Positions 1 through 64,000 of a stretch of 64,000 bases of DNA are shown in pieces. The notes under the pieces are model-generated. The model did no database searches and was not told where the DNA came from. It worked only from the letters and a program-made list of their open reading frames with translations. Source of the stretch: Candidatus Krumholzibacteriia bacterium (GTDB taxonomy: Bacteria > Krumholzibacteriota > Krumholzibacteriia > Krumholzibacteriales > Krumholzibacteriaceae); NCBI GenBank assembly GCA_963836185.1, contig CAWIIQ010000001.1, positions 1,792,001 to 1,856,000 of the forward strand, in the 5' to 3' direction. Position numbers and translations under genes: made by a program. The stretch's first letter is position 1, and each line of letters opens with the position of its first letter.

Positions 1-1024
1 CATTGAGCACCTTTATCTTGAGGAGCGCCGCCACAGTGACCAGACCGATCGTCGCCACCAGAACAGATATATAGAGGGCAGCTCTGCGCTCCCTGAAGAG
101 CCTGACCATCCCGGCCACCGCTGCCCCTCCGAACAGGAGTGCCGCGAGGCCGATCTTCAGGCCGTACCTTCCAAGCAGCGAGGATGCCGATATGGCATCA
201 TGAAGCTCCCTGAGGTCGGGGCCGTACGAGAATCCCATGGCGAAGGCGAAAAGTCCGTATGGATATGCCATCAACGCCGATGGCCCGGAGCCCTTCATCC
301 TGTATATTACCGGCAGTCTTGTCGCCTCAAGCGCTCGTATCCTCTTAAGGAAAAAGAATTCCCTGTATATCCATGGTGAGACGATCACAAGGACTACGAT
401 TGCGGCTAGAGAGCCGTACCTTAGATGGTCGCCTCTGAGCCTGCCTGTCACCATCAGATAGAGGACGAATCCAACACAGATGAAGACAGCCATGAAATGT
501 GAAAGGCACGCGAGGCCGAGCGACAGTCCCAGCAGGAGCCCGGTTCGAAACGAAGGTTTCTCATCGAACCTGCTGAAGGCCAGTAGAGAGAGGACGACAA
601 ACATCGTCAGAAAGGAATAGAACCTCAGTTCCTGTGAATAATATATGCTGAAAGGGTTGACCGCCATAAGCAGTGCGCCGGTAAGCGCTGTGCTCTCACC
701 CGATTCGCGCCTGAGCCAGAAGTAGATGAGAATGACCGTAACAACGCCGGCTACGGCCCCGGGGGAACGAAGCCACGCTTCTGAGGAAGAGATCTCCGAC
801 CAGAAGTGCATGACCAGGGAATAGAGAGGACCATGCACATCCCACATCAACTTTTCACCGTAAAATATACCCCCCTCTGGTGACGAATATGACCCGACAG
901 TCAGGATCTCATCGAGCCAGAAAGACTGATGTCCCAGTCGGAAAAACCTCAACAAGGCGGCCAGTACGGCTATCACCGTCAGGGCGGTCAGGTTTCTTTT
1001 GTGTATATGCGTATCGGTCATCAT
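1..1024 (-). CDS. GT-C fold glycosyltransferase (GT39/PMT_2-like) membrane protein, 3' end runs off window
   Basis: Absent from the ORF track. Manual translation from ATG 1024/1021: MTDTHIHKRNLTALTVIAVLAALLRFFRLGHQSFWLDEIL...DVHGPLYSLVMHFW...EAWLRSPG...NPFSIYYSQELRFYS, the typical GT-C motifs. Confidence 0.8.
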   Translation of the reverse strand, partial: MMTDTHIHKRNLTALTVIAVLAALLRFFRLGHQSFWLDEILTVGSYSSPEGGIFYGEKLMWDVHGPLYSLVMHFWSEISSSEAWLRSPGAVAGVVTVILIYFWLRRESGESTALTGALLMAVNPFSIYYSQELRFYSFLTMFVVLSLLAFSRFDEKPSFRTGLLLGLSLGLACLSHFMAVFICVGFVLYLMVTGRLRGDHLRYGSLAAIVVLVIVSPWIYREFFFLKRIRALEATRLPVIYRMKGSGPSALMAYPYGLFAFAMGFSYGPDLRELHDAISASSLLGRYGLKIGLAALLFGGAAVAGMVRLFRERRAALYISVLVATIGLVTVAALLKIKVLN

Positions 1025-1059
1025 CGTTCTTATACCCCACAAAGCACACTTTTTTCCAG

Positions 1060-1088
1060 TTGAAAACGAAACCGCCCCGGTCGATACT
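1060..1088 (+). promoter_or_regulatory. sigma70-type promoter, likely leaderless DUF72 mRNA
   Basis: TTGAAA-N17-GATACT, then 6 nt to ATG 1095; no SD. Confidence 0.5.
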
Positions 1089-1094
1089 TGATTC

Positions 1095-1994
1095 ATGGAT
1101 CCCCCGCAGAACAGGAAAACGAAGATCTACATCGGCCCGGCGGGCTGGTCATACGCTGACTGGGAAGGCGTCGTATACCCTCCGGGCAAAGGGATTGACA
1201 GGCTTCTCCATATCGCCCGTTACTTCACTGCAATAGAGCTAAACAGCTCTTTCTATCGGATTCCCCCGGAAAAGATGGTATCGAGCTGGCGGGACAGGCT
1301 CACGGCCGTCCCTGGTTTCAAGCTCACCATCAAGGTCAACGGGAGGTTCACTCACGAAAGGAAATATACACCCGGAGAGCTGGAGGAATTCATCGACAGG
1401 TTCACGCCCCTGCATGAAGAGGGTATCTCGGGGCCTTTCCTCCTCCAGTTTCCATGGTCGTTCAGGAACACCCCTGAATCGAGAGAATACCTCGAAGGCC
1501 TGGCTCCATATTTCGACGGCCGTCCGGCAGCCGTCGAGCTGAGGCACGGATCCTGGGCCGGGGAAGAGACTGGTCCCCTGCTCTCAAAATGCGGTTTCGC
1601 CTTCTGCAATATTGACCAGCCGCTGATCGGCGACTCCCTCCCGCCTTCGTCGGCCGTTACTGATCCGGGTACGGGATATATCCGCCTCCATGGACGGAAT
1701 GCCGGGAACTGGTTCCGGAAAGGAGCGGGACGGGACGCAAGATACGATTACCTCTATTCGATGGATGAAATGGAAGAATGGTCGGAGCGGGCGGGCGAGA
1801 TGATCGGCCGGGTCGGTTCTCTTTTCATTATCACGAACAATCACTTTCAGGGGCAGGCGCTGGCCAACGGCATCCAGCTCAGATCGATGCTCGAAGGAGG
1901 CACAGTTGAAGCCCCTGCCTCTCTGATAAGATCGTTCGCGTCTTTAAGGGATATAGCCGTCCCCCCACATGGCGAAGAGGAACTCGATCTGTAA
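1095..1994 (+). CDS. DUF72 (YecE/YunF) family protein
   Basis: IGPAGWSYADW, IELNSSFY, LLQFPWSF, VELRHGSW, YIRLHGRN, RYDYLYS, NNHFQGQA motifs. Confidence 0.92.
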   Translation: MDPPQNRKTKIYIGPAGWSYADWEGVVYPPGKGIDRLLHIARYFTAIELNSSFYRIPPEKMVSSWRDRLTAVPGFKLTIKVNGRFTHERKYTPGELEEFIDRFTPLHEEGISGPFLLQFPWSFRNTPESREYLEGLAPYFDGRPAAVELRHGSWAGEETGPLLSKCGFAFCNIDQPLIGDSLPPSSAVTDPGTGYIRLHGRNAGNWFRKGAGRDARYDYLYSMDEMEEWSERAGEMIGRVGSLFIITNNHFQGQALANGIQLRSMLEGGTVEAPASLIRSFASLRDIAVPPHGEEELDL

Positions 1995-2011
1995 GCGTTA
2001 TCGCGAGCAGT

Positions 2012-2584
2012 CTATCTTGTCAGTATCCCGATCAGAAGAATCACTGCGACCACCGCGATATATATCAACAGCTTCTTCGGCGTCAGGAGATTGCCGCTCT
2101 TGCCCGCATCCATCATCGTCTTGATATTCGGAGTCTTTTTCTCTACAAGGGGCGTGTGGCAGAACTGGCAGTACTCATCGTCCTTTTTGATGGGAAATCC
2201 GCACTTCAGACAGCTCTTGTCAGGAACAGAAGCAATCGTCGGCTCTTCCTCGGCGATCTCGACCTTGGGCGCCTCTTCCGGATTATACTCCTCGAGCATG
2301 CCGAGGCCGCCGGCCTCCTCTATCAACTCAAGGGCGCCACGGGCCCTCGGAGCGGATTTCGTCTCGAGTATGGTCTTGGGCAGATTGCGCATCATGAACT
2401 TTATTCTTGTGACGGGCGAATTTGTCAGAATCCCGTACTTTATGGCGAATGAGCCGGGAGTCTCGATATCACTCTTTATTCCCTCGAGGATGACCCTGTA
2501 GATCGTCTCTGCAGATTTGCCGCCGGCTGTTTCTTCGCCGGCACCAGGAACGGCTGACTTGTATGCGGAATCCTGTATAGACAT
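2012..2584 (-). CDS. hypothetical protein: L7/L12-CTD-like segment, CxxC..CxxC zinc ribbon, C-terminal TM anchor
   Basis: Start moved to ATG 2584 (SD GAAGGGAG; the track's GTG lies inside a sigma54 promoter). CLKCGFPIKKDDEYCQFC; hydrophobic C-terminus. Confidence 0.7.
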   Translation of the reverse strand: MSIQDSAYKSAVPGAGEETAGGKSAETIYRVILEGIKSDIETPGSFAIKYGILTNSPVTRIKFMMRNLPKTILETKSAPRARGALELIEEAGGLGMLEEYNPEEAPKVEIAEEEPTIASVPDKSCLKCGFPIKKDDEYCQFCHTPLVEKKTPNIKTMMDAGKSGNLLTPKKLLIYIAVVAVILLIGILTR

Positions 2585-2609
2585 AATTCTCCCTTCAGGC
2601 TCCGAATAA

Positions 2610-2625
2610 TGCATTATCCGTGCCA
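2610..2625 (-). promoter_or_regulatory. sigma54 (-24/-12) promoter
   Basis: TGGCACGGATAATGCA: GG-N10-GC, about 25 nt upstream of ATG 2584. Confidence 0.7.
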
Positions 2626-2656
2626 CAGAGTGACTTTCTGAAGTTCGGCCTGGGAT

Positions 2657-2688
2657 AAAAAAAGGGCCGGAAGCTCATCCGGCCCTTT
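2657..2688 (-). terminator. intrinsic terminator after FN3 lipoprotein gene
   Basis: AAAGGGCCGGA-agctca-TCCGGCCCTTT stem with U-tract on the minus strand. Confidence 0.8.
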
Positions 2689-2709
2689 CAGGAATCATGT
2701 CGCACGGCC

Positions 2710-3105
2710 TTAGCGTGTATTGATAACAGCGCACTCCTCGTCGGTCCTCCACCCTTCTATACCGAATGTATCTACAGCTGAGACCTTGTAGCAGTACTCT
2801 ACGTTTCCGACCAGCCTGTCGTCGATATATGTCAGGCTGGTCGTCGTACCGGCCAGTTCGACGACATCATATGCCGCGAAATAGTAGTAGATCCTGAATT
2901 CCTCGATGGCTCCCATGTTACCGGACTCGTAATCCCATGCTATCGTCGCCTGTTCCGAACCTGCCGTGACCGAAAGGTCGGTCGGGGCCGGCGGAGCTTC
3001 CAGATCGAACGGCGCGGGCTCTGTCCCATGATCGTTCGAACAGGAGACGAAGGCGGCAGCCGCGACAACCATCAATGCTATTATCGTATTCTTCAGCATC
3101 GTCAT
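2710..3105 (-). CDS. fibronectin type III domain lipoprotein
   Basis: Lipobox FVSC; PPAPTDL..IAWD..FRIY..YIDD.L..YCYKVSAVD FN3 pattern; SD GGAGG. Confidence 0.8.
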   Translation of the reverse strand: MTMLKNTIIALMVVAAAAFVSCSNDHGTEPAPFDLEAPPAPTDLSVTAGSEQATIAWDYESGNMGAIEEFRIYYYFAAYDVVELAGTTTSLTYIDDRLVGNVEYCYKVSAVDTFGIEGWRTDEECAVINTR

Positions 3106-3111
3106 CGCCTC

Positions 3112-3592
3112 CTAAAAAGTGAATGTCTTTACAAGCATGAATCCATCCGGCCTGATCTCCATGGCGACGGGCGGTGTGCTTGCTTCGGGGCCGAGCGTGA
3201 TATCAAGTATGCTCCAGACATACATGCCGGCCAGGACGCCTATCGCTACGTTACGGTATGTGTACGCATCGTCAGCATCGTTCCACGCGTCTGTCATCTG
3301 CGAATAGTACTCGGCCGCGTCCCCGATGTAGGTCGCCTGCGCATAGCCCCTGGACGCATCCTCGTACGAATCCACGTGCCGGTTATACTGAAGGGTGAAT
3401 CCAGCCGATCGCTCCGATAGAAACAAGCGCTGTACCCATCATCACGGCGCCTCTTGTGTACCGTCCGGTCGAGATCTGCCCCCATCCCGGGAAGACGCAT
3501 CCCTTGATAATATCCTCTGTCCTCTCGGCAGCGGAGGCGGCGGACGATAACAGCAGCAACGCTGCGAGCGCTGTTACCATGGTCTTTCTCAT
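3112..3592 (-). CDS. secreted/membrane hypothetical protein (DUF5683-like), split by a 1-nt insertion near 3405
   Basis: Signal peptide + FPGWGQISTGRYTRG (3383..3592) joins AGFTLQYNR...YVWSILD...VKTFTF (3112..3426) if one G of ATCGGCT is removed. Confidence 0.65.
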
Positions 3593-3673
3593 CCGGAATC
3601 CTTTCTGCGGGTCATTATCGATAAATGCTCTTATAGCCTTTTTACGGATTTCGGGCGAATTTGTTACATCGCC

Positions 3674-3702
3674 ATTGTATAGCCTCTTGAAGTCCGGAAC
3701 AA
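3674..3702 (-). promoter_or_regulatory. sigma70 promoter for the 3592 operon
   Basis: TTGTTC-N17-TACAAT. Confidence 0.5.
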
Positions 3703-3709
3703 TAGCCGA

Positions 3710-3738
3710 TTGACATGTTTCAGGAAAGCCCTTAGTTT
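3710..3738 (+). promoter_or_regulatory. sigma70 promoter for the ABC operon
   Basis: TTGACA-N17-TAGTTT upstream of SD GGAGGA and TTG start 3792. Confidence 0.6.
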
Positions 3739-3791
3739 TATGTACGCTGCGAGCGGGAAAGGGCAGTGAGCTTCTTTTTTGGAGGACCGGT

Positions 3792-4742
3792 TTGATCGAA
3801 GTACGGGAACTCTCAAAGAATTACGGGATTACGAAGGCGGTCGAAAGGCTGTCCTTCACCGTGGAAAGAGGCGAGGTCCTCGGCTTTCTGGGCCCGAACG
3901 GAGCAGGCAAGACGACCACGATGAAGATGCTTACATGTTATCTCCCCCCCTCCTCCGGAACTGCCAGTATATTCGGTTTTGACATACTTGAGGATTCGAT
4001 GGAGGTCCGGGAAAGGATCGGGTACCTGCCCGAGAAGAATCCCCTCTATACCGACATGGACGTATACTCATTTCTCGAGCTCGCTGCACGCCTTAAAGGA
4101 GTCGGTAGAGATTCCATCACCGGCTCAGTCGCGGAAGTTGTCGAAAGATGCGGCCTGGGGGATGTCAGCCGCAGAAGGATCGGAAATCTCTCCAAGGGTT
4201 TTCAGCAGAGAGTTGGAATAGCACAGGCCATCGTAAACGATCCTGAGCTTCTAATCCTTGATGAGCCCACGATAGGCCTCGATCCGCGGCAGATAATCGA
4301 CATCAGGTCCCTTATAAAAGATCTCGGCAAAGACAGGACTGTCATACTCAGCTCCCATATCCTGCCGGAAGTCAGCCAGGTCTGCGACAGGATAATAATA
4401 ATCAATAACGGACTTCTCGTTGCCGTCGATACACCCGACAACCTTCGCGACAGGCTGAAGAGATCTTCGATGACAAGGGTACGTATCGCGGGATCTGCCG
4501 TTGCAGCAGATGCGGAGAAGATCATCTCATCGATCGGGGGAGCGCGTGTGATCCGAAGCGAAGAGAAGGGCGGGGACGGATCGTCTCTTCTCACCGTGGA
4601 ATCGGCCACTGACTCGGATATCCGAAATCTGCTCGCCCGGAAACTGGTCGAGGCGGATATCCCTCTCCTTGAGATCTACAGCGAGGAACTCTCCCTCGAA
4701 GACATCTTCATCAGGCTGGTAACCGAAGAGGGAGATGCATGA
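3792..4742 (+). CDS. ABC transporter ATP-binding protein (GldA-like)
   Basis: GPNGAGKTT, LSKGFQQRVG, ILDEPTIGLDP, SSHILPEV, SLEDIF. Confidence 0.92.
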   Translation: MIEVRELSKNYGITKAVERLSFTVERGEVLGFLGPNGAGKTTTMKMLTCYLPPSSGTASIFGFDILEDSMEVRERIGYLPEKNPLYTDMDVYSFLELAARLKGVGRDSITGSVAEVVERCGLGDVSRRRIGNLSKGFQQRVGIAQAIVNDPELLILDEPTIGLDPRQIIDIRSLIKDLGKDRTVILSSHILPEVSQVCDRIIIINNGLLVAVDTPDNLRDRLKRSSMTRVRIAGSAVAADAEKIISSIGGARVIRSEEKGGDGSSLLTVESATDSDIRNLLARKLVEADIPLLEIYSEELSLEDIFIRLVTEEGDA

Positions 4743-5509
4743 ACAAGGCCTCAGCGATATACGGAAAGGAATTGAGATACTTCTTCCAGTCGATTACGGC
4801 CTACGTCGTCATCTCGATATTCTTAGTGATATCCGGGTACTTTTTCTTCAGTATGTTCCGGTATTATAATCTTCTATCCCTTCAATCGATTCAGAGTGGC
4901 TTCGCCAGTGGCGGACTGAACCTGATCGATGGAGTGATGCGGCCCCTTCTCGGCAATATCAGCATCATAATCCTCCTTCTACTCCCCCTGCTTACGATGA
5001 GGTTGATGGCCGAGGAGAAGAAGCAGGGTACGTTCGAACTCCTCTCCACCTATCCAGTTTCAGATATCGAAACGGTATGGGGCAAGTTCCTGGCAACGAT
5101 GACAGTCTACGCGCTGATGATCGGCTGCACCCTTCTCTACCCCGCGATGCTTTTCTATTACGCCGAGCCGGAGATCGTGCCGATCGTAACCGGATATCTC
5201 GGCCTTCTTCTTATGGGCGCGGCCTTTATCGCTATGGGGACTTTCTTCTCCTCACTCACCGACAACCAGATCATCGCAGGTGTCGCTACATTCGGAGCGT
5301 CCCTCTTCTTTCTCGTGATAGGCTGGGCCGCCCCATTCGTCGGCCCCAGATTCGCGGCGGTGCTGGCGCAGATCTCGATACTCTATCATTTCGAATCGTT
5401 CTCCAAGGGAGTGATCGAGACGAGCGACCTGACATACTATATATTCCTGACCACTTTCTTTCTTTTCCTGACTGTGAGATCTCTCGAATCGACGAGGTGG
5501 AAAAGCTGA
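4739..5509 (+). CDS. ABC-2 permease (GldF-like)
   Basis: KELRYFF, PLLTMRLMAEEKKQGTFELL, HFESFSKGVI; ATGA overlap with upstream gene. Confidence 0.9.
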   Translation: MNKASAIYGKELRYFFQSITAYVVISIFLVISGYFFFSMFRYYNLLSLQSIQSGFASGGLNLIDGVMRPLLGNISIIILLLLPLLTMRLMAEEKKQGTFELLSTYPVSDIETVWGKFLATMTVYALMIGCTLLYPAMLFYYAEPEIVPIVTGYLGLLLMGAAFIAMGTFFSSLTDNQIIAGVATFGASLFFLVIGWAAPFVGPRFAAVLAQISILYHFESFSKGVIETSDLTYYIFLTTFFLFLTVRSLESTRWKS

Positions 5510-7059
5510 TGGGCAGTTTGATCTACAGAATACTCGGTGCTGCCGGCCTTCTTCTTGTCGTGTTCGGGGGAATCCTCTACGGGATATTCTACACGAGTGG
5601 ATGGCCGGCCATCATCCCCCTTGTGCTCGGCATGGCGATGACGATCGCCGCTTTCGCGGGAGCGTACCGTTCCGAGAGCTCGGAGGGCTCGAGACGGACA
5701 GCGCGTTTCGGGATAGGTGCCGGACTTTCGGTCGTGGCGGTCGCCGCTATACTGATCCTCCTTCAGACCCTGGCATACCGGCACACTTCTTCGATCGACC
5801 TCACCAGCAACAGCCGATTCTCGCTCTCCCCTCAGACGGCCAAGGTCCTCGGATCTCTTGAGGCTTCCGTGCATCTAACAGCTTTTTACAAGGAGACGAA
5901 CCCTGACAGGGTCGTCCTGATGGACCTGCTGGAAAGTTTCTCGGCCCGCAATCCTGCTGTGACCTATGTATTCATCGACCCCGACAGGGAACCCCTGATA
6001 GCCCGCAATTACGGGATCACCCGTTCAGGTATAGTCTTTGTGGAGTCCGGGCAGATGCGCGAGGAACTGGAGGCTGCGAACGAAGAGCGACTGACCAATG
6101 CCATCGCGAGAGTGACCTCCGGCGGCATAAAGACGATCTGTTTTCTAACGGGCCACGGGGAAAAATCCGTGCATGAGAGCGGCCCCCACGGGATCAGTTC
6201 CTTTCTGGAGGCTTTACGGGCTGAAAATTTCGAAGTACGCGACATTGTCGCTCTCGGTGCGGAACGGATTCCAGCTGACTGCGACATCCTTATCCTCGCC
6301 GGGCCCGAGAAGGACATAATCAAACACGAACAGAATGTGATCCTCGACTACCTTACTGAAGGCGGACGGGCGCTCTTTCTCCTCGATCCGATGACCGAAA
6401 TAGCGAACATCGAGGGTATACTCGCCGCTTACGGGATACTCCTCGGAAACGATGTTATCGTCGACAGGTACGGAAAACTCCTCGCCGGCAACTTTCTGAC
6501 TCCGGTTGTTAACAATTACGGCGTGCATCCTATAACGGATGGATTCAGACATTTCTCGTTCTTCCCGCAGGCGCGATCGGTAACAGCGATGAAGGACCCT
6601 CCTGCCACACTCGATGTAACAGTCATCGGCAGAACGAATGAGGGCGCTTATTCCGAAACCGACATGGCGACACTGCTGGAAGGACAGACCCAGTTCGAGC
6701 CCTCGGAGGATATAAAAGGGCCTGTTGATATAGCAGTCGCCGCGGTCATGCTCTCGCAAGCCGATTCATCTTCCAGAGCCCCGGAATCCCGCATCGTCGG
6801 TTTCGGAGACAGTGATTTCGCGGGAAACTCCAACCTGCGCCTCTCGGGAAACAGGGACCTCCTTCTCAATACAGTTCACTGGCTTGCCGAATCAGAGGAC
6901 ATGATCTCTATCAGGCCGGCCGACGACCTTCAGCAGCCAGTCCTGCTGACAGCTACCCAGGGGCGTTTCGTCTTCTGGATCCCTGTCGTCGCCCTGCCCG
7001 CACTCATACTGCTCGCCGGAGCGGTGATCCTCACATGGAGAAAACGAACCGTCCGGTAG
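5509..7059 (+). CDS. GldG-like ABC auxiliary component (GIFT/IFT52-like domain)
   Basis: True start ATG 5509 (TGATG overlap). IDLTSNSRFSLSPQT, FIDPD, FLTGHGEK, FGDSDF, GNRDLLLNTVHWL, C-terminal TM. Confidence 0.88.
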   Translation: MGSLIYRILGAAGLLLVVFGGILYGIFYTSGWPAIIPLVLGMAMTIAAFAGAYRSESSEGSRRTARFGIGAGLSVVAVAAILILLQTLAYRHTSSIDLTSNSRFSLSPQTAKVLGSLEASVHLTAFYKETNPDRVVLMDLLESFSARNPAVTYVFIDPDREPLIARNYGITRSGIVFVESGQMREELEAANEERLTNAIARVTSGGIKTICFLTGHGEKSVHESGPHGISSFLEALRAENFEVRDIVALGAERIPADCDILILAGPEKDIIKHEQNVILDYLTEGGRALFLLDPMTEIANIEGILAAYGILLGNDVIVDRYGKLLAGNFLTPVVNNYGVHPITDGFRHFSFFPQARSVTAMKDPPATLDVTVIGRTNEGAYSETDMATLLEGQTQFEPSEDIKGPVDIAVAAVMLSQADSSSRAPESRIVGFGDSDFAGNSNLRLSGNRDLLLNTVHWLAESEDMISIRPADDLQQPVLLTATQGRFVFWIPVVALPALILLAGAVILTWRKRTVR

Positions 7060-7072
7060 TGGAGGCTGATCT

Positions 7073-8389
7073 ATGAAGGCCCGCAGCCTCATTATCCTGG
7101 CAGTGATCCTCGTGATCGTAGCGGGATATTTATTCATAATCGACGAGAAGAGGCGCAGTGACTCCGCCGAGGAGGAGAAGTCATCTCGAAAACTAGTGCC
7201 CTATGGCCCTCTTGATATCGATCTCGTTTCATTTATCAACCCGTATGGCGAGACGATCATCTGGAAGAGGGATGGCGACGGTTGGCTCATAACATTTCCC
7301 GTAACAGATATCGGCGAGAAAAGTACCATCGACATGTTTCTCGGCCAGATAGCCCCTGGACAGAAGCTCGAGGAATTCACCGGCGTTGATGATCTTTCAA
7401 AGTACGGACTTGCCCCTCCATACGCTATCGTCATTCTCGAGAGCGAGCGCTATGGGAGGATAGATACTCTTTACATCGGCGATAAGACACAGACGAGTTT
7501 CAGATCGTATGTGTCTCTGGGCTCGTCACGCAGCGTGGCAGTGACCAGGGAACTTGCTCACAACGTCATGCAGAAGAGACTCTTTCACATCAGGGACAAG
7601 AATTTCCTCTCCCCCGCGGAGAGGGACATCGTCGAATTCGCCATCATATCCGGAAACGACACTCTTCCCTTTCAGCGTTGGGGAGATGCATGGAAAGTCG
7701 CCGGCTCGACATTGACCGTGGACCGCGACGTGATCGAGCCATGGGTCATGCGTCTGAGAAGCGCCCTGGTCTACGAATTCGCCGCCGAGGATCTGGCGGA
7801 TACGATTTCATTCGGCATCGGTGCTCCTGGCAGGTCTGTCATCCTGAAAACATCTCAGGGTGACTCCACCAGGATATCCTTCGGCCGAGTTTCGGAATCT
7901 CTCGTTCCTGTCGTGAAATCGGGCCGAGAAAAAATAATGATGATCGAATCAACTTTTCTCGACGCATTTTACTGGACCGACGACCGCCTCATCGTGATGA
8001 GTCTTTCACTCGTCAGGCCGGGAACAGTCGCCGCCCTCCAATGGGAGACTCCAGATTCGGTTACTTCCTGGAAAAAGGAGAACGATATCTGGATGACCGC
8101 GGGGGACGATCCCTCGCCGGTCGATCAGGAAGCGCTGAAGTATCTACTGATGTACATTCGTTCGGTTGTTTACGAGAATATCGTCACAGACCGTGAAAAA
8201 GTCTCATCGGTCAGGCCCGATGTAATGATCACACTTGGCGACGCTTCAGGGGAAGTGCTGGACATCATCTCACTTTACCGCTTCGATGACGGAACAGCCG
8301 GAGGCATCTCTATATCTGGCGGTAATGCCGGCCGCATCAACGAGGGTGTCCTGGCGGAGATATACAGGGCCCGCTCAGCGATACGCTGA
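7073..8389 (+). CDS. DUF4340 domain protein
   Basis: N-terminal TM, LSKYGLAPP, LYIGDKT, RDKNFL; usual partner of GldG; SD GGAGG. Confidence 0.8.
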   Translation: MKARSLIILAVILVIVAGYLFIIDEKRRSDSAEEEKSSRKLVPYGPLDIDLVSFINPYGETIIWKRDGDGWLITFPVTDIGEKSTIDMFLGQIAPGQKLEEFTGVDDLSKYGLAPPYAIVILESERYGRIDTLYIGDKTQTSFRSYVSLGSSRSVAVTRELAHNVMQKRLFHIRDKNFLSPAERDIVEFAIISGNDTLPFQRWGDAWKVAGSTLTVDRDVIEPWVMRLRSALVYEFAAEDLADTISFGIGAPGRSVILKTSQGDSTRISFGRVSESLVPVVKSGREKIMMIESTFLDAFYWTDDRLIVMSLSLVRPGTVAALQWETPDSVTSWKKENDIWMTAGDDPSPVDQEALKYLLMYIRSVVYENIVTDREKVSSVRPDVMITLGDASGEVLDIISLYRFDDGTAGGISISGGNAGRINEGVLAEIYRARSAIR

Positions 8390-8421
8390 CAGTAACTGCT
8401 GTACCAACTTCAACGATATTC

Positions 8422-8430
8422 TGCTATATT
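8422..8430 (+). promoter_or_regulatory. extended -10 promoter, leaderless amrS transcript
   Basis: TGcTATATT, 6 nt before ATG 8437; no SD. Confidence 0.5.
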
Positions 8431-8436
8431 CAGAGC

Positions 8437-9567
8437 ATGATGAACGCTTCCCGCAGAAATATGTCCAGAAGGGATTTTCTCGCAACTACAGCAGGATTGC
8501 TGGCTGCCGGAACCGTGGCCGGAAGCCCGATCCTCGCCGCTGATGGATCTCCGCGAAAAGCTGAGTTCTGGGAAATACTGAATAAGGGGAAAGTGAGATG
8601 TAACCTGTGCCCTCACGGCTGCACAATCGCCGATGGAAGACGCGGAGCCTGCAGGGTCAGGGAAAATCGCGGAGGCGAACTCTTTACTCTCTCGTGGGGC
8701 AGACCATGTGCTCTTCACGCCGATCCTATAGAGAAAAAGCCTTTCTATCATTTTCTGCCGGGTTCGACCTCCCTTTCGCTTTCTACTATCGGATGTAACA
8801 TGAAGTGCCTTTTCTGCCAGAACTGGCAGATCTCCCAGTCCTCCCCCGAGGACCTGGAAACAGAGATCGTTAATCCCGGATTCTTCGCGAAAAAAGCTGT
8901 CATGGAGGGGGCCTCATCTATTGCCTTCACCTATGGTGAACCTGTCGTCTTTATAGAATACGCAATGGATATCGCTGAGGCTGCAAAAGCATCCGGGGTC
9001 AGAAGCGTTGTGGTCTCCAACGGCTATATCGAACAGAAGCCGCTTGCCGCTCTCTGTTCTTCCATCGATGCTGTAAAAATCGATCTTAAGGCTTTCGAGG
9101 ATGGATACTACCGCAAGATATGTGGAGCAAAACTCGACCCAGTCCTTCGTTCTCTCGTCGAGATCCGCTCGAGTGGTGTCTGGCTCGAGATCGTCTACTT
9201 GATGGTACCGACGCTTAATGACGATGCGGATACGATAGGCAGGATGGCTGCCTGGATCCACTCCGAACTTGGACCGGACGTTCCCCTGCACTTCTCGAGA
9301 TTTCACCCAGCTTACCGTCTGCCTGACCTCCCTCCCACACCCGTCTCTTCTCTTGAGACGGCAAGAGAGAGGTGCCTGGACGCGGGATTGAATTACGTTT
9401 ATATCGGTAACGTTGCAGGTCACGCGGCAGACTCGACATATTGCCGTTCATGTTCCGAAAAGATCATCGAAAGGTCCGGATACAGGATACTTTCTATCAA
9501 GATGGAAGAAGACAAGTGCCTGTTCTGCGGTACGGCACAACCTGGTATATGGAGGACAGACTCATGA
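8437..9567 (+). CDS. amrS: AmmeMemoRadiSam system radical SAM enzyme with N-terminal Tat signal
   Basis: CNLCPHGC..GACRVR, DPIEKKPFYHF, GCNMKCLFCQNWQIS (CxxxCxxC), PLHFSRFHP, YVYIGNV; N-terminus SRRDFL + hydrophobic stretch. Confidence 0.92.
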   Translation: MMNASRRNMSRRDFLATTAGLLAAGTVAGSPILAADGSPRKAEFWEILNKGKVRCNLCPHGCTIADGRRGACRVRENRGGELFTLSWGRPCALHADPIEKKPFYHFLPGSTSLSLSTIGCNMKCLFCQNWQISQSSPEDLETEIVNPGFFAKKAVMEGASSIAFTYGEPVVFIEYAMDIAEAAKASGVRSVVVSNGYIEQKPLAALCSSIDAVKIDLKAFEDGYYRKICGAKLDPVLRSLVEIRSSGVWLEIVYLMVPTLNDDADTIGRMAAWIHSELGPDVPLHFSRFHPAYRLPDLPPTPVSSLETARERCLDAGLNYVYIGNVAGHAADSTYCRSCSEKIIERSGYRILSIKMEEDKCLFCGTAQPGIWRTDS

Positions 9568-11099
9568 CGAGACGCGCGGCGGCCTCAGGGATCGTCCTCT
9601 TTATGACTCTCGCCGCGGCCGGCTTTTGCGATGCCGGCCTGAAAGGAAGCGACATGGAACAGTCGATCCGGAAACCGGCAGTCGCCGGACAGTTCTACAC
9701 CTCTGATCCGGACGCACTTCGCCTGGAAATCGAGACTCTGATAAATGACGCTGTGCCACCTGACATATCAGGCGATATTCTCGCTCTTATCTGTCCTCAC
9801 GCAGGATATGTCTACTCCGGGCATGTGGCGGCATCCGGATACGCTCTTCTCAAAGAGGGACAGTTCGAGACTGTCGTCGTCATCTCTCCCTGTCATGTCG
9901 AGTATTTCCGCTTCGCCTCGATCTACGATGGCGACGCATACGAGACTCCACTAGGCCTCGTGAAGATCGACAAGGAACTCTCCAGGGAGATCGCCTCCTT
10001 GAGTGACTTCGTACAGATCGGGCCTGACGGCCACGGTACAGGTCCGCGCGGACGGGGCGAACACTCCCTTGAGGTTCAAATACCCTTCCTGCAGGTCGCC
10101 CTTGGGGATTTCAGGATCGTACCGATAGTAATGGGAGATCAGTCCGCCGACGTGGTCGATGGACTTGGAGCGGCTCTGGCCGGGGCCCTCGAGGGCCGCA
10201 ACATACTGATCGTAGCAAGTACCGATCTCTCACATTTTCATGATGATGGAACAGCAAGAAAACTGGACGGTGAATTCCTCAAGCAGCTCGAAGCTTTCGA
10301 CTCCGATGGTCTGAAGAGATCTATCGCATCGGGAAAGACCGAAGCCTGCGGAGGTGGCCCGTCAGCGGCAGCAATGATCGCGTCCGCAAACCTGGGCGGT
10401 CAAGGATGCACGGTTCTCAAATACGCGAATTCCGGCGACATATCAGGTGACCACGGAAATGTCGTGGGTTATGTATCGGCAGTAATAACCGGAAATCGTG
10501 CGGCGGTAGAATCCTGCATCCACGGTGGAAGCATCGGAGATGACGTCGACCGGGAAACGAGGCTGTTCCTCCTGCGTTACGCCAGATCCGTTATCCGGGA
10601 GACTCTCGACATGGATACTGAGGAGATCGAGAGACCCGATTCACCGATCCTCGGAGAGAAACGGGGAGGCTTTGTCACTCTGAAGAAGAACGGCAGACTC
10701 AGGGGCTGCATAGGTTATATCGACGCTGTCAAGCCACTCTACGAGACTATAGGCGAGATGGCATATTCGGCGGCCTTCAGCGATTACAGGTTTGAGCCTG
10801 TTTCCAGGGAAGAAGTCGATGAGCTTTCGATAGAGATATCAGTACTCAGCCCGGTGAGGGAGACCGAAGATCCATCCGAAATCGAGGTCGGCAGACATGG
10901 AATAATCATTTCGGCAGTGGGAAAAAGAGGGCTTCTGCTTCCACAGGTAGCAGTCGAATACGGCTGGGACAGGGAGACCTTCCTCGATCAGACATGCGTG
11001 AAGGCTGGCCTGCCTCGCGGATCCTGGAAGAAATCAGGGACCACGATAGAGATATTCAGTGCCGAGATCTTCTCCGAGGAGGAGTTGGGACTGCGGTAG
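9564..11099 (+). CDS. amrB: fused AmmeMemoRadiSam protein B (Memo) / protein A (AMMECR1), with signal peptide
   Basis: Start ATG 9564 (SD GGAGGA, ATGA overlap). Memo: RKPAVAGQFY, PHAGYVYSG, EHSLEVQIPFLQ, STDLSHF. AMMECR1: FVTLKKNGRLRGCIG, GLLLPQVA, CVKAGL. Confidence 0.92.
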   Translation: MTRRAAASGIVLFMTLAAAGFCDAGLKGSDMEQSIRKPAVAGQFYTSDPDALRLEIETLINDAVPPDISGDILALICPHAGYVYSGHVAASGYALLKEGQFETVVVISPCHVEYFRFASIYDGDAYETPLGLVKIDKELSREIASLSDFVQIGPDGHGTGPRGRGEHSLEVQIPFLQVALGDFRIVPIVMGDQSADVVDGLGAALAGALEGRNILIVASTDLSHFHDDGTARKLDGEFLKQLEAFDSDGLKRSIASGKTEACGGGPSAAAMIASANLGGQGCTVLKYANSGDISGDHGNVVGYVSAVITGNRAAVESCIHGGSIGDDVDRETRLFLLRYARSVIRETLDMDTEEIERPDSPILGEKRGGFVTLKKNGRLRGCIGYIDAVKPLYETIGEMAYSAAFSDYRFEPVSREEVDELSIEISVLSPVRETEDPSEIEVGRHGIIISAVGKRGLLLPQVAVEYGWDRETFLDQTCVKAGLPRGSWKKSGTTIEIFSAEIFSEEELGLR

Positions 11100-12498
11100 A
11101 TATTTGCACATCCAGGTATCTATAAAACTCCAAAGGCTTCGAAAGCAGACCTGAGTGTAGATTTTCAGGGTTCTTTTGTCCGCATTCAGGATAGAATACA
11201 TCGGCCTTTCTACGCTGCGTATATTGCTTTGTTACATATTGTTCTGCGGCTTCTTTAATGTACTGCTCCATGTGCTTCTTCCCGTAGGCCCTCTCGGCCT
11301 CGAGCCGGTTGTGCTTCCCGCACAGCAGCCTGAGATTCTCCGGTGAGTCGTCCCCGCCCCTGGCAAAGGGGACCTTGTGGTCTATCTGCAGGTCCCACGT
11401 GGACCCGCATCTCCTGCCACCGGGGGAGAGAAAGGAACATCGCCCCTTGTCCCTGGCGTATACCTCGTCACGGACCTTCCGGGGGATATGACGGGATTGA
11501 TCAGGGACCTTGTCTGACCTGGGGTCCTGTATATTCGATTTTCCTGCAGCCGTCCCCGATGATCCCTTCTCGGCCCTCTTCTCCCGCTTCTCTTTTCTCC
11601 TGATCCTCCCCTCAGGGCTTTGTCTTTCGATGTACTCGTCCATCAGAAGAGAGAAGAGCTCGCCCAGCTCAAGATGCCTGTGATACTTCGAGGAGAGAAG
11701 AGAACGGACCCTCTCGACCTTTCGCATGAAGTCCGGATCCGCTCCGAACGTGACCTTCAGCCTCTCCTCGAGAACCACTGTCTGCGCGGCGAAGGGCCTG
11801 CTGCCAGTATCAGGGCTGGCTGCCGGCCCTTCGCCGCTGCCAGCTCTGCTCCCCTTCGAAGTGGCAGGATCTTTACCGCCACCGGTGGCGGTGGAGAATT
11901 TACCACCCCCGTCTAATGTGTTGTCTCCGAGGCTGTTGCCATCGTTCGTCTTGTCTCCGTCACTCATGCAAGCGCCATCTCGGACCTCGAGCAGAGTTTT
12001 TACATATACCGGGGTGACCCTGTCTCGGATAGCGCTCTTAGGCCTGCGGCTGCTGACAAGAAGCTCGACCTCTCTCTTCGAGGCTCCCTCTATCCGGCAA
12101 AGAAGATCAGAGACATTCTCCGGTGTCATGATCCTGGTGATCATCGCGAGGTTGGTCATGCTGACCTTCCCGCAGGAGAGCGAGCGGTAGACAGCCGGGT
12201 AGTCCCTGATGCACCTGGCGATACTTATCCTCCTGCCGGCCGTGGACTCGGAGTATCCGAGACGCTCTGTGCAGAACTCATAGAGAGAGCTGAAGCCGAG
12301 AGGAAGATAGAGCTTTCTTCTGTCTATCTCGATCAGGTGGACGAGGATAGAAAGCACGGTCTTTCTCTCAGTCTCAGAGAGCTTACGTATACCGGATAGA
12401 AGGGCCCTGTTTGAGAGAGACTTCAGGGCTTTTGCTCCAGGGATGGTCTTTGTGGATCTACTGCTGGAACGGATCGAGCTCTTCGTCGTCCTCATCAT
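11056..12498 (-). CDS. DUF222-like N-terminal domain + HNH endonuclease (likely selfish/mobile)
   Basis: LIEIDRRKLYLPLGFSSLYEFCTERLGYSESTAGRRI; SRHIPRKVRDEVYARDKGRCSF..RC..LQIDHKVPFARGG..NLRLLCGKHN; SD GGAGG favours ATG 12498/12495. Confidence 0.85.
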   Translation of the reverse strand: MMRTTKSSIRSSSRSTKTIPGAKALKSLSNRALLSGIRKLSETERKTVLSILVHLIEIDRRKLYLPLGFSSLYEFCTERLGYSESTAGRRISIARCIRDYPAVYRSLSCGKVSMTNLAMITRIMTPENVSDLLCRIEGASKREVELLVSSRRPKSAIRDRVTPVYVKTLLEVRDGACMSDGDKTNDGNSLGDNTLDGGGKFSTATGGGKDPATSKGSRAGSGEGPAASPDTGSRPFAAQTVVLEERLKVTFGADPDFMRKVERVRSLLSSKYHRHLELGELFSLLMDEYIERQSPEGRIRRKEKREKRAEKGSSGTAAGKSNIQDPRSDKVPDQSRHIPRKVRDEVYARDKGRCSFLSPGGRRCGSTWDLQIDHKVPFARGGDDSPENLRLLCGKHNRLEAERAYGKKHMEQYIKEAAEQYVTKQYTQRRKADVFYPECGQKNPENLHSGLLSKPLEFYRYLDVQISTAVPTPPRRRSRH

Positions 12499-12562
12499 CG
12501 TCACCTCCGGGTGAGATCAGGCTATTTATCTCTGCCCCCCATTTGCCCTCTCCATCGGGGAC

Positions 12563-12571
12563 ATTATAACA
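12563..12571 (-). promoter_or_regulatory. perfect extended -10 for the HNH gene
   Basis: TGTTATAAT about 65 nt upstream of the HNH start. Confidence 0.6.
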
Positions 12572-12740
12572 CGGACTTCTGGCGGCAAAACAGATGGCCC
12601 GTGGCGCCTCGCCGGGGGCCGGGATAAGCCGGATGCCGGAATCTTCGAGAGAGGCGAAGAGAGGGGCGCTGAGGTCCGCCTGGCGGCGTAATCTACGGCG
12701 GGCACGCAGGTTGGGGAATCGGGCCCGAAAAAGCCGTCAA

Positions 12741-12882
12741 GGATTATTTTTGGTTTTTGGGGGATATTATTGATTATTTTGAGGATTACTTTTGGGTTTT
12801 CCGACGACTATTCTGGAGTTATCTGGAGTGCTTTTGGGGTTTCGGGATTGCTTTGGGATCTTCGCGGGATATTTCGAGGAGG
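12741..12882. repeat. degenerate ~20-22 bp tandem array (about 7 units, GGATTRYTTTTGGRKTTY-like)
   Basis: Units start near 12741, 12762, 12783, 12805, 12825, 12845, 12866; strongly G/T-biased plus strand. Confidence 0.55.
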
Positions 12883-12915
12883 AGCAGGTTTGAATCCGGG
12901 AAGATAAGGATGGAT

Positions 12916-15147
12916 TCAGTGAACCGGTGTTATTTTCCGTACAAGCAGTAGTGCCGACACTAAGTGGGTCACTGCTGCAACGGCAGCTGTCCAGTCGAGT
13001 CCTGAGAGCGGTATCAGAAATGTGCCTGCAAGCAGTCCCCCCGCGCATGCTCCGAACATGTCCCATGAGTAAAACAGAGCCGGGGGCGCCCCCCTCTTTT
13101 CGGGCCATGCGATCTCCACGACTGTTCGGTAATAAGCCCCGGTGAGCAATCCTCCCGCCAGGGACAGGAACATGAATCCAGCCATCCCAGTCAGATGCCC
13201 GGACAGCTCCGCAGCCTGCAGGCGAAGCCATACAGGGACGAGAACTGCGCTTATTCCCATAAGAACATGGAAGACGACAAGGTTCGATTTCCCTCTCTCC
13301 TGCAGCTTTTTCGCGAAATACGCACCCAGCGCGGCACCCGCCATGAAAAGTGCCGTCAACATCACGAGTGAATAATAGAGAATCCCCGTGAAAGTCTGGA
13401 ACGCGAACATCAATGAGATCTGTACAGTCATGCTGCACGATCCGGTAAGAAATACGGCAGATTTTGCGGCTGATCCACCTCCCGAAAAGGATGCAAGCAG
13501 TATCGCCGCTGTCAGGAAAGCAATCGGGAACACCCATTGAGGCAGCTGGAGCATGCCTTTAAAAAAGTCCGCCGAAGAAGAGCCCGCTCTGCGGCCGTGA
13601 AGGATCAGCTCACGAGTAACGAGAACAGGATGCAGATCGGTGTTGATCATATCCGGCGCAGATTTCAGCACAGAAGCGAGATGGGCCTTTCTCTCCCCGG
13701 ACAACCTCCACACCAGCTCATCGAGCGACAGATAGTGCCCGCCGAGCCTTCTCTCCCGCAGCCTCGCCAGTATGGATCCCGTATTGACCGGGCTGTCAGA
13801 GGCAATAAAGAACACCGTTCCCCCAGGCACCATATCGACATACTCGAATGAAGCAGCCAGGGTCTGCCGGATCGTCCCCAGGACGGCCGCGTTTCCCTCC
13901 GAGATATAGTTTTCCGAGGAACTGTGTCTCAGCGTCAGTATTCCTCCAGGAGCGAGGCTTCGTCGGGCCGCTTCGAAGAATTCCCGTGTATAGTACCTGT
14001 TCCATCTCAAATTGACCGGTTCAGGAACATTCACGATGATCACGTCATAGAGACCCGATCCGCGCAGCATGAACCTCCCGTCGCCGGTCAGATTTTGCAC
14101 TTCTTCGGATATATCAATTATTCTTACCCTGTCTGCAAGGATCCCGTATCCCGTACGCCACAGGCAGTCGTCTAAAGCTTCAGAAATGTTGCCATCGAGT
14201 TCTATCCAGTCGACAGACTCTACGCCAGGATGACTGAGCGCCTCTTCTGCTCCCCCTCCATGCCCGCCTCCGATAAGAAGCACCGCCGAAGGACGACTGT
14301 GAGCAAGCAGGGGAATATGAATCCTTTCTCCTGCTGCCTCCGCATCCGGATGACTGAACAACCGGGCTCCCCCGGAGAAGACCGATACGATCTCCCTGTT
14401 CCTTGTAACGCATAGTTCAGAGTACCGTGAAGGTACGATCTCCATTACCTCGTACCCGCTGAATACGAGCGACATGCTGGCTCTGTCGATAAACGGGGCT
14501 GCCATGTAACCGATAGCCGCGACAAGGAGGACGATCACCCATCCGAGCCTTCTTCCCTTCTCCGATGTAAACAGAAAGACCATCGTTACGATCGCAGCCA
14601 CGGCGAATCCCGCCGCAAGCTGCGTAAGGTATGCGAATAAAAGAAGAGAGAGAAGCACACCTCCCGCTATCGATCCAGCGGCCTCCAGGATATAAGCCGA
14701 AGCTATGCCCGTGGAAATTCTCTTTCCCGGTTCCTTCGTCACCGCGCTAGCGAAATTGTAAACCGCACCGTACAACAGGCCGAACGGCGCAGTAGAGATC
14801 AGGATCAATCCAGCCGCGGGAAGTATATCCGGCAGAGAGCCGGGAGGATCGACGAGCAGGCTCCTGGCCACACGGATAAACAGGAGGACAATCGGGACTG
14901 ATAGTGCAATTGACACCGAGAGACCAGCAAATGTTTTTTCGACCGGGACAGATCGAGGCCGGAGAAGTCTTCCGCCGATGATGCCGCCGGCTCCGATCCA
15001 GAACAGCCATGAGGCGAGCGCGAGCCCCAGGATCAGCTCGGTGCCGGTTATGATCCCGAGGATCTCCCGTATAAACAGAGTCTGCGCACAAACGGCGCAT
15101 GCTCCGAGAGCGATGATCCTGGCTCGTCTGGATTTTCTGTAATTCAT
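12916..15147 (-). CDS. membrane-bound spermidine-synthase-like protein (fused MFS-like TM bundles / SAM-dependent domain)
   Basis: N- and C-terminal TM bundles flank VLLIGGGHGG, WIELDG, GDGR, YDVIIVNVPEP, NRYYTREFF, NTDLHP. Confidence 0.85.
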   Translation of the reverse strand: MNYRKSRRARIIALGACAVCAQTLFIREILGIITGTELILGLALASWLFWIGAGGIIGGRLLRPRSVPVEKTFAGLSVSIALSVPIVLLFIRVARSLLVDPPGSLPDILPAAGLILISTAPFGLLYGAVYNFASAVTKEPGKRISTGIASAYILEAAGSIAGGVLLSLLLFAYLTQLAAGFAVAAIVTMVFLFTSEKGRRLGWVIVLLVAAIGYMAAPFIDRASMSLVFSGYEVMEIVPSRYSELCVTRNREIVSVFSGGARLFSHPDAEAAGERIHIPLLAHSRPSAVLLIGGGHGGGAEEALSHPGVESVDWIELDGNISEALDDCLWRTGYGILADRVRIIDISEEVQNLTGDGRFMLRGSGLYDVIIVNVPEPVNLRWNRYYTREFFEAARRSLAPGGILTLRHSSSENYISEGNAAVLGTIRQTLAASFEYVDMVPGGTVFFIASDSPVNTGSILARLRERRLGGHYLSLDELVWRLSGERKAHLASVLKSAPDMINTDLHPVLVTRELILHGRRAGSSSADFFKGMLQLPQWVFPIAFLTAAILLASFSGGGSAAKSAVFLTGSCSMTVQISLMFAFQTFTGILYYSLVMLTALFMAGAALGAYFAKKLQERGKSNLVVFHVLMGISAVLVPVWLRLQAAELSGHLTGMAGFMFLSLAGGLLTGAYYRTVVEIAWPEKRGAPPALFYSWDMFGACAGGLLAGTFLIPLSGLDWTAAVAAVTHLVSALLLVRKITPVH

Positions 15148-15530
15148 GTCAGGGAATGCTGATCGCCGTAGTAGTCTTCCTCGAACACCTGTTTAAAATC
15201 AAAGACATCGTCGAAATCCTCGATCGAGTCTTTCTCGCTGTTCTCAAGGAGCCCCGCGTCGAGCAGGCCGAAGACGATGTTACCGATATCCCGCGTAGTA
15301 TATATACCCCAATGGTTGAGCACCTGCTTCGCCATCGGGCCGAATTGCCTTGTGGCGATCTCTCTCAATCCATCGAGAAGTTCTTCCCCTGATATATGGT
15401 CAGTGGCATGAAGCATCTCGATGGTAGACTCGACACCGGAAAGTACAAATCGCCAGGCGTACTTCTCGTACCTGCCGTCTGATCCGGCTGCCACATCGAC
15501 CTCCGGCCACCTGTCGGAATCGTGTCTCAA
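15144..15530 (-). CDS. Minf_1886 family (Planctomycete/Verrucomicrobia conserved) protein
   Basis: HISGEELL, QFGPMAKQVLNHWGI, DIGNIVF, DSIEDF. Confidence 0.85.
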   Translation of the reverse strand: MRHDSDRWPEVDVAAGSDGRYEKYAWRFVLSGVESTIEMLHATDHISGEELLDGLREIATRQFGPMAKQVLNHWGIYTTRDIGNIVFGLLDAGLLENSEKDSIEDFDDVFDFKQVFEEDYYGDQHSLT

Positions 15531-17149
15531 TCTGCCATCCTCTCCCTGTGCCCGAAAGTGCTGGCCGGTCCCCTCCCGGATCCCCTCTTGAGGATCGTGC
15601 CCTGTGCCCGCGAAGGATCGCTGTCGGGCCAGTCCATATTGTAATGCAGTCCCCGCGACTCCTTTCGCAGCGAGGCCGATTCTACCACGAGCGAGCTTAC
15701 CAGTGCGATATTCCTCAATTCCACCATATCACTGGAGATCCCGTACTCATCGAAGAGCATCCTTACTGTCTGCCCTATCTGCCCGATCCTCTGCCGGGCC
15801 AGATGCAGGCGCTCGTCTGACCTGACGATTCCGACGTAATCCCACATCACTCTCCTGACCAGGTCCCAGTCGTGATCCAGTATTACAGTCTCGAGGACCT
15901 TCGGATCAGCAGCTACGGGGATATCATCTTCGACCGGCATGTATTCGTCTTTCCCGGTCCTCCCCGCCAGCAATGCTGCGCAGCGTGCGGCGCCAACGAG
16001 TGATTCGAGTAGCGAATTGCTCGCGAGCCGGTTGGCTCCATGGCAACCGGAACAGGCCACTTCACCGATTGCGTAGAGGCCTTCCAGTGCTGTCGTCCCG
16101 TCCAGTGCAGCCTTCACTCCTCCCACCATGTAATGAGCGGCGGGTACCACGGGTATCGGTTCGGAGCTGATATCTATCCCGAACTCAAGGCATGTCTCGT
16201 AGACAAAGGGGAATCGCTGCCTGAGCCATTCACCGGGCCGGTGAGAAATATCAAGGAGAACGTACTTGTCCCCACTATGCTTCATCTCACTGTCAATCGC
16301 CCTCGCCACTATATCTCGCGACGCAAGCTCACCACGAGGATCGTATTCCTTCATGAACTCTCTGCCATCGAGGGAACGGAGCACCGCACCCTCTCCCCTG
16401 AGCGCCTCTGAGATCAAACGGGATTTGGCATCCGAATGGTAGAGACAGGTCGGATGGAACTGGACGAACTCGAGATTCTCTATCTCTGCTCCGGCCGCAT
16501 ATGCCATCGCTATACCGTCGCCGGTAGCGACATCTGGATTCGACGTGTAAAGGTAGATCTTTCCGGCCCCGCCCGTAGCGAGGACAGTGTTCGAGGCGAG
16601 ATATGTATGAATACCCCCGTCGCCGAGTAACGCATGACAGCCTCGCACCCTGCCCCCTCCATCGACGACAAGATCGACCGCGAGCCTGTCTTCTTCCAGT
16701 TCAATGCGGGGATTCGACGCACAAGCCCTGAGCAGAGTCTCTTCAAGTTCCCTGCCGGTCAGATCGCCGTAGTGAACGATTCTCGGGCGAGTATGCCCTC
16801 CCTCACGGCCGAGCCTGAGGTTCCCGCTGCTGTCGTCCCTCGAGAACCTGACGCCGAGATCGATCAGTTCCTCGATCCTGTCCGGCCCCTCGCGGACCAT
16901 GATCTCAACCGCTTCCCTGTCACAGAGACCGCGCCCGGCCTCGATAGTATCTTCTATATGCAGCTCAAACGAATCCCTCACCCTGTCCATTACGGATGCT
17001 ATCCCGCCCTGGGCATATCTTGTATTCGACTGTTCGGCCTTTTTTTTTGTAAGTACCCGCACATCAGCATATTCCGAGGCCTTCAGGGCAAAGAAAAGCC
17101 CCGCGGCACCGCTTCCGATCACAAGTATGTCACTTCTCACCAGTTCCAT
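15527..17149 (-). CDS. nadB: L-aspartate oxidase
   Basis: IGSGAAGL, SNTRYAQGGIA, REGGH, FVQFHPT, PAAHY, HGANRLASNSLLE, ESRGLH. Confidence 0.96.
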   Translation of the reverse strand: MELVRSDILVIGSGAAGLFFALKASEYADVRVLTKKKAEQSNTRYAQGGIASVMDRVRDSFELHIEDTIEAGRGLCDREAVEIMVREGPDRIEELIDLGVRFSRDDSSGNLRLGREGGHTRPRIVHYGDLTGRELEETLLRACASNPRIELEEDRLAVDLVVDGGGRVRGCHALLGDGGIHTYLASNTVLATGGAGKIYLYTSNPDVATGDGIAMAYAAGAEIENLEFVQFHPTCLYHSDAKSRLISEALRGEGAVLRSLDGREFMKEYDPRGELASRDIVARAIDSEMKHSGDKYVLLDISHRPGEWLRQRFPFVYETCLEFGIDISSEPIPVVPAAHYMVGGVKAALDGTTALEGLYAIGEVACSGCHGANRLASNSLLESLVGAARCAALLAGRTGKDEYMPVEDDIPVAADPKVLETVILDHDWDLVRRVMWDYVGIVRSDERLHLARQRIGQIGQTVRMLFDEYGISSDMVELRNIALVSSLVVESASLRKESRGLHYNMDWPDSDPSRAQGTILKRGSGRGPASTFGHRERMAD

Positions 17150-17308
17150 GGCCTGATGACCTCCTGATTGAGATAATATGTGTTTCCAGTCGCAACGTAA
17201 AGAAGTGCATTATGCATATTGCAGGCTCCTTCTCTACCGCATAGTTCCCAGGACTGATATAAGCAACTGCTATTACTTCATATACGTATGTAGCCATCAG
17301 CGTAAATC

Positions 17309-17324
17309 TGGCACAAACATTGCG
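17309..17324 (+). promoter_or_regulatory. sigma54 (-24/-12) promoter
   Basis: TGGCACAAACATTGCG matches TGGCAC-N5-TTGC, upstream of SD AGGAGG and ATG 17378. Confidence 0.75.
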
Positions 17325-17377
17325 TAGTGAGCGTTGAAACACCATGTAGCCAGTAAATTACATCAGGAGGTTACCCG

Positions 17378-17998
17378 ATGTCAGTGAGGAAGATGAGTCT
17401 TTTCGCAGTCGTAATGCTTATGGTGGGCGCCATCATTATGGTCGGCTGTGACAACAAACCGGACAACTACACTACCCGTACGATCGTATACGTAAGTTAT
17501 ATGAACGACGGGATGCCCTATCTCTGCGACGTCCTCAGCCAGGGCGATTCGCTTTACTACCAGGATACTGAGGACTACAAATTCACGGATGACTTTATTA
17601 CCGAGGACAGGGTAAAGGTCATATTCCACAACAGGCCCTACAGCGGCCTGCTCGAGCCGGGCGGATCACTTGGTGATTTCCTTGTCACCGGCTATACAGT
17701 GGAGTTCACGTCGACCGACGGCAATCCTACGCCCCTGCCGCCGTTTACAGGTAACACCAGTGTTCTGATCCCTGAGAACGAGATGATCGAGGCGTGGATC
17801 GTTATCGTGCCCTTCGATGCCAAGACGGTCGATCCCCTTGTCTCGATGCAGTACACGAACCTGGAGATCTATACGAACGCGACGGTCACGTTCAGGGGAC
17901 ACGAGATCCAGACAGACAGAGAGATCACGTTTACAGCAGGTCTCCACGTTAACTTTGGCGATCCACTTATCACAAAGAGCAACGAGGATGATTTCTAA
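17378..17998 (+). CDS. lipoprotein of unknown function (beta-rich)
   Basis: Lipobox MVGC; strong SD; own promoter and terminator. Confidence 0.8.
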   Translation: MSVRKMSLFAVVMLMVGAIIMVGCDNKPDNYTTRTIVYVSYMNDGMPYLCDVLSQGDSLYYQDTEDYKFTDDFITEDRVKVIFHNRPYSGLLEPGGSLGDFLVTGYTVEFTSTDGNPTPLPPFTGNTSVLIPENEMIEAWIVIVPFDAKTVDPLVSMQYTNLEIYTNATVTFRGHEIQTDREITFTAGLHVNFGDPLITKSNEDDF

Positions 17999-18035
17999 TA
18001 GACACGGCTAACAGGGTAACCGGTGTTTTATAAAT

Positions 18036-18070
18036 AGCGGCCGTTCTCCGCAAGGGGAGCGGCCGCTTTT
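18036..18070 (+). terminator. intrinsic terminator (GCAA loop)
   Basis: AGCGGCCGTTCTCC-gcaa-GGGGAGCGGCCGCT followed by TTT, between convergent genes. Confidence 0.8.
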
Positions 18071-18095
18071 AAAATTCAGGCTTGCGGAAACAATA

Positions 18096-19277
18096 TCAGA
18101 TAACAGGCTCAAGCAGTTCGTCGATACCGTCTATCACCATCTTCATATCGAGCACCAGCAGCCTTACGTCTTTCGGGAAAAGCGCAGCGACCTTTGCCAG
18201 GTCCTTTCCGGTAGTGATAAAAACCGTTCCCTTTCCACATTCTTCGACCATACCCGAGATATCCTCATCCGTATATTCGTGATGATCGTCGTACCTGAAG
18301 GAGACATACGGGTCGAGCCCGAAGTCGACAGCCGTCTTCTCGAATGACACGGCCCTGGCGATTCCGCTGAAAAGAGCGACTTTCGATCCCGCGATCTCAG
18401 CTGACTCCAGACGCTCCCCGTCTCGATCACGGAGCGAGCACGGTTCGTGGCGCGCGAAGAAGACGGGTTTACCGGCGACAAACCGGGCCGCTTCATCGGG
18501 AACCGAGCGACCGGTCGCCCTCGTGAAGATGACCGCTCCGGCCCGTGTCGCTGCCGATGCCGGCTCCCTGAGCGTTCCGTACGGCAAAAGCCAGCCGTTG
18601 CCGAATGGTCTTTCCGCATCGAGGAGAAGGATGTCGAGATCTTTCGGAAGCGCGGTCCTGTGAAACGCGTCATCGAGGATCACATGCGTAGCCCCTGCCG
18701 CTTCCTTTACGGCCCGTATCCCTCTCGCCCTGTCCCTGTCTACAGCGAGAGGCAGCGCGGCCCGGATATAGAGGACCGCCTCGTCTCCCAGTTCCACTGA
18801 AGCTTCGACTTCACTGCCCCCTGTCCATCTCGAATACCCGGCGGGAAAAGCTCCTTCTTTATCAGTGTTGCCGGACGATGAGATCGTATTTCCCGGCAGT
18901 TCAATATTACTGACGTCAGATGTATGGACATTTCCGGGTACAGCTATGCTGCCACCGCCGTTTCGTGTCGCGTTTCCGCCGTAGCCGCGAGTGACAACGG
19001 CCGGTATGTGTCCTCTCGCTCTGAGCGCCGAAGCTATAGAAAGGACGCAGGGAGTCTTCCCGCCTCCTCCGACCTCGATATTGCCGACAGATATTATCTT
19101 CGGTCCAGACGCGGAACCTCGTGCGGCCGGCGCCGGAACCATGCGCGCGTGCAGTCCGTAAAAAAGCGAAAGTGCAAACCTGACCGGGCCGAGCAGCGAC
19201 CACCCGCCGACGCCCATGAAGATCCGCATACGTTTCGAATATCGTTCAACTATCCTCATGCGGCCAGACATCCTCAC
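18096..19277 (-). CDS. lpxK: tetraacyldisaccharide 4'-kinase
   Basis: ISVGNIEVGGGGKTP, TRGYGG, GDE, ILDDAF, LLPYGTLRE, SGIAR, DHHEY; start could be ATG 19259. Confidence 0.9.
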   Translation of the reverse strand: MRMSGRMRIVERYSKRMRIFMGVGGWSLLGPVRFALSLFYGLHARMVPAPAARGSASGPKIISVGNIEVGGGGKTPCVLSIASALRARGHIPAVVTRGYGGNATRNGGGSIAVPGNVHTSDVSNIELPGNTISSSGNTDKEGAFPAGYSRWTGGSEVEASVELGDEAVLYIRAALPLAVDRDRARGIRAVKEAAGATHVILDDAFHRTALPKDLDILLLDAERPFGNGWLLPYGTLREPASAATRAGAVIFTRATGRSVPDEAARFVAGKPVFFARHEPCSLRDRDGERLESAEIAGSKVALFSGIARAVSFEKTAVDFGLDPYVSFRYDDHHEYTDEDISGMVEECGKGTVFITTGKDLAKVAALFPKDVRLLVLDMKMVIDGIDELLEPVI

Positions 19278-19929
19278 CTGTATATCCTATATCCCTGTCG
19301 AGGCGGGAAGTCAGATCTCCCAGTCGCCTCTCGAGCTCGATCCTCAACTCCTCCCTCTCTTCGGTACCGGCGCCGGCTGGAACGAGCAGAGGATCTCCAT
19401 ATTCCACGATCACCTTCGCGAATGGAGCGGGAATCTGGAACCTGTCCCACGAATCGAATATCTTCCTGCGCCTCGCGGTATTCGTGATCGGTACTATTGC
19501 GCATGAGGCGAGACGGCTCAGCTCGGTCGCTCCCTGCTGGATCCGGCCCCTCGGCCCCTTCGGACCATCTACCGTCAATCCTATATCGTTCCCGTCCGCG
19601 AGTATGCCTTTGAGCTCTCTCAGCGCCCTGGCTCCTCCCCTTGTCGTCGACCCCTTGAGATGGCCGAATCCGAGCCATTCGATCGTCTTACCCATCAGGT
19701 CACCGTCGTAGTGCTCAGATGCGAGAATATAGACATGGCTATTCCTGTGAGACCAGCTCAGAGCGAGCAATCTTCCATGCCAGAAAGTGAATATGACTCT
19801 GTCCGAGATCTTCCGGGCCGCAGCGAGGCGTTCCTTCCCCCTTATCTCGATACGCCAGGTGACTCCCAGTATCCGTATCATAAGAGACGCGAGGAAACTC
19901 GTAACTTTGGCGTTCGGCCTAATCTTCAT
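19246..19929 (-). CDS. DUF374 lysophospholipid acyltransferase family protein
   Basis: FWHGRLL, SEHYDG, GSTTRGG, TVDGPKGP, SWDRFQIPAPF. Confidence 0.9.
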   Translation of the reverse strand: MKIRPNAKVTSFLASLMIRILGVTWRIEIRGKERLAAARKISDRVIFTFWHGRLLALSWSHRNSHVYILASEHYDGDLMGKTIEWLGFGHLKGSTTRGGARALRELKGILADGNDIGLTVDGPKGPRGRIQQGATELSRLASCAIVPITNTARRRKIFDSWDRFQIPAPFAKVIVEYGDPLLVPAGAGTEEREELRIELERRLGDLTSRLDRDIGYTGEDVWPHEDS

Positions 19930-21044
19930 CGCTGTCCCGCCATAGTCAGGGCTCTCTTTGCCAGATTGTCCATCCCGCCATCCAGGCGGAGTGAATCTCT
20001 CAACCCGAGGAGACGGCTTGACACTTCCGTGTACAGGCCGGCATCGCCGAGAAGTCTGTCTGCCTCATGCGCTATACGCGAAGGGACCGCGTCTTTCTGT
20101 ATCAGCTCCGGAACTACCATTTCCCGCGCGAGCACATTCGGCATCGCGATCCATGGGATCTTCACCAGTGACCTCGCAAGCATATAGGTCAGTCCGGACG
20201 TCCTGTAGATCACGACCATGGGCGTTCCGGACATCGCTGTCTGAAGTGTGACAGTGCCAGAGGAAGCCAGGACCAGCTTTACCCCGGAGAGTTCCTCGAT
20301 ACCGCTCCTTGTCACCGTCACGTATTCCTTCATATCGCGGGGAACTGAGAGCAGATCCTCATGTATCAGCGGGGCCGCGCCGAGCCTGAAACGGCACATC
20401 GGCCATTTCTCCTTCAGTATACGAGCCGCGCCGATCATCGGTCCGAGGTGATTGAGCACCTCCTGTTTCCTGCTTCCGGGAAAAAGAAGTATATCGAACT
20501 TCTCGCCGGGGCCTGGCGCTGATTTAGCGACAGGCGGAGCGACGGTCTCATCAAGCATGGGATGGCCGGTGAACAGGACCGGGATACCCTTTTCCCTGTA
20601 GTATTCGACCTCGAAGGGAAGGATGACCGCCATCAGATCGACTATCTTCTTCATCTTCCTCGTTCTCCACCCCGCCCATGCCCAGACCTGAGGGCTTATA
20701 AAATAAAGGACGGGCACACCCCTGTCCCTGGCCTTTGCGGCGATCCTCATATTCATTCCGGGATAATCGACGGGTATATAGAGATCTATCTCTCCGCCGG
20801 AGAGGAGATCTCCGAGTCGTCTCTCGAGATCCCTTATCTTCGGCAGCCCCGAAACGATCTCGGAGAAGCCCATGAATGCATAGTCTTCCAGAGAGAACCT
20901 CACGTCGGCCCCCGCCGCGGCCATAGCTTCCCCGCCCATGGCGATGAATCTCGTTTCGGGTTCCCTCGCTTTTATCGCGGATATGAGAGCGGCGGCGTGA
21001 TGATCGCCGCTTGTCTCGCCGGAGGTTATCAGGATCGTCTTCAT
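19926..21044 (-). CDS. lpxB: lipid-A-disaccharide synthase
   Basis: GETSGD, VDYPGMN, SPQVWAW, ILPFE, PGSRKQE, SGTVTL, VPELIQ. Confidence 0.95.
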   Translation of the reverse strand: MKTILITSGETSGDHHAAALISAIKAREPETRFIAMGGEAMAAAGADVRFSLEDYAFMGFSEIVSGLPKIRDLERRLGDLLSGGEIDLYIPVDYPGMNMRIAAKARDRGVPVLYFISPQVWAWAGWRTRKMKKIVDLMAVILPFEVEYYREKGIPVLFTGHPMLDETVAPPVAKSAPGPGEKFDILLFPGSRKQEVLNHLGPMIGAARILKEKWPMCRFRLGAAPLIHEDLLSVPRDMKEYVTVTRSGIEELSGVKLVLASSGTVTLQTAMSGTPMVVIYRTSGLTYMLARSLVKIPWIAMPNVLAREMVVPELIQKDAVPSRIAHEADRLLGDAGLYTEVSSRLLGLRDSLRLDGGMDNLAKRALTMAGQR

Positions 21045-22018
21045 CCGCCGGGGCGGTCCTTCCTGAGCCGCTCGAGGATCATCTCCGCCGTTTCGAGGGC
21101 GTGCAGCCCCTGTACTCCGGAAACTACCGGTTCGTGCATCCCCTGCGCTGCCTCTATAAAGGAGTAGATCTCCTTCATAAGTGGTTCTCCATCGTCAACG
21201 GTGGTGCCGACAGGTCTAATGAAAGCCATCGGGTCGGATGCGAGTTGTTCGACGGGGACATCGGAAGCCTTGCCGTACGCTTCGATCGACCTCGCCCTGA
21301 GATCGGCCGATACGTACAGATTCTCCTCGAAGAAGCGCATCTTCCTGAGCGGCTCCCGTGAGACCCTGCTTGCAGTAAGGTTCGCTACGCACCCGCCCTC
21401 GAACTCGAGCCTCGCGTTCACGATGTCGGGAGAGCCCGTCAGAACGTGCGCACCGGAAGCACGCAGTTCCACGAGGCGCTTACCTTCGAGAAGGGACAGG
21501 ACAAGATCGATATCGTGAATCATAAGGTCGACGACCACGGATACATCAGTTCCTCTGGGCGTGAAAGTGCCGAGCCTGTGGCATTCTATGAACATCGGGT
21601 TCCTTACGAGGCCTGCGGCGGCTTCGAAAGCGCCGTTGAACCTCTCTATATGTCCGACCTGCAGCACGAGACCGGCCATCGCCGCCGCTTCCACCATCTC
21701 CCTGCCTTCAGCAGAACTCGCGGCGAGCGGCTTCTCGACCAGAACGTGGACACCTTCGGCGAACGCCTGAAGCGCAAGGGACTGATGCGCCGTAGCCGGC
21801 GTGCAGATGCTCACCACGTCGCATTCCGCGAGAAGCTCTGAGGGAGTCCCGCATACACGTGCGCCCCAAGCCTCCGCTATCTCCTGCGCCTTGGCGTGAT
21901 CTGAATCCTGAAGAATGACCTCATCGACTTTATCCGAAGAGGCATAGATCCTCGCATGGTGATTACCGAGACTTCCGGTGCCGATGACTCCGGCCTTAAA
22001 TCCCCGGGACCCGCCCAT
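21041..22018 (-). CDS. Gfo/Idh/MocA oxidoreductase, GnnA-like (UDP-GlcNAc 3-dehydrogenase)
   Basis: VEKPLA, QVGHIERFN, DVSVVVDLMIHDID, ANLTASRVS; located between lpxA and lpxB. Confidence 0.85.
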   Translation of the reverse strand: MGGSRGFKAGVIGTGSLGNHHARIYASSDKVDEVILQDSDHAKAQEIAEAWGARVCGTPSELLAECDVVSICTPATAHQSLALQAFAEGVHVLVEKPLAASSAEGREMVEAAAMAGLVLQVGHIERFNGAFEAAAGLVRNPMFIECHRLGTFTPRGTDVSVVVDLMIHDIDLVLSLLEGKRLVELRASGAHVLTGSPDIVNARLEFEGGCVANLTASRVSREPLRKMRFFEENLYVSADLRARSIEAYGKASDVPVEQLASDPMAFIRPVGTTVDDGEPLMKEIYSFIEAAQGMHEPVVSGVQGLHALETAEMILERLRKDRPGG

Positions 22019-22049
22019 AGTTTACCCCGCTTTGCGATGTAAGTGGTTA

Positions 22050-22826
22050 TCAGAGAGTTATTCCGCGCTGCGATCCACGTATGAAATCGAGGAGTATTTC
22101 TATCTCCTCGCTCGGCTCGATCTCTATCTCTATCCGCTCGATCGCCTGCGTTACATTCAGCCCGCTCCTGTAGATCAGCCTGTAGGCGGCCTTGATCCTT
22201 TCGAGCTGGGAATCCTCGAATCCCCTGCGCTTCAGTCCGACAGTGTTGAGCCCCGAGACCTTCACCGGGCTCCCGGCGACCTTGACGTACGGCAGCACGT
22301 CTTTGGCGACACGGCTCCCCCCTCCTACGAAGGAGTGCGCGCCGATCCTTACGAACTGGTGGACGGGAACCATACCACCAAGTATAGCGTGATCGTAAAT
22401 CGTCACGTGTCCGGCGAGGTTGACGGCATTGGCAAGTATAACGTTATCTCCGATCACACAGTCGTGAGCGACATGCGAGTACGCCATCAGCAGGCAGCCG
22501 TTTCCAATTATAGTCGCATCCCCCTCGTTGGTGGCAGCGTTGACCGTAGCGTATTCCCTGATCAGATTGTTATCGCCTATCTTCACCAGTGACCGGGCAC
22601 CGCGATACTTCAGGTCCTGCGGCGGAGTACCCAGTACTGCGCCGTGAAAAATCGTGTTGCCCGCTCCGATCGTAGTAGCGCCATCGATCAGGACATTACT
22701 CGCGATGGAAGTCCCGTCGCCTATCTTCACTTCAGGGCCGATGACAGAGTATGGTCCTATCGTGACATCCTCGCCCAGCTCAGCCCCGTCGTGTACTATC
22801 GCCGCTCCGTGTACCTCGATCGACAT
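22050..22826 (-). CDS. lpxA: UDP-N-acetylglucosamine acyltransferase
   Basis: Hexapeptide repeats, PQDLKY, IREYATV, HVAHDC, VHQFVRIG, GLNTVGLKRRGF. Confidence 0.96.
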   Translation of the reverse strand: MSIEVHGAAIVHDGAELGEDVTIGPYSVIGPEVKIGDGTSIASNVLIDGATTIGAGNTIFHGAVLGTPPQDLKYRGARSLVKIGDNNLIREYATVNAATNEGDATIIGNGCLLMAYSHVAHDCVIGDNVILANAVNLAGHVTIYDHAILGGMVPVHQFVRIGAHSFVGGGSRVAKDVLPYVKVAGSPVKVSGLNTVGLKRRGFEDSQLERIKAAYRLIYRSGLNVTQAIERIEIEIEPSEEIEILLDFIRGSQRGITL

Positions 22827-22836
22827 CGTTCCTCCG

Positions 22837-24153
22837 TTATCTCTTCACGATAGTGGACGAAAGATCAGCTTCCGCCACAACACTACCGTCAACGTATGCC
22901 TTGCCCCTCATCTTGCAGAACTTCTTCTTCAGAGAACGCATCTCGAGCTCGAACCTGAGCTGGTCACCAGGAATTACGGGCTTTCGGAATTTCGCCTTGT
23001 CTATAGTCATGAAGTAGACGAGGTAGTCCTCCGGGTTGTCCACGCTGGAGAGAAGCAGGATCCCTCCGACCTGAGCCATCGCCTCGATGATGAGAACCGC
23101 AGGCATGATCGGATGCCCGGGAAAGTGCCCGATGAAGAAAGGCTCGTTTATTGTCACATTCTTGATCCCCACGACCCTCTTGCTGTCCTCAAGCTCGATT
23201 ATCCTGTCTACAAGAAGGAAAGGATACCTGTGGGGCATTATATCCATGATCATATTGATGTCCCAGTGTCCGTCGCCGGGCCCCAGGGTCGATCTCTGCT
23301 TGTTCTTCAAGTCCTGCGCGAGGAGTTTCGCGAAGGGCAGGTTGTAATTGTGCCCGGACCTGATCGCTATGATATGACCTTCGACAGGTGCGCCGGTAAG
23401 TGTGAGATCGCCCACGATATCGAGTATCTTGTGCCTGACGAATTCGTCGGGGAAGCGGAGCGGGGCATCGTTCATTATACCGTTTTCATCGACCACGACG
23501 GCATTGTCGAGGCTGCCGCCCTTTATGAGTCCCTCCTTGCGGAGCATCTCCACATCCGACATGAGGGCGAATGTCCTCGAAGGGGCTATTTCAGAAGCGA
23601 ATGTATCGGGATCTATATCGAGGGAAAAGTACTGTGTGCCGATGAATTCGCTCTCATACTCGATCGTATAGCTCACCTTGAACCCGTCGTATGGGAGTGC
23701 CAGCAGTTCGACATCGTCCTTGTAGAATGAAACAGGCGTCGTGATCTTCAGGTATTTCGCGGGAACACCCTGGTTCTCGACGCCGGCGGCCTTGATCGAA
23801 TCGACCAGTTCCAGCACGCTGCCGTCAGCCGGCTCCGGCGGTTCATCAGCGTCGATGTCGATAACGAGGTTGTCCACCTGCATGCCGGATGCGGCCGCGA
23901 GGATATGCTCCACCGTGTGGATCTGGGCGCCGTGTCTCGTAAGTGTGGTGTTTCTCCTGACCTCTCCCGGATCGATAAATTCTGCTTTCGCGGGGATCTC
24001 GACGACAGGATCCAGATCGACACGGCGGAATATGATTCCGGTGCCGACAGGAGCAGGCTTGAATACGGTACGCACCCTGGCCCCCGTATGAATGCCTATA
24101 CCTTCAAATGTGAACTGATTCTTAATCGTCCTCTGCTGACGGACCACTTCCAT
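22837..24153 (-). CDS. lpxC: bifunctional LpxC deacetylase / FabZ dehydratase
   Basis: [31 protein letters not shown], then [32 protein letters not shown]; start ATG 24153. Confidence 0.96.
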
Positions 24154-25183
24154 TTCCTTTCTCCAGAGCATCCACCCTGTTCTGCAGGTTGCGGAATTCC
24201 TTCAGGAGATCGGGCAGGCGTGCGGTAGCCGCGCAGATCTTGCGGGCGAACGAATGTTCCCGGGCTGGATATCCCGAAACGCTGGTCCCTGCTGGAATGC
24301 TCTTGGTAACGCCTCCCTGGGCGCCCACCATAGCTCCATCGCCTACCTTGATATGGCCGACGAGCCCCGCCTGTCCAGCCAGAACCACATTCTTTCCGAG
24401 CTCGGTGCTGCCGGAGATCCCTGCCTGGGCCGCTACCACCGAGTTTTCGCCGATCACGACGTTATGAGCTATCTGCACGAGGTTATCGAGTTTCGATCCG
24501 CGCCCAATAAGGGTGACTCCCGTAGTCGCCCTGTCGATCGTGGTATTTGCGCCGATCTCCACATCTTCCTCGATCCTGACGATCCCGATCTGCGGTATCT
24601 TGTGATGTTCATCCCCGTCCCTCGCGTATCCGAACCCGTCACTCCCGATAACCGCTCCAGAATGGATTATCACCCTGTTACCCACTTCGCACTTCTCCCT
24701 GACTGTCACGTGGGGATAGATAAGGCAATCGTTTCCTATCCTTGCTCCCTCATTGATACATGCGAGCGGAAGGATCGTCGTGCGGTCGCCGATGACGACG
24801 TTATCTTCCAGGACGACATACGCCCCGATCGAGATCTCATCGCCGAGTTTTACGCTTTCAGGGATAATAGCTGTAGGATGCACCTCCCGGCTGTATTTCT
24901 CCAGCGGAGTCTCTGAGAAGAGTCTTACCACCTTGAGAAAGGCCAGGTAGGGGTTGTCGATGCGTATCACGGCTCCGTCGAAGTTGCCGTTTCCGCCTGC
25001 CGCTATCACGGCGGAGGCGTTCGTCGACGCGAGGTACGCCTCGTACTTCGGGTTCGCGAGAAATGTGATCTCGCCGGGCACGGCTTCCTTGAGGCCCGCG
25101 ACACCACGGATCACTATCGATCCGTCGCCGACGACCTCGCCTCCGACTATCCCGGCGATCTCCTCTATACGGTAGGAAGGCAT
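24122..25183 (-). CDS. lpxD: UDP-3-O-acylglucosamine N-acyltransferase
   Basis: [45 protein letters not shown]. Confidence 0.96.
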
Positions 25184-25295
25184 CTCTGTACCGTTCCGTT
25201 ATTGCCTTTATTCCTGAATTTCGAGGAATATTATACCCCGATATCAGCAAAAGCAAACAATATTATGTTCCCCTGACAACATGTATCGCCGTAAC

Positions 25296-25832
25296 TTACT
25301 GTGTTGTCTCCATTTGCGTATCAAGCCTGGCTATGATCATATCGGTGATATCTATCTCTTTGTCAGCATAGACGATCACACCCTGGGAAGAGTCGAGGAC
25401 AAGGGTAAATCCCTCTTCTTCGGCTACCATTTCGATTACGCCATTGATCTTCTCTACTATCGGCTCGGTAAGTTCCTTGTTACGCCTGGCGGCCTCGCCG
25501 TTCTCCCCGAAGATGTCCTGCATGTACTTCTGGTATTCTTTCATCTTCTGGTCGAATACGAGCTTCTTTTCCTCGAGTTTCTCCGCACTGAGCATCAGGC
25601 TCTGGCTCTGGATATCTTCCCTCATACTGGCCAGTTCAGCCTCCATCTCTTCCGCCTGCTTCTTCCAGACGTCTACCTCTTTCTTGTAGACTTCCTCGGC
25701 CTCGATGGTCTCCTTGAAATTCGCGAAGATCTTGACAGTATCGATATAACCGATCTTTACCTCTGCCGAAGCGGGAACTGCCGCAGCCACAAGCATGCAG
25801 AGCGCCAGAACGATAACGGTTAATCTTGTCAT
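25296..25832 (-). CDS. skp: OmpH/Skp periplasmic chaperone
   Basis: Start ATG 25832 (SD GGAGG); signal peptide, KIGYID, coiled coil, YA..DIT. Confidence 0.9.
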   Translation of the reverse strand: MTRLTVIVLALCMLVAAAVPASAEVKIGYIDTVKIFANFKETIEAEEVYKKEVDVWKKQAEEMEAELASMREDIQSQSLMLSAEKLEEKKLVFDQKMKEYQKYMQDIFGENGEAARRNKELTEPIVEKINGVIEMVAEEEGFTLVLDSSQGVIVYADKEIDITDMIIARLDTQMETTQ

Positions 25833-25916
25833 ATCGCGCCTCCTTTTTCTCTGTTTTGGATTCCTGTTTTGGATTCCCTGAAAAATAAACAACTTCTCTC
25901 GATCCGTAAACCCTTT

Positions 25917-28166
25917 TTAGAAGAAAGTGCCGAAAGTGAAATGGGGCTCCCATGCCGGTCCGCCGTACTTGTCAAAGCCGTATCCATAATCGAAACCGAG
26001 GTTGCCCATGCCGGGCATCTCGATCCGGATCCCTACTCCCAGCCCGCGTCTCATGTTGTATATATTCGCCTCCGTCATCGAGTTCCACGCATTACCAATA
26101 TCGTAAAAAACGACGCCCCAGACCATCTGCGAGAAGGGGAAGACAAGTTCCTGCGTAATCTTGGTCATGAACGTGCCGCCGACGAACGGGTCATTCCCCT
26201 CAGGTACGATCTCGTAGAAATCGTATCCTCGCAGAGGGAACTTCCTGTTGCCGCCGAGCCTGTACTTTTCGTAATCCTCGACCTTTACCCCGCCGAATCC
26301 GTGTATACCGGCGACGTCAAGACCGAGATGGAATGTAAGCCTCCAGAACAGGAGCTTGAACCACGATATACCCGCGCTGTTCCTGATAAACTGCACGTTA
26401 CCGCCGAACGGCCCGCCGGCCAGTTCCGTGTTCCATGTAATGACAGTTCCACGTGTCGGGTGGAACGGGCTGTCGGTCGAATTTCTTACTATGCTCAGTG
26501 AAACCGTGCTCTTGTTCAGAGGCCAGCCTACCTGCCTCAGCGATCCATCATCAGGGTACGCAGTGTCGAAATCAGAGAGGTTGACCTTCTCGAACCTGTA
26601 CCCGAGGAAGAATCTCGTGTAATCGAGAAACGGAAGCTGGCGCCCGCCGCGGAGCGAGAAACCGGTCCTCGTATCCCTGTAGTACTGCTGGCTTACCCTG
26701 TCCTGCACCCAGTCGAAGACATTGACCGTAAAGGACCACTTCGTATCCATGAAATAGGGCGTGGTATACCGGAGGTTGAGGTTCTTGCGGTACTTTCCGA
26801 ATTCCCAGTCGAGTCCGATCGTCTTTCCACGGCCGAGGAAGTTGTTCTCCTGCATGCCGAGGAACCCGGTCAGCCTGTTGAGCTGCGAGAATCCGAATCC
26901 TGCCCTGAAACTGCCCGTCTGCTTCTCCTCGACATCGATCAGGAGATTGATATCGCCCTCATCTCCGACCGGTTCGGTGTCTATCTTCGGCGGTCCGGCG
27001 AAATATCCCATCTGGAATATATCGCGGACACTACGCTGCACATCCTGCAGAATGAACCTGTCACCGGGATAGACGTCGAGTTCGCGGCGGATCACATTCT
27101 CGAATGTCTTGGTGTTCCCCGAGATCTTGATCTCGTGGATGGATGCGGGCTGGTTCTCGATGATCTCTATGTCGAGATCTATCATCCTGCGCCGCTTCGT
27201 CTGGTTGGGGATGACGCGGCTCCATATATACCCGTTCTCCCAGTAGACCGAGTTGATCTGCATGTTGGTCATCTCCATGGCATGCATGGAAAACGGCTCG
27301 CCCTCGACGAGCATGACCAGATCCTCTATCCTCTCGTCTTCTACTTCCTCGTTTCCGCTCCATGAGATGTCTCCGACGTAGTATCGCAGCCCCTCGTTGA
27401 TCCTTATGTATACATCGACGTACCTGTCGTCCTCGACTCTCTCGAGATGATCGACCTTCACGGTGGCGTCGAGAAATCCGTCATCGCGGTACATGGTCAG
27501 CATCTTCGCAATATCCTCATCGAGCACCGCGGGCTTGTAGTCCCCGCCCCGGAACCAGGAGTCCGGCTTGCTCTCCATCAGGCCGAGGAGTTCCTTCGAA
27601 CTGAATACCCCGTTGCCCAGGATATCGATATGCCTGATCTTGACCTTGGCGCCCTCGTCGATGTTGTATGTCACGTAGATCTTGTGTTCTTCCTGCGACG
27701 GGGTCCTGACGACCTCTATCTTCGCCCCGTTGTATCCCTTTTCGGCGTAGAGATCCCTTATAGCCGTTATATCCCTCGTTATCATCGCCGGACGGGCAAA
27801 ATACCCCTCGCGAAGAGATATCTTATCCCTGATATCCTTTTCCTTGATCTTGCGGGCACCTTCTATCACGACCGTCTTGACCCGGGGATACTCCTCGACG
27901 ACGATCGTAACGACAGCCTTTCCGCCTTCCTCTGCGTAATAGGCCTGTACATCGGCGAAGTCTTTTGTCCTCACAAGCCTCTTTATTCCCTGAGAGACTT
28001 TCTCCGCGACGAATATATCTCCGGCCTTCACGCCGAGAATAGACTGCACCTTCGTCTCAGTAACGAATATATTGCCCTCTACAGCTACTCTGCCGACCTC
28101 TATAGAAAAGGCCTGCGAGGATGTCGCAAGGATGATAAGTAAAACTGTAATAAGCGTTTTCGTCAT
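25917..28166 (-). CDS. bamA: outer membrane protein assembly factor BamA
   Basis: POTRA repeats, GNTKTFENVIRRE, NFLGRG, LRGY, GVGIR, C-terminal F; start ATG 28166. Confidence 0.95.
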   Translation of the reverse strand: MTKTLITVLLIILATSSQAFSIEVGRVAVEGNIFVTETKVQSILGVKAGDIFVAEKVSQGIKRLVRTKDFADVQAYYAEEGGKAVVTIVVEEYPRVKTVVIEGARKIKEKDIRDKISLREGYFARPAMITRDITAIRDLYAEKGYNGAKIEVVRTPSQEEHKIYVTYNIDEGAKVKIRHIDILGNGVFSSKELLGLMESKPDSWFRGGDYKPAVLDEDIAKMLTMYRDDGFLDATVKVDHLERVEDDRYVDVYIRINEGLRYYVGDISWSGNEEVEDERIEDLVMLVEGEPFSMHAMEMTNMQINSVYWENGYIWSRVIPNQTKRRRMIDLDIEIIENQPASIHEIKISGNTKTFENVIRRELDVYPGDRFILQDVQRSVRDIFQMGYFAGPPKIDTEPVGDEGDINLLIDVEEKQTGSFRAGFGFSQLNRLTGFLGMQENNFLGRGKTIGLDWEFGKYRKNLNLRYTTPYFMDTKWSFTVNVFDWVQDRVSQQYYRDTRTGFSLRGGRQLPFLDYTRFFLGYRFEKVNLSDFDTAYPDDGSLRQVGWPLNKSTVSLSIVRNSTDSPFHPTRGTVITWNTELAGGPFGGNVQFIRNSAGISWFKLLFWRLTFHLGLDVAGIHGFGGVKVEDYEKYRLGGNRKFPLRGYDFYEIVPEGNDPFVGGTFMTKITQELVFPFSQMVWGVVFYDIGNAWNSMTEANIYNMRRGLGVGIRIEMPGMGNLGFDYGYGFDKYGGPAWEPHFTFGTFF

Positions 28167-28200
28167 ATCATATCCATTTGCTGGTCTCTGAACCCGGTGA

Positions 28201-28229
28201 ATGCTATCACAGCCCCTCGAAGCCTGCAA
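28201..28229 (-). promoter_or_regulatory. sigma70 promoter for bamA
   Basis: TTGCAG-N17-TAGCAT with TG extension. Confidence 0.5.
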
Positions 28230-28340
28230 AGATATAAAAGACCAGCCGGTAAGAAAGCGGTCCCATTCACCCGGCGATCCAGGGTCCGTATAAGATAAGA
28301 CACCCGGGCCACAGGGGAAAGCCCGTTTCTCCGGCTTTTT

Positions 28341-28371
28341 AAAGGGCCCCGGGAATCGTTCCCGGGGCTCT
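28341..28371 (-). terminator. terminator hairpin after clpC
   Basis: AGGGCCCCGGGAA-tcg-TTCCCGGGGCTCT stem with short U run. Confidence 0.6.
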
Positions 28372-28426
28372 CACTCTTTTACGTTTGAGGGATAACGCGG
28401 TTCCAGATTTTCTCTCGCGCGGGGGC

Positions 28427-30895
28427 CTATTCAGGCTGGCACGAATCGACTTTCTTGCTCTCGGCCACGAATATCAGGCCCTTGGCAGATGGATCCGCGG
28501 TGATCTTCAGAGTATCGTTCCGGCTTATCTCGCCACCGAGCATCTTCTCGCTCAGCGGATCCTCGAGAAGCTTCTGAATAGCTCTCTTGAGCGGCCTTGC
28601 CCCGAGAGCAGGATCGTATCCATTGTCCAGGATGAAACCCTTCGCTTCCTCCGTGATCTCGAAATCGAGATGCATCGCCTCGAGCCTGCTGTAGAGGTCC
28701 TTTAAAAGGATCTCGATGATCTCCATCAGGTCCTTGCGGTCGAGCTGCCTGAAGACGATCAGTTCGTCGATCCTGTTTATGAATTCGGGATTGAATATCT
28801 GTCTTGCCGCATCCATGATCTTGCTCTTCATGTGATCGTAACCGGCATCGGCCCCTCCGTCATCGGAGACGAATCCCATCCCCTTCGTTCCCTTGACTTC
28901 CTTGGCGCCGGCGTTCGAGGTCATGATCAGGACAGTGTTCTTGAAATCGACCCTGCGTCCGAACGAATCGGTCAGGCTCCCCTCCTCAAGTATCTGAAGC
29001 AGGAGGTTGAATACGTCCGGATGAGCCTTCTCGATCTCGTCGAGAAGGACGACAGAATAAGGTTTGCGTCTGACCTTCTCGGTGAGCTGTCCGCCCTCCT
29101 CATAGCCCACATATCCGGGAGGCGCGCCGACGAGCCTGGAGATAGCGAACTTCTCCATGTACTCCGACATGTCTATCTGGATAAGCGCGTCCTCGCTCTC
29201 GAACAGGGTAGCCGAGAGTGTCCTTGCCAGCTCGGTCTTGCCGACGCCTGTCGGCCCGAGGAATACGAACGAGCCGATAGGCCTTCGCGGATCGCGAAGG
29301 CCGGCCCTGTTCCTTCTAACGGCCCTGGCGACCGACTTGAGCGCCGGCTCCTGGCCGACGACCCTTTTGCGCAGCTCGTCTTCGAGGTTGAGAAGCTTGA
29401 CCGTCTCCTCCTCCTCGACATCGGCTACGGGAATACCGGTCATTTCGGAGATGACATTGGCAACATCCTTGGCCGTGACGATCGATTCACTCTCCTGTCT
29501 CGACTCGGCCCATTCCCTGTGCCTGTCCTTCAGGGTGGAGCGTAGCTCCTTTTCCTGGTCCCTGAATGAGGCTGCCTTCTCGAACTCCTGGGCCTGGATC
29601 GATGATTCCTTCTCCTTGGATATATCCTCGATCTGCCTTTCCATCTCTCGCAGCTCCTCGGGGATCGTGGTGACCGAAAGCCTGGCCCTGGCGCCGGCCT
29701 CATCGATCACGTCGATCGCCTTGTCGGGCAGGAAGCGTCCCTGCACATACCGCTGGCTGAGATGGACCGACTGGTTTATCGCGTCATCAGTGAATTTGGT
29801 CCTGTGATGAGCCTCGTACTTGTCGCGCAGCCCGAGAATTATCTGGATAGTCTCATCCTCGGTCGGCGGATTGATCATGATCGACTGGAATCTGCGCTCT
29901 AGCGCGCCGTCCTTCTCGATATGCTTCCTGTACTCATCGAGGGTAGTCGCTCCTATGCACTGTATCTCGCCCCTCGCCAGTGCGGGTTTGAGCATGTTCG
30001 AGGCATCTATGGCACCCTCGGCCCCACCGGCTCCGACGATCGTATGTATCTCATCGATGAAGATGATTATCTGGTCATTGTCGCGGATCTCCGCGATGAT
30101 ATTCTTAAGACGTTCCTCGAACTGTCCTCTGTATTTCGTTCCTGCTACAACAGATGCCAGATCGAGCGTCGTTATTCTCTTGTCCTTGAGAAGTTCGGGT
30201 ACCTTGTTCGCCATGATCTTCTGGGCGAGGCCCTCGATGATGGCGGTCTTCCCCACACCCGGCTCTCCGATCAGAACGGGGTTATTCTTTTTCCTCCTGC
30301 ACAGTATCTGGGTGATCCTGCCGATCTCCTTGTCACGTCCTATGATCGGATCGAGCTTGTTGTCCCTCGCAAGCTCGGTGAGGTCCCGTCCGAACTGGTC
30401 GAGCGTCGGGGTCTCGCTCTTCGCCGCCTTGCCACGCTCGGAGCCTCGTCCCGCGCCTCCCTGGTGGATCATCTTCATGATCTCTTCACGGACCCTTTTG
30501 CGGTCCACGCCCAGTTCGAGGAGGACTCGCGCGGCGACTCCTTCCCCCTCCCGGATCAGTCCGAGGAGAAGATGCTCTGTACCGACATAATTGTGCCCGA
30601 GGAGCCTGGCCTCTTCGATCGAGAGCTCGAGGACCCTCTTTCCTCTCGGAGTCAACGGCACCTCGCCGAGGGTCAGCGTATCGCCGCTCGGCCTGACGAT
30701 ATTCTCTATCGCCTGCTGTATCTGATCGAGATCGAGATCGAGTTTCTGCAGTACCCGCGCGGCGATTCCCTCTCCCTCGCGGACTATGCCGAGCAGGAGA
30801 TGCTCGGTTCCGATGTAATCATGCTGCAGCCTGTTCGCCTCGTCACGCGCAAGGTATATGACTTTTCTGACCCGCTCTGTGAACTTGTCGTTCAT
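28427..30895 (-). CDS. clpC: ATP-dependent Clp protease ATPase ClpC
   Basis: Two Clp-N repeats, GEPGVGKT, UVR motif, GPTGVGKT, GARPLKR. Confidence 0.96.
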   Translation of the reverse strand: MNDKFTERVRKVIYLARDEANRLQHDYIGTEHLLLGIVREGEGIAARVLQKLDLDLDQIQQAIENIVRPSGDTLTLGEVPLTPRGKRVLELSIEEARLLGHNYVGTEHLLLGLIREGEGVAARVLLELGVDRKRVREEIMKMIHQGGAGRGSERGKAAKSETPTLDQFGRDLTELARDNKLDPIIGRDKEIGRITQILCRRKKNNPVLIGEPGVGKTAIIEGLAQKIMANKVPELLKDKRITTLDLASVVAGTKYRGQFEERLKNIIAEIRDNDQIIIFIDEIHTIVGAGGAEGAIDASNMLKPALARGEIQCIGATTLDEYRKHIEKDGALERRFQSIMINPPTEDETIQIILGLRDKYEAHHRTKFTDDAINQSVHLSQRYVQGRFLPDKAIDVIDEAGARARLSVTTIPEELREMERQIEDISKEKESSIQAQEFEKAASFRDQEKELRSTLKDRHREWAESRQESESIVTAKDVANVISEMTGIPVADVEEEETVKLLNLEDELRKRVVGQEPALKSVARAVRRNRAGLRDPRRPIGSFVFLGPTGVGKTELARTLSATLFESEDALIQIDMSEYMEKFAISRLVGAPPGYVGYEEGGQLTEKVRRKPYSVVLLDEIEKAHPDVFNLLLQILEEGSLTDSFGRRVDFKNTVLIMTSNAGAKEVKGTKGMGFVSDDGGADAGYDHMKSKIMDAARQIFNPEFINRIDELIVFRQLDRKDLMEIIEILLKDLYSRLEAMHLDFEITEEAKGFILDNGYDPALGARPLKRAIQKLLEDPLSEKMLGGEISRNDTLKITADPSAKGLIFVAESKKVDSCQPE

Positions 30896-30934
30896 GTGCC
30901 CTGGTCTTCCTTTCCCCAGGCGGACCCGGCGTCT

Positions 30935-31997
30935 TCAGGACGCCTTCAGCCTCGACCTGATGTAATCAGCCCTGCTCCTGTCACGCTCGTCCGGTCCCAT
31001 GACCTTCTCGTAGAGCATCTGGAGATGCATCGGCTGAATCATTATCAGCATCTCGTTGAGAACAGACAGCCCCGTACCGGTGATGATCCCGAGACCGACA
31101 CCGAGACGGACCGCCGAGATGAGCCCCATGGCTTCCCTGGAATCGAGCATCCTCGCATTCCTCAGAAGGCCCTAGGCTCTCCATATCTTGTCTTCGAGCA
31201 AACTCCGTGCCTCTTTGAGAAGGCGTTTCACGAGCTTTCTTCTCGAATTCGAGCACTTTACGTATATGCGCGTCCATGTTCTTTACTGTATCTGACTCGG
31301 AGAGGCCGAGAGTGATCGAGTTCGATATCTGGAAAAAATTACCCCCCACCTCACTGCCTTCCCCATAACCACCTCTTACACTTAACCTTACATGTCTCAG
31401 ACCATCGGAGACCTGTCTGATGTCTCCATTATGCACCAGCCCGGGGAGATGGACCATCGCCGAGACCCGCAGCCCTGTCCCGACATTCGTGGCACAGGCC
31501 GTGAGGTATCCGTAACGGTCGGAAAAGGCGAATTCAAGGGAACTGTCGAGTTCGTCGTCGAGACGGCTTACCCGCTCGAAGGCCTCGCTGAGCGCCAGCC
31601 CCGCCTCAAAAGACTGAAGCCTGAGATGGTCCTCGTCATTTATCATGACGCTGAGCTTTTCGCCTTTCACCACGACAAGTCCGCGGTCTGCGTACCTTTT
31701 GACCATAGCCTGGGATATGAGCCTTCTCTCGGCAAGGATCATACGATCCGGTTCAGTCGTCTCGTTCATATCGAAAAATACGGAGTCCTTCATCGAGGGA
31801 GCCAGCTCAAGCGCGCCCCTCGCCTCGCTCCAGGACCGTTTCGAGCTCGGAGGCATCGGCGCAGTGAGTGAAGGTCCTGCCCTCTATATTCCGGGCCAGC
31901 CTGACCCGGGTGGAAAGGACAAGTTCACTCTCCTCCCATCCTCGGTGAGCCAGGAGGCAGGGGTCTTCAGAAGCGTCTGCAGCTCTTTCTGCTTCAC
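30935..31997 (-). CDS. mcsB: protein-arginine kinase McsB (3 apparent indels + in-frame TAG, probably sequence errors)
   Basis: Reconstructed VLSTRVRLARN, MINDEDHLRLQ, GYLTACATNVGTGLRVSAMVHLP, FQISN, LEDKIWRA*GLLRNAR, RADYIR; GTG 31997 overlaps mcsA stop. Confidence 0.88.
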
Positions 31998-32500
31998 TGC
32001 TCCTCGACCCCCTTCCTCAGGTCGGCGATCTCATCCCGCAGACGCGCGGCCCTCTCGTAATTCTCCACTTCCACCGAGACCCTCAGCTCGCCCTCGAGGG
32101 CGCGGATCCTCCGCCTCGCATTGACCTTCTCCGTGCAGTACCTCCGCGGGGACTTGCCGAGGTGCCTCGCGTTCCCGTGGATCCTCTTGAGGACCTTCGC
32201 GATATCCTCCCCGAACGAATCGTAACACTTCGAGCATCCCAGTTCCGCCGACTTGCTGAATGCCGCGTATGTCCTCCCGCAATGCTCGCACCTCCGCTCG
32301 GTGCCGCCTTCATTCTCCTGGTGCCGACGTCGACGAGTCCGGCAAGCAGGTCGTTCTTCTCGAAATTGCTTTTCTTGAGATAGTCGAATCCACGGGCCTC
32401 CGCGCAGGTCCGGCATATGTGGATCTTCTGCACGTCGTTTCCGACGACATTTGTAAAATGTATATTCGCGTCTGTTCTTCCTGCAGAACTGGCATTTCAT
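31994..32500 (-). CDS. mcsA: McsA (CxxC zinc/UVR protein), two compensating indels
   Basis: MKCQFC..HICRTCA..CEHCG..LGCSKCY..IHG..HLGK..ENYERAARLRDEI. Confidence 0.88.
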   Translation of the reverse strand: MKCQFCRKNRREYTFYKCRRKRRAEDPHMPDLRGGPWIRLSQEKQFREERPACRTRRRRHQENEGGTERRCEHCGRTYAAFSKSAELGCSKCYDSFGEDIAKVLKRIHGNARHLGKSPRRYCTEKVNARRRIRALEGELRVSVEVENYERAARLRDEIADLRKGVEEQ

Positions 32501-32504
32501 ATCT

Positions 32505-33186
32505 TTATCGCTCCGCCTGCAGGAGCTTTCCTCCCTCCAGCACGAATCCGCGGTCGGCTCTCTGGAGGAGTTCCCTCTTGTGAGTGACCACTACGAAAGT
32601 CTGGTTCTTCGACCGGCTCAGTTCCAGTATAAGCGAGTGCAGCATCTCGCTGTTTTCCTCATCGAGGTTGCCCGAAGGTTCATCGGCAAGGACGATCGCC
32701 GGATTCGTTCATAAGCGCCCTGGCCACCGCTACACGCTGCTGCTCTCCTCCTGAGAGCTCGGCGGGCCTGTGAGTGATCCTCTCCGCGAGGCCGACCTCA
32801 GAGAGAAGATGTGTGGCTCTTTCCTCGGATCCATGATCCGTCCCGCTCCTGAGAACGGCCGGCATCATGACATTCTCAAGGGCATCGAACTCGGGCAGAA
32901 GGTAGTGAAACTGAAATACGAATCCGAGGTCCCTGTTCCTGATCTCGTTGAGTTCCTTCTCAGGAACGGAGAAGGGGTCCCTGCCCCTGACAAGCACCTG
33001 GCCGCTGTCAGGGCTGTCGAGAGTTCCGAGCACATGGAGCAGTGTCGATTTGCCCGCGCCGGAGGCGCCGAGGATCGCGACGACCTCTCCCCCTTCCGCC
33101 TTGAAATCGATCCCCCTGAGGACCTCGATATCTCCCTTGCGGCTCTTGAAACTCTTCGTGACATCTTCAGCTCTGAGAATGCTCAT
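32505..33186 (-). CDS. lolD: lipoprotein-releasing ABC ATPase LolD (1-nt insertion near 32706)
   Basis: GASGAGKST, GFVFQFHYLLPEF, LSGGEQQR; the other frame continues IVLADEPSGNLD..VVTH to TAA 32505. Confidence 0.9.
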
Positions 33187-33258
33187 AACCTATCACCTGT
33201 ATGAAATATACGTCCCAGTGCCCCGCGGAGCAACAGCGGCCGCGGTCAGTATCCACGA

Positions 33259-34518
33259 TCAATCGTACTTTATCGCGTCGAGAGGCGACATATTGCATGC
33301 CTCCCAGCTCGGGTAGAGGGTCGCCGCGAAGGATATCAGAAGCGCCGCCCCTGAGACCATAAGGACATCGACGGTCCTGACCACCACGGGAAGAGTATTG
33401 ATAAAATAGACGTCGGCGGGCAGATCGAGCTCGACCGCCGAAAGCAGGGCGCAGATGCCCAGTCCCGCCGCGACACCCAGGAGCGTACCGAGCGCCCCGA
33501 TGATCGTCCCCTCCATCATGAATATCGACATTATCCCTCTCGATGAGGCGCCCATCGACCTCAGTATCCCTATCTCGCTCCGTTTTTCCATGATGACCAT
33601 CGTCAGCATGCCGACGAGATTGAAGGCGGCGATCAGTATGATAAGCGTAAGGAGGAGAAACATCAGGATCTTCTCGACCTTTATGTAGCTGAAGAGGTTC
33701 CTGTTCATCCTTATCCAGTTGTTCATACCGTAAGCGCCGCTCCGCTCCAGCCTTCTGTCGATCCGGTCCTCCGTCTCAGCCGCCTTCCAGATATCGGAAG
33801 TGCGGACACCGATGCCCCTTGTCGACGCCTCGAAATCGAAGAAATCCTCCGCCTGCCCGATATCGATATAGGCGAATCGCGAATCGAATTCGAATACGCC
33901 CGTCTTGAAGAAGCCGAGGACCCGGAAATCCCTCGTCCTCGGCTGGATCTCTCCCATCCTCATCTCGGCCGGAGCGCTGACAAGGGTGATGATCTCGCCG
34001 AGATAGACTTTCAGGTCGTCGCCGAGGTCCTGGCCGATCACTATCCCCGGCAGATCCCTGCCGTCCTCGAAGCCGGTCGATTCAAACGACCTGATCGGCG
34101 GAACGAACGAATCTACTACAGCCGAGACGTTCCGTTCCGCGTCTATATCTACTCCCTTGACGATGACACCCTTCGTCTTGACCCTCATCCCGGGAATAAG
34201 CTCGTAGAAGAGCAGGGCCTCGCCCCTGATAAACGGCGAGGCGGAATCCACCCCTTCGACTTCTTCCACGATAGCGGTGACGCTGTCGATACCGGCCCAC
34301 GAGCCGGGCAGGCTCGCGAATACGATGACATGCGTGTTGAATTCGATTATCCTGCTGCGGAGCTCGCTCTCGAACCCGTTCATAAGCGAAAGGACGATTA
34401 TCAGCACCGACACTCCGACGAGAGTGCCTCCGACAGCGATCATCGTTACCCGCGATACGAATCCGCTGCGGCGCCTGGCCCGCAGATACCTGAGAGCTAT
34501 TGCCAGAGAGTAATGCAT
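33259..34518 (-). CDS. lolE: lipoprotein-releasing ABC permease LolC/E
   Basis: IALRYLR, VLSLMNGFE, AAFN, EKRSEIGILRSMGA, VYFINTLP, ATLYP. Confidence 0.92.
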   Translation of the reverse strand: MHYSLAIALRYLRARRRSGFVSRVTMIAVGGTLVGVSVLIIVLSLMNGFESELRSRIIEFNTHVIVFASLPGSWAGIDSVTAIVEEVEGVDSASPFIRGEALLFYELIPGMRVKTKGVIVKGVDIDAERNVSAVVDSFVPPIRSFESTGFEDGRDLPGIVIGQDLGDDLKVYLGEIITLVSAPAEMRMGEIQPRTRDFRVLGFFKTGVFEFDSRFAYIDIGQAEDFFDFEASTRGIGVRTSDIWKAAETEDRIDRRLERSGAYGMNNWIRMNRNLFSYIKVEKILMFLLLTLIILIAAFNLVGMLTMVIMEKRSEIGILRSMGASSRGIMSIFMMEGTIIGALGTLLGVAAGLGICALLSAVELDLPADVYFINTLPVVVRTVDVLMVSGAALLISFAATLYPSWEACNMSPLDAIKYD

Positions 34519-34525
34519 CGCTCTG

Positions 34526-36018
<1,493 letters not shown>

Positions 36019-36020
36019 CT

Positions 36021-37134
36021 TCAGCTCTTCCTTCCCTTCCATTTCAGATAACCTTCCATGAATTGTTCTATGGCCCCGTCCATAACGGCCGGGATGTTTC
36101 CGGTCTGGACCCCTGTCCTGTGGTCCTTCACCATCGTATATGGATGAAATACGTAACTCCTGATCTGGTTGCCCCAGGATATGTCCTTCTTTTCTCCGGC
36201 AGCGGCGTTCTGCTTCGCTGCCTCCTCTTCGCTCAGTTTCGTATATATGCGGGAGCGCAGGACCTTCATCGCCATCTCCCTGTTCCTGTGCTGCGACCGC
36301 TCGTTCTGGCACTGCACGACTATATTCGTGGGGAAATGGGTGATCCTTACCGCCGAGGAGGTCTTGTTGACATGCTGTCCGCCAGCGCCGCTCGCCCTGT
36401 ACGTATCGATACGGATATCATCGGGGTTGATCTCAACTTCTATGTTGTCGTCTATCTCCGGATAGACATGGACGGCGGCGAACGATGTGTGCCGCCTGTG
36501 ATTGGCATCGAAGGGTGATATCCTGACGAGCCTGTGGATCCCGCTCTCCGACTTGAGCCTGCCGAAAGCGAGATCGCCTTTCACCTCGAGGGTAGCGTTC
36601 TTTATCCCCGCCTCGTCGCCGGGCTGCAGGTCGAGCATCTTGAAGGTATATTCCTTCGTCTCGAGGAACCTCGTGTACATCCGCAGCAGCATCTCCGCCC
36701 AGTCCTGCGACTCTGTCCCACCAGCTCCCGGATGTATGTTAAGTATCGCGTTCCCGTGGTCGTTTTCCCCTGAGAGCAGGACGGCCATCTCGAATTCCGC
36801 GAGCTTCCTGTCGAGGTTACCCAGCTCATTGCAGATATCCTCGAGGATCGATTCGTCTTCCTCGCCGAGAGCGATCAGCTCGTTGAGCGAGTCGATATCA
36901 GACTTTATCTTTTTATAGGGATCGAGCCTGCTGTTGAGCGCCTTTAACCTCGACATGAGTTTTTCGGCGCCTTCCCTGTCATTCCAGAAATCAGGCGCGG
37001 TCATCTTCTTCTCTATCTCCGCCACCCCGGCCGTCAGCTTCTCGAGGTCAAAGATACTCCTTGAGGCTAAGCAGTTGCTCTTCCGCTCTTGCTACGGCTT
37101 CTGCCGCTTCCTTCGATGACAACCTCTCCTGCAT
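36021..37134 (-). CDS. prfB: peptide chain release factor 2 (programmed +1 frameshift)
   Basis: ATG 37134 MQERLSS...LKEYL, CTT-TGA-C shift, then GGTESQDW, SPF, GGQ, QIRSY. Confidence 0.96.
37047..37061 (-). promoter_or_regulatory. RF2 programmed frameshift signal
   Basis: AGGAG TAT CTT TGA C: internal SD, 3 nt, slippery CTT-TGA-C. Confidence 0.93.
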
Positions 37135-37755
37135 CAGTTTTTCCTCCGCGACCGGTTGTATTCCTCGAGAAACTCATCTCTGATACGCGCCGCTTTATTC
37201 CTGACTTTGTCGAGCGGAATATCGGTGTCCAGCCTGATACCGGCCTTTTCCCAGTCCGCGTACAGGTCCCTCTGGCGCTCGATGCGCAACACGGCTTCCT
37301 CACGATCGAAACCGTTCCTGCGCATCATCCTGCGTATGCGGACCTCTTCAGGCGCGTCGGTAAGCACCACGAGGTCCGCCTTGAGTCTGAATCTATACTG
37401 CAAAAACAGCACTGCATCAAGGACTATGTATTTCGAAGTCTCCGCCAGTTCGTTGAGTTTCTCCCTGGCCAGTTTCTTGACGTATGGACGGATCAGGACG
37501 TTCAGGCGATCGAGTTTCTTCTGGTCGGAAAAGACTGTGCCCGCAAGCCTCAGCCTTGAGACCTTCCCGTCAATCGCCCATGACACCGGAGCCGAACTCT
37601 TGCCCGAGCTTTTCGACGAATCCCGGGTCCTCCAGCGCCGCGTGGGCGAGCATGTCGGCGTCCACATAGACGCCGCCCTTTGCGGCCATGACCTTCGCCA
37701 CAGTCGATTTGCCCGAGGCGATAGGTCCCGTAACTACTATAAGAGGTACTCTCAT
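37134..37755 (-). CDS. coaE: dephospho-CoA kinase (1-nt insertion near 37578)
   Basis: TGPIASGKST, VDADMLAH; other frame continues LAGTVFSD..LN.LI.P..R..RRNG..RIERQ. Confidence 0.88.
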
Positions 37756-40466
37756 CCGTGCGCCTCCAGCCAGTCACTGCCTGAATCGACCTCGACTTTG
37801 AGAGGAACGTCGAGCTCCACGGCAGCTTCCATCTTGTTCCTGACAAGCTCTGTCACACGCTCTTGTTCATCGAGGGGCACGTCGAAGACGAGTTCGTCAT
37901 GTACCTGGAGCACCATCCTGGCTCCCAGCCCTTCTTCCATTATCGCGTCGTCGATATCGATCATCGCGATCTTTATCATGTCGGCTGCCGTCCCTTGTAT
38001 CGGCATGTTTACCGCTATCCTCTCCGCGAAGCTGCGCAACCTGCCGTCACCTGAATCTATCTCGGGGAGTGGACGGCGCCTTCCCAGCAGAGTTTCCGCG
38101 TAGCCCTTTTCACGGGCGCTTTCCTTTGAGCTGTCGATAAAATCCCTGATCCCGGGGTATTTTTCAAAATACTCGTCTATGAACTCCTTCGCCTCGTCGA
38201 ACGGGATCCTCAGCTGCTGGGACAGCGCCCTGGGACCCTGCCCGTACATCACCCCGAAGTTGATCGTCTTGGCTCGCGAACGCATGTCATGAGTGACGTC
38301 TTTCACCTCCACACCGAATATCCTCGCCGCGGTACGCGTGTGGATGTCGGCCTTTTCCCTGAATGCCGCGACCAGCTCAGGATCGCCGGAAAGATGAGCC
38401 ATTATCCTCAGCTCTATCTGGGAGTAGTCGGCGTCGACTAGGACGTTCCCCTTCCTCGGTATGAACGCCTCCCTGATGCGCCTGCCCATCTCGGTCCGGA
38501 TCGGGATGTTCTGCAGATTCGGATCGCTCGACGACAGGCGGCCTGTGGCCGTTACTGTCTGGTTGAACGATGTGTGTATCCGCCCCGTCTTCGAGCTGAC
38601 CAGTTTCGGGAGAGCGTCTATATAAGTGCCTGACAGTTTTGTCAGTTGCCTGTACTCCAGTATCAGTCCAGCTATCGGATTCTCCACGGCGAGCTCGGTA
38701 AGGACCCTCACATCGGTGGATCGGCCCGTTTTGGTCTTCCTCGAGGAAGGAAGGCCCAGTTTCTCAAAAAGTATCTCCTGAAGCTGCTTCCCGGAATTGA
38801 TGTTGAAGGTCTCACCGGCCAGATCGTAGATCTCGCCGGTCAGCCTGTCGAGCTCGGCCGCGACCTTGCCGGAGAGAGCTTTCAGCTTCTTCGTATCGAC
38901 TCCCATCCCTTCGAGTTCCATACCCTTGAGAACGAAGCTGAGCGGCATCTCGATATCGGCAAAGAGTACGCCTGCCTCTGTATTGTCGAGTTCCGGTTCG
39001 AAGAGCTCACGGAGCCGCAGCGTGAAATCGGCATCCTCGCAAGCGTAATATGACAGTCTTTCGAGTGGAACTGTCCTGATGTCCTTCGTCCGGTCACCCT
39101 TCTCGAAAAGATCCTGGTAAGGGATCATCCTGTGTCGGAAATGATCCATCGAGAGGTTGTCGAGCGAGTGAGAACGTCTCGAGGGGTCGAGGCAGTACGA
39201 AGCGATCATCGTATCCCATTTTACGTTCTCGACCGGGAGCCCGTGCGCTTCGAGCACCTTCAGGTCATACTTGATATTGTGGCCTGTCTTCTCCGTGTCT
39301 CCGCTCTCCAGGACAGGGCCGAGCACCTCCCTCACCTTATCGAGAGGGATGCCGGCCGATTCTTCCTCCAGGTCGAACAGGCCCGTTTTCTCTTTTACCC
39401 CGCGTGACTCGACGGGGACATAGAAGGCCCTGCCTTCCTCGCAGCAGAACGAGATCCCGACCAGTTCTGCCTCGAGCGGATCAAGCGACGTAGTCTCTGT
39501 ATCGAGCGCGAATGCTCCAGCTTCGGTCAAGATCGAGGCGAGGCCCTGCAATCCCGTCTCTTCGACCGTGGCATATTCCACTGCCGATTCCGGGACGCTC
39601 CGGCCCAGGTCGAGCTCCTTGATAACCTGATTGAATTCGAGGTCAAGAAGCAGGTCAAGAAGGGTATCGTCGTCCCTCTCTCCCGGTACGAGCTGGTCAC
39701 AGGAAATATCGAGCGGAACATCGATGAGCGTGACCAGTTCCTTCGACATCAGCGCGTCTTCCACTCCTTCCTCTATCTTTCTGCGAATGTGCGCCGGCTC
39801 GATCTCCGCGCTCTTCTCCAGGATCGCGTCGAGAGAACCAAAATCCTGAAGAAGTTTCACTGCCGTCTTCTCGCCTATACCTCTTACACCGGGGATATTG
39901 TCCGCGCTGTCGCCCATCAGGGCGAGCAGGTCGGCCACCTGACCGGGGAGAAGACCGTATTTTTCATCGACCAGCTCGGGACCTGCCACATCCTTGAGAT
40001 TGGTCCCCCTGCCGGGCCGTATGATCCTGACGTGGTCGGAAAGGAGCTGGAAGAGATCCTTGTCTCCCGTTACTATCCTCACGTCTATACCTTTCGCCTC
40101 TGCCTCCCTCGCCAGGGTCGCGATGATATCGTCCGCCTCATATCCTGGTTTTAATATGACCGGTATTCCCATCGCTTCGAGCATCTCGACGATTACGGGA
40201 AACTGCGGAGACAGATCGTCGGGCATCTCTTCCCTTTGAGCCTTGTAGTCGGAATATTCCCTGTGGCGCTCAGTCTCCTCCTCGCTGTCGAATACGCAAG
40301 CGAACATCTCGGGGTGGTACGTATCTGTGAGCTGGAGGACCGCTCGCAGGAATCCGTATACAGCGCTCGTGTTATCCCCGCGCGCGTTTGTCAGCGGGTT
40401 GTGTATAAATGCGAAATACGACCTGTAGGCGATGGCGTGCCCGTCGATCAGGTAAAGTGCCATCAT
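37752..40466 (-). CDS. polA: DNA polymerase I
   Basis: 5'-exonuclease (LIDG, YEADD, GDKD), DTETT, TGRLSSSDPNLQNIP, DYSQIELR, QVHDEL. Confidence 0.97.
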   Translation of the reverse strand: MMALYLIDGHAIAYRSYFAFIHNPLTNARGDNTSAVYGFLRAVLQLTDTYHPEMFACVFDSEEETERHREYSDYKAQREEMPDDLSPQFPVIVEMLEAMGIPVILKPGYEADDIIATLAREAEAKGIDVRIVTGDKDLFQLLSDHVRIIRPGRGTNLKDVAGPELVDEKYGLLPGQVADLLALMGDSADNIPGVRGIGEKTAVKLLQDFGSLDAILEKSAEIEPAHIRRKIEEGVEDALMSKELVTLIDVPLDISCDQLVPGERDDDTLLDLLLDLEFNQVIKELDLGRSVPESAVEYATVEETGLQGLASILTEAGAFALDTETTSLDPLEAELVGISFCCEEGRAFYVPVESRGVKEKTGLFDLEEESAGIPLDKVREVLGPVLESGDTEKTGHNIKYDLKVLEAHGLPVENVKWDTMIASYCLDPSRRSHSLDNLSMDHFRHRMIPYQDLFEKGDRTKDIRTVPLERLSYYACEDADFTLRLRELFEPELDNTEAGVLFADIEMPLSFVLKGMELEGMGVDTKKLKALSGKVAAELDRLTGEIYDLAGETFNINSGKQLQEILFEKLGLPSSRKTKTGRSTDVRVLTELAVENPIAGLILEYRQLTKLSGTYIDALPKLVSSKTGRIHTSFNQTVTATGRLSSSDPNLQNIPIRTEMGRRIREAFIPRKGNVLVDADYSQIELRIMAHLSGDPELVAAFREKADIHTRTAARIFGVEVKDVTHDMRSRAKTINFGVMYGQGPRALSQQLRIPFDEAKEFIDEYFEKYPGIRDFIDSSKESAREKGYAETLLGRRRPLPEIDSGDGRLRSFAERIAVNMPIQGTAADMIKIAMIDIDDAIMEEGLGARMVLQVHDELVFDVPLDEQERVTELVRNKMEAAVELDVPLKVEVDSGSDWLEAHG

Positions 40467-40478
40467 CTCCCCCCGTCA

Positions 40479-41072
40479 TCAGGTGTCAGAATAGAGCCCA
40501 ATGTCGCCGATATACCGCTCGACCGGTTCAGGTACGAGATACCGGATCGTACGGCCGCCGCGGACCCGGCTGCGCACCCCGCTCGACGAAATCATGTTCG
40601 CGCCCGTTTCGATGATCATCACGGCGGCCCCGGGCGGAGGCGCGGGCAGCTGCTCGCTCCCCGGTCTCATCATCGAGATAATCGTGGCATTGTCGAATAT
40701 CTCCGATGGATTCCTCCACTTCCCCATCTCGGCGAACGAATCACTGCCGACGATGAGGTGAAGCTGCTCCCTGCCGTATCCGGCCCGCGAGTAATGAAGG
40801 ACAGATTCCCAAGTGTATGACGGGCCGTCTGATCCCTCAAGGAGGGAAAGCTCGAAGAGCTTGTTTCCCTCGATCGCGAGACGGACCATCTCGATACGGT
40901 CCTCGAATGGTGATAGTATTCTTCCGGTCTTGTGAGGTGGCGCCGCTGTCGGGGTGAAAAGCACCCTGTCGAGGCCCGCGAAATCGGCGGCCATCTGCGC
41001 AAGGATCAGGTGCCCGGTATGCACTGGATCGAACGATCCCCCGAACAGCCCTATCCTCTCTTCATCAGCCAC
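40479..41072 (-). CDS. nadD: nicotinate-nucleotide adenylyltransferase
   Basis: GGSFDPVHTGH, PPHK, SYT, GSDS..W, ISSS.VR. Confidence 0.93.
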   Translation of the reverse strand: MADEERIGLFGGSFDPVHTGHLILAQMAADFAGLDRVLFTPTAAPPHKTGRILSPFEDRIEMVRLAIEGNKLFELSLLEGSDGPSYTWESVLHYSRAGYGREQLHLIVGSDSFAEMGKWRNPSEIFDNATIISMMRPGSEQLPAPPPGAAVMIIETGANMISSSGVRSRVRGGRTIRYLVPEPVERYIGDIGLYSDT

Positions 41073-41880
41073 CGGACTTCTCTTTCGAAAGCTTCTTCAA
41101 CTGAGCCGAGGCCCTGCGTTTCTCTGAAAAATCGTGCTTCGACTGCACCGCCCTGGCGTATGCCTGAGCGGCGAGGTCTGTCTCGCCATTATTCTCGCTT
41201 ATGAGCCCGATGTAGTACCAGCTCATACCGGCCCACGATGTCTCGGGATACTCATCTATGATCTTCTGGAAATAGATCCCCGCGGCATTGTAATGCTTTC
41301 TCTTGAAGTACAGCTTCGCGCTCTGGAAAGCCTTCTTCCCGAGCAGATCATAGATCTCGTCGCGGACCTGCAGGGCTTCCTCCCTGCGCGGGCTGTCGGG
41401 GAATATATCGAGGAACCTCTGTATCCTCACCAGCGCCTGATATGTTTCACGCTGGTCTCTCTCCGCCCTCTGGGTCATCTCGAAGGAACACAATCCCTCG
41501 AGGAAAAATGCGTCATCGACATATTCGCTGTAGCCGAAATCAGCGATCAGTATCCTGTATTCGACCGCGGCAAGGGCGAACTCACTGGCTCCCCTGTACG
41601 ACTCGGCCAACATGAACTGGGCGTAATCGCTTCTCTCATCCCCGGCGAAGACCGCGAGGAAATCCTTGTACTCCATTCCCGCCTGCGTGTACTTCTTTCT
41701 CCCGTACAGATCGTCCGCCAGCCTCAGCTTCTCATCCGGGACGTTCACGCTTTTAGCGGAATACGGCCCGCCGCATGAGGATAGCGTCGCGGCAAACAGG
41801 GTCATGAAAGCCAGCGACCTAACGAAGGTTTTTCTTCCTCTCAGCCTCAATCCTCTCAATCCTTTCCTTCGCCTTTTCAA
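41065..41880 (-). CDS. bamD: outer membrane assembly lipoprotein BamD
   Basis: Lipobox LSSC, TPR repeats, RDQRET.QAL, A.LY.KR..Y.AA; exact start uncertain. Confidence 0.85.
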   Translation of the reverse strand: MKRRRKGLRGLRLRGRKTFVRSLAFMTLFAATLSSCGGPYSAKSVNVPDEKLRLADDLYGRKKYTQAGMEYKDFLAVFAGDERSDYAQFMLAESYRGASEFALAAVEYRILIADFGYSEYVDDAFFLEGLCSFEMTQRAERDQRETYQALVRIQRFLDIFPDSPRREEALQVRDEIYDLLGKKAFQSAKLYFKRKHYNAAGIYFQKIIDEYPETSWAGMSWYYIGLISENNGETDLAAQAYARAVQSKHDFSEKRRASAQLKKLSKEKSGG

Positions 41881-42758
41881 CGAGCCTGCCGCTCGAACCG
41901 AGGTTCAGGTTGATGACTTCAGTATAGTAACGCAATGCCATCGGGTAGTCGTCCCTCGATTCATATATCTCGGCCAGCAGGAAATTCGCCTTTTCCCTGA
42001 CGAGCGGGTTAGCGGCGTCGGCGGCCAGTTCACCGAGTATCCTTTCGGCCTCCTCAGGGTCGCCGCCTGACAGCATCTCAGTCCCCGAATCGAGAAGCAG
42101 GTTCTCCAGTTTCCACTCTGCCGTGCTTCTCATCCTGCTCTTCGGGTACCGCTCCTGGAAATCCTTGTAGAGTTCTATTGCCTCGAGCGTATCACCGTGT
42201 CCCTCGTATGATGCTCCGAGGTCCATCATCACTCCCGCGGCACCTGCCGTATCGGGATATTCCCCGAGAAAAACGGAATAATAGTGTATCGCGCCGCGAT
42301 AGTCCTTCCTGTCGAGCATAAGGTCCCCGGCGAGCCCGTTGTACGGGCCAAAATCCAGGTCCGGATCGTAATTCACAGACTGGATTATGAACCGGCTTCC
42401 TTTCGCCGTCAGCCCCTTTTCGAGGCTCTCGAGCGCTTCTTCCTTCAGCACGCCTGCTATCCTTGGCGCCCATGTCGAGTCACTGATAAATATCTCGGCA
42501 AAACTGTCGGATGCCTCGGCCTCGATACCGAGCCTCATGTACGCTTTCCCGCTTAAGAACAGAAGCTCCGGAGTGCGTTCGCCTCCCCTTCGGAAGTGAA
42601 GCCTGATGATGTACAGAGCCTCGCGGTAGTTCCCTTTCGCGTACTCTTCCTCGGCCTGTTCGAGCACAGGCTTGCTTCCGCATGAAATAGCGGCTGCGGC
42701 CGATCAAGACAAGCCCGAGGAACACGAGCCTCCTGAAATGAAGTCGGAAGACTGTCAT
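41819..42758 (-). CDS. TPR lipoprotein (1-nt insertion near 42700)
   Basis: Removing one G joins MTVFRLHFRRLVFLGLVLI-AAAAISC (lipobox) to the TPR-rich ORF 41819..42667. Confidence 0.75.
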
Positions 42759-42770
42759 CCGTATCCCGGT

Positions 42771-43461
42771 TCAGTTTGAATCCTGATTAGAGAAGAACAG
42801 GTATACCAGGCCTACTACGATTCCAGTGACGATGACGGGTTCGACGAACCTGCTCCATTTGATCTCGTCCCTTACCGGCATGGTAAAATCACGCGCGGGA
42901 TCCTCTACGCGGTCAAGCAGCGAATACGCGATCCTGTCCTCGTACTTCTTCTGGGTCTCTCCGACCCAGACGATCTCGCCCGTTACCGAATCGAGCAGTT
43001 TGACGAATAAACCCATTTCCGCCAGCCTCTCGACCTCTTTCGCCCCGACCCAGTAGCTGCGGCCGATATCCGGGTACTCGATGGAGTAGGTTATGATCTG
43101 GTATGCGAACACATAGGCCGATGTCCCGGTCTGGTCCGTGTCCACGACCTTGGATGCTATTCTAAGCCCGGCTTCCGTCATCTTGCTGGCAAGCTCTGTT
43201 CTCGAAGACCTGGTCGATCCCTGAACTGACCCCGCCCTCCTTACGGAGGAGCAGGACCGTGTCCCTCGCCAGTGACGGCATATTCACTGCCAGCTCGTCG
43301 AGAGCCTCGCCGGCTATCTTCTCAAGTATCTCGTAGTTCGTAATCGTGTTCTCCCCGGTTCCCTGCGGAGAACTTACTGCCGGGAATGTCGTTATTATAA
43401 GGGCCAGGCACAGCACTACTGCCGTCCTGACCAGAAGTCTTTCGTCTCTGAAGCGATTCAC
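42771..43461 (-). CDS. secreted/membrane hypothetical protein (1-nt insertion near 43197)
   Basis: GTG 43461 after GGAGG; signal peptide; VFEN-ELASKMTEAG join; C-terminal VEPVIVTGIVVGLVYLFFS. Confidence 0.7.
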
Positions 43462-43579
43462 GAAATACCTCCAATAGGGGCTTCCTGTTCTATTTATAAA
43501 CGGCACGTGCCGTAAGATTCCGGCAGGAGCTGTATATTCCAGTTAACGTAGAATATAATCAGCATTTACGGATTCAATG

Positions 43580-44893
43580 TCAAATGAATTCTCCTGACGG
43601 CAGGGCGAAAAGGTCGTATGCCTCAGAGCGGTCCACAACAGCTTTGCCGATCGTCCCCTCGAGAGCAGCCGAATCCTCGAGCCATGTAATACCATCGATC
43701 TCGGGGGCCTGCCCGTACCACCGTCCCGAAACGGCCCCTTTCGTCCCGGAATCGACGAGCACCTCGATCTCACTGCCTTCCATATCGGCCAGTATATCGG
43801 CGGAAATATCGAATTGAAGGGAAGATAACTCTTCGAGCCTCTCGCTGATCACCTCGTCCGGGACCTGTTCCCCGAGACGCGCGGCGGGAGTCCCACGCTC
43901 AGGAGACCATTTGAATATACCGGCGTGGTTGAACCTGTACTCCTCGAGAAATGCGAAAAGCCGCTCGAAATCCCCGGCTGGTCTCGCCGGGGAACCCGGT
44001 CATGAGTGTCGTGCGTATCACCAGGCCCTCGATCCTCGATCTGAGGGTGTCGAATATGAATCGCAGCCCCTTTTCAGTGTACCCCCTCCCCATCCTTTCG
44101 AGAACGGGGTCCGCGACATGCTGGATCGGGATATCGAGATACGGGACCACCCTCGTCGAGCTGATGATACGGGCAATTCCCTCGGCGTCGATCCGGGCCG
44201 GATGGAGATACATCAGCCTGATCCACTCAAGGCCGTCTATGCGTGAGAGGCATTCGAGAAGGAAATGAAGATCATATGCCCCATCTCTATCGGTGCCCCA
44301 CGCTGTCGTGTCCTGAGCGATTACTATCAGCTCCCTGACTCCCGAAGAGGCGAGTGAAGCCGCCTCCCGCAGGAGTTCATCGCCGGAACGGCTCGCCAGA
44401 TCCCCTCTTATGGAAGGGATCGTGCAGTAACTGCACCTGTTCGAACACCCCTCTGATATCTTAGGTAGGCGGTGTGCGGAGGAGTGAAAAGGATCCTCCC
44501 CGTCCCGGGCGGAAGGTCCCCGGCAACGACATCGGCCAGTCCCTCCATCGATTCGACATCGAGAAAGATATCGACCTCGGGCATCAGATCCTTGAGCTTT
44601 TCGCCCTCCCTGGTCACGAGGCACCCGAGGACCGCGATAAGCTGCCACTCCTCCCTGGCTGCGGCGATCTCCAGTATCTGCTCGACAGATTCCTCTTCGG
44701 CCGCCTCGATGAATGCGCAGGTCGTCACGACGAGCAGCCCGGCCCCGGCAGGATCTGCTACCCCGGTCCAGCCCGCCATTTCGAGACGAGCGGCCGCTCT
44801 TTCCGCATCCACGAGGTTCTTGGGACAACCGAGATTGTAAAAGTGGTATGTCGCAGGGCGGTCGATATTATCTACTTTCCTCGTATTCTTCAC
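43580..44893 (-). CDS. rimO: ribosomal protein S12 methylthiotransferase RimO (indels near 44462 and 43979)
   Basis: LGCPKNLVD, TCAFI, KISEGCSNRCSYC, YLDIPIQH, GFPGET, APEIDG TRAM domain. Confidence 0.92.
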
Positions 44894-47042
44894 GGCTGAT
44901 GAGGACTTCCCGGGCCTTACTGCCCTCGAAGGGGCCGACTACACCCGACTGTTCGAGCATATCGATAAGCCGGGCCGCACGTGCGTACCCGACACGGAGA
45001 CGGCGCTGGATCAGCGATATTGAGCCCTGCTGATGGATTATCACGAGCTCCCGGGCTTTCTCGAAAAGCTCGTCGTCCACATCGGCCTCGTCCGTGCCTC
45101 CCGCCGCGGATTCCTCGGAAAGATCGATCTCAGCGCCCGGCCTGCCGAAATCCTTCCAGTAATCAGCGACGTTCTCCGCCTCACGCTCTGAGATATAAGC
45201 GCCCTGGATACGGACGGGCGTCGGGAGGTTCTTGGGCAGGTAGAGCATATCGCCGTTGCCGAGAAGTGTCTCGGCGCCGTTCACATCGAGGATGGTGCGC
45301 GAATCGGTCTTGGAAGTCACCTGGAACGCTATTCTCGTGGGGAAATTCGCTTTTATCAGCCCAGTCACGACATCTACCGACGGTCTCTGCGTGGCGAACA
45401 CGAGATGGATCCCGATCGCCCTGGCCATCTGGGACAGCCTCGTTATAGGCGGATATATCTCGTTCCCGAGGGAGACCATCAGGTCGGCCAGCTCGTCGAT
45501 CACCGTCACGTAGTATGGTAGTCTCGTAAGGATCTCGTCCGTAGACGGATCGCGGAGTTCCTCCGACTCGACCTTCCGGTTGAAGCTTTTTATATTCTTC
45601 ACACCGAACTGGGCGAGGAGCTTGTACCTGCGGTCCATCTCTATCGTGAGCCAGTTGAGGACCTTCAACGTCGGCCTGGCCTCCGTTATCACCGGATGGA
45701 GAAGGTGCGGGATATCGTTGTACGTTATCAGCTCCAGCCTCTTCGGATCTACGAGGATGAACCTGCAGGTAGCAGGCGTATGCGTGAACAGCAGCGAGCA
45801 GATGATCGAGTTTATACAGACGCTCTTGCCGCTCCCCGTCGCGCCGGCGATAAGCAGGTGGGGCATGTCGGCCAGGTCGGCGAAGTACGGCTCACCCATG
45901 ACAGTCTTACCCAGTACGACGTTCAGCCCTTCTCCCTTGTCCGGGAAGTGCTCCATCATCTCCTTGAGAAGGACAAGCTTGGGTTCCGGATTCGGGACCT
46001 CGATCCCGACCGCGCTTTTCCCCGGTATCGGCGCCTGGATCCTCAGCGATCTCGCGGCCAGGGCCAGCGAGAGGTCATCCGCCCTGTTGGCGATCTGGCT
46101 CACCCTGACTCCTGCCGCCGGCACGAACTCGAATGTCGTCACTACCGGCCCCGGCAGGACCTTCTGGACCTTTCCCTTAAGCCCGTAGTCGAGAAGCTTC
46201 GATTCGATCATCTCCGACCGGGCGATCAGGTCATCCCTGCTGAACGTCACCGCCGATTCATCGTAATCGTCGAGAAGTGAAAGGTCGGGCAGAGGCGCGT
46301 TGTCGGCCGGTGTTGCCGCTGCTCCTGCGTGCTTTGCCTGCGTCTCGGCTGCTTCAGTCTTTTTCTTCGGTTTCGGCGCCGGAGCACGTCGCTCCGGGAT
46401 GTCGATCTGCACCGGCTCATCCTCGTCGTACGCTTCCTCTCTCTCGGGTATTTCGCCAGCGGCGGCCTTTTTCTTCTTCCTGATCCTGGCACGCGGTTTT
46501 GCCTTTTTTTCACTTCGGCGAAGTGACGGGAAAGAAGGCCTCGGGACCCTGATCCCTCCAGAATTTTCGATCGCGTCCCGTATCCGTCCGAAGAATATCG
46601 TGACGAGCGTGACGAGAAGCGCCGCGGAGAGGACCAATATCGAACCGGTCCTGCCGATCAGCATCTCTAGCAGGTCATAGATCCCGGTTCCCACTCTGCC
46701 CGCCGCCTCAGGAGCGTCGAAATACGCAGCCAGCGCTGTAAGGATCAGTGTCAGCAGCCCGGCAAGGACGATGGGTCGTTTTCTCTCGGACACAAGACGC
46801 CCCGAGATCGTTATCGCGCCGGCATAGAGAAGGACAAGCGGCACGATCCACGAGAAATGCGAGCCGAACACCCACCTGAGAACGTCAGCTGTCACAGCGC
46901 CTACAGGACCGCAATTGTTCTCCACATCCCACCTTGATGTCGAGATCGTATCATTCCTGTCATACGACTGCAGGGCCGCCCCCACAAAGATCGCAGTGAC
47001 TATCAGGATCAGGCCGACAGCTATTTTCTTCTTTCCCGGCAC
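44868..47042 (-). CDS. ftsK: DNA translocase FtsK
   Basis: 4TM N-terminus, PHLLIAGATGSGKS, DELADLM, ATQRPS, gamma domain QRRLRVGYARAAR. Confidence 0.96.
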   Translation of the reverse strand: MPGKKKIAVGLILIVTAIFVGAALQSYDRNDTISTSRWDVENNCGPVGAVTADVLRWVFGSHFSWIVPLVLLYAGAITISGRLVSERKRPIVLAGLLTLILTALAAYFDAPEAAGRVGTGIYDLLEMLIGRTGSILVLSAALLVTLVTIFFGRIRDAIENSGGIRVPRPSFPSLRRSEKKAKPRARIRKKKKAAAGEIPEREEAYDEDEPVQIDIPERRAPAPKPKKKTEAAETQAKHAGAAATPADNAPLPDLSLLDDYDESAVTFSRDDLIARSEMIESKLLDYGLKGKVQKVLPGPVVTTFEFVPAAGVRVSQIANRADDLSLALAARSLRIQAPIPGKSAVGIEVPNPEPKLVLLKEMMEHFPDKGEGLNVVLGKTVMGEPYFADLADMPHLLIAGATGSGKSVCINSIICSLLFTHTPATCRFILVDPKRLELITYNDIPHLLHPVITEARPTLKVLNWLTIEMDRRYKLLAQFGVKNIKSFNRKVESEELRDPSTDEILTRLPYYVTVIDELADLMVSLGNEIYPPITRLSQMARAIGIHLVFATQRPSVDVVTGLIKANFPTRIAFQVTSKTDSRTILDVNGAETLLGNGDMLYLPKNLPTPVRIQGAYISEREAENVADYWKDFGRPGAEIDLSEESAAGGTDEADVDDELFEKARELVIIHQQGSISLIQRRLRVGYARAARLIDMLEQSGVVGPFEGSKAREVLISREEYEESR

Positions 47043-47107
47043 AATGGCTCCATCTATGTAAAATACAGAACTACCTTAAGCTGGCCCCGGTCACATAAAC
47101 CGATTTC

Positions 47108-48187
47108 TCAAGCTCCGGCTCTTTCTATCCTTTTCTTATCAATGATTTCACTGAAGGTAAAGCAGTTTTTGACGGGATCGCCGCTCAGAACAGCTGAGAT
47201 CACCGCCAGACCGTCCGAACCGGCATCAAGGACGCTCCCGGCATTCTCCGCCCTGATCCCTCCTATCGCGACTACCGGAAGGGATGTCGAGCGCTTCGCC
47301 GAAGAGACCATCTCGAGCCCTGTTATCACGGCATCATCTTTAGTGGAGGTCGGGAAAACGGCACCGACGGCGATATAATCGAGTAGCTCGAGCGGAGCCG
47401 CTGCGATCTCGCCGGGAGTCCGAACGCTCAGCCCGATGATACGTCCGGGCCCGAGAATATCCCTCGCCGTTGCCGGATCTGCGTCTGATGAACCGAGATG
47501 GACACCTCCAGCGCCTGTTTCCGCGGCAAGTCCGGGATGATCGTTGACTATAAGGGGGATCCCCGCCATCTCCGTTACCGGGATCACCGACGCCAGGTCG
47601 CGCCGCATCTCCCCTATGGAAATAGCCTTCGCCCGGTACTGGATCATGCCGCTTCCTCCCTCGACAAGTGCGGCAGCCGTAGCGGCCACCTCCCCTTGCG
47701 CCACGAACGACCTGTCTATGAAGGTATAGAGAAAAGGAAGGTCGGGAAAAGGAATCTCAGCGGGGCCGCCCGCCAGGAAGGCCTTTTCCATCTCGTACAC
47801 CCTGAAACGCAAGTTCTTCGCTCTCCTCGACCCTTCTGGAAATTCCAGCTTGGCGAATTCCTCTATTACCCTCAGGCCCTCCTCCACCCTGAAGAAATTT
47901 GCCCGGGCCGCTGCGGCCAGCGACTCTCTTCTCTCCTCGGAAGGTGTCGAGAACCTGCCTCCGACATCACCCGCGCTGTCCCGGAACTTCGTGGTATCAG
48001 CAGCGAAGAGGCCGGAAAGCCCTCTTACCTCGTGCCGCAGGTCCTTGACGGCCCGGGTCAGCTGCTCGTCTCCCACGGCGAATCTGGCGATCTCCTCTAT
48101 GACCCTGATCCCTTCGGCACACCGGTTGATATTGGCGTCTATTATCCTGAGTACGATCGCGTCGCTTTCGGGGAGATCATCGAGCAT
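47108..48187 (-). CDS. thiE: thiamine-phosphate synthase with N-terminal ThiD2-like helical domain
   Basis: RIIDANINRCAEGIRVIEE, RD..GDVG; QYRAK, IVND, GVHLG, FPTSTK, AIGGI. Confidence 0.9.
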   Translation of the reverse strand: MLDDLPESDAIVLRIIDANINRCAEGIRVIEEIARFAVGDEQLTRAVKDLRHEVRGLSGLFAADTTKFRDSAGDVGGRFSTPSEERRESLAAAARANFFRVEEGLRVIEEFAKLEFPEGSRRAKNLRFRVYEMEKAFLAGGPAEIPFPDLPFLYTFIDRSFVAQGEVAATAAALVEGGSGMIQYRAKAISIGEMRRDLASVIPVTEMAGIPLIVNDHPGLAAETGAGGVHLGSSDADPATARDILGPGRIIGLSVRTPGEIAAAPLELLDYIAVGAVFPTSTKDDAVITGLEMVSSAKRSTSLPVVAIGGIRAENAGSVLDAGSDGLAVISAVLSGDPVKNCFTFSEIIDKKRIERAGA

Positions 48188-48216
48188 TTCAGTTCTTTCT
48201 GGAAAGATCCCCGGTA

Positions 48217-48948
48217 TCAGGGTTCGATAAGGCCCTGTACCAGTTCCGGGACCTTCCGGATGCTGCCCCTTCTGGAGCAGTATGAGATGTCATTTTCATA
48301 TCCGAGCTTGATGAGCTGCCTGCCCCTGTCGGTTGAGAGCAGATAATCCTCGATCCTTTCCCCGTACCTGTCGGCGAGCAATGCGGCGACCGACGCAGAA
48401 TCATCGAGAGAAGTAGCGGCTACTGGCGGTGAGAGAGCGCCGATAAGAAGCCCTGCGCACAGCAGGTCCTCGCCGGCTATCCTGCCATGGTTCCCGCTGC
48501 ATATGATGACCAGGTCATCCACACCCGACACCTCTTCCGCGACGGCATCGACATTGAGTATCGAACAGATGATCAGCCTGCCCGCCTTCGCCGCGGCGGC
48601 CGCGATCGCGGGCGTACCGTTCGAAGTGGCAAGTATGATCGTCCTGCCGCCGATCGTATTCCTGTCGAGCTCGGACGGTGAATTGAACAGGTCGAATCCT
48701 TCTATCGGCAGCCCCTTCTGCTCGCCCGCAAGGAGTTTGTCCCCCCTGTCCGAGAGGCTCACAAGCCTTGTAGCGGTCTCGATGCTCTCCACCGGCAGAA
48801 CCCTCGCAGCGCCGTTTTCGAGAGCGGCCAGGATCGTACTGGTCGCCCTCAGGACATCGATCACTACGACAACGGCCCCATGATAGCTTTCACCGGAGGC
48901 CTCACCGGCAGTGGCGAAGAAACGGATCCCGCCACGGTTCGAGATCAT
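48217..48948 (-). CDS. comB: 2-phosphosulfolactate phosphatase (ComB) family protein
   Basis: VVIDVLRATSTI, FDLFNSPSE, TSNGT, EDLLCAG. Confidence 0.88.
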   Translation of the reverse strand: MISNRGGIRFFATAGEASGESYHGAVVVVIDVLRATSTILAALENGAARVLPVESIETATRLVSLSDRGDKLLAGEQKGLPIEGFDLFNSPSELDRNTIGGRTIILATSNGTPAIAAAAAKAGRLIICSILNVDAVAEEVSGVDDLVIICSGNHGRIAGEDLLCAGLLIGALSPPVAATSLDDSASVAALLADRYGERIEDYLLSTDRGRQLIKLGYENDISYCSRRGSIRKVPELVQGLIEP

Positions 48949-50285
48949 CTTCCGCTCCTGTCGATAAAAGAAGTATCGAACTCTCCACTTATGAACTTTT
49001 CATGACGGAGTATCCACAGGTGAAACGCGATAGTCGTCGGCACTCCCTCGATCACGCATTCCTCGAGCGACCTGATCATACGGGTCCGGGCCTCTTCCCT
49101 CGTCTCGCCCCATGTGATTATCTTTGCCAGCAGCGAATCGTAGTAGGGCGGCACGGTATACCCGGCATAGAGATGCGAGTCGACCCTTACTCCCGGCCCC
49201 CCTGGAGGATGATAGAAAGAAACGAGGCCCGGGGAAGGCTTGAATTCCTTTTCGGGATCCTCAGCGTTGATCCTGCACTCGATCGCGTGGCCTCTTATAT
49301 CGGGATTCCCGTCGAGCAACGGGCTTTCCCCGGTCGAGGCGAGCCTGATCTGCTCCTTGATCAGGTCGACTCCCGTGACCATCTCCGTCACCGGATGCTC
49401 CACCTGAACCCTCGTATTCATCTCGAGAAAATATACGTTCCCTACTTTATCGACGAGGAACTCGACCGTTCCCAGGGATCCGTATTTCACATATTGCGCG
49501 CCCCTGACAGCGTAATCGAGTATCTTCTCCCTCATCTCTGCGGGTATTCCCGGGGCGGGTGATTCCTCTATGAGTTTCTGATGCCTCCTCTGGATGCTGC
49601 ACTCACGTTCCCTGAGATGAACGGCTCTTCCGTTCCCGTCACCGAAGACCTGTACCTCGATGTGCCTCGGGTTCTCGAGGTATTTCTCGAGGTAGAGTCC
49701 GCCATCCCCGAACGATGCCTCAGCCTCGGCACCTGCAGCGTGGAAGAGCGAGGAGAGTTCATCAATTCCTCGCACGATCCTGATCCCTCTGCCTCCTCCT
49801 CCGGCAACGGCTTTTATCATGACGGGATACCCGATCTGGCCGGCCAGCTTCAGCGCCACCTCCTCACCTTCGACGATCCCTTCGCTCCCTGGAATTATGG
49901 GAAGCCCCGCCTCCTTCATCAGCCTCCTGGCCTCCGACTTGTGCCCCATCTTCTCCATCAGCGAAGGCGCGGGCCCGATCCAGTCGAGATTGCAGGACAG
50001 GCATACTTCGGCGAAGTATGGGCTCTCGGCGAGGAATCCGTATCCGGGGTGAACAGCGTCAGCGCCGGTGATCTCGGCCGCTGCTATCAGCCTGGGGACA
50101 TTGAGATAGCTTTCGATGGGCTGGGCCTTACCGATACACACGTCCTCATCGGCAAATTTGACATGGAGAGACTCAGTGTCCGCCTCCGAATGGACGGCGA
50201 CCGTCCTGATGCCCAGCTCTCTGCACGCACGTATGATTCGCAGGGCGATCTCGCCCCTCGCGGCTATCAGGATTTTATTGTACAT
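48945..50285 (-). CDS. accC: acetyl-CoA carboxylase biotin carboxylase
   Basis: [55 protein letters not shown]. Confidence 0.96.
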
Positions 50286-50294
50286 CGACCCGTT

Positions 50295-51443
50295 CTAGAG
50301 TTCGCCAGTGGTTGAGCCACCGGTCGTCTCGGCACCCTCGAAGGTATCCCATGTCTTGTCACTCGTGGCATGGATACCCTTGAGACGCAAAGCAAACTCG
50401 TGCGGGTTGGAGCTGTTCTTCAGGGCCTCTTCCATGCTGATACTTCCATTGCTGAGAAGCTGCATCAGCGACTGGTCGAAACTCTGCATCCCGTGGGACG
50501 TCACTCCCTCCCTGATCGCCTGCTTGATCAAGGGCGCCTTGTCTGGGTCAATAATATACTCGCGGATCGTAGAAGTTACAATCATAACTTCCACCGCGGG
50601 CACCCGGCCCTTGCCTTCCTTGACCGGAATGAGGCGCTGCGAGATGACCGCCTGCAGCGTCGAGGAGAGAAGATATCTGATCTCCTGGTGCTGGTGAGGC
50701 GGAAAGAACGAGATAACGCGGTTGATCGTCTGGGTAGCATCGATCGTATGGAGTGTGGAGAGGACGAGGTGGCCCGTATCGGCTGCCATAAGGGCGATCT
50801 CCATCGTCAGGGCGTCACGGATCTCTCCAACGAGGATCACGTCCGGGTCCTGCCTCAGGATGTGCCGCAGCGCTTCGTGGAAGGAAGATGTATCACTCCC
50901 TATCTCGCGCTGGTTGATGATGCTCTTTCTGTCCTGGTGAAGAAACTCGATCGGGTCCTCTATCGTGATGACATTCTTGTTAGCATTCTCGTTTATCTCC
51001 CTGACCATCGCGGCGAGAGTCGTCGACTTTCCGCTTCCGACCGTTCCGGTAACGAACATCAGCCCTCTCGGTTTCTTTGCCAGGTCCTTCAGTATCTCGG
51101 GAAGATCGAGCTCGTCGACCGACTTGATCTCCACGGGGACATGCCTGAAGACCATCGCTATAGATCCGCGCTGAACGTAGAAATTGGCCCTGAACCTGGC
51201 AAGGCCGGATACGCCGAAAGCGAAATCGACTTCACGGGTATTCTTGAAACGGTCCTTCTGGGGAGGAGTGAGGATCTGATCGGCGACCTCTTCCATGTCC
51301 TTCGGAGAGGGCCTGTCAAAATCCAGATGGATCAGTTTTCCGTCGACCCTGGTAACCGGCGGAAGACCGGCCTTCAAATGGAGATCGGAGCCGCCTTTTG
51401 CGATCATTGCCTCGAGGATGCTCTTGATGTTCATCCCGTACAC
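50295..51443 (-). CDS. pilT: type IV pilus retraction ATPase (PilT/PilU family)
   Basis: [56 protein letters not shown]; AIRNLIRE replaced by TIREYIID (PilU/PilT2-like). Confidence 0.9.
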
Positions 51444-51572
51444 CTTCCCGTGAGCGGCAGCCGAAAAGACGAAATCCCGCCTTATACGGCTAACGCGTTA
51501 TTCATAAACTAGTTATGTATTGAAACCGGAATCCGTATCGATTCCGGTCTGCCGGAAGGTTTTTTGCAAGGA

Positions 51573-52048
<476 letters not shown>

Positions 52049-52049
<1 letters not shown>

Positions 52050-52606
52050 TATACCCGCTCAATATATTTACCGGTCCTCGTATCTACTTTCAGGACGTCC
52101 CCCTGCTCGATGAACAGCGGCACGGTCACGATCGCTCCCGTCTCTACTTTCGCCGGCTTGGATCCGCCCTGCGCCGTATCGCCCCTCAGGCCGGGCTCCG
52201 TCTCTGTCACTTCAAGTTCTACGAATGTCGGAAGCTCCACCGCGATAGGAGTCTCACCGTCGAGCAGGACAGAGAGCTCCATGCTCTCCTTCAGATAAGG
52301 GAGCAGATCCGCGAGCAATCCCTCTGCAAGCGGGAACTGCTCGTAAGTCTCTGTATCCATCACATAATAGAAATCATCACTCTTGTAGAGATACTGATAC
52401 GTATGCCGTTCCACGCGGACAGTCGATATCTTCTCCCCGGCCCTGAAGGTCTTGTCGATGACCGCTCCTCCAGGCAACTTCTTCAGTTTCGTCCTTACGA
52501 ACGCTCCGCCCTTACCCGGCTTGACGTGCTGGAACTCGACGATGGTGTAGAGCTGCTCGTCCATCCTGAGGATAAGTCCATTCCTGAAATCACTCGTATC
52601 TGCCAA
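52049..52606 (-). CDS. efp: elongation factor P
   Basis: VEFQHVKPGKGGAFVRTK, PGLRGDT, VDTRTGKY. Confidence 0.96.
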
Positions 52607-52620
52607 GATTTTCCTTCCCT

Positions 52621-53619
52621 TTACTGCTTGTCGTTCCCGGGATCGTCATGCATTCCCTGGAGCCATCGCCTGAAGTTGTCCATCCCTTCCCGGGCCGCTC
52701 CCTCGTGAGGCTCATCCTCAGGAGCTTCATTTTCCAGCAGGTCCCCTCTATCCGCCTCTTCGAGCTCGCGCGCCACTGCTTCAAGCTCGTCCTCATCACC
52801 GAGGACCGAACCCTCGATCACAAGCTCATCTTCCTCCGGCACATCAGCCGCCTCTTCCGCCTCATCCTCGTCCTCGTCTTCATCCCCGGCAGAACCGATG
52901 CCCGGTCCGGCCGTATTCTCTATCATGTCGTCGCTGATATCGTCGATCGAGATCGACATCACTTCCTCGTCGAAGGTCTCTTCCACTTCCCTGTCCGAGG
53001 AGTCGATCATCTCCTTGATCTTACCTATCATCTCCGCCGCTTCCCTGTTGTCCGGTTCGGCGTCGATGATCTCATTGTATATCTTGAGGGCCTTGTTGTA
53101 ATAACCCTGAGCCGCGTATATGCCGGCGAGGGTCATAGTGGCCAGATCGGCAGGCTGCTCCGTCTTCCTGACGGTCCCGGCATCGTCGAGGTCTATTTCC
53201 TTCTCATGAAATTCGTCCTCCAGCCCCTTTAGTCTTACGGATACTTCCTCGTTAGTCGGATCTATCGCGAGGATTCTCCTGTAGCAGGATATCGAGGCAT
53301 CCCTGTCGCCTTCAGCCATCAGGATATCTCCCATGAACTTCAGGGCGACCATGTTCTCCGGATCGATCTCTATCACACGCTCGAATTCGGCGCGTGAACG
53401 TTCGGTCGCGCCCTTGTCATAGAAACATTTTCCCAGGATGACATGCGCGCTGGCATAGTCGGGATACCCTTCGAGCCCTTTCTCACAGAGTTCGATCGCT
53501 TTGTCGATCTCTCCGCTCTTGCGATAGGCATCGGCCAGCGGCGCGAAGATCCTCGACTCAGGAGACCTGTCGTACCTCTCCTGCAACTGTCTTGTCTCGG
53601 CGCTCAAATCGTCGTTCAT
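52621..53619 (-). CDS. TPR protein with acidic tail
   Basis: SRIFAPLADAYRK TPRs, TMTLAGIYAAQG motif, D/E-rich region, C-terminal FRRWL. Confidence 0.8.
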   Translation of the reverse strand: MNDDLSAETRQLQERYDRSPESRIFAPLADAYRKSGEIDKAIELCEKGLEGYPDYASAHVILGKCFYDKGATERSRAEFERVIEIDPENMVALKFMGDILMAEGDRDASISCYRRILAIDPTNEEVSVRLKGLEDEFHEKEIDLDDAGTVRKTEQPADLATMTLAGIYAAQGYYNKALKIYNEIIDAEPDNREAAEMIGKIKEMIDSSDREVEETFDEEVMSISIDDISDDMIENTAGPGIGSAGDEDEDEDEAEEAADVPEEDELVIEGSVLGDEDELEAVARELEEADRGDLLENEAPEDEPHEGAAREGMDNFRRWLQGMHDDPGNDKQ

Positions 53620-53653
53620 ATATGCCTTTCCCTCAGGTCTATATACGGCTTTC

Positions 53654-53683
53654 AGGCTATCAGAGGGCGCGTTCCCCTGTCAA
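53654..53683 (-). promoter_or_regulatory. sigma70 promoter for the TPR-efp-accB operon
   Basis: TTGACA-N18-TAGCCT with TG extension. Confidence 0.55.
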
Positions 53684-53697
53684 GTGCAGTAAGTCGT

Positions 53698-54717
53698 TCA
53701 ATTCACCCTGAACGTCTCGGCAACCGCGACTGCCTCCCTGAGCAGGGTGTGCTTGTCGAAACCGGGCGCATAGACCAGGGCATCGATCATCCATATCTTT
53801 CCCCGGACCCTGTCGTGGACAAAGAAACAGATGAACGGCCCTCCATACAGGTCTACACTACTCTCCCAGTAGCCGTCCATCCTGACAGCGGTGTAGGGGC
53901 CGAACTCATCCATACTCCAGGAGACAAGCTCGGGGCGCATCACTTCCTTGTCATGGATACTGAAGACTACCTTCGCGCGCAGATCGTATAGCGCCGTGGA
54001 ATCTGCCACTGTCAGCGACTTGCTGTTCCATGATAACCAGGATATCGTCACACCCCTGTGCGGATAGTCCCTCAGGATCTCCACACCCGGAAGTTTGCCC
54101 CAGTCTCTGTTCAGCCTGTACTCGTCAGGCACCCTGATCGTAAATCCATACTGGGCCTTCAGGTCCGCCGCTGTCTCTACTTTCTCCCTGAGCAGGAGAT
54201 TCTCTCTCAGCCTTTTCCGGTTCGCTTTCTCGATGATGTCCCGGATCAACTGCCCGTTCTCTTCAGTGACCTTTCGAAGCCTGTCGGGAGACGAAGCAGT
54301 GACTATTACGGTAAGCTGCCCCTTGACCGGATAATCGATCCTCTGGAAGACGTGATTCTTCCCCTCGAGGACTTTCCTGACACTGTTTGTCCCGATGAAA
54401 TTCTCGATCAGCTGCCCCGTCCGGCCCTCCCGGACGACGCCGTATATCACCATGTTCTTGGTGGGAGGTTCCTTGTCGAAATCGTACGAGGAGACCATGC
54501 GGAGCCTGAACTGGATCTCCAGTTTCGAATAGTAGTCTACTGGATGCTGCAGGGTCCGGATGATCGGGTCGTTGATGCCCCCCGGCTCACCTGACTCGGT
54601 TACCAGGACAATATTGCTGTATGACCCGGGTGGAATAAAAATGCCTCTGTTTCCGCAGGACGGAACCAGCAGCATGATACTTCCCAGAAGGGCCGCAATC
54701 AAGGCTCCGAATCTCAT
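53698..54717 (-). CDS. DUF4837-like lipoprotein
   Basis: Lipobox VPSC, YGFTIRVP, G.WE...YGGPF, YAPGFDK; start ATG 54717 after GGAGG. Confidence 0.75.
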   Translation of the reverse strand: MRFGALIAALLGSIMLLVPSCGNRGIFIPPGSYSNIVLVTESGEPGGINDPIIRTLQHPVDYYSKLEIQFRLRMVSSYDFDKEPPTKNMVIYGVVREGRTGQLIENFIGTNSVRKVLEGKNHVFQRIDYPVKGQLTVIVTASSPDRLRKVTEENGQLIRDIIEKANRKRLRENLLLREKVETAADLKAQYGFTIRVPDEYRLNRDWGKLPGVEILRDYPHRGVTISWLSWNSKSLTVADSTALYDLRAKVVFSIHDKEVMRPELVSWSMDEFGPYTAVRMDGYWESSVDLYGGPFICFFVHDRVRGKIWMIDALVYAPGFDKHTLLREAVAVAETFRVN

Positions 54718-54762
54718 ATCCACCTCCTGCGTAGAAACATACGGGCAACCGCCGAAACGGGC

Positions 54763-54794
54763 AAGAAAAAAGGCGCTCCCCGCCGGGAGCGCCT
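54763..54794 (-). terminator. intrinsic terminator after anti-sigma gene
   Basis: AGGCGCTCCC-cgcc-GGGAGCGCCT with U-tract on minus strand. Confidence 0.8.
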
Positions 54795-54822
54795 GCCGGA
54801 GCTCTTATCAACGACTTTACCG

Positions 54823-55497
54823 CTACTTTTTTCTGCTGCGGTCGATCGCACGCTGCTTCATCAGGATCTTCTGCATATAGGCGTTCTGCAACCTCAGAGT
54901 CTCTACCTTCCGCCTGAGGAGTTCGTTCTCGCGGAGCAGATAATCCATCCTCGGGTCCGAGGCCATACTGAACGGGAGCTGCCTCGAATTTCCCTCGAGC
55001 TGAACGTCTCCGAGATAATCATCGGATACGTACTGGATCCCCGCGGGGTATCCTGTCTGCGTGAATCGCACCTCTCCCCGCTGCTGCTGCGCACTCGTCC
55101 TCACAGTCTCCTGTGCGAGCCTTTCCCCGGCTTCCAGGTCAACTGAATCCCTCCCGACCAGCATCCACGCGCCGGCAAGAGCGATGACAAGCGTAGCGGC
55201 AGCGGCGGCAACGAACTTCGATCCCCATATCAATCCGCCGACATCTGAAACGCCCCTGCTGCGCATCGCCTTCGATTTTTCCATCGCGATCCTGCGCTTG
55301 AGGTTCCACTCGAAGTTCTCGGAGACCTCGATCTCGCCCAGATCCCCGAGCATCTCGAGGCATCCGTCCATCTCTCCGCAGAATCCGGCGCATTCGGGAC
55401 ACTGGCTCAGGTGCTCCTGGAGACGCATCCTTTCGGACTCATCGAGAGTGCCGTCACGGTTTCGACAGAAGTAATCCTTTGCTGTTCTGCATTTCAT
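54823..55497 (-). CDS. zf-HC2 anti-sigma factor
   Basis: MKC...HLSQCPEC (HxxxCxxC), single TM, C-terminal coiled coil; directly follows the ECF sigma. Confidence 0.85.
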   Translation of the reverse strand: MKCRTAKDYFCRNRDGTLDESERMRLQEHLSQCPECAGFCGEMDGCLEMLGDLGEIEVSENFEWNLKRRIAMEKSKAMRSRGVSDVGGLIWGSKFVAAAAATLVIALAGAWMLVGRDSVDLEAGERLAQETVRTSAQQQRGEVRFTQTGYPAGIQYVSDDYLGDVQLEGNSRQLPFSMASDPRMDYLLRENELLRRKVETLRLQNAYMQKILMKQRAIDRSRKK

Positions 55498-55498
55498 G

Positions 55499-56170
55499 TC
55501 AATTCCCCTTGAATCTCAAATCGTTACCCAGAAGGGGTGAAACCGCCTTCTTGAAGTGCATCCTTCCACGATTGATCCGCGACCTGACGGTCCCGAGCTT
55601 CAGTCCCGTCGTCGCCGCTATCTCCTCGTAACTCAGCCCGTTGATCTCTCTGAGCACGAATGACGGGCGGTACTTGGAAGGTATCTTCTCTATGGCCTGC
55701 TGGATCAGCTCCTGCAATCTTGTCTGGTCCATCGTCTCCTCCGGGTTGGGCGAGTCGTCCTTGAGATCGACCCACCTTCCGTCCTCCCCGCCACTGTCTT
55801 CAGTCCACATGCTGATCGTCTTCGGCCTTCTCTTAATATTCCTTATCCTGTTCCTGACGAGGTTTGTCGCTATAGTGTAGAGCCATGTCGAGAACCTCGC
55901 GATCGTCTTGTACTTGTCGGCGTGCATATACGCCCTGACAAAAGTCTCCTGTGCGAACTCCTCCGCCTCACTCTCGTTGCCGAGCAATCTGAACAGGTAC
56001 GAGTAAAGACGGTTCTTGTACCTTCCGACGAGGATGTCGAACGCCTGGTTCTGGCCCTCCTGGACCATCAGGATCAATTCCTCATCGGTTCTCTCGGAGA
56101 ACCCTTTACGATTCCCTCTAAGCGGCTCTTGCAGGTTCAAACCCTCGTCTCCCTTTTCCTTGTCCTTCAT
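55499..56170 (-). CDS. ECF sigma-70 factor
   Basis: DEELI, AEEFAQETF, FSTWLYTIATN, LSYEEIA, GTVRSRINRGR. Confidence 0.93.
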   Translation of the reverse strand: MKDKEKGDEGLNLQEPLRGNRKGFSERTDEELILMVQEGQNQAFDILVGRYKNRLYSYLFRLLGNESEAEEFAQETFVRAYMHADKYKTIARFSTWLYTIATNLVRNRIRNIKRRPKTISMWTEDSGGEDGRWVDLKDDSPNPEETMDQTRLQELIQQAIEKIPSKYRPSFVLREINGLSYEEIAATTGLKLGTVRSRINRGRMHFKKAVSPLLGNDLRFKGN

Positions 56171-56176
56171 CGTCTA

Positions 56177-56202
56177 TTACCCCGTTGAGCCGGACTTGTT
56201 CC
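56177..56202 (-). promoter_or_regulatory. candidate autoregulatory ECF promoter
   Basis: GGAAC-N17-GTAA immediately upstream of the sigma start. Confidence 0.35.
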
Positions 56203-56205
56203 AAT

Positions 56206-56956
56206 TCAGTCCGTTTTTTTTTCGACAGACTCTACAGTCACCGACAGCCTCTCACTGCCGCCGACACTCTCACAGACTATCTTTTCAGGATAGCCTCCAG
56301 TCCCGCCGCCAGACCCATACCCGTATCTTGCTTCGTAACAGCCTTTTCCGTCAATGGTGCATATCCTCAGTTTTACAGGGCCTTTGCCATCCTCTCCCTC
56401 GATCTGAAGCTTTCGCTCCCTCCATTCACCGGAGAGCTTCCATCCCCCGCCGGAAGCGGTAAAAACCGGATCTTTCAGGTCCTTGATAAAAGGGGCCTCG
56501 AGAAGCATGAAAACGAGGATATCCTTCGGCATCACCTCGAACTCGAAATGATCTTCCAGGTGGACAAGAGTCTCTTTCGTTCCCCGGAACGTACCACGCT
56601 CGTTATCCTGGATCGCGATCGAATCTCCGGAGATGAAGATCGACGCGTCCTCCCTGTACGAACCGAAGAGGCTCGAGTGAAGAAAATCGATCTGCGCCGA
56701 ACCATCAGGCGAGCGGTAGATGGCGCATGTTCCCTTTATCCTGTACTTCGGAAGATCAAGTCTGAGACGCGTCGATTATCTCGATCCGGCAGTCATCCAT
56801 CGATGCCTGGGGAGGAAAAAGGGATGCTAGCGTTCCGTCATCTGAAGGGATGGCCTCGCCGGGAGGCGGAGCGTCCGCGCAGGAGGCCGCGATCAGAAGG
56901 ACAAGGAGGATTCCGAGGGCCCTATTCAATTTTCTTCTCCGCCCTGGACGCGGCAC
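56206..56956 (-). CDS. LolB/DUF4292-like lipoprotein (indel near 56775)
   Basis: Lipobox AASC; second frame RLRLDLPKYRIKG..QIDFLHSSLFG..joins the 56206..56535 ORF. Confidence 0.55.
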
Positions 56957-58667
56957 CGCGGGCCTGAAGCACCTTCGCCTCGATCTCGGGACGATCCGGA
57001 TCGATCTCAGCCGAGCGATGATACGACTCGAGGGCCAGTTCGGGCTGACCGAGTTTCATGTACGCATCGCCTATATGCTCCCATATCACCGGGTCGTCAG
57101 TCACGATCTCCGAGGCGCTCAGCAAAATTTCCAGCGCGCCGGAAAACTCTTCCTTCTTGAACTTCACCCAGCCGAGCGAGTCGAGGTAGTACCCGTTCGC
57201 GGGATCCATTTCGAGCGCTTTCCTGACAAGCTCCTCTGCCAGATCAAGACTGTCGCCCTTTACGGCAAGGATATATCCTTAAAAATTGTTTATACTCGGG
57301 TCTTCCGGTTCGTTCCTGTATACGATCCTGATCCGCTGTATCGCTTCGTCATACCTGCCCTGCTCCTCGTAGAGCGCGGCAAGTTCGAGAAGGACGCCTC
57401 TTTCCTGCGGCGACAGTTCTTCCGCGGCCAGGAGGAACTGCTCGGCTCTCTCGTTGTCATCTATCTTTCTGTAGACTGTGCCTACTATAAAATTGTCTGA
57501 ATACTGGGTCCGGTCCATCCGCCTGACGGCTTCCCTGAGATACATCGATCCCTCGACACTGGAGAACCTCTTGTCCTCCTCAGGGCTGGACGGTTCACCC
57601 GCGAGTCCGTTTGCCAGAAGGACCATGCCGATGTAATTGCTGAACATGTCGGGCTCGATCTCGATGAGTCTGTCTAGATACTCGAACGCGGTCCTGAAGT
57701 TACCCCTGTCCATCTCGATCTCGGCGATGGCTCTCATTATCTGCGGCTTCTCTCCGGCAGTGGCGAGAAGTCCACGGAACACGACCAGCGCGTCTTCGTA
57801 CCTGCCGAGCCCGAAGTAGAAACGCCCGAGTGTGAATTTGCCGCTCTCACCCAGCTTGCGCTCCTGATACAGAGGCTCGAGCAGGACCACGCCATCTTCC
57901 AGCCTGCCGCTGTCCAGGTAGAGCCTTGTCAACTCCGCCACCGCGGTCCGGTTGCCGGGATCGAGTTCGACAACAGTTTCGAAAGCCTTTGCCCCTCCCT
58001 CGATATCTCCATAATGCAGCAGTATCGATCCGAGTGCGAGATACGATCCGGCGAAATCCGGATTCACCGCTATAGCCTTCTTCAGGGACTCGACGGCTTT
58101 TTCCCCATCCCCGCTGTCGGCATAGATGAGGCCGAGCCTGTAGTGGACAAACAGATCGCCCGGATCCAGTTCGCGGGCCCGTTCGAGGGCATCGCGAGCC
58201 GAGTCAAGATCCTCCATCTCGAGGTATATTCTCGCGAGAAACTTGTATACCTCGAACCGGGGCACATCTTCGCTCTCCCTGACGCTATCTAGAAGTTCTA
58301 TCGCCTTTTCCCTGTTATTTTCCTCATATTCGACCTCTGCGAGGATCAGCCGGGCACTCGATCCGTATATCTCCTTTTTGATCAGCCGCTCGGCATGCTT
58401 GCGCGTTTCGTCGAACTTGCCCATCTCGAGGGTCACCCTTGCGAGGGCATAGTCGATAGCCGCGTTGTCCGGTTCGTACTTTGCGGCATATGTGTAATAA
58501 GTGTAGGCAAGTACCAGATCGTTACCAGCCTCCATGAAGGAGCCGCGCATATAATAGGCCTGAGCGGTCCTGTTAACAGCTTCCTGCGCCTTTCCCGGGC
58601 AGGGGATCAGGCAGGCAGCAGCAGCCGCTGTGAGCAGCAGTTTTCCGTATCTCGTTGTTAGTCTCAT
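56922..58667 (-). CDS. periplasmic multi-TPR protein (in-frame TAA at 57279-57281, probably an error)
   Basis: Signal peptide from ATG 58667; TPRs; SINNF*GYILA...KALEMDPANGYYLDSLGWV continues in the same frame. Confidence 0.85.
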
Positions 58668-58674
58668 ACTTCTT

Positions 58675-58703
58675 ATTATACCTGACCCGGCGCCTGCGGG
58701 CAA
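58675..58703 (-). promoter_or_regulatory. sigma70 promoter, leaderless TPR mRNA
   Basis: TTGCCC-N17-TATAAT, 7 nt to ATG 58667. Confidence 0.6.
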
Positions 58704-58746
58704 AAACAAACGGTACTCCGGCATTGAGCGGAGTGTGGGGAGTTCG

Positions 58747-58775
58747 TTGACATCAAGCGGCGTATCTCCTATACT
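58747..58775 (+). promoter_or_regulatory. near-consensus sigma70 promoter
   Basis: TTGACA-N17-TATACT. Confidence 0.75.
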
Positions 58776-58819
58776 TCAAATGCTGTACAATACGGTTTAG
58801 GCAGCCCCTGAAAGGAAGA

Positions 58820-60157
58820 ATGGTCATGCTCGACATAAAAAAGATCCTGGCCCCGACATCGCTGCTTCTGCTTCTTCTGGCCCTCCCTGCCGGCGCCGGG
58901 GCTCAGACGATGGGTGTTCTCACGCTGGAGAGACTATCCACTCTTGACACCTGGGGAACGGGAGCCAAGGCATGGGGAATGGGTGGCGCGTACACCTCGA
59001 TCAGCGATGACGCGCTTGGACTGATCTATAACCCGGCAGGTATCGCCAGGGCCAACGGCAAGGAGATCTCCTTCGGCCTGCACCAGCTGTGGCAGGATAT
59101 CGATGAGAATTACGACGGGACGCAGGCGAGCACCCAGGGATCATATACCGCCTTCGGTCATATCGCCGCGCTCTTCCCTTATGAGACATACACCACCGAC
59201 CTCAAGTTCGGCTTCGGTGTATTCAGAGTCGGCTCTTCCAATCTCGAGTATGTCAAGGATGCACCGAGGACCGACCTGTCCGGCGAAGTGAGGAACGTCT
59301 TCCTCCAGACAGGAAGCATATACCACTACAAGTTTGCCGTAGCGGGAAACATCACCAGAAACATCGCAGTCGGCGGAACCTTCGTAATATGGGATGAATC
59401 CCCCGGCTTTACCGAGGAGATCTCATACTCCGGCCCGGGAGATTCCTCATACGTCTTCACCGACGATGTAACAGCCGATCTCGACGGAGTAAGCTTCGAA
59501 TTCGGCATAATCGCCAGGATGAGCAATTTCTTCCATGCCGGTTTTGTATTCACGACACCCACATGGATAACCTACCAGGGATCAGGCTCGGAATATTATG
59601 ACGGCACCTATGAAGATGGATCGGGATGGACGACAGATCCCTACCCCTTCTACGGAGAGGAAAAATACACCCTGCCGATGAATTTCCGCTTCGGCACATC
59701 GTTGCAGGCAGAGAACCTGGTCGTCGCCCTCGACATCTCTTACGCCGATTACAGGCAGACAGAATATAACGGACAGCAGATGTACTATGAGAATGATCCC
59801 ACGATCGACGTCATGAAACAGGTCTGGTCATACAGGGCCGGGGCAGAGTTGACGATCCCGTCGACGGCGCTTTCCTTCAGAGCGGGCTACATGTATCTGC
59901 CCATACCGTTCAGGGGAATAGACGAGCTCACGTACGTCGAGGAACAGGGGAACGAATTCTGGCTCACTACCGAGTGGGATTTCGTGACGATCAGCGAAGA
60001 AAGACATTACTACACGGCGGGAATCGGATACGTCTTTGACGGTGTCCTTGCGGTCGATCTGGCAATATCGCAAGGCAGCTTCGAGAGGTCTACCGAATGG
60101 TTGACAGAAACGAGATCCGAGACCGAATTCGTCGCGTCCGCAGCGTACAGGTTCTGA
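58820..60157 (+). CDS. FadL/OmpP1-like outer membrane beta-barrel
   Basis: Signal peptide, GAKAWGMGGA..SDD....YNPAG, C-terminal YRF. Confidence 0.8.
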   Translation: MVMLDIKKILAPTSLLLLLLALPAGAGAQTMGVLTLERLSTLDTWGTGAKAWGMGGAYTSISDDALGLIYNPAGIARANGKEISFGLHQLWQDIDENYDGTQASTQGSYTAFGHIAALFPYETYTTDLKFGFGVFRVGSSNLEYVKDAPRTDLSGEVRNVFLQTGSIYHYKFAVAGNITRNIAVGGTFVIWDESPGFTEEISYSGPGDSSYVFTDDVTADLDGVSFEFGIIARMSNFFHAGFVFTTPTWITYQGSGSEYYDGTYEDGSGWTTDPYPFYGEEKYTLPMNFRFGTSLQAENLVVALDISYADYRQTEYNGQQMYYENDPTIDVMKQVWSYRAGAELTIPSTALSFRAGYMYLPIPFRGIDELTYVEEQGNEFWLTTEWDFVTISEERHYYTAGIGYVFDGVLAVDLAISQGSFERSTEWLTETRSETEFVASAAYRF

Positions 60158-60175
60158 TCAGCTCGAAGATCATGA

Positions 60176-61081
60176 CTATTCGAGGGACGGCTCCGGCCGT
60201 CCCTTTTTGTTATTACCCCCGCTGTGAAGCATGCCGCAGAATTCCTCGAGAACGCGGATAAACCTCGGACCCGGCACCGCTGCATACCGCCCGGTCATCA
60301 CTCGCAGCTTTCCGCCGGTGACCGCTTCCAGCATATCGAATGATTCCCAGTCAGCGATGATCGAATGAGCATCCAGCCCTCTTTCTTCTGCTCCAGGGAC
60401 GACCTCGATTATCATGTCGGGCTGCAGGTAGGCCAGAGATTCCGGAGACAGCATTGGATATGCCGGGGCCGATTCTTTCAGCACGTTCACACCTCCCGCC
60501 GCTCGAAGAAGCTCGTCGTACCACGTACCCGCTGCAGCGGCATAGACCTCTTCCGGGAGCGTACCGTACTGCCGGTCGACGACGATCAGGACACGAGGCT
60601 TTACACCGTTCTCAACGGCGGGGCAGGCTGAGTCGACCGCGGATTCGAGCGAGTCGGCAAGCGAGGCGCCCCTTTCGCTCACCCCGCACCTGTCGCCTAT
60701 CACCCTTATCGTCCCGATGATCTCCGAAACAGTCTCATTTGGAACGATCAGATGCTCAATATCGAGTTCTTCGAGAAAGGAGAGCAACCGCTGATGCGCA
60801 GGAAGCATTATCACCAGGTCCGGCTGTAGAGATACGATCGCCTCGATATTTGGATCGAAGTAACCGCCGACCTCAGGTTTACCTTCTGCTTCCGGCGGCC
60901 AAACGCAGAATCTCGTCACGCCGGCGACTTCGTCTCCCAGTCCCAGTGCGTAGAGTGTCTCGGTGATGTTCGGTGCGAGGGATATTATCCTTTTATATTC
61001 TCCCGCATCGGAACACGCCGTCAGCGTTACAGTAACAGCGAGGAACAGAAGGAGAGAGAATGCAGCCTGTCCTGTCTTCAT
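60176..61081 (-). CDS. BtuF-like helical-backbone metal/cobalamin-binding lipoprotein
   Basis: Lipobox LTAC, RIISLAPNITETLYALG, GVTRFC, PNIEAIVSLQPDLV, PGPR. Confidence 0.88.
   Translation of the reverse strand: MKTGQAAFSLLLFLAVTVTLTACSDAGEYKRIISLAPNITETLYALGLGDEVAGVTRFCVWPPEAEGKPEVGGYFDPNIEAIVSLQPDLVIMLPAHQRLLSFLEELDIEHLIVPNETVSEIIGTIRVIGDRCGVSERGASLADSLESAVDSACPAVENGVKPRVLIVVDRQYGTLPEEVYAAAAGTWYDELLRAAGGVNVLKESAPAYPMLSPESLAYLQPDMIIEVVPGAEERGLDAHSIIADWESFDMLEAVTGGKLRVMTGRYAAVPGPRFIRVLEEFCGMLHSGGNNKKGRPEPSLE
60183..60208 (+). terminator. intrinsic terminator for the OMP gene (inside the 3' end of the convergent gene)
   Basis: AGGGACGGC-tccg-GCCGTCCCT-TTTT. Confidence 0.75.
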
Positions 61082-61569
61082 CAGTCTGTCTTGCGGCTGA
61101 TCCCCCTGAGGATGGAAAGGTAGGCGTCGTCCAGCTTCGACAGCATCTCCTCGGATAGCCCCCCTCCAGTCTCCATGACCTGCGTATAGTATTGTTCGAG
61201 GTATCTGCAGAGGTAGACGTTCTGCTGCTCTATCTGGGCGTCGATCAGCTTGACGGCCTCGGCGCGGCTGGCGAGGAAGGCCTCATCCTCCTCCTTGCGC
61301 GATGTGTTGTGAAAGTAGTCGTTGAGGAGCTGCAGCCAGTATGTATCGTGCTTCCCTCCGTTGTCAAAAACGCATCCCGTCTCATCTATCAGGAAGCAGT
61401 ATCCGTACACAAAATATGAGCAGTTGAGCATCCCCTGAAGGAAGAGGCGCCTGTGACAATCGATCGTCATCTCGTCGAGGTTACATGGAAGCGCGCATTC
61501 CTCGCAGAAGGCTTCGGCGTCACCGCCGAATGTGAAAGGAAGTTTCGTCCCCTTTGAACCGTCTCCCAT
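61081..61569 (-). CDS. Cys-rich hypothetical protein
   Basis: Start ATG 61569 after GAGG; CEECALPC..C..C..C..C; TGATG overlap with the BtuF-like gene. Confidence 0.7.
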   Translation of the reverse strand: MGDGSKGTKLPFTFGGDAEAFCEECALPCNLDEMTIDCHRRLFLQGMLNCSYFVYGYCFLIDETGCVFDNGGKHDTYWLQLLNDYFHNTSRKEEDEAFLASRAEAVKLIDAQIEQQNVYLCRYLEQYYTQVMETGGGLSEEMLSKLDDAYLSILRGISRKTD

Positions 61570-61582
61570 CTTTGCCTCTTTC

Positions 61583-62338
61583 CTAGTGGGTCCGCCTGAG
61601 TTTTTTGAGAGCCTCCTTGGCTGCCATCTGCTCGGCGTCCTTCTTGCTCTTCCCCCTGCCCTTTCCAGTGGCTCCATGCCCGGCCCTGACCTCTACGATG
61701 AAGATCTTGTCGTGTTCCGGTCCTGTCGTCGATCTGATCCTGTACTTGGGATATGTCTTGTACTTGCTCTGGGTCCATTCCTGCAGGTGGCTCTTGTAAT
61801 TGACGTGGTCCGTATGCTCGAAGATCACATCGACATCGTCCAGCACGATCTTTTCCACCATGGTCCGGGCCGGTTCGAGACCGCCATCGAGGTAGATACC
61901 CCCGATTATCGCCTCGAGCACGGCTGTCTGGATAGAATCCTGCCCGTGGACTCCGCCTTTGAAGGCGTTCTCGCTCAGTATCACATGATCTTTAAGATTT
62001 ATCGCTTCCGCCTTCTTCGTGAGGACGGTCTTGCTCACGAGAAGAGATTTCTTCTGTGTCAGCTGCCCTTCGTTCTCTTCCGGGAAGTTCCTGACGAGGA
62101 AATCTGTGGTGACCAGCGCCAGGACCGAGTCGCCGAGGAACTCGAGTCTTTCGTAGGTGATCCCGTCTTCGCCCGGCTTGAGCTCGCCGAGCATCGAACG
62201 ATGGGTCAGAGCTTCGATGATGAGGTTGTTATCGCGAAAGTTGTAGCCGATCTTCTCTTCGAGCAGAGGGATGTGCTCAGGGCCTTCGGTCGCGGCCGCA
62301 CCGAATAATCTCCTGAAAATATCAAGGAACCTGGCCAT
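61583..62338 (-). CDS. rnc: ribonuclease III
   Basis: ALTHRS, ERLEFLGDSVL, EAIIGGIYLDGG, dsRBD GPEH..SKKDAEQ. Confidence 0.96.
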   Translation of the reverse strand: MARFLDIFRRLFGAAATEGPEHIPLLEEKIGYNFRDNNLIIEALTHRSMLGELKPGEDGITYERLEFLGDSVLALVTTDFLVRNFPEENEGQLTQKKSLLVSKTVLTKKAEAINLKDHVILSENAFKGGVHGQDSIQTAVLEAIIGGIYLDGGLEPARTMVEKIVLDDVDVIFEHTDHVNYKSHLQEWTQSKYKTYPKYRIRSTTGPEHDKIFIVEVRAGHGATGKGRGKSKKDAEQMAAKEALKKLRRTH

Positions 62339-62354
62339 ATGTCCTGATTGCTCT

Positions 62355-63596
62355 TTACTGCTCGAATTTCTTTATAAGAAGGCTGACATTGTGACCGCCG
62401 AATCCGAAAGAATTGCTCAGCACGTATTCGAGCTCCCTGCCGACAGATTTCTTCGGCACGTGATTGAGCTGACATTCCGGATCGATATTATCGAGGTTTG
62501 CCGTAGGCGGAACAGTCTTTTCGAGGATGGCCTTGACGCACATTATGAACTCGAATCCAGCTGCTGCCCCGAGCATGTGTCCCGAACACGATTTCGTCGA
62601 GCTGACGAGCGGACCCTCGCCTGCACCGAACACAGTCCTTATCGCTTCCGATTCTGATTTGTCGTTGTATTGCGTCGATGTTCCATGGGCGTTGACGTAC
62701 TGTATCTCGGCAGGCTCTATACCCGCGTCACGTATCGCCATCTTCATCGCTTCCACAGCGCCTGCGCCCCCAGGTGCCGGAGAGGTGATGTGGTGCGCAT
62801 CTCCGGTCAGTCCGACTCCAGCCAGCTCGGCGTATATCTTCGCGCCGCGCGCCCTCGCGTACTCGAGGTCCTCGAGCATGACCAGTCCGGAACCTTCCGC
62901 CATGACGAAACCGTCACGGTCGATATCGAACGGCCTGCTCGCACCCCGCGGGTCATCGTTCCTTGTGGACAGGGCCTTCATCGAACAGAATCCCCCGAGA
63001 GCCATCGGGGAGATAGTCCCTTCCGTGCCCCCTGTCAGGACCGCTTTCGTATAGCCCTGCTTTATCATCATGAAAGAAGTCGCGATACCGTGCCCCGCCG
63101 AGGCACACGCCGACACCGTAGCGAAATTGGGGCCCTTGAGGCCGTACCGGATCGATACGAGTCCCGAGGAGATATCGGCTATCATCATGGGGATGAAGAA
63201 GGGGCTTATCTTGGACGGCCCCTTGCTGACATAGTTGGAGTGCTGCGTCTCGAAGGTCTTGATGCCGCCGATCCCGGACGCGATGACCGTTCCTACGTCA
63301 TTCCCGTCGTATTCGAAACCGTCGAAAGCCTTCATCACCTCGACTGCAGCGGCCATTGCAAGCTGCGAGGATCGGTCCATCCTCTTCGATTCCTTGCGGT
63401 CGATGTACTCGAGCGGGTCGAAATCATTGACCTCGCCCGCGACCTGGGATGTATATTCGCTTGCATCAAATGCCTTGATCGTATCGTAGCCGGGTATCCC
63501 CGCCGAGACGTTCTTCCAGTTCTCCTCAACGGTCTTCCCGCAGCAACTGAGCAGGCCCATGCCTGTAACGACCACTCTTCTGCCGTCAGTGGACAC
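62355..63596 (-). CDS. fabF: beta-ketoacyl-ACP synthase II
   Basis: RRVVVTGMG, VSACAS, NAHGTST, GHMLGAA, SNSFGFGGHN. Confidence 0.96.
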   Translation of the reverse strand: MSTDGRRVVVTGMGLLSCCGKTVEENWKNVSAGIPGYDTIKAFDASEYTSQVAGEVNDFDPLEYIDRKESKRMDRSSQLAMAAAVEVMKAFDGFEYDGNDVGTVIASGIGGIKTFETQHSNYVSKGPSKISPFFIPMMIADISSGLVSIRYGLKGPNFATVSACASAGHGIATSFMMIKQGYTKAVLTGGTEGTISPMALGGFCSMKALSTRNDDPRGASRPFDIDRDGFVMAEGSGLVMLEDLEYARARGAKIYAELAGVGLTGDAHHITSPAPGGAGAVEAMKMAIRDAGIEPAEIQYVNAHGTSTQYNDKSESEAIRTVFGAGEGPLVSSTKSCSGHMLGAAAGFEFIMCVKAILEKTVPPTANLDNIDPECQLNHVPKKSVGRELEYVLSNSFGFGGHNVSLLIKKFEQ

Positions 63597-63650
63597 TTTA
63601 TCCCCCTGATCTCAGGATAGTTCGAATTTTCTCAAGTCAGCAGGCGACAG

Positions 63651-63890
63651 TTATTCCGTCACGTGCGCCTTGACGTAATCTATGGCCTCGCCGACCTTCG
63701 TGATCTTCTCGGCTTCTTCGTCTGGTATCTCTACCCCGAACTCCTCCTCGAGAGCCATCACGAGCTCGACGGTATCGAGCGAATCAGCTCCGAGATCGTC
63801 GATAAAAGACGCCTCAGGCGTAATCTGGTCCTGGTTGACTGAAAGCTGGTCTTCAACTACTTTCTTTACTCTTTCCTCGATAGTACTCAT
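63651..63890 (-). CDS. acpP: acyl carrier protein
   Basis: [20 protein letters not shown]. Confidence 0.97.
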
Positions 63891-63923
63891 GGTCCGGCCT
63901 ACCTCCTTAGTCTTGATTCCCCG

Positions 63924-64000
63924 TCAACGCGCCATGACCATGCCGCCGTCACAGTTTATTACCTGTCCTGTGACATACGCGCCCAGTTCCGATACGAGAA
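63924..64000 (-). CDS. fabG: 3-oxoacyl-ACP reductase, C-terminal fragment (truncated by window)
   Basis: LVSELGAYVTGQVINCDGGMVMAR* directly upstream of acpP. Confidence 0.85.
   Translation of the reverse strand, partial: LVSELGAYVTGQVINCDGGMVMAR

Follow-up and report, generated by a model that had tools for sequence, protein, structure and literature searches.

A putative twin-arginine leader on an AmmeMemoRadiSam radical SAM enzyme suggests radical chemistry outside the bacterial cytoplasm

The window analysed here, a 64,000-nucleotide stretch of the genome of a Candidatus Krumholzibacteriia bacterium, contains an amrS gene directly followed by amrBA, whose start overlaps the amrS stop codon (ATGA). 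A third gene, convergent with amrBA and located beyond a multi-copy HNH element, encodes a membrane protein with the fold of a transporter. The features considered in this work are the following:

8422..8430, forward strand: extended -10-like element (TG-n-TATATT), which ends 6 nt before the amrS ATG and is seen in the window and in L040-L043
8437..8538, forward strand: putative Tat signal peptide of AmrS, 34 aa, recognised by SRRDFL at 8464-8481 and by conservation in homologs
8437..9567, forward strand: amrS, AmmeMemoRadiSam radical SAM enzyme, 376 aa, recognised by the TIGR04337 match (395 bits), invariant columns and a structural model
9564..11099, forward strand: amrBA, fusion of Memo (AmrB) and AMMECR1 (AmrA), 511 aa, with a predicted Sec-type N-terminal signal, recognised by profile matches and the leaders of homologs
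9642..9656, forward strand: SD-like AAAGGAAG and in-frame internal ATG of amrBA (9654, Met31), a putative second start, recognised by conservation and an SD control
11236..12900 (ends approximate), reverse strand: multi-copy HNH/DUF222 element between amrBA and the transporter gene, recognised by Pfam HNH and DUF222
12916..15147, reverse strand: 743-aa membrane protein with an MFS fold and a spermidine-synthase-like domain, recognised by Spermine_synth, topology, model and co-occurrence

By every sequence test, the gene at 8437-9567 is a member of the AmmeMemoRadiSam family. Its product scores 395 bits against TIGR04337, for which the cut-off is 220, and 60 bits against the radical SAM profile PF04055 (cut-off 29.5), and the CxxxCxxC motif, formed by C120, C124 and C127 (nt 8794-8817), is invariant in the alignment columns, so that the intact AmrS domain described in the initial annotation is confirmed. 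Two further sets of conserved cysteines are present, C55/58/62/72 and C336/339/361/364. In the AlphaFold model, residues 41-370 are confidently placed (mean pLDDT 93) and helix 11-27 is of low confidence. The closest solved fold is the partial barrel of the PFL-activating enzyme (PDB 3cb8, 3c8f), the best solved relative both by sequence (E 3e-10) and by fold (E 2e-15, rmsd 2.6); it shares CxxxCxxC with AmrS and differs from it in lacking the two extra four-Cys sites and the signal peptide. AmrS falls well below the cut-offs of the glycyl-radical activases TIGR02493 (63.5 versus 231.75 bits) and TIGR02494 (51.7 versus 174.35 bits), and no glycyl-radical enzyme was seen in the conserved amrS neighbourhood. 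In four homologs (P0180, P0205, P0225 and P0246), AmrS is interrupted near the cluster motif by inteins with LAGLIDADG domains. The adjacent AmrBA matches TIGR04336 with 268.8 bits (cut-off 26) and TIGR04335 with 186.1 bits (cut-off 99), and preserves the invariant His, Asp and Cys residues and LRGCxG. The locus thus resembles AmmeMemoRadiSam systems (AmrS, TIGR04337; AmrB/Memo, TIGR04336; AmrA/AMMECR1, TIGR04335) in having three adjacent components above the family cut-offs, with cluster, metal-site and LRGCxG residues intact. Prediction of a complex between AmrS residues 38-376 and AmrBA gave a score of 0.00, to which we attach no weight.

The 376-aa product begins with MMNASRRNMSRRDFLATTAGLLAAGTVAGSPILA. 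The S-R-R-x-F-L Tat consensus with its h-region, recognised early on, holds up: SRRDFL lies at 8464-8481 and is followed by a hydrophobic stretch with a best 12-residue hydropathy of 1.60. Cleavage likely follows Ala34, judging from the A-F-A or V-F-A found in close homologs at this position. Pfam TAT_signal matches residues 8-28 (E 9e-4) at 19.5 bits, under the 22.7-bit cut-off; this cut-off appears strict, given that the leader of a Tat-DUF362 protein of the same genome scores 19.7. The strict pattern S/T-R-R-x-F-[LIVM] plus h-region was found in 8 of ~2381 roughly called genes of this genome. Half of these matches are four related proteins of ~404 aa (C1:1904556, C1:1318265, C1:1320413 and C4:122863), which look aldo/keto-reductase-like, by eye only. 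Among 120 listed AmrS homologs, one is the window's own protein, and 111 of the remaining 119 carry RRxF/L with an h-region (108 recognised by script, 3 by eye), which answers the initial concern that the RR peptide might lack conservation. The other 8 are shorter gene calls, two of which (P0105 = L053, P0112 = L054) show RR just upstream in genomic DNA. The tatABC set sought in the genome is partly accounted for: tatC is present together with a single TatA/B/E-family gene, which is why we refer to TatA and TatC rather than to TatABC. No SD was seen before the amrS ATG at 8437; the extended -10-like element at 8422..8430, present in the window and four congeners, could be a leaderless promoter, although this assignment is weakly supported, as TANNNT at that spacing before ATG shows no excess genome-wide and a promoter scan gave no match. 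The search over 8200-11100 listed no RNA holder.

To ask whether the leader is functional, we compared 81 AmrS genes from 79 diverse GTDB loci (L060-L139 minus the duplicate L061; 9 labels were assigned by eye). Of these, 56 have an RR leader, 22 a Sec-type or anchor leader, two are cut off and one is without a signal. We searched for tatC in 66 genomes, comprising all 22 of Sec type, 18 same-order genomes of RR type and 26 of the 56 others of RR type. The gene was found in 39 of 44 RR-leader genomes versus 2 of 22 Sec/anchor-leader genomes, counts that do not represent independent trials, given the kinship among the genomes and the many incomplete MAGs among them, with completeness unknown for those reached via loci. 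The contrast covers genomes labelled Omnitrophota, Eisenbacteria, Patescibacteria and Margulisiibacteriota, and the Sec-type set draws on a few lineages, some of its genomes measuring 0.7-1.9 Mb. Three genomes of 0.7-0.8 Mb (L066, L084 and L138, two of them labelled Saccharibacteria or Microgenomates) encode a Sec/anchor-type amrS and amrBA, with the transporter in two of the three; tatC was not found in these genomes. Some AmrS relatives have an anchor-like leader without a clear cleavage site.

In a midpoint-rooted FastTree of 291 AmrS catalytic cores, a sample enriched for near relatives of the query, a single branch (SH 96) sets apart the 147 rows that have a leader or are fused to a redox domain (hereafter, tagged), every one of which lies on the same side together with 8 untagged rows, so that the RR peptide does behave as the clade marker that an ortholog alignment was meant to reveal. 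Tat and Sec leader types swap several times inside this clade, and C120, C124 and C127 are kept in 100% of the 147 rows. Two other cysteines are enriched in tagged rows, C207 (68% versus 1%) and C91 (59% versus 6%), but no clean co-varying pair was found, and a clade-specific disulfide was considered without being adopted. Leader type also goes along with particular redox genes. CcsA is encoded in 17 of 17, and ResB in 13 of 13, loci with an RR-type AmrS bearing a CxxCH insert; DUF362 in 9 of 9 loci with an RR-type AmrS without this insert; and a CcdA-like DsbD_2 in 11 of 11 loci of Sec type. Among 23 long or unusual representatives scanned, distant AmrS relatives are fused to FMN_bind (5), Fer4_5 (3) or DsbD_2 (3). 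Modules of the CcsA/ResB, DsbD_2, FMN_bind and Fer4_5 types belong to extracytoplasmic redox chemistry, and the attachment of c-type haem takes place exclusively on the extracytoplasmic side. Given that leader type tracks tatC, that tagged AmrS lie on one side of the branch and that leader type matches the redox module, genuine export of AmrS is, in our judgement, very probable.

In the genome studied here, a Tat-DUF362 gene lies beside a NapH/NapG-like polyferredoxin on C2, and this pair is the best candidate electron donor. DUF362 is present in 13 of 24 clade-bearing genomes versus 12 of 56 without the clade, a tie too loose for a fixed electron donor, and this role was rejected. The polyferredoxin (L200:5772-8947) has an internal RR motif before its last helix, and its frame appears to run into unrelated sequence near the C-terminus, a possible frameshift.

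AmrB partners in clade loci have hydrophobic leaders, many with a lipobox-like Cys, and four AmrB from outside the clade have near starts without a hydrophobic leader. In the window, the internal ATG at 9654 sits just after the signal peptide and four codons before the Memo domain. An ATG at the Met31 position is found in 31 of 31 same-order amrBA genes, all of which also have the upstream signal-encoding leader, versus 1 of 41 other genes; at -9/-11, seven Eisenbacteria amrBA genes carry ATG or GTG, and at -8, GTG or TTG is found in two genomes of another family, in every case behind a very strong SD. That ATG, GTG and TTG replace one another here suggests that selection acts on the start itself and not on an amino acid. 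Pairing with what we take to be the anti-SD sequence is at or below -5 kcal/mol at 29 of 29 tested internal starts versus 16% of 208 other internal ATGs of the same genes, and 28 of the 29 exceed the mean of synonymous recodings in SD pairing, most of them individually non-significant. Exactly one AMMECR1 match was found in 40 of 40 internal-start genomes versus 17 of 56 others, 39 of which have two or more, counts again drawn from related and often incomplete genomes. Where 20 multi-copy genomes were examined, the extra copy is signal-less in 18 (it is signal-bearing in G137 and cut off in G158). The present genome has one AMMECR1 gene and a second, signal-less AmrS on C2, and such a second AmrS without a signal occurs in 26 of 26 dual-start genomes fetched. 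The pattern is not without exceptions: in G017 (98% complete), a single AMMECR1 occurs without a clear internal start, and in G131, G132, G134, G137, G138 and some others, a signal-less AmrS is accompanied by no signal-less AmrA that we could find. On balance, conservation and SD pairing make it quite likely that amrBA has a second start at 9654, yielding a signal-less cytoplasmic form.

The signal-less amrS belongs to a conserved tatC-(ispB-like)-amrS-rsfS-argS cluster (L003:5406-12847, C2 of this genome). In 15 of 20 same-order genomes, tatC lies inside the 6-kb locus of this gene; in the present genome, a multi-gene cassette splits the two. A second, divergent Memo-like protein without AMMECR1 is encoded on C1 (L006:1162-2394), with a Sec-like signal if read from an internal Met.

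The 743-aa membrane protein encoded beyond the HNH element is predicted to form 14 helices, with a 316-aa spermidine-synthase-like domain set among them; the positive-inside rule (mean Lys/Arg of 45 homologs) places this domain outside, with outside loop 3 being more basic than expected (2.36). Its model (pLDDT 90.7) yields MFS and SpeE matches at Z 20-25, with the MFS fold evident from VMAT2 (Z 24.4, rmsd 3.7, 342 residues) and SotB (Z 23.9, rmsd 4.1, 350 residues). The reference motifs of spermidine synthase, presumably the GGGDG loop and the catalytic Asp motif after the YDVII strand, are incomplete: the glycine loop is partly kept (G293 is invariant) and the catalytic Asp position varies. 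Membrane helices combined with a SpeE-like domain are also found in fused MFS/spermidine synthases (NF037959) and membrane polyamine aminopropyltransferases (PRK03612); the window protein is below both cut-offs (23.9 versus 40 bits and 111.5 versus 472 bits, respectively), does not keep the catalytic Asp motif and belongs to a subfamily that tracks exported AmrS. The gene was seen in 56 of 101 amrS loci, many of which are incomplete in extent. Co-occurrence was assessed in 80 of 90 genomes of the same class, outside this order, with thresholds set at score gaps (AmrS, query P0001, at least 350 bits; full-length transporter, at least 448 bits) and with G090 and G091 (300-320 bits) scored as absent: both genes are present in 22 genomes, AmrS only in 2, the transporter only in 1 and neither in 55. 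The RR motif is found in 19 of the 24 AmrS loci of this set, the other 5 having a long N-terminal extension that leaves the examined stretch. The protein is a candidate carrier of SAM or its by-products, with an even chance that it handles SAM. A second protein with a Spermine_synth domain, in a 1049-codon frame (L203, C1:818600), is unlinked to the amr genes.

Other neighbours appear to be bystanders. The HNH/DUF222 element recurs elsewhere in the genome in no fewer than four nearly complete copies (92-97% identical), in addition to a fragmented copy on C3 and a distant one, and is missing at the same place in L040 and L041; it looks recently mobile and was rejected as a part of the system. 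It also gives a weak match to an IscB model. We likewise rejected the flanking genes, Gld-like ABC upstream and nadB/lpx downstream, since they are nearly confined to this lineage and Eisenbacteria. The former, GldA/F/G-like ABC transporter genes with a DUF4340 gene, lie at 3792-8389, directly upstream of amrS, and are conserved within the order; the Poribacteria locus L110 also has gldG-like and DUF4340 genes near amrS.

Taken together, these observations lead us to propose that AmrS reaches the periplasm already folded and with its cluster in place, and that it would there join the signal-bearing AmrBA as an outside copy of AmmeMemoRadiSam, a reading to which we assign a probability of roughly two in three. 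Given that relatives without the Tat machinery swap the RR leader for an ordinary signal, AmrS, its partner and the transporter likely act outside, and radical catalysis by AmrS beyond the cytoplasm is, on the sequence evidence, probable. AmrS would be folded and loaded with its cluster in the cytoplasm, exported by TatAC and cut after Ala34, whereas AmrBA would be exported by Sec when made from the upstream start. The MFS-fold protein would export SAM, or recapture its breakdown products, via the outward SpeE-like domain. Electrons would be supplied by an interchangeable membrane module, here possibly the Tat-DUF362 protein and the NapGH-like polyferredoxin encoded elsewhere in the genome. 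The 5'-deoxyadenosyl radical would then act on a substrate held by AmrA/AmrB. By analogy with the PFL activase, the target might be AmrA's own invariant LRGCxG Cys loop, our preferred guess though held with low confidence, or otherwise an envelope molecule. The form of AmrBA made from the internal start would stay in the cytoplasm and serve the second, signal-less AmrS. The Sec-type relatives count against the proposed export of an active enzyme, in that their AmrS would need to be exported unfolded and to gain its cluster outside. We know of no precedent for such cluster acquisition after Sec export, and it is the most serious difficulty for the proposal.

Three other explanations deserve consideration. 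The leader could be a chance or vestigial upstream extension, with translation starting further down: the public call of the window's own protein (P0021) begins at Met122, and the missing SD and the sub-threshold TAT_signal score go the same way. However, a start at Met122 would drop C120 from the cluster motif. Furthermore, the downstream start that the initial annotation had named as one threat to the leader did not materialise: in 22 of 22 same-order loci a start codon lies upstream of RR, and in many of them a strong SD precedes the leader; downstream starts are not conserved, and 7 of the 22 loci lack any ahead of the catalytic body. With the leader kept across homologs and its pattern so rare in the genome, conservation largely rules out a spurious leader, and we consider such an origin hardly credible.

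Alternatively, AmrS could be exported but perform no radical chemistry outside, serving instead as an Fe-S carrier, SAM sensor or scaffold, or completing the radical step before export. It is established knowledge that SAM and low-potential reductant are cytoplasmic, and the electron donor varies across the clade. A further point in favour comes from the HXS anti-phage system, which resembles the present one in tying radical SAM enzymes to a periplasmic function: HxsB and HxsC are without signal peptides, and the proposal there is that they mature a periplasmic protein before it leaves the cytoplasm, with export limited to that substrate (PMC13128918). Yet the complete retention of the three cluster cysteines in tagged rows, an MFS-fold carrier with a predicted outward SAM-fold domain that tracks the clade, and the inability of Sec-type relatives to fold and act before export all make a non-catalytic exported AmrS improbable. 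The leader might also be a membrane tether or targeting tag, such that the catalytic domain faces the cytoplasm and acts, with the internal-start AmrBA, on a membrane-bound substrate. This arrangement would sidestep the problems of SAM, reductant and cluster assembly, and fits with the predicted signal-less AmrBA and the anchor-like leaders of some relatives; but were the leader no more than a tether, there would be no need for an RR restricted to hosts with tatC, the CxxCH inserts adjoin Ccs/Res haem-attachment genes in every one of the 17 loci, and in many lineages without the internal start AmrBA is only signal-bearing. We regard a cytoplasm-facing enzyme as distinctly improbable, and return to an enzyme active outside.

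An extended version of extracytoplasmic catalysis, which we put forward tentatively and at somewhat less than even odds, is that a clade spanning several phyla carries out radical SAM chemistry beyond the cytoplasm, served by a dedicated MFS transporter that handles SAM and by trans-membrane electron supplies that can stand in for one another. In Tat-less lineages, the [4Fe-4S] cluster would be assembled on the outside once Sec has exported the protein, and a CcdA-like protein would maintain the cysteines in reduced form. In the present lineage, one amrBA would feed both inside and outside systems via two starts.

To our knowledge, no function of AmmeMemoRadiSam has been established experimentally. 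The system in the window differs from the described one in the export signals on both genes, the linked MFS/SpeE-like transporter and the clade-specific redox modules, as well as in the second, signal-less AmrS of the genome and the likely dual-start amrBA. Twin-arginine export of Fe-S-binding domains has parallels, including a NapH-NapG-like polyferredoxin, for which reporter fusions demonstrated Tat-dependent integration (Tooke et al. 2017, PMC5449189); these Tat-exported Fe-S proteins are electron carriers or oxidoreductase subunits, unlike AmrS, which belongs to a SAM-cleaving family. PMC7159879 cites Memo-AMMECR1 systems without going further. As far as the partially available texts go, our literature search yielded no account of an exported radical SAM enzyme or of an amrBA dual start. 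The main paper on Memo-AMMECR1 systems is reportedly that of Burroughs and colleagues in JBC in 2019, which may mention secreted forms.

The usual placement of radical SAM enzymes in the cytoplasm follows from their requirements, namely SAM, a reductant and a fully built cluster that is sensitive to oxygen. Were a clade adapted to export, equipped with a candidate SAM transporter and candidate electron conduits, it would extend radical SAM chemistry to the cell envelope and, if the proposal is true, define a new type of bacterial SAM-handling transporter. Memo and AMMECR1 have human homologs, and an RNA-modifying role for the Memo-AMMECR1 system is one reading in the family literature. A system that acts outside the cytoplasm would argue against a purely RNA-modifying role.
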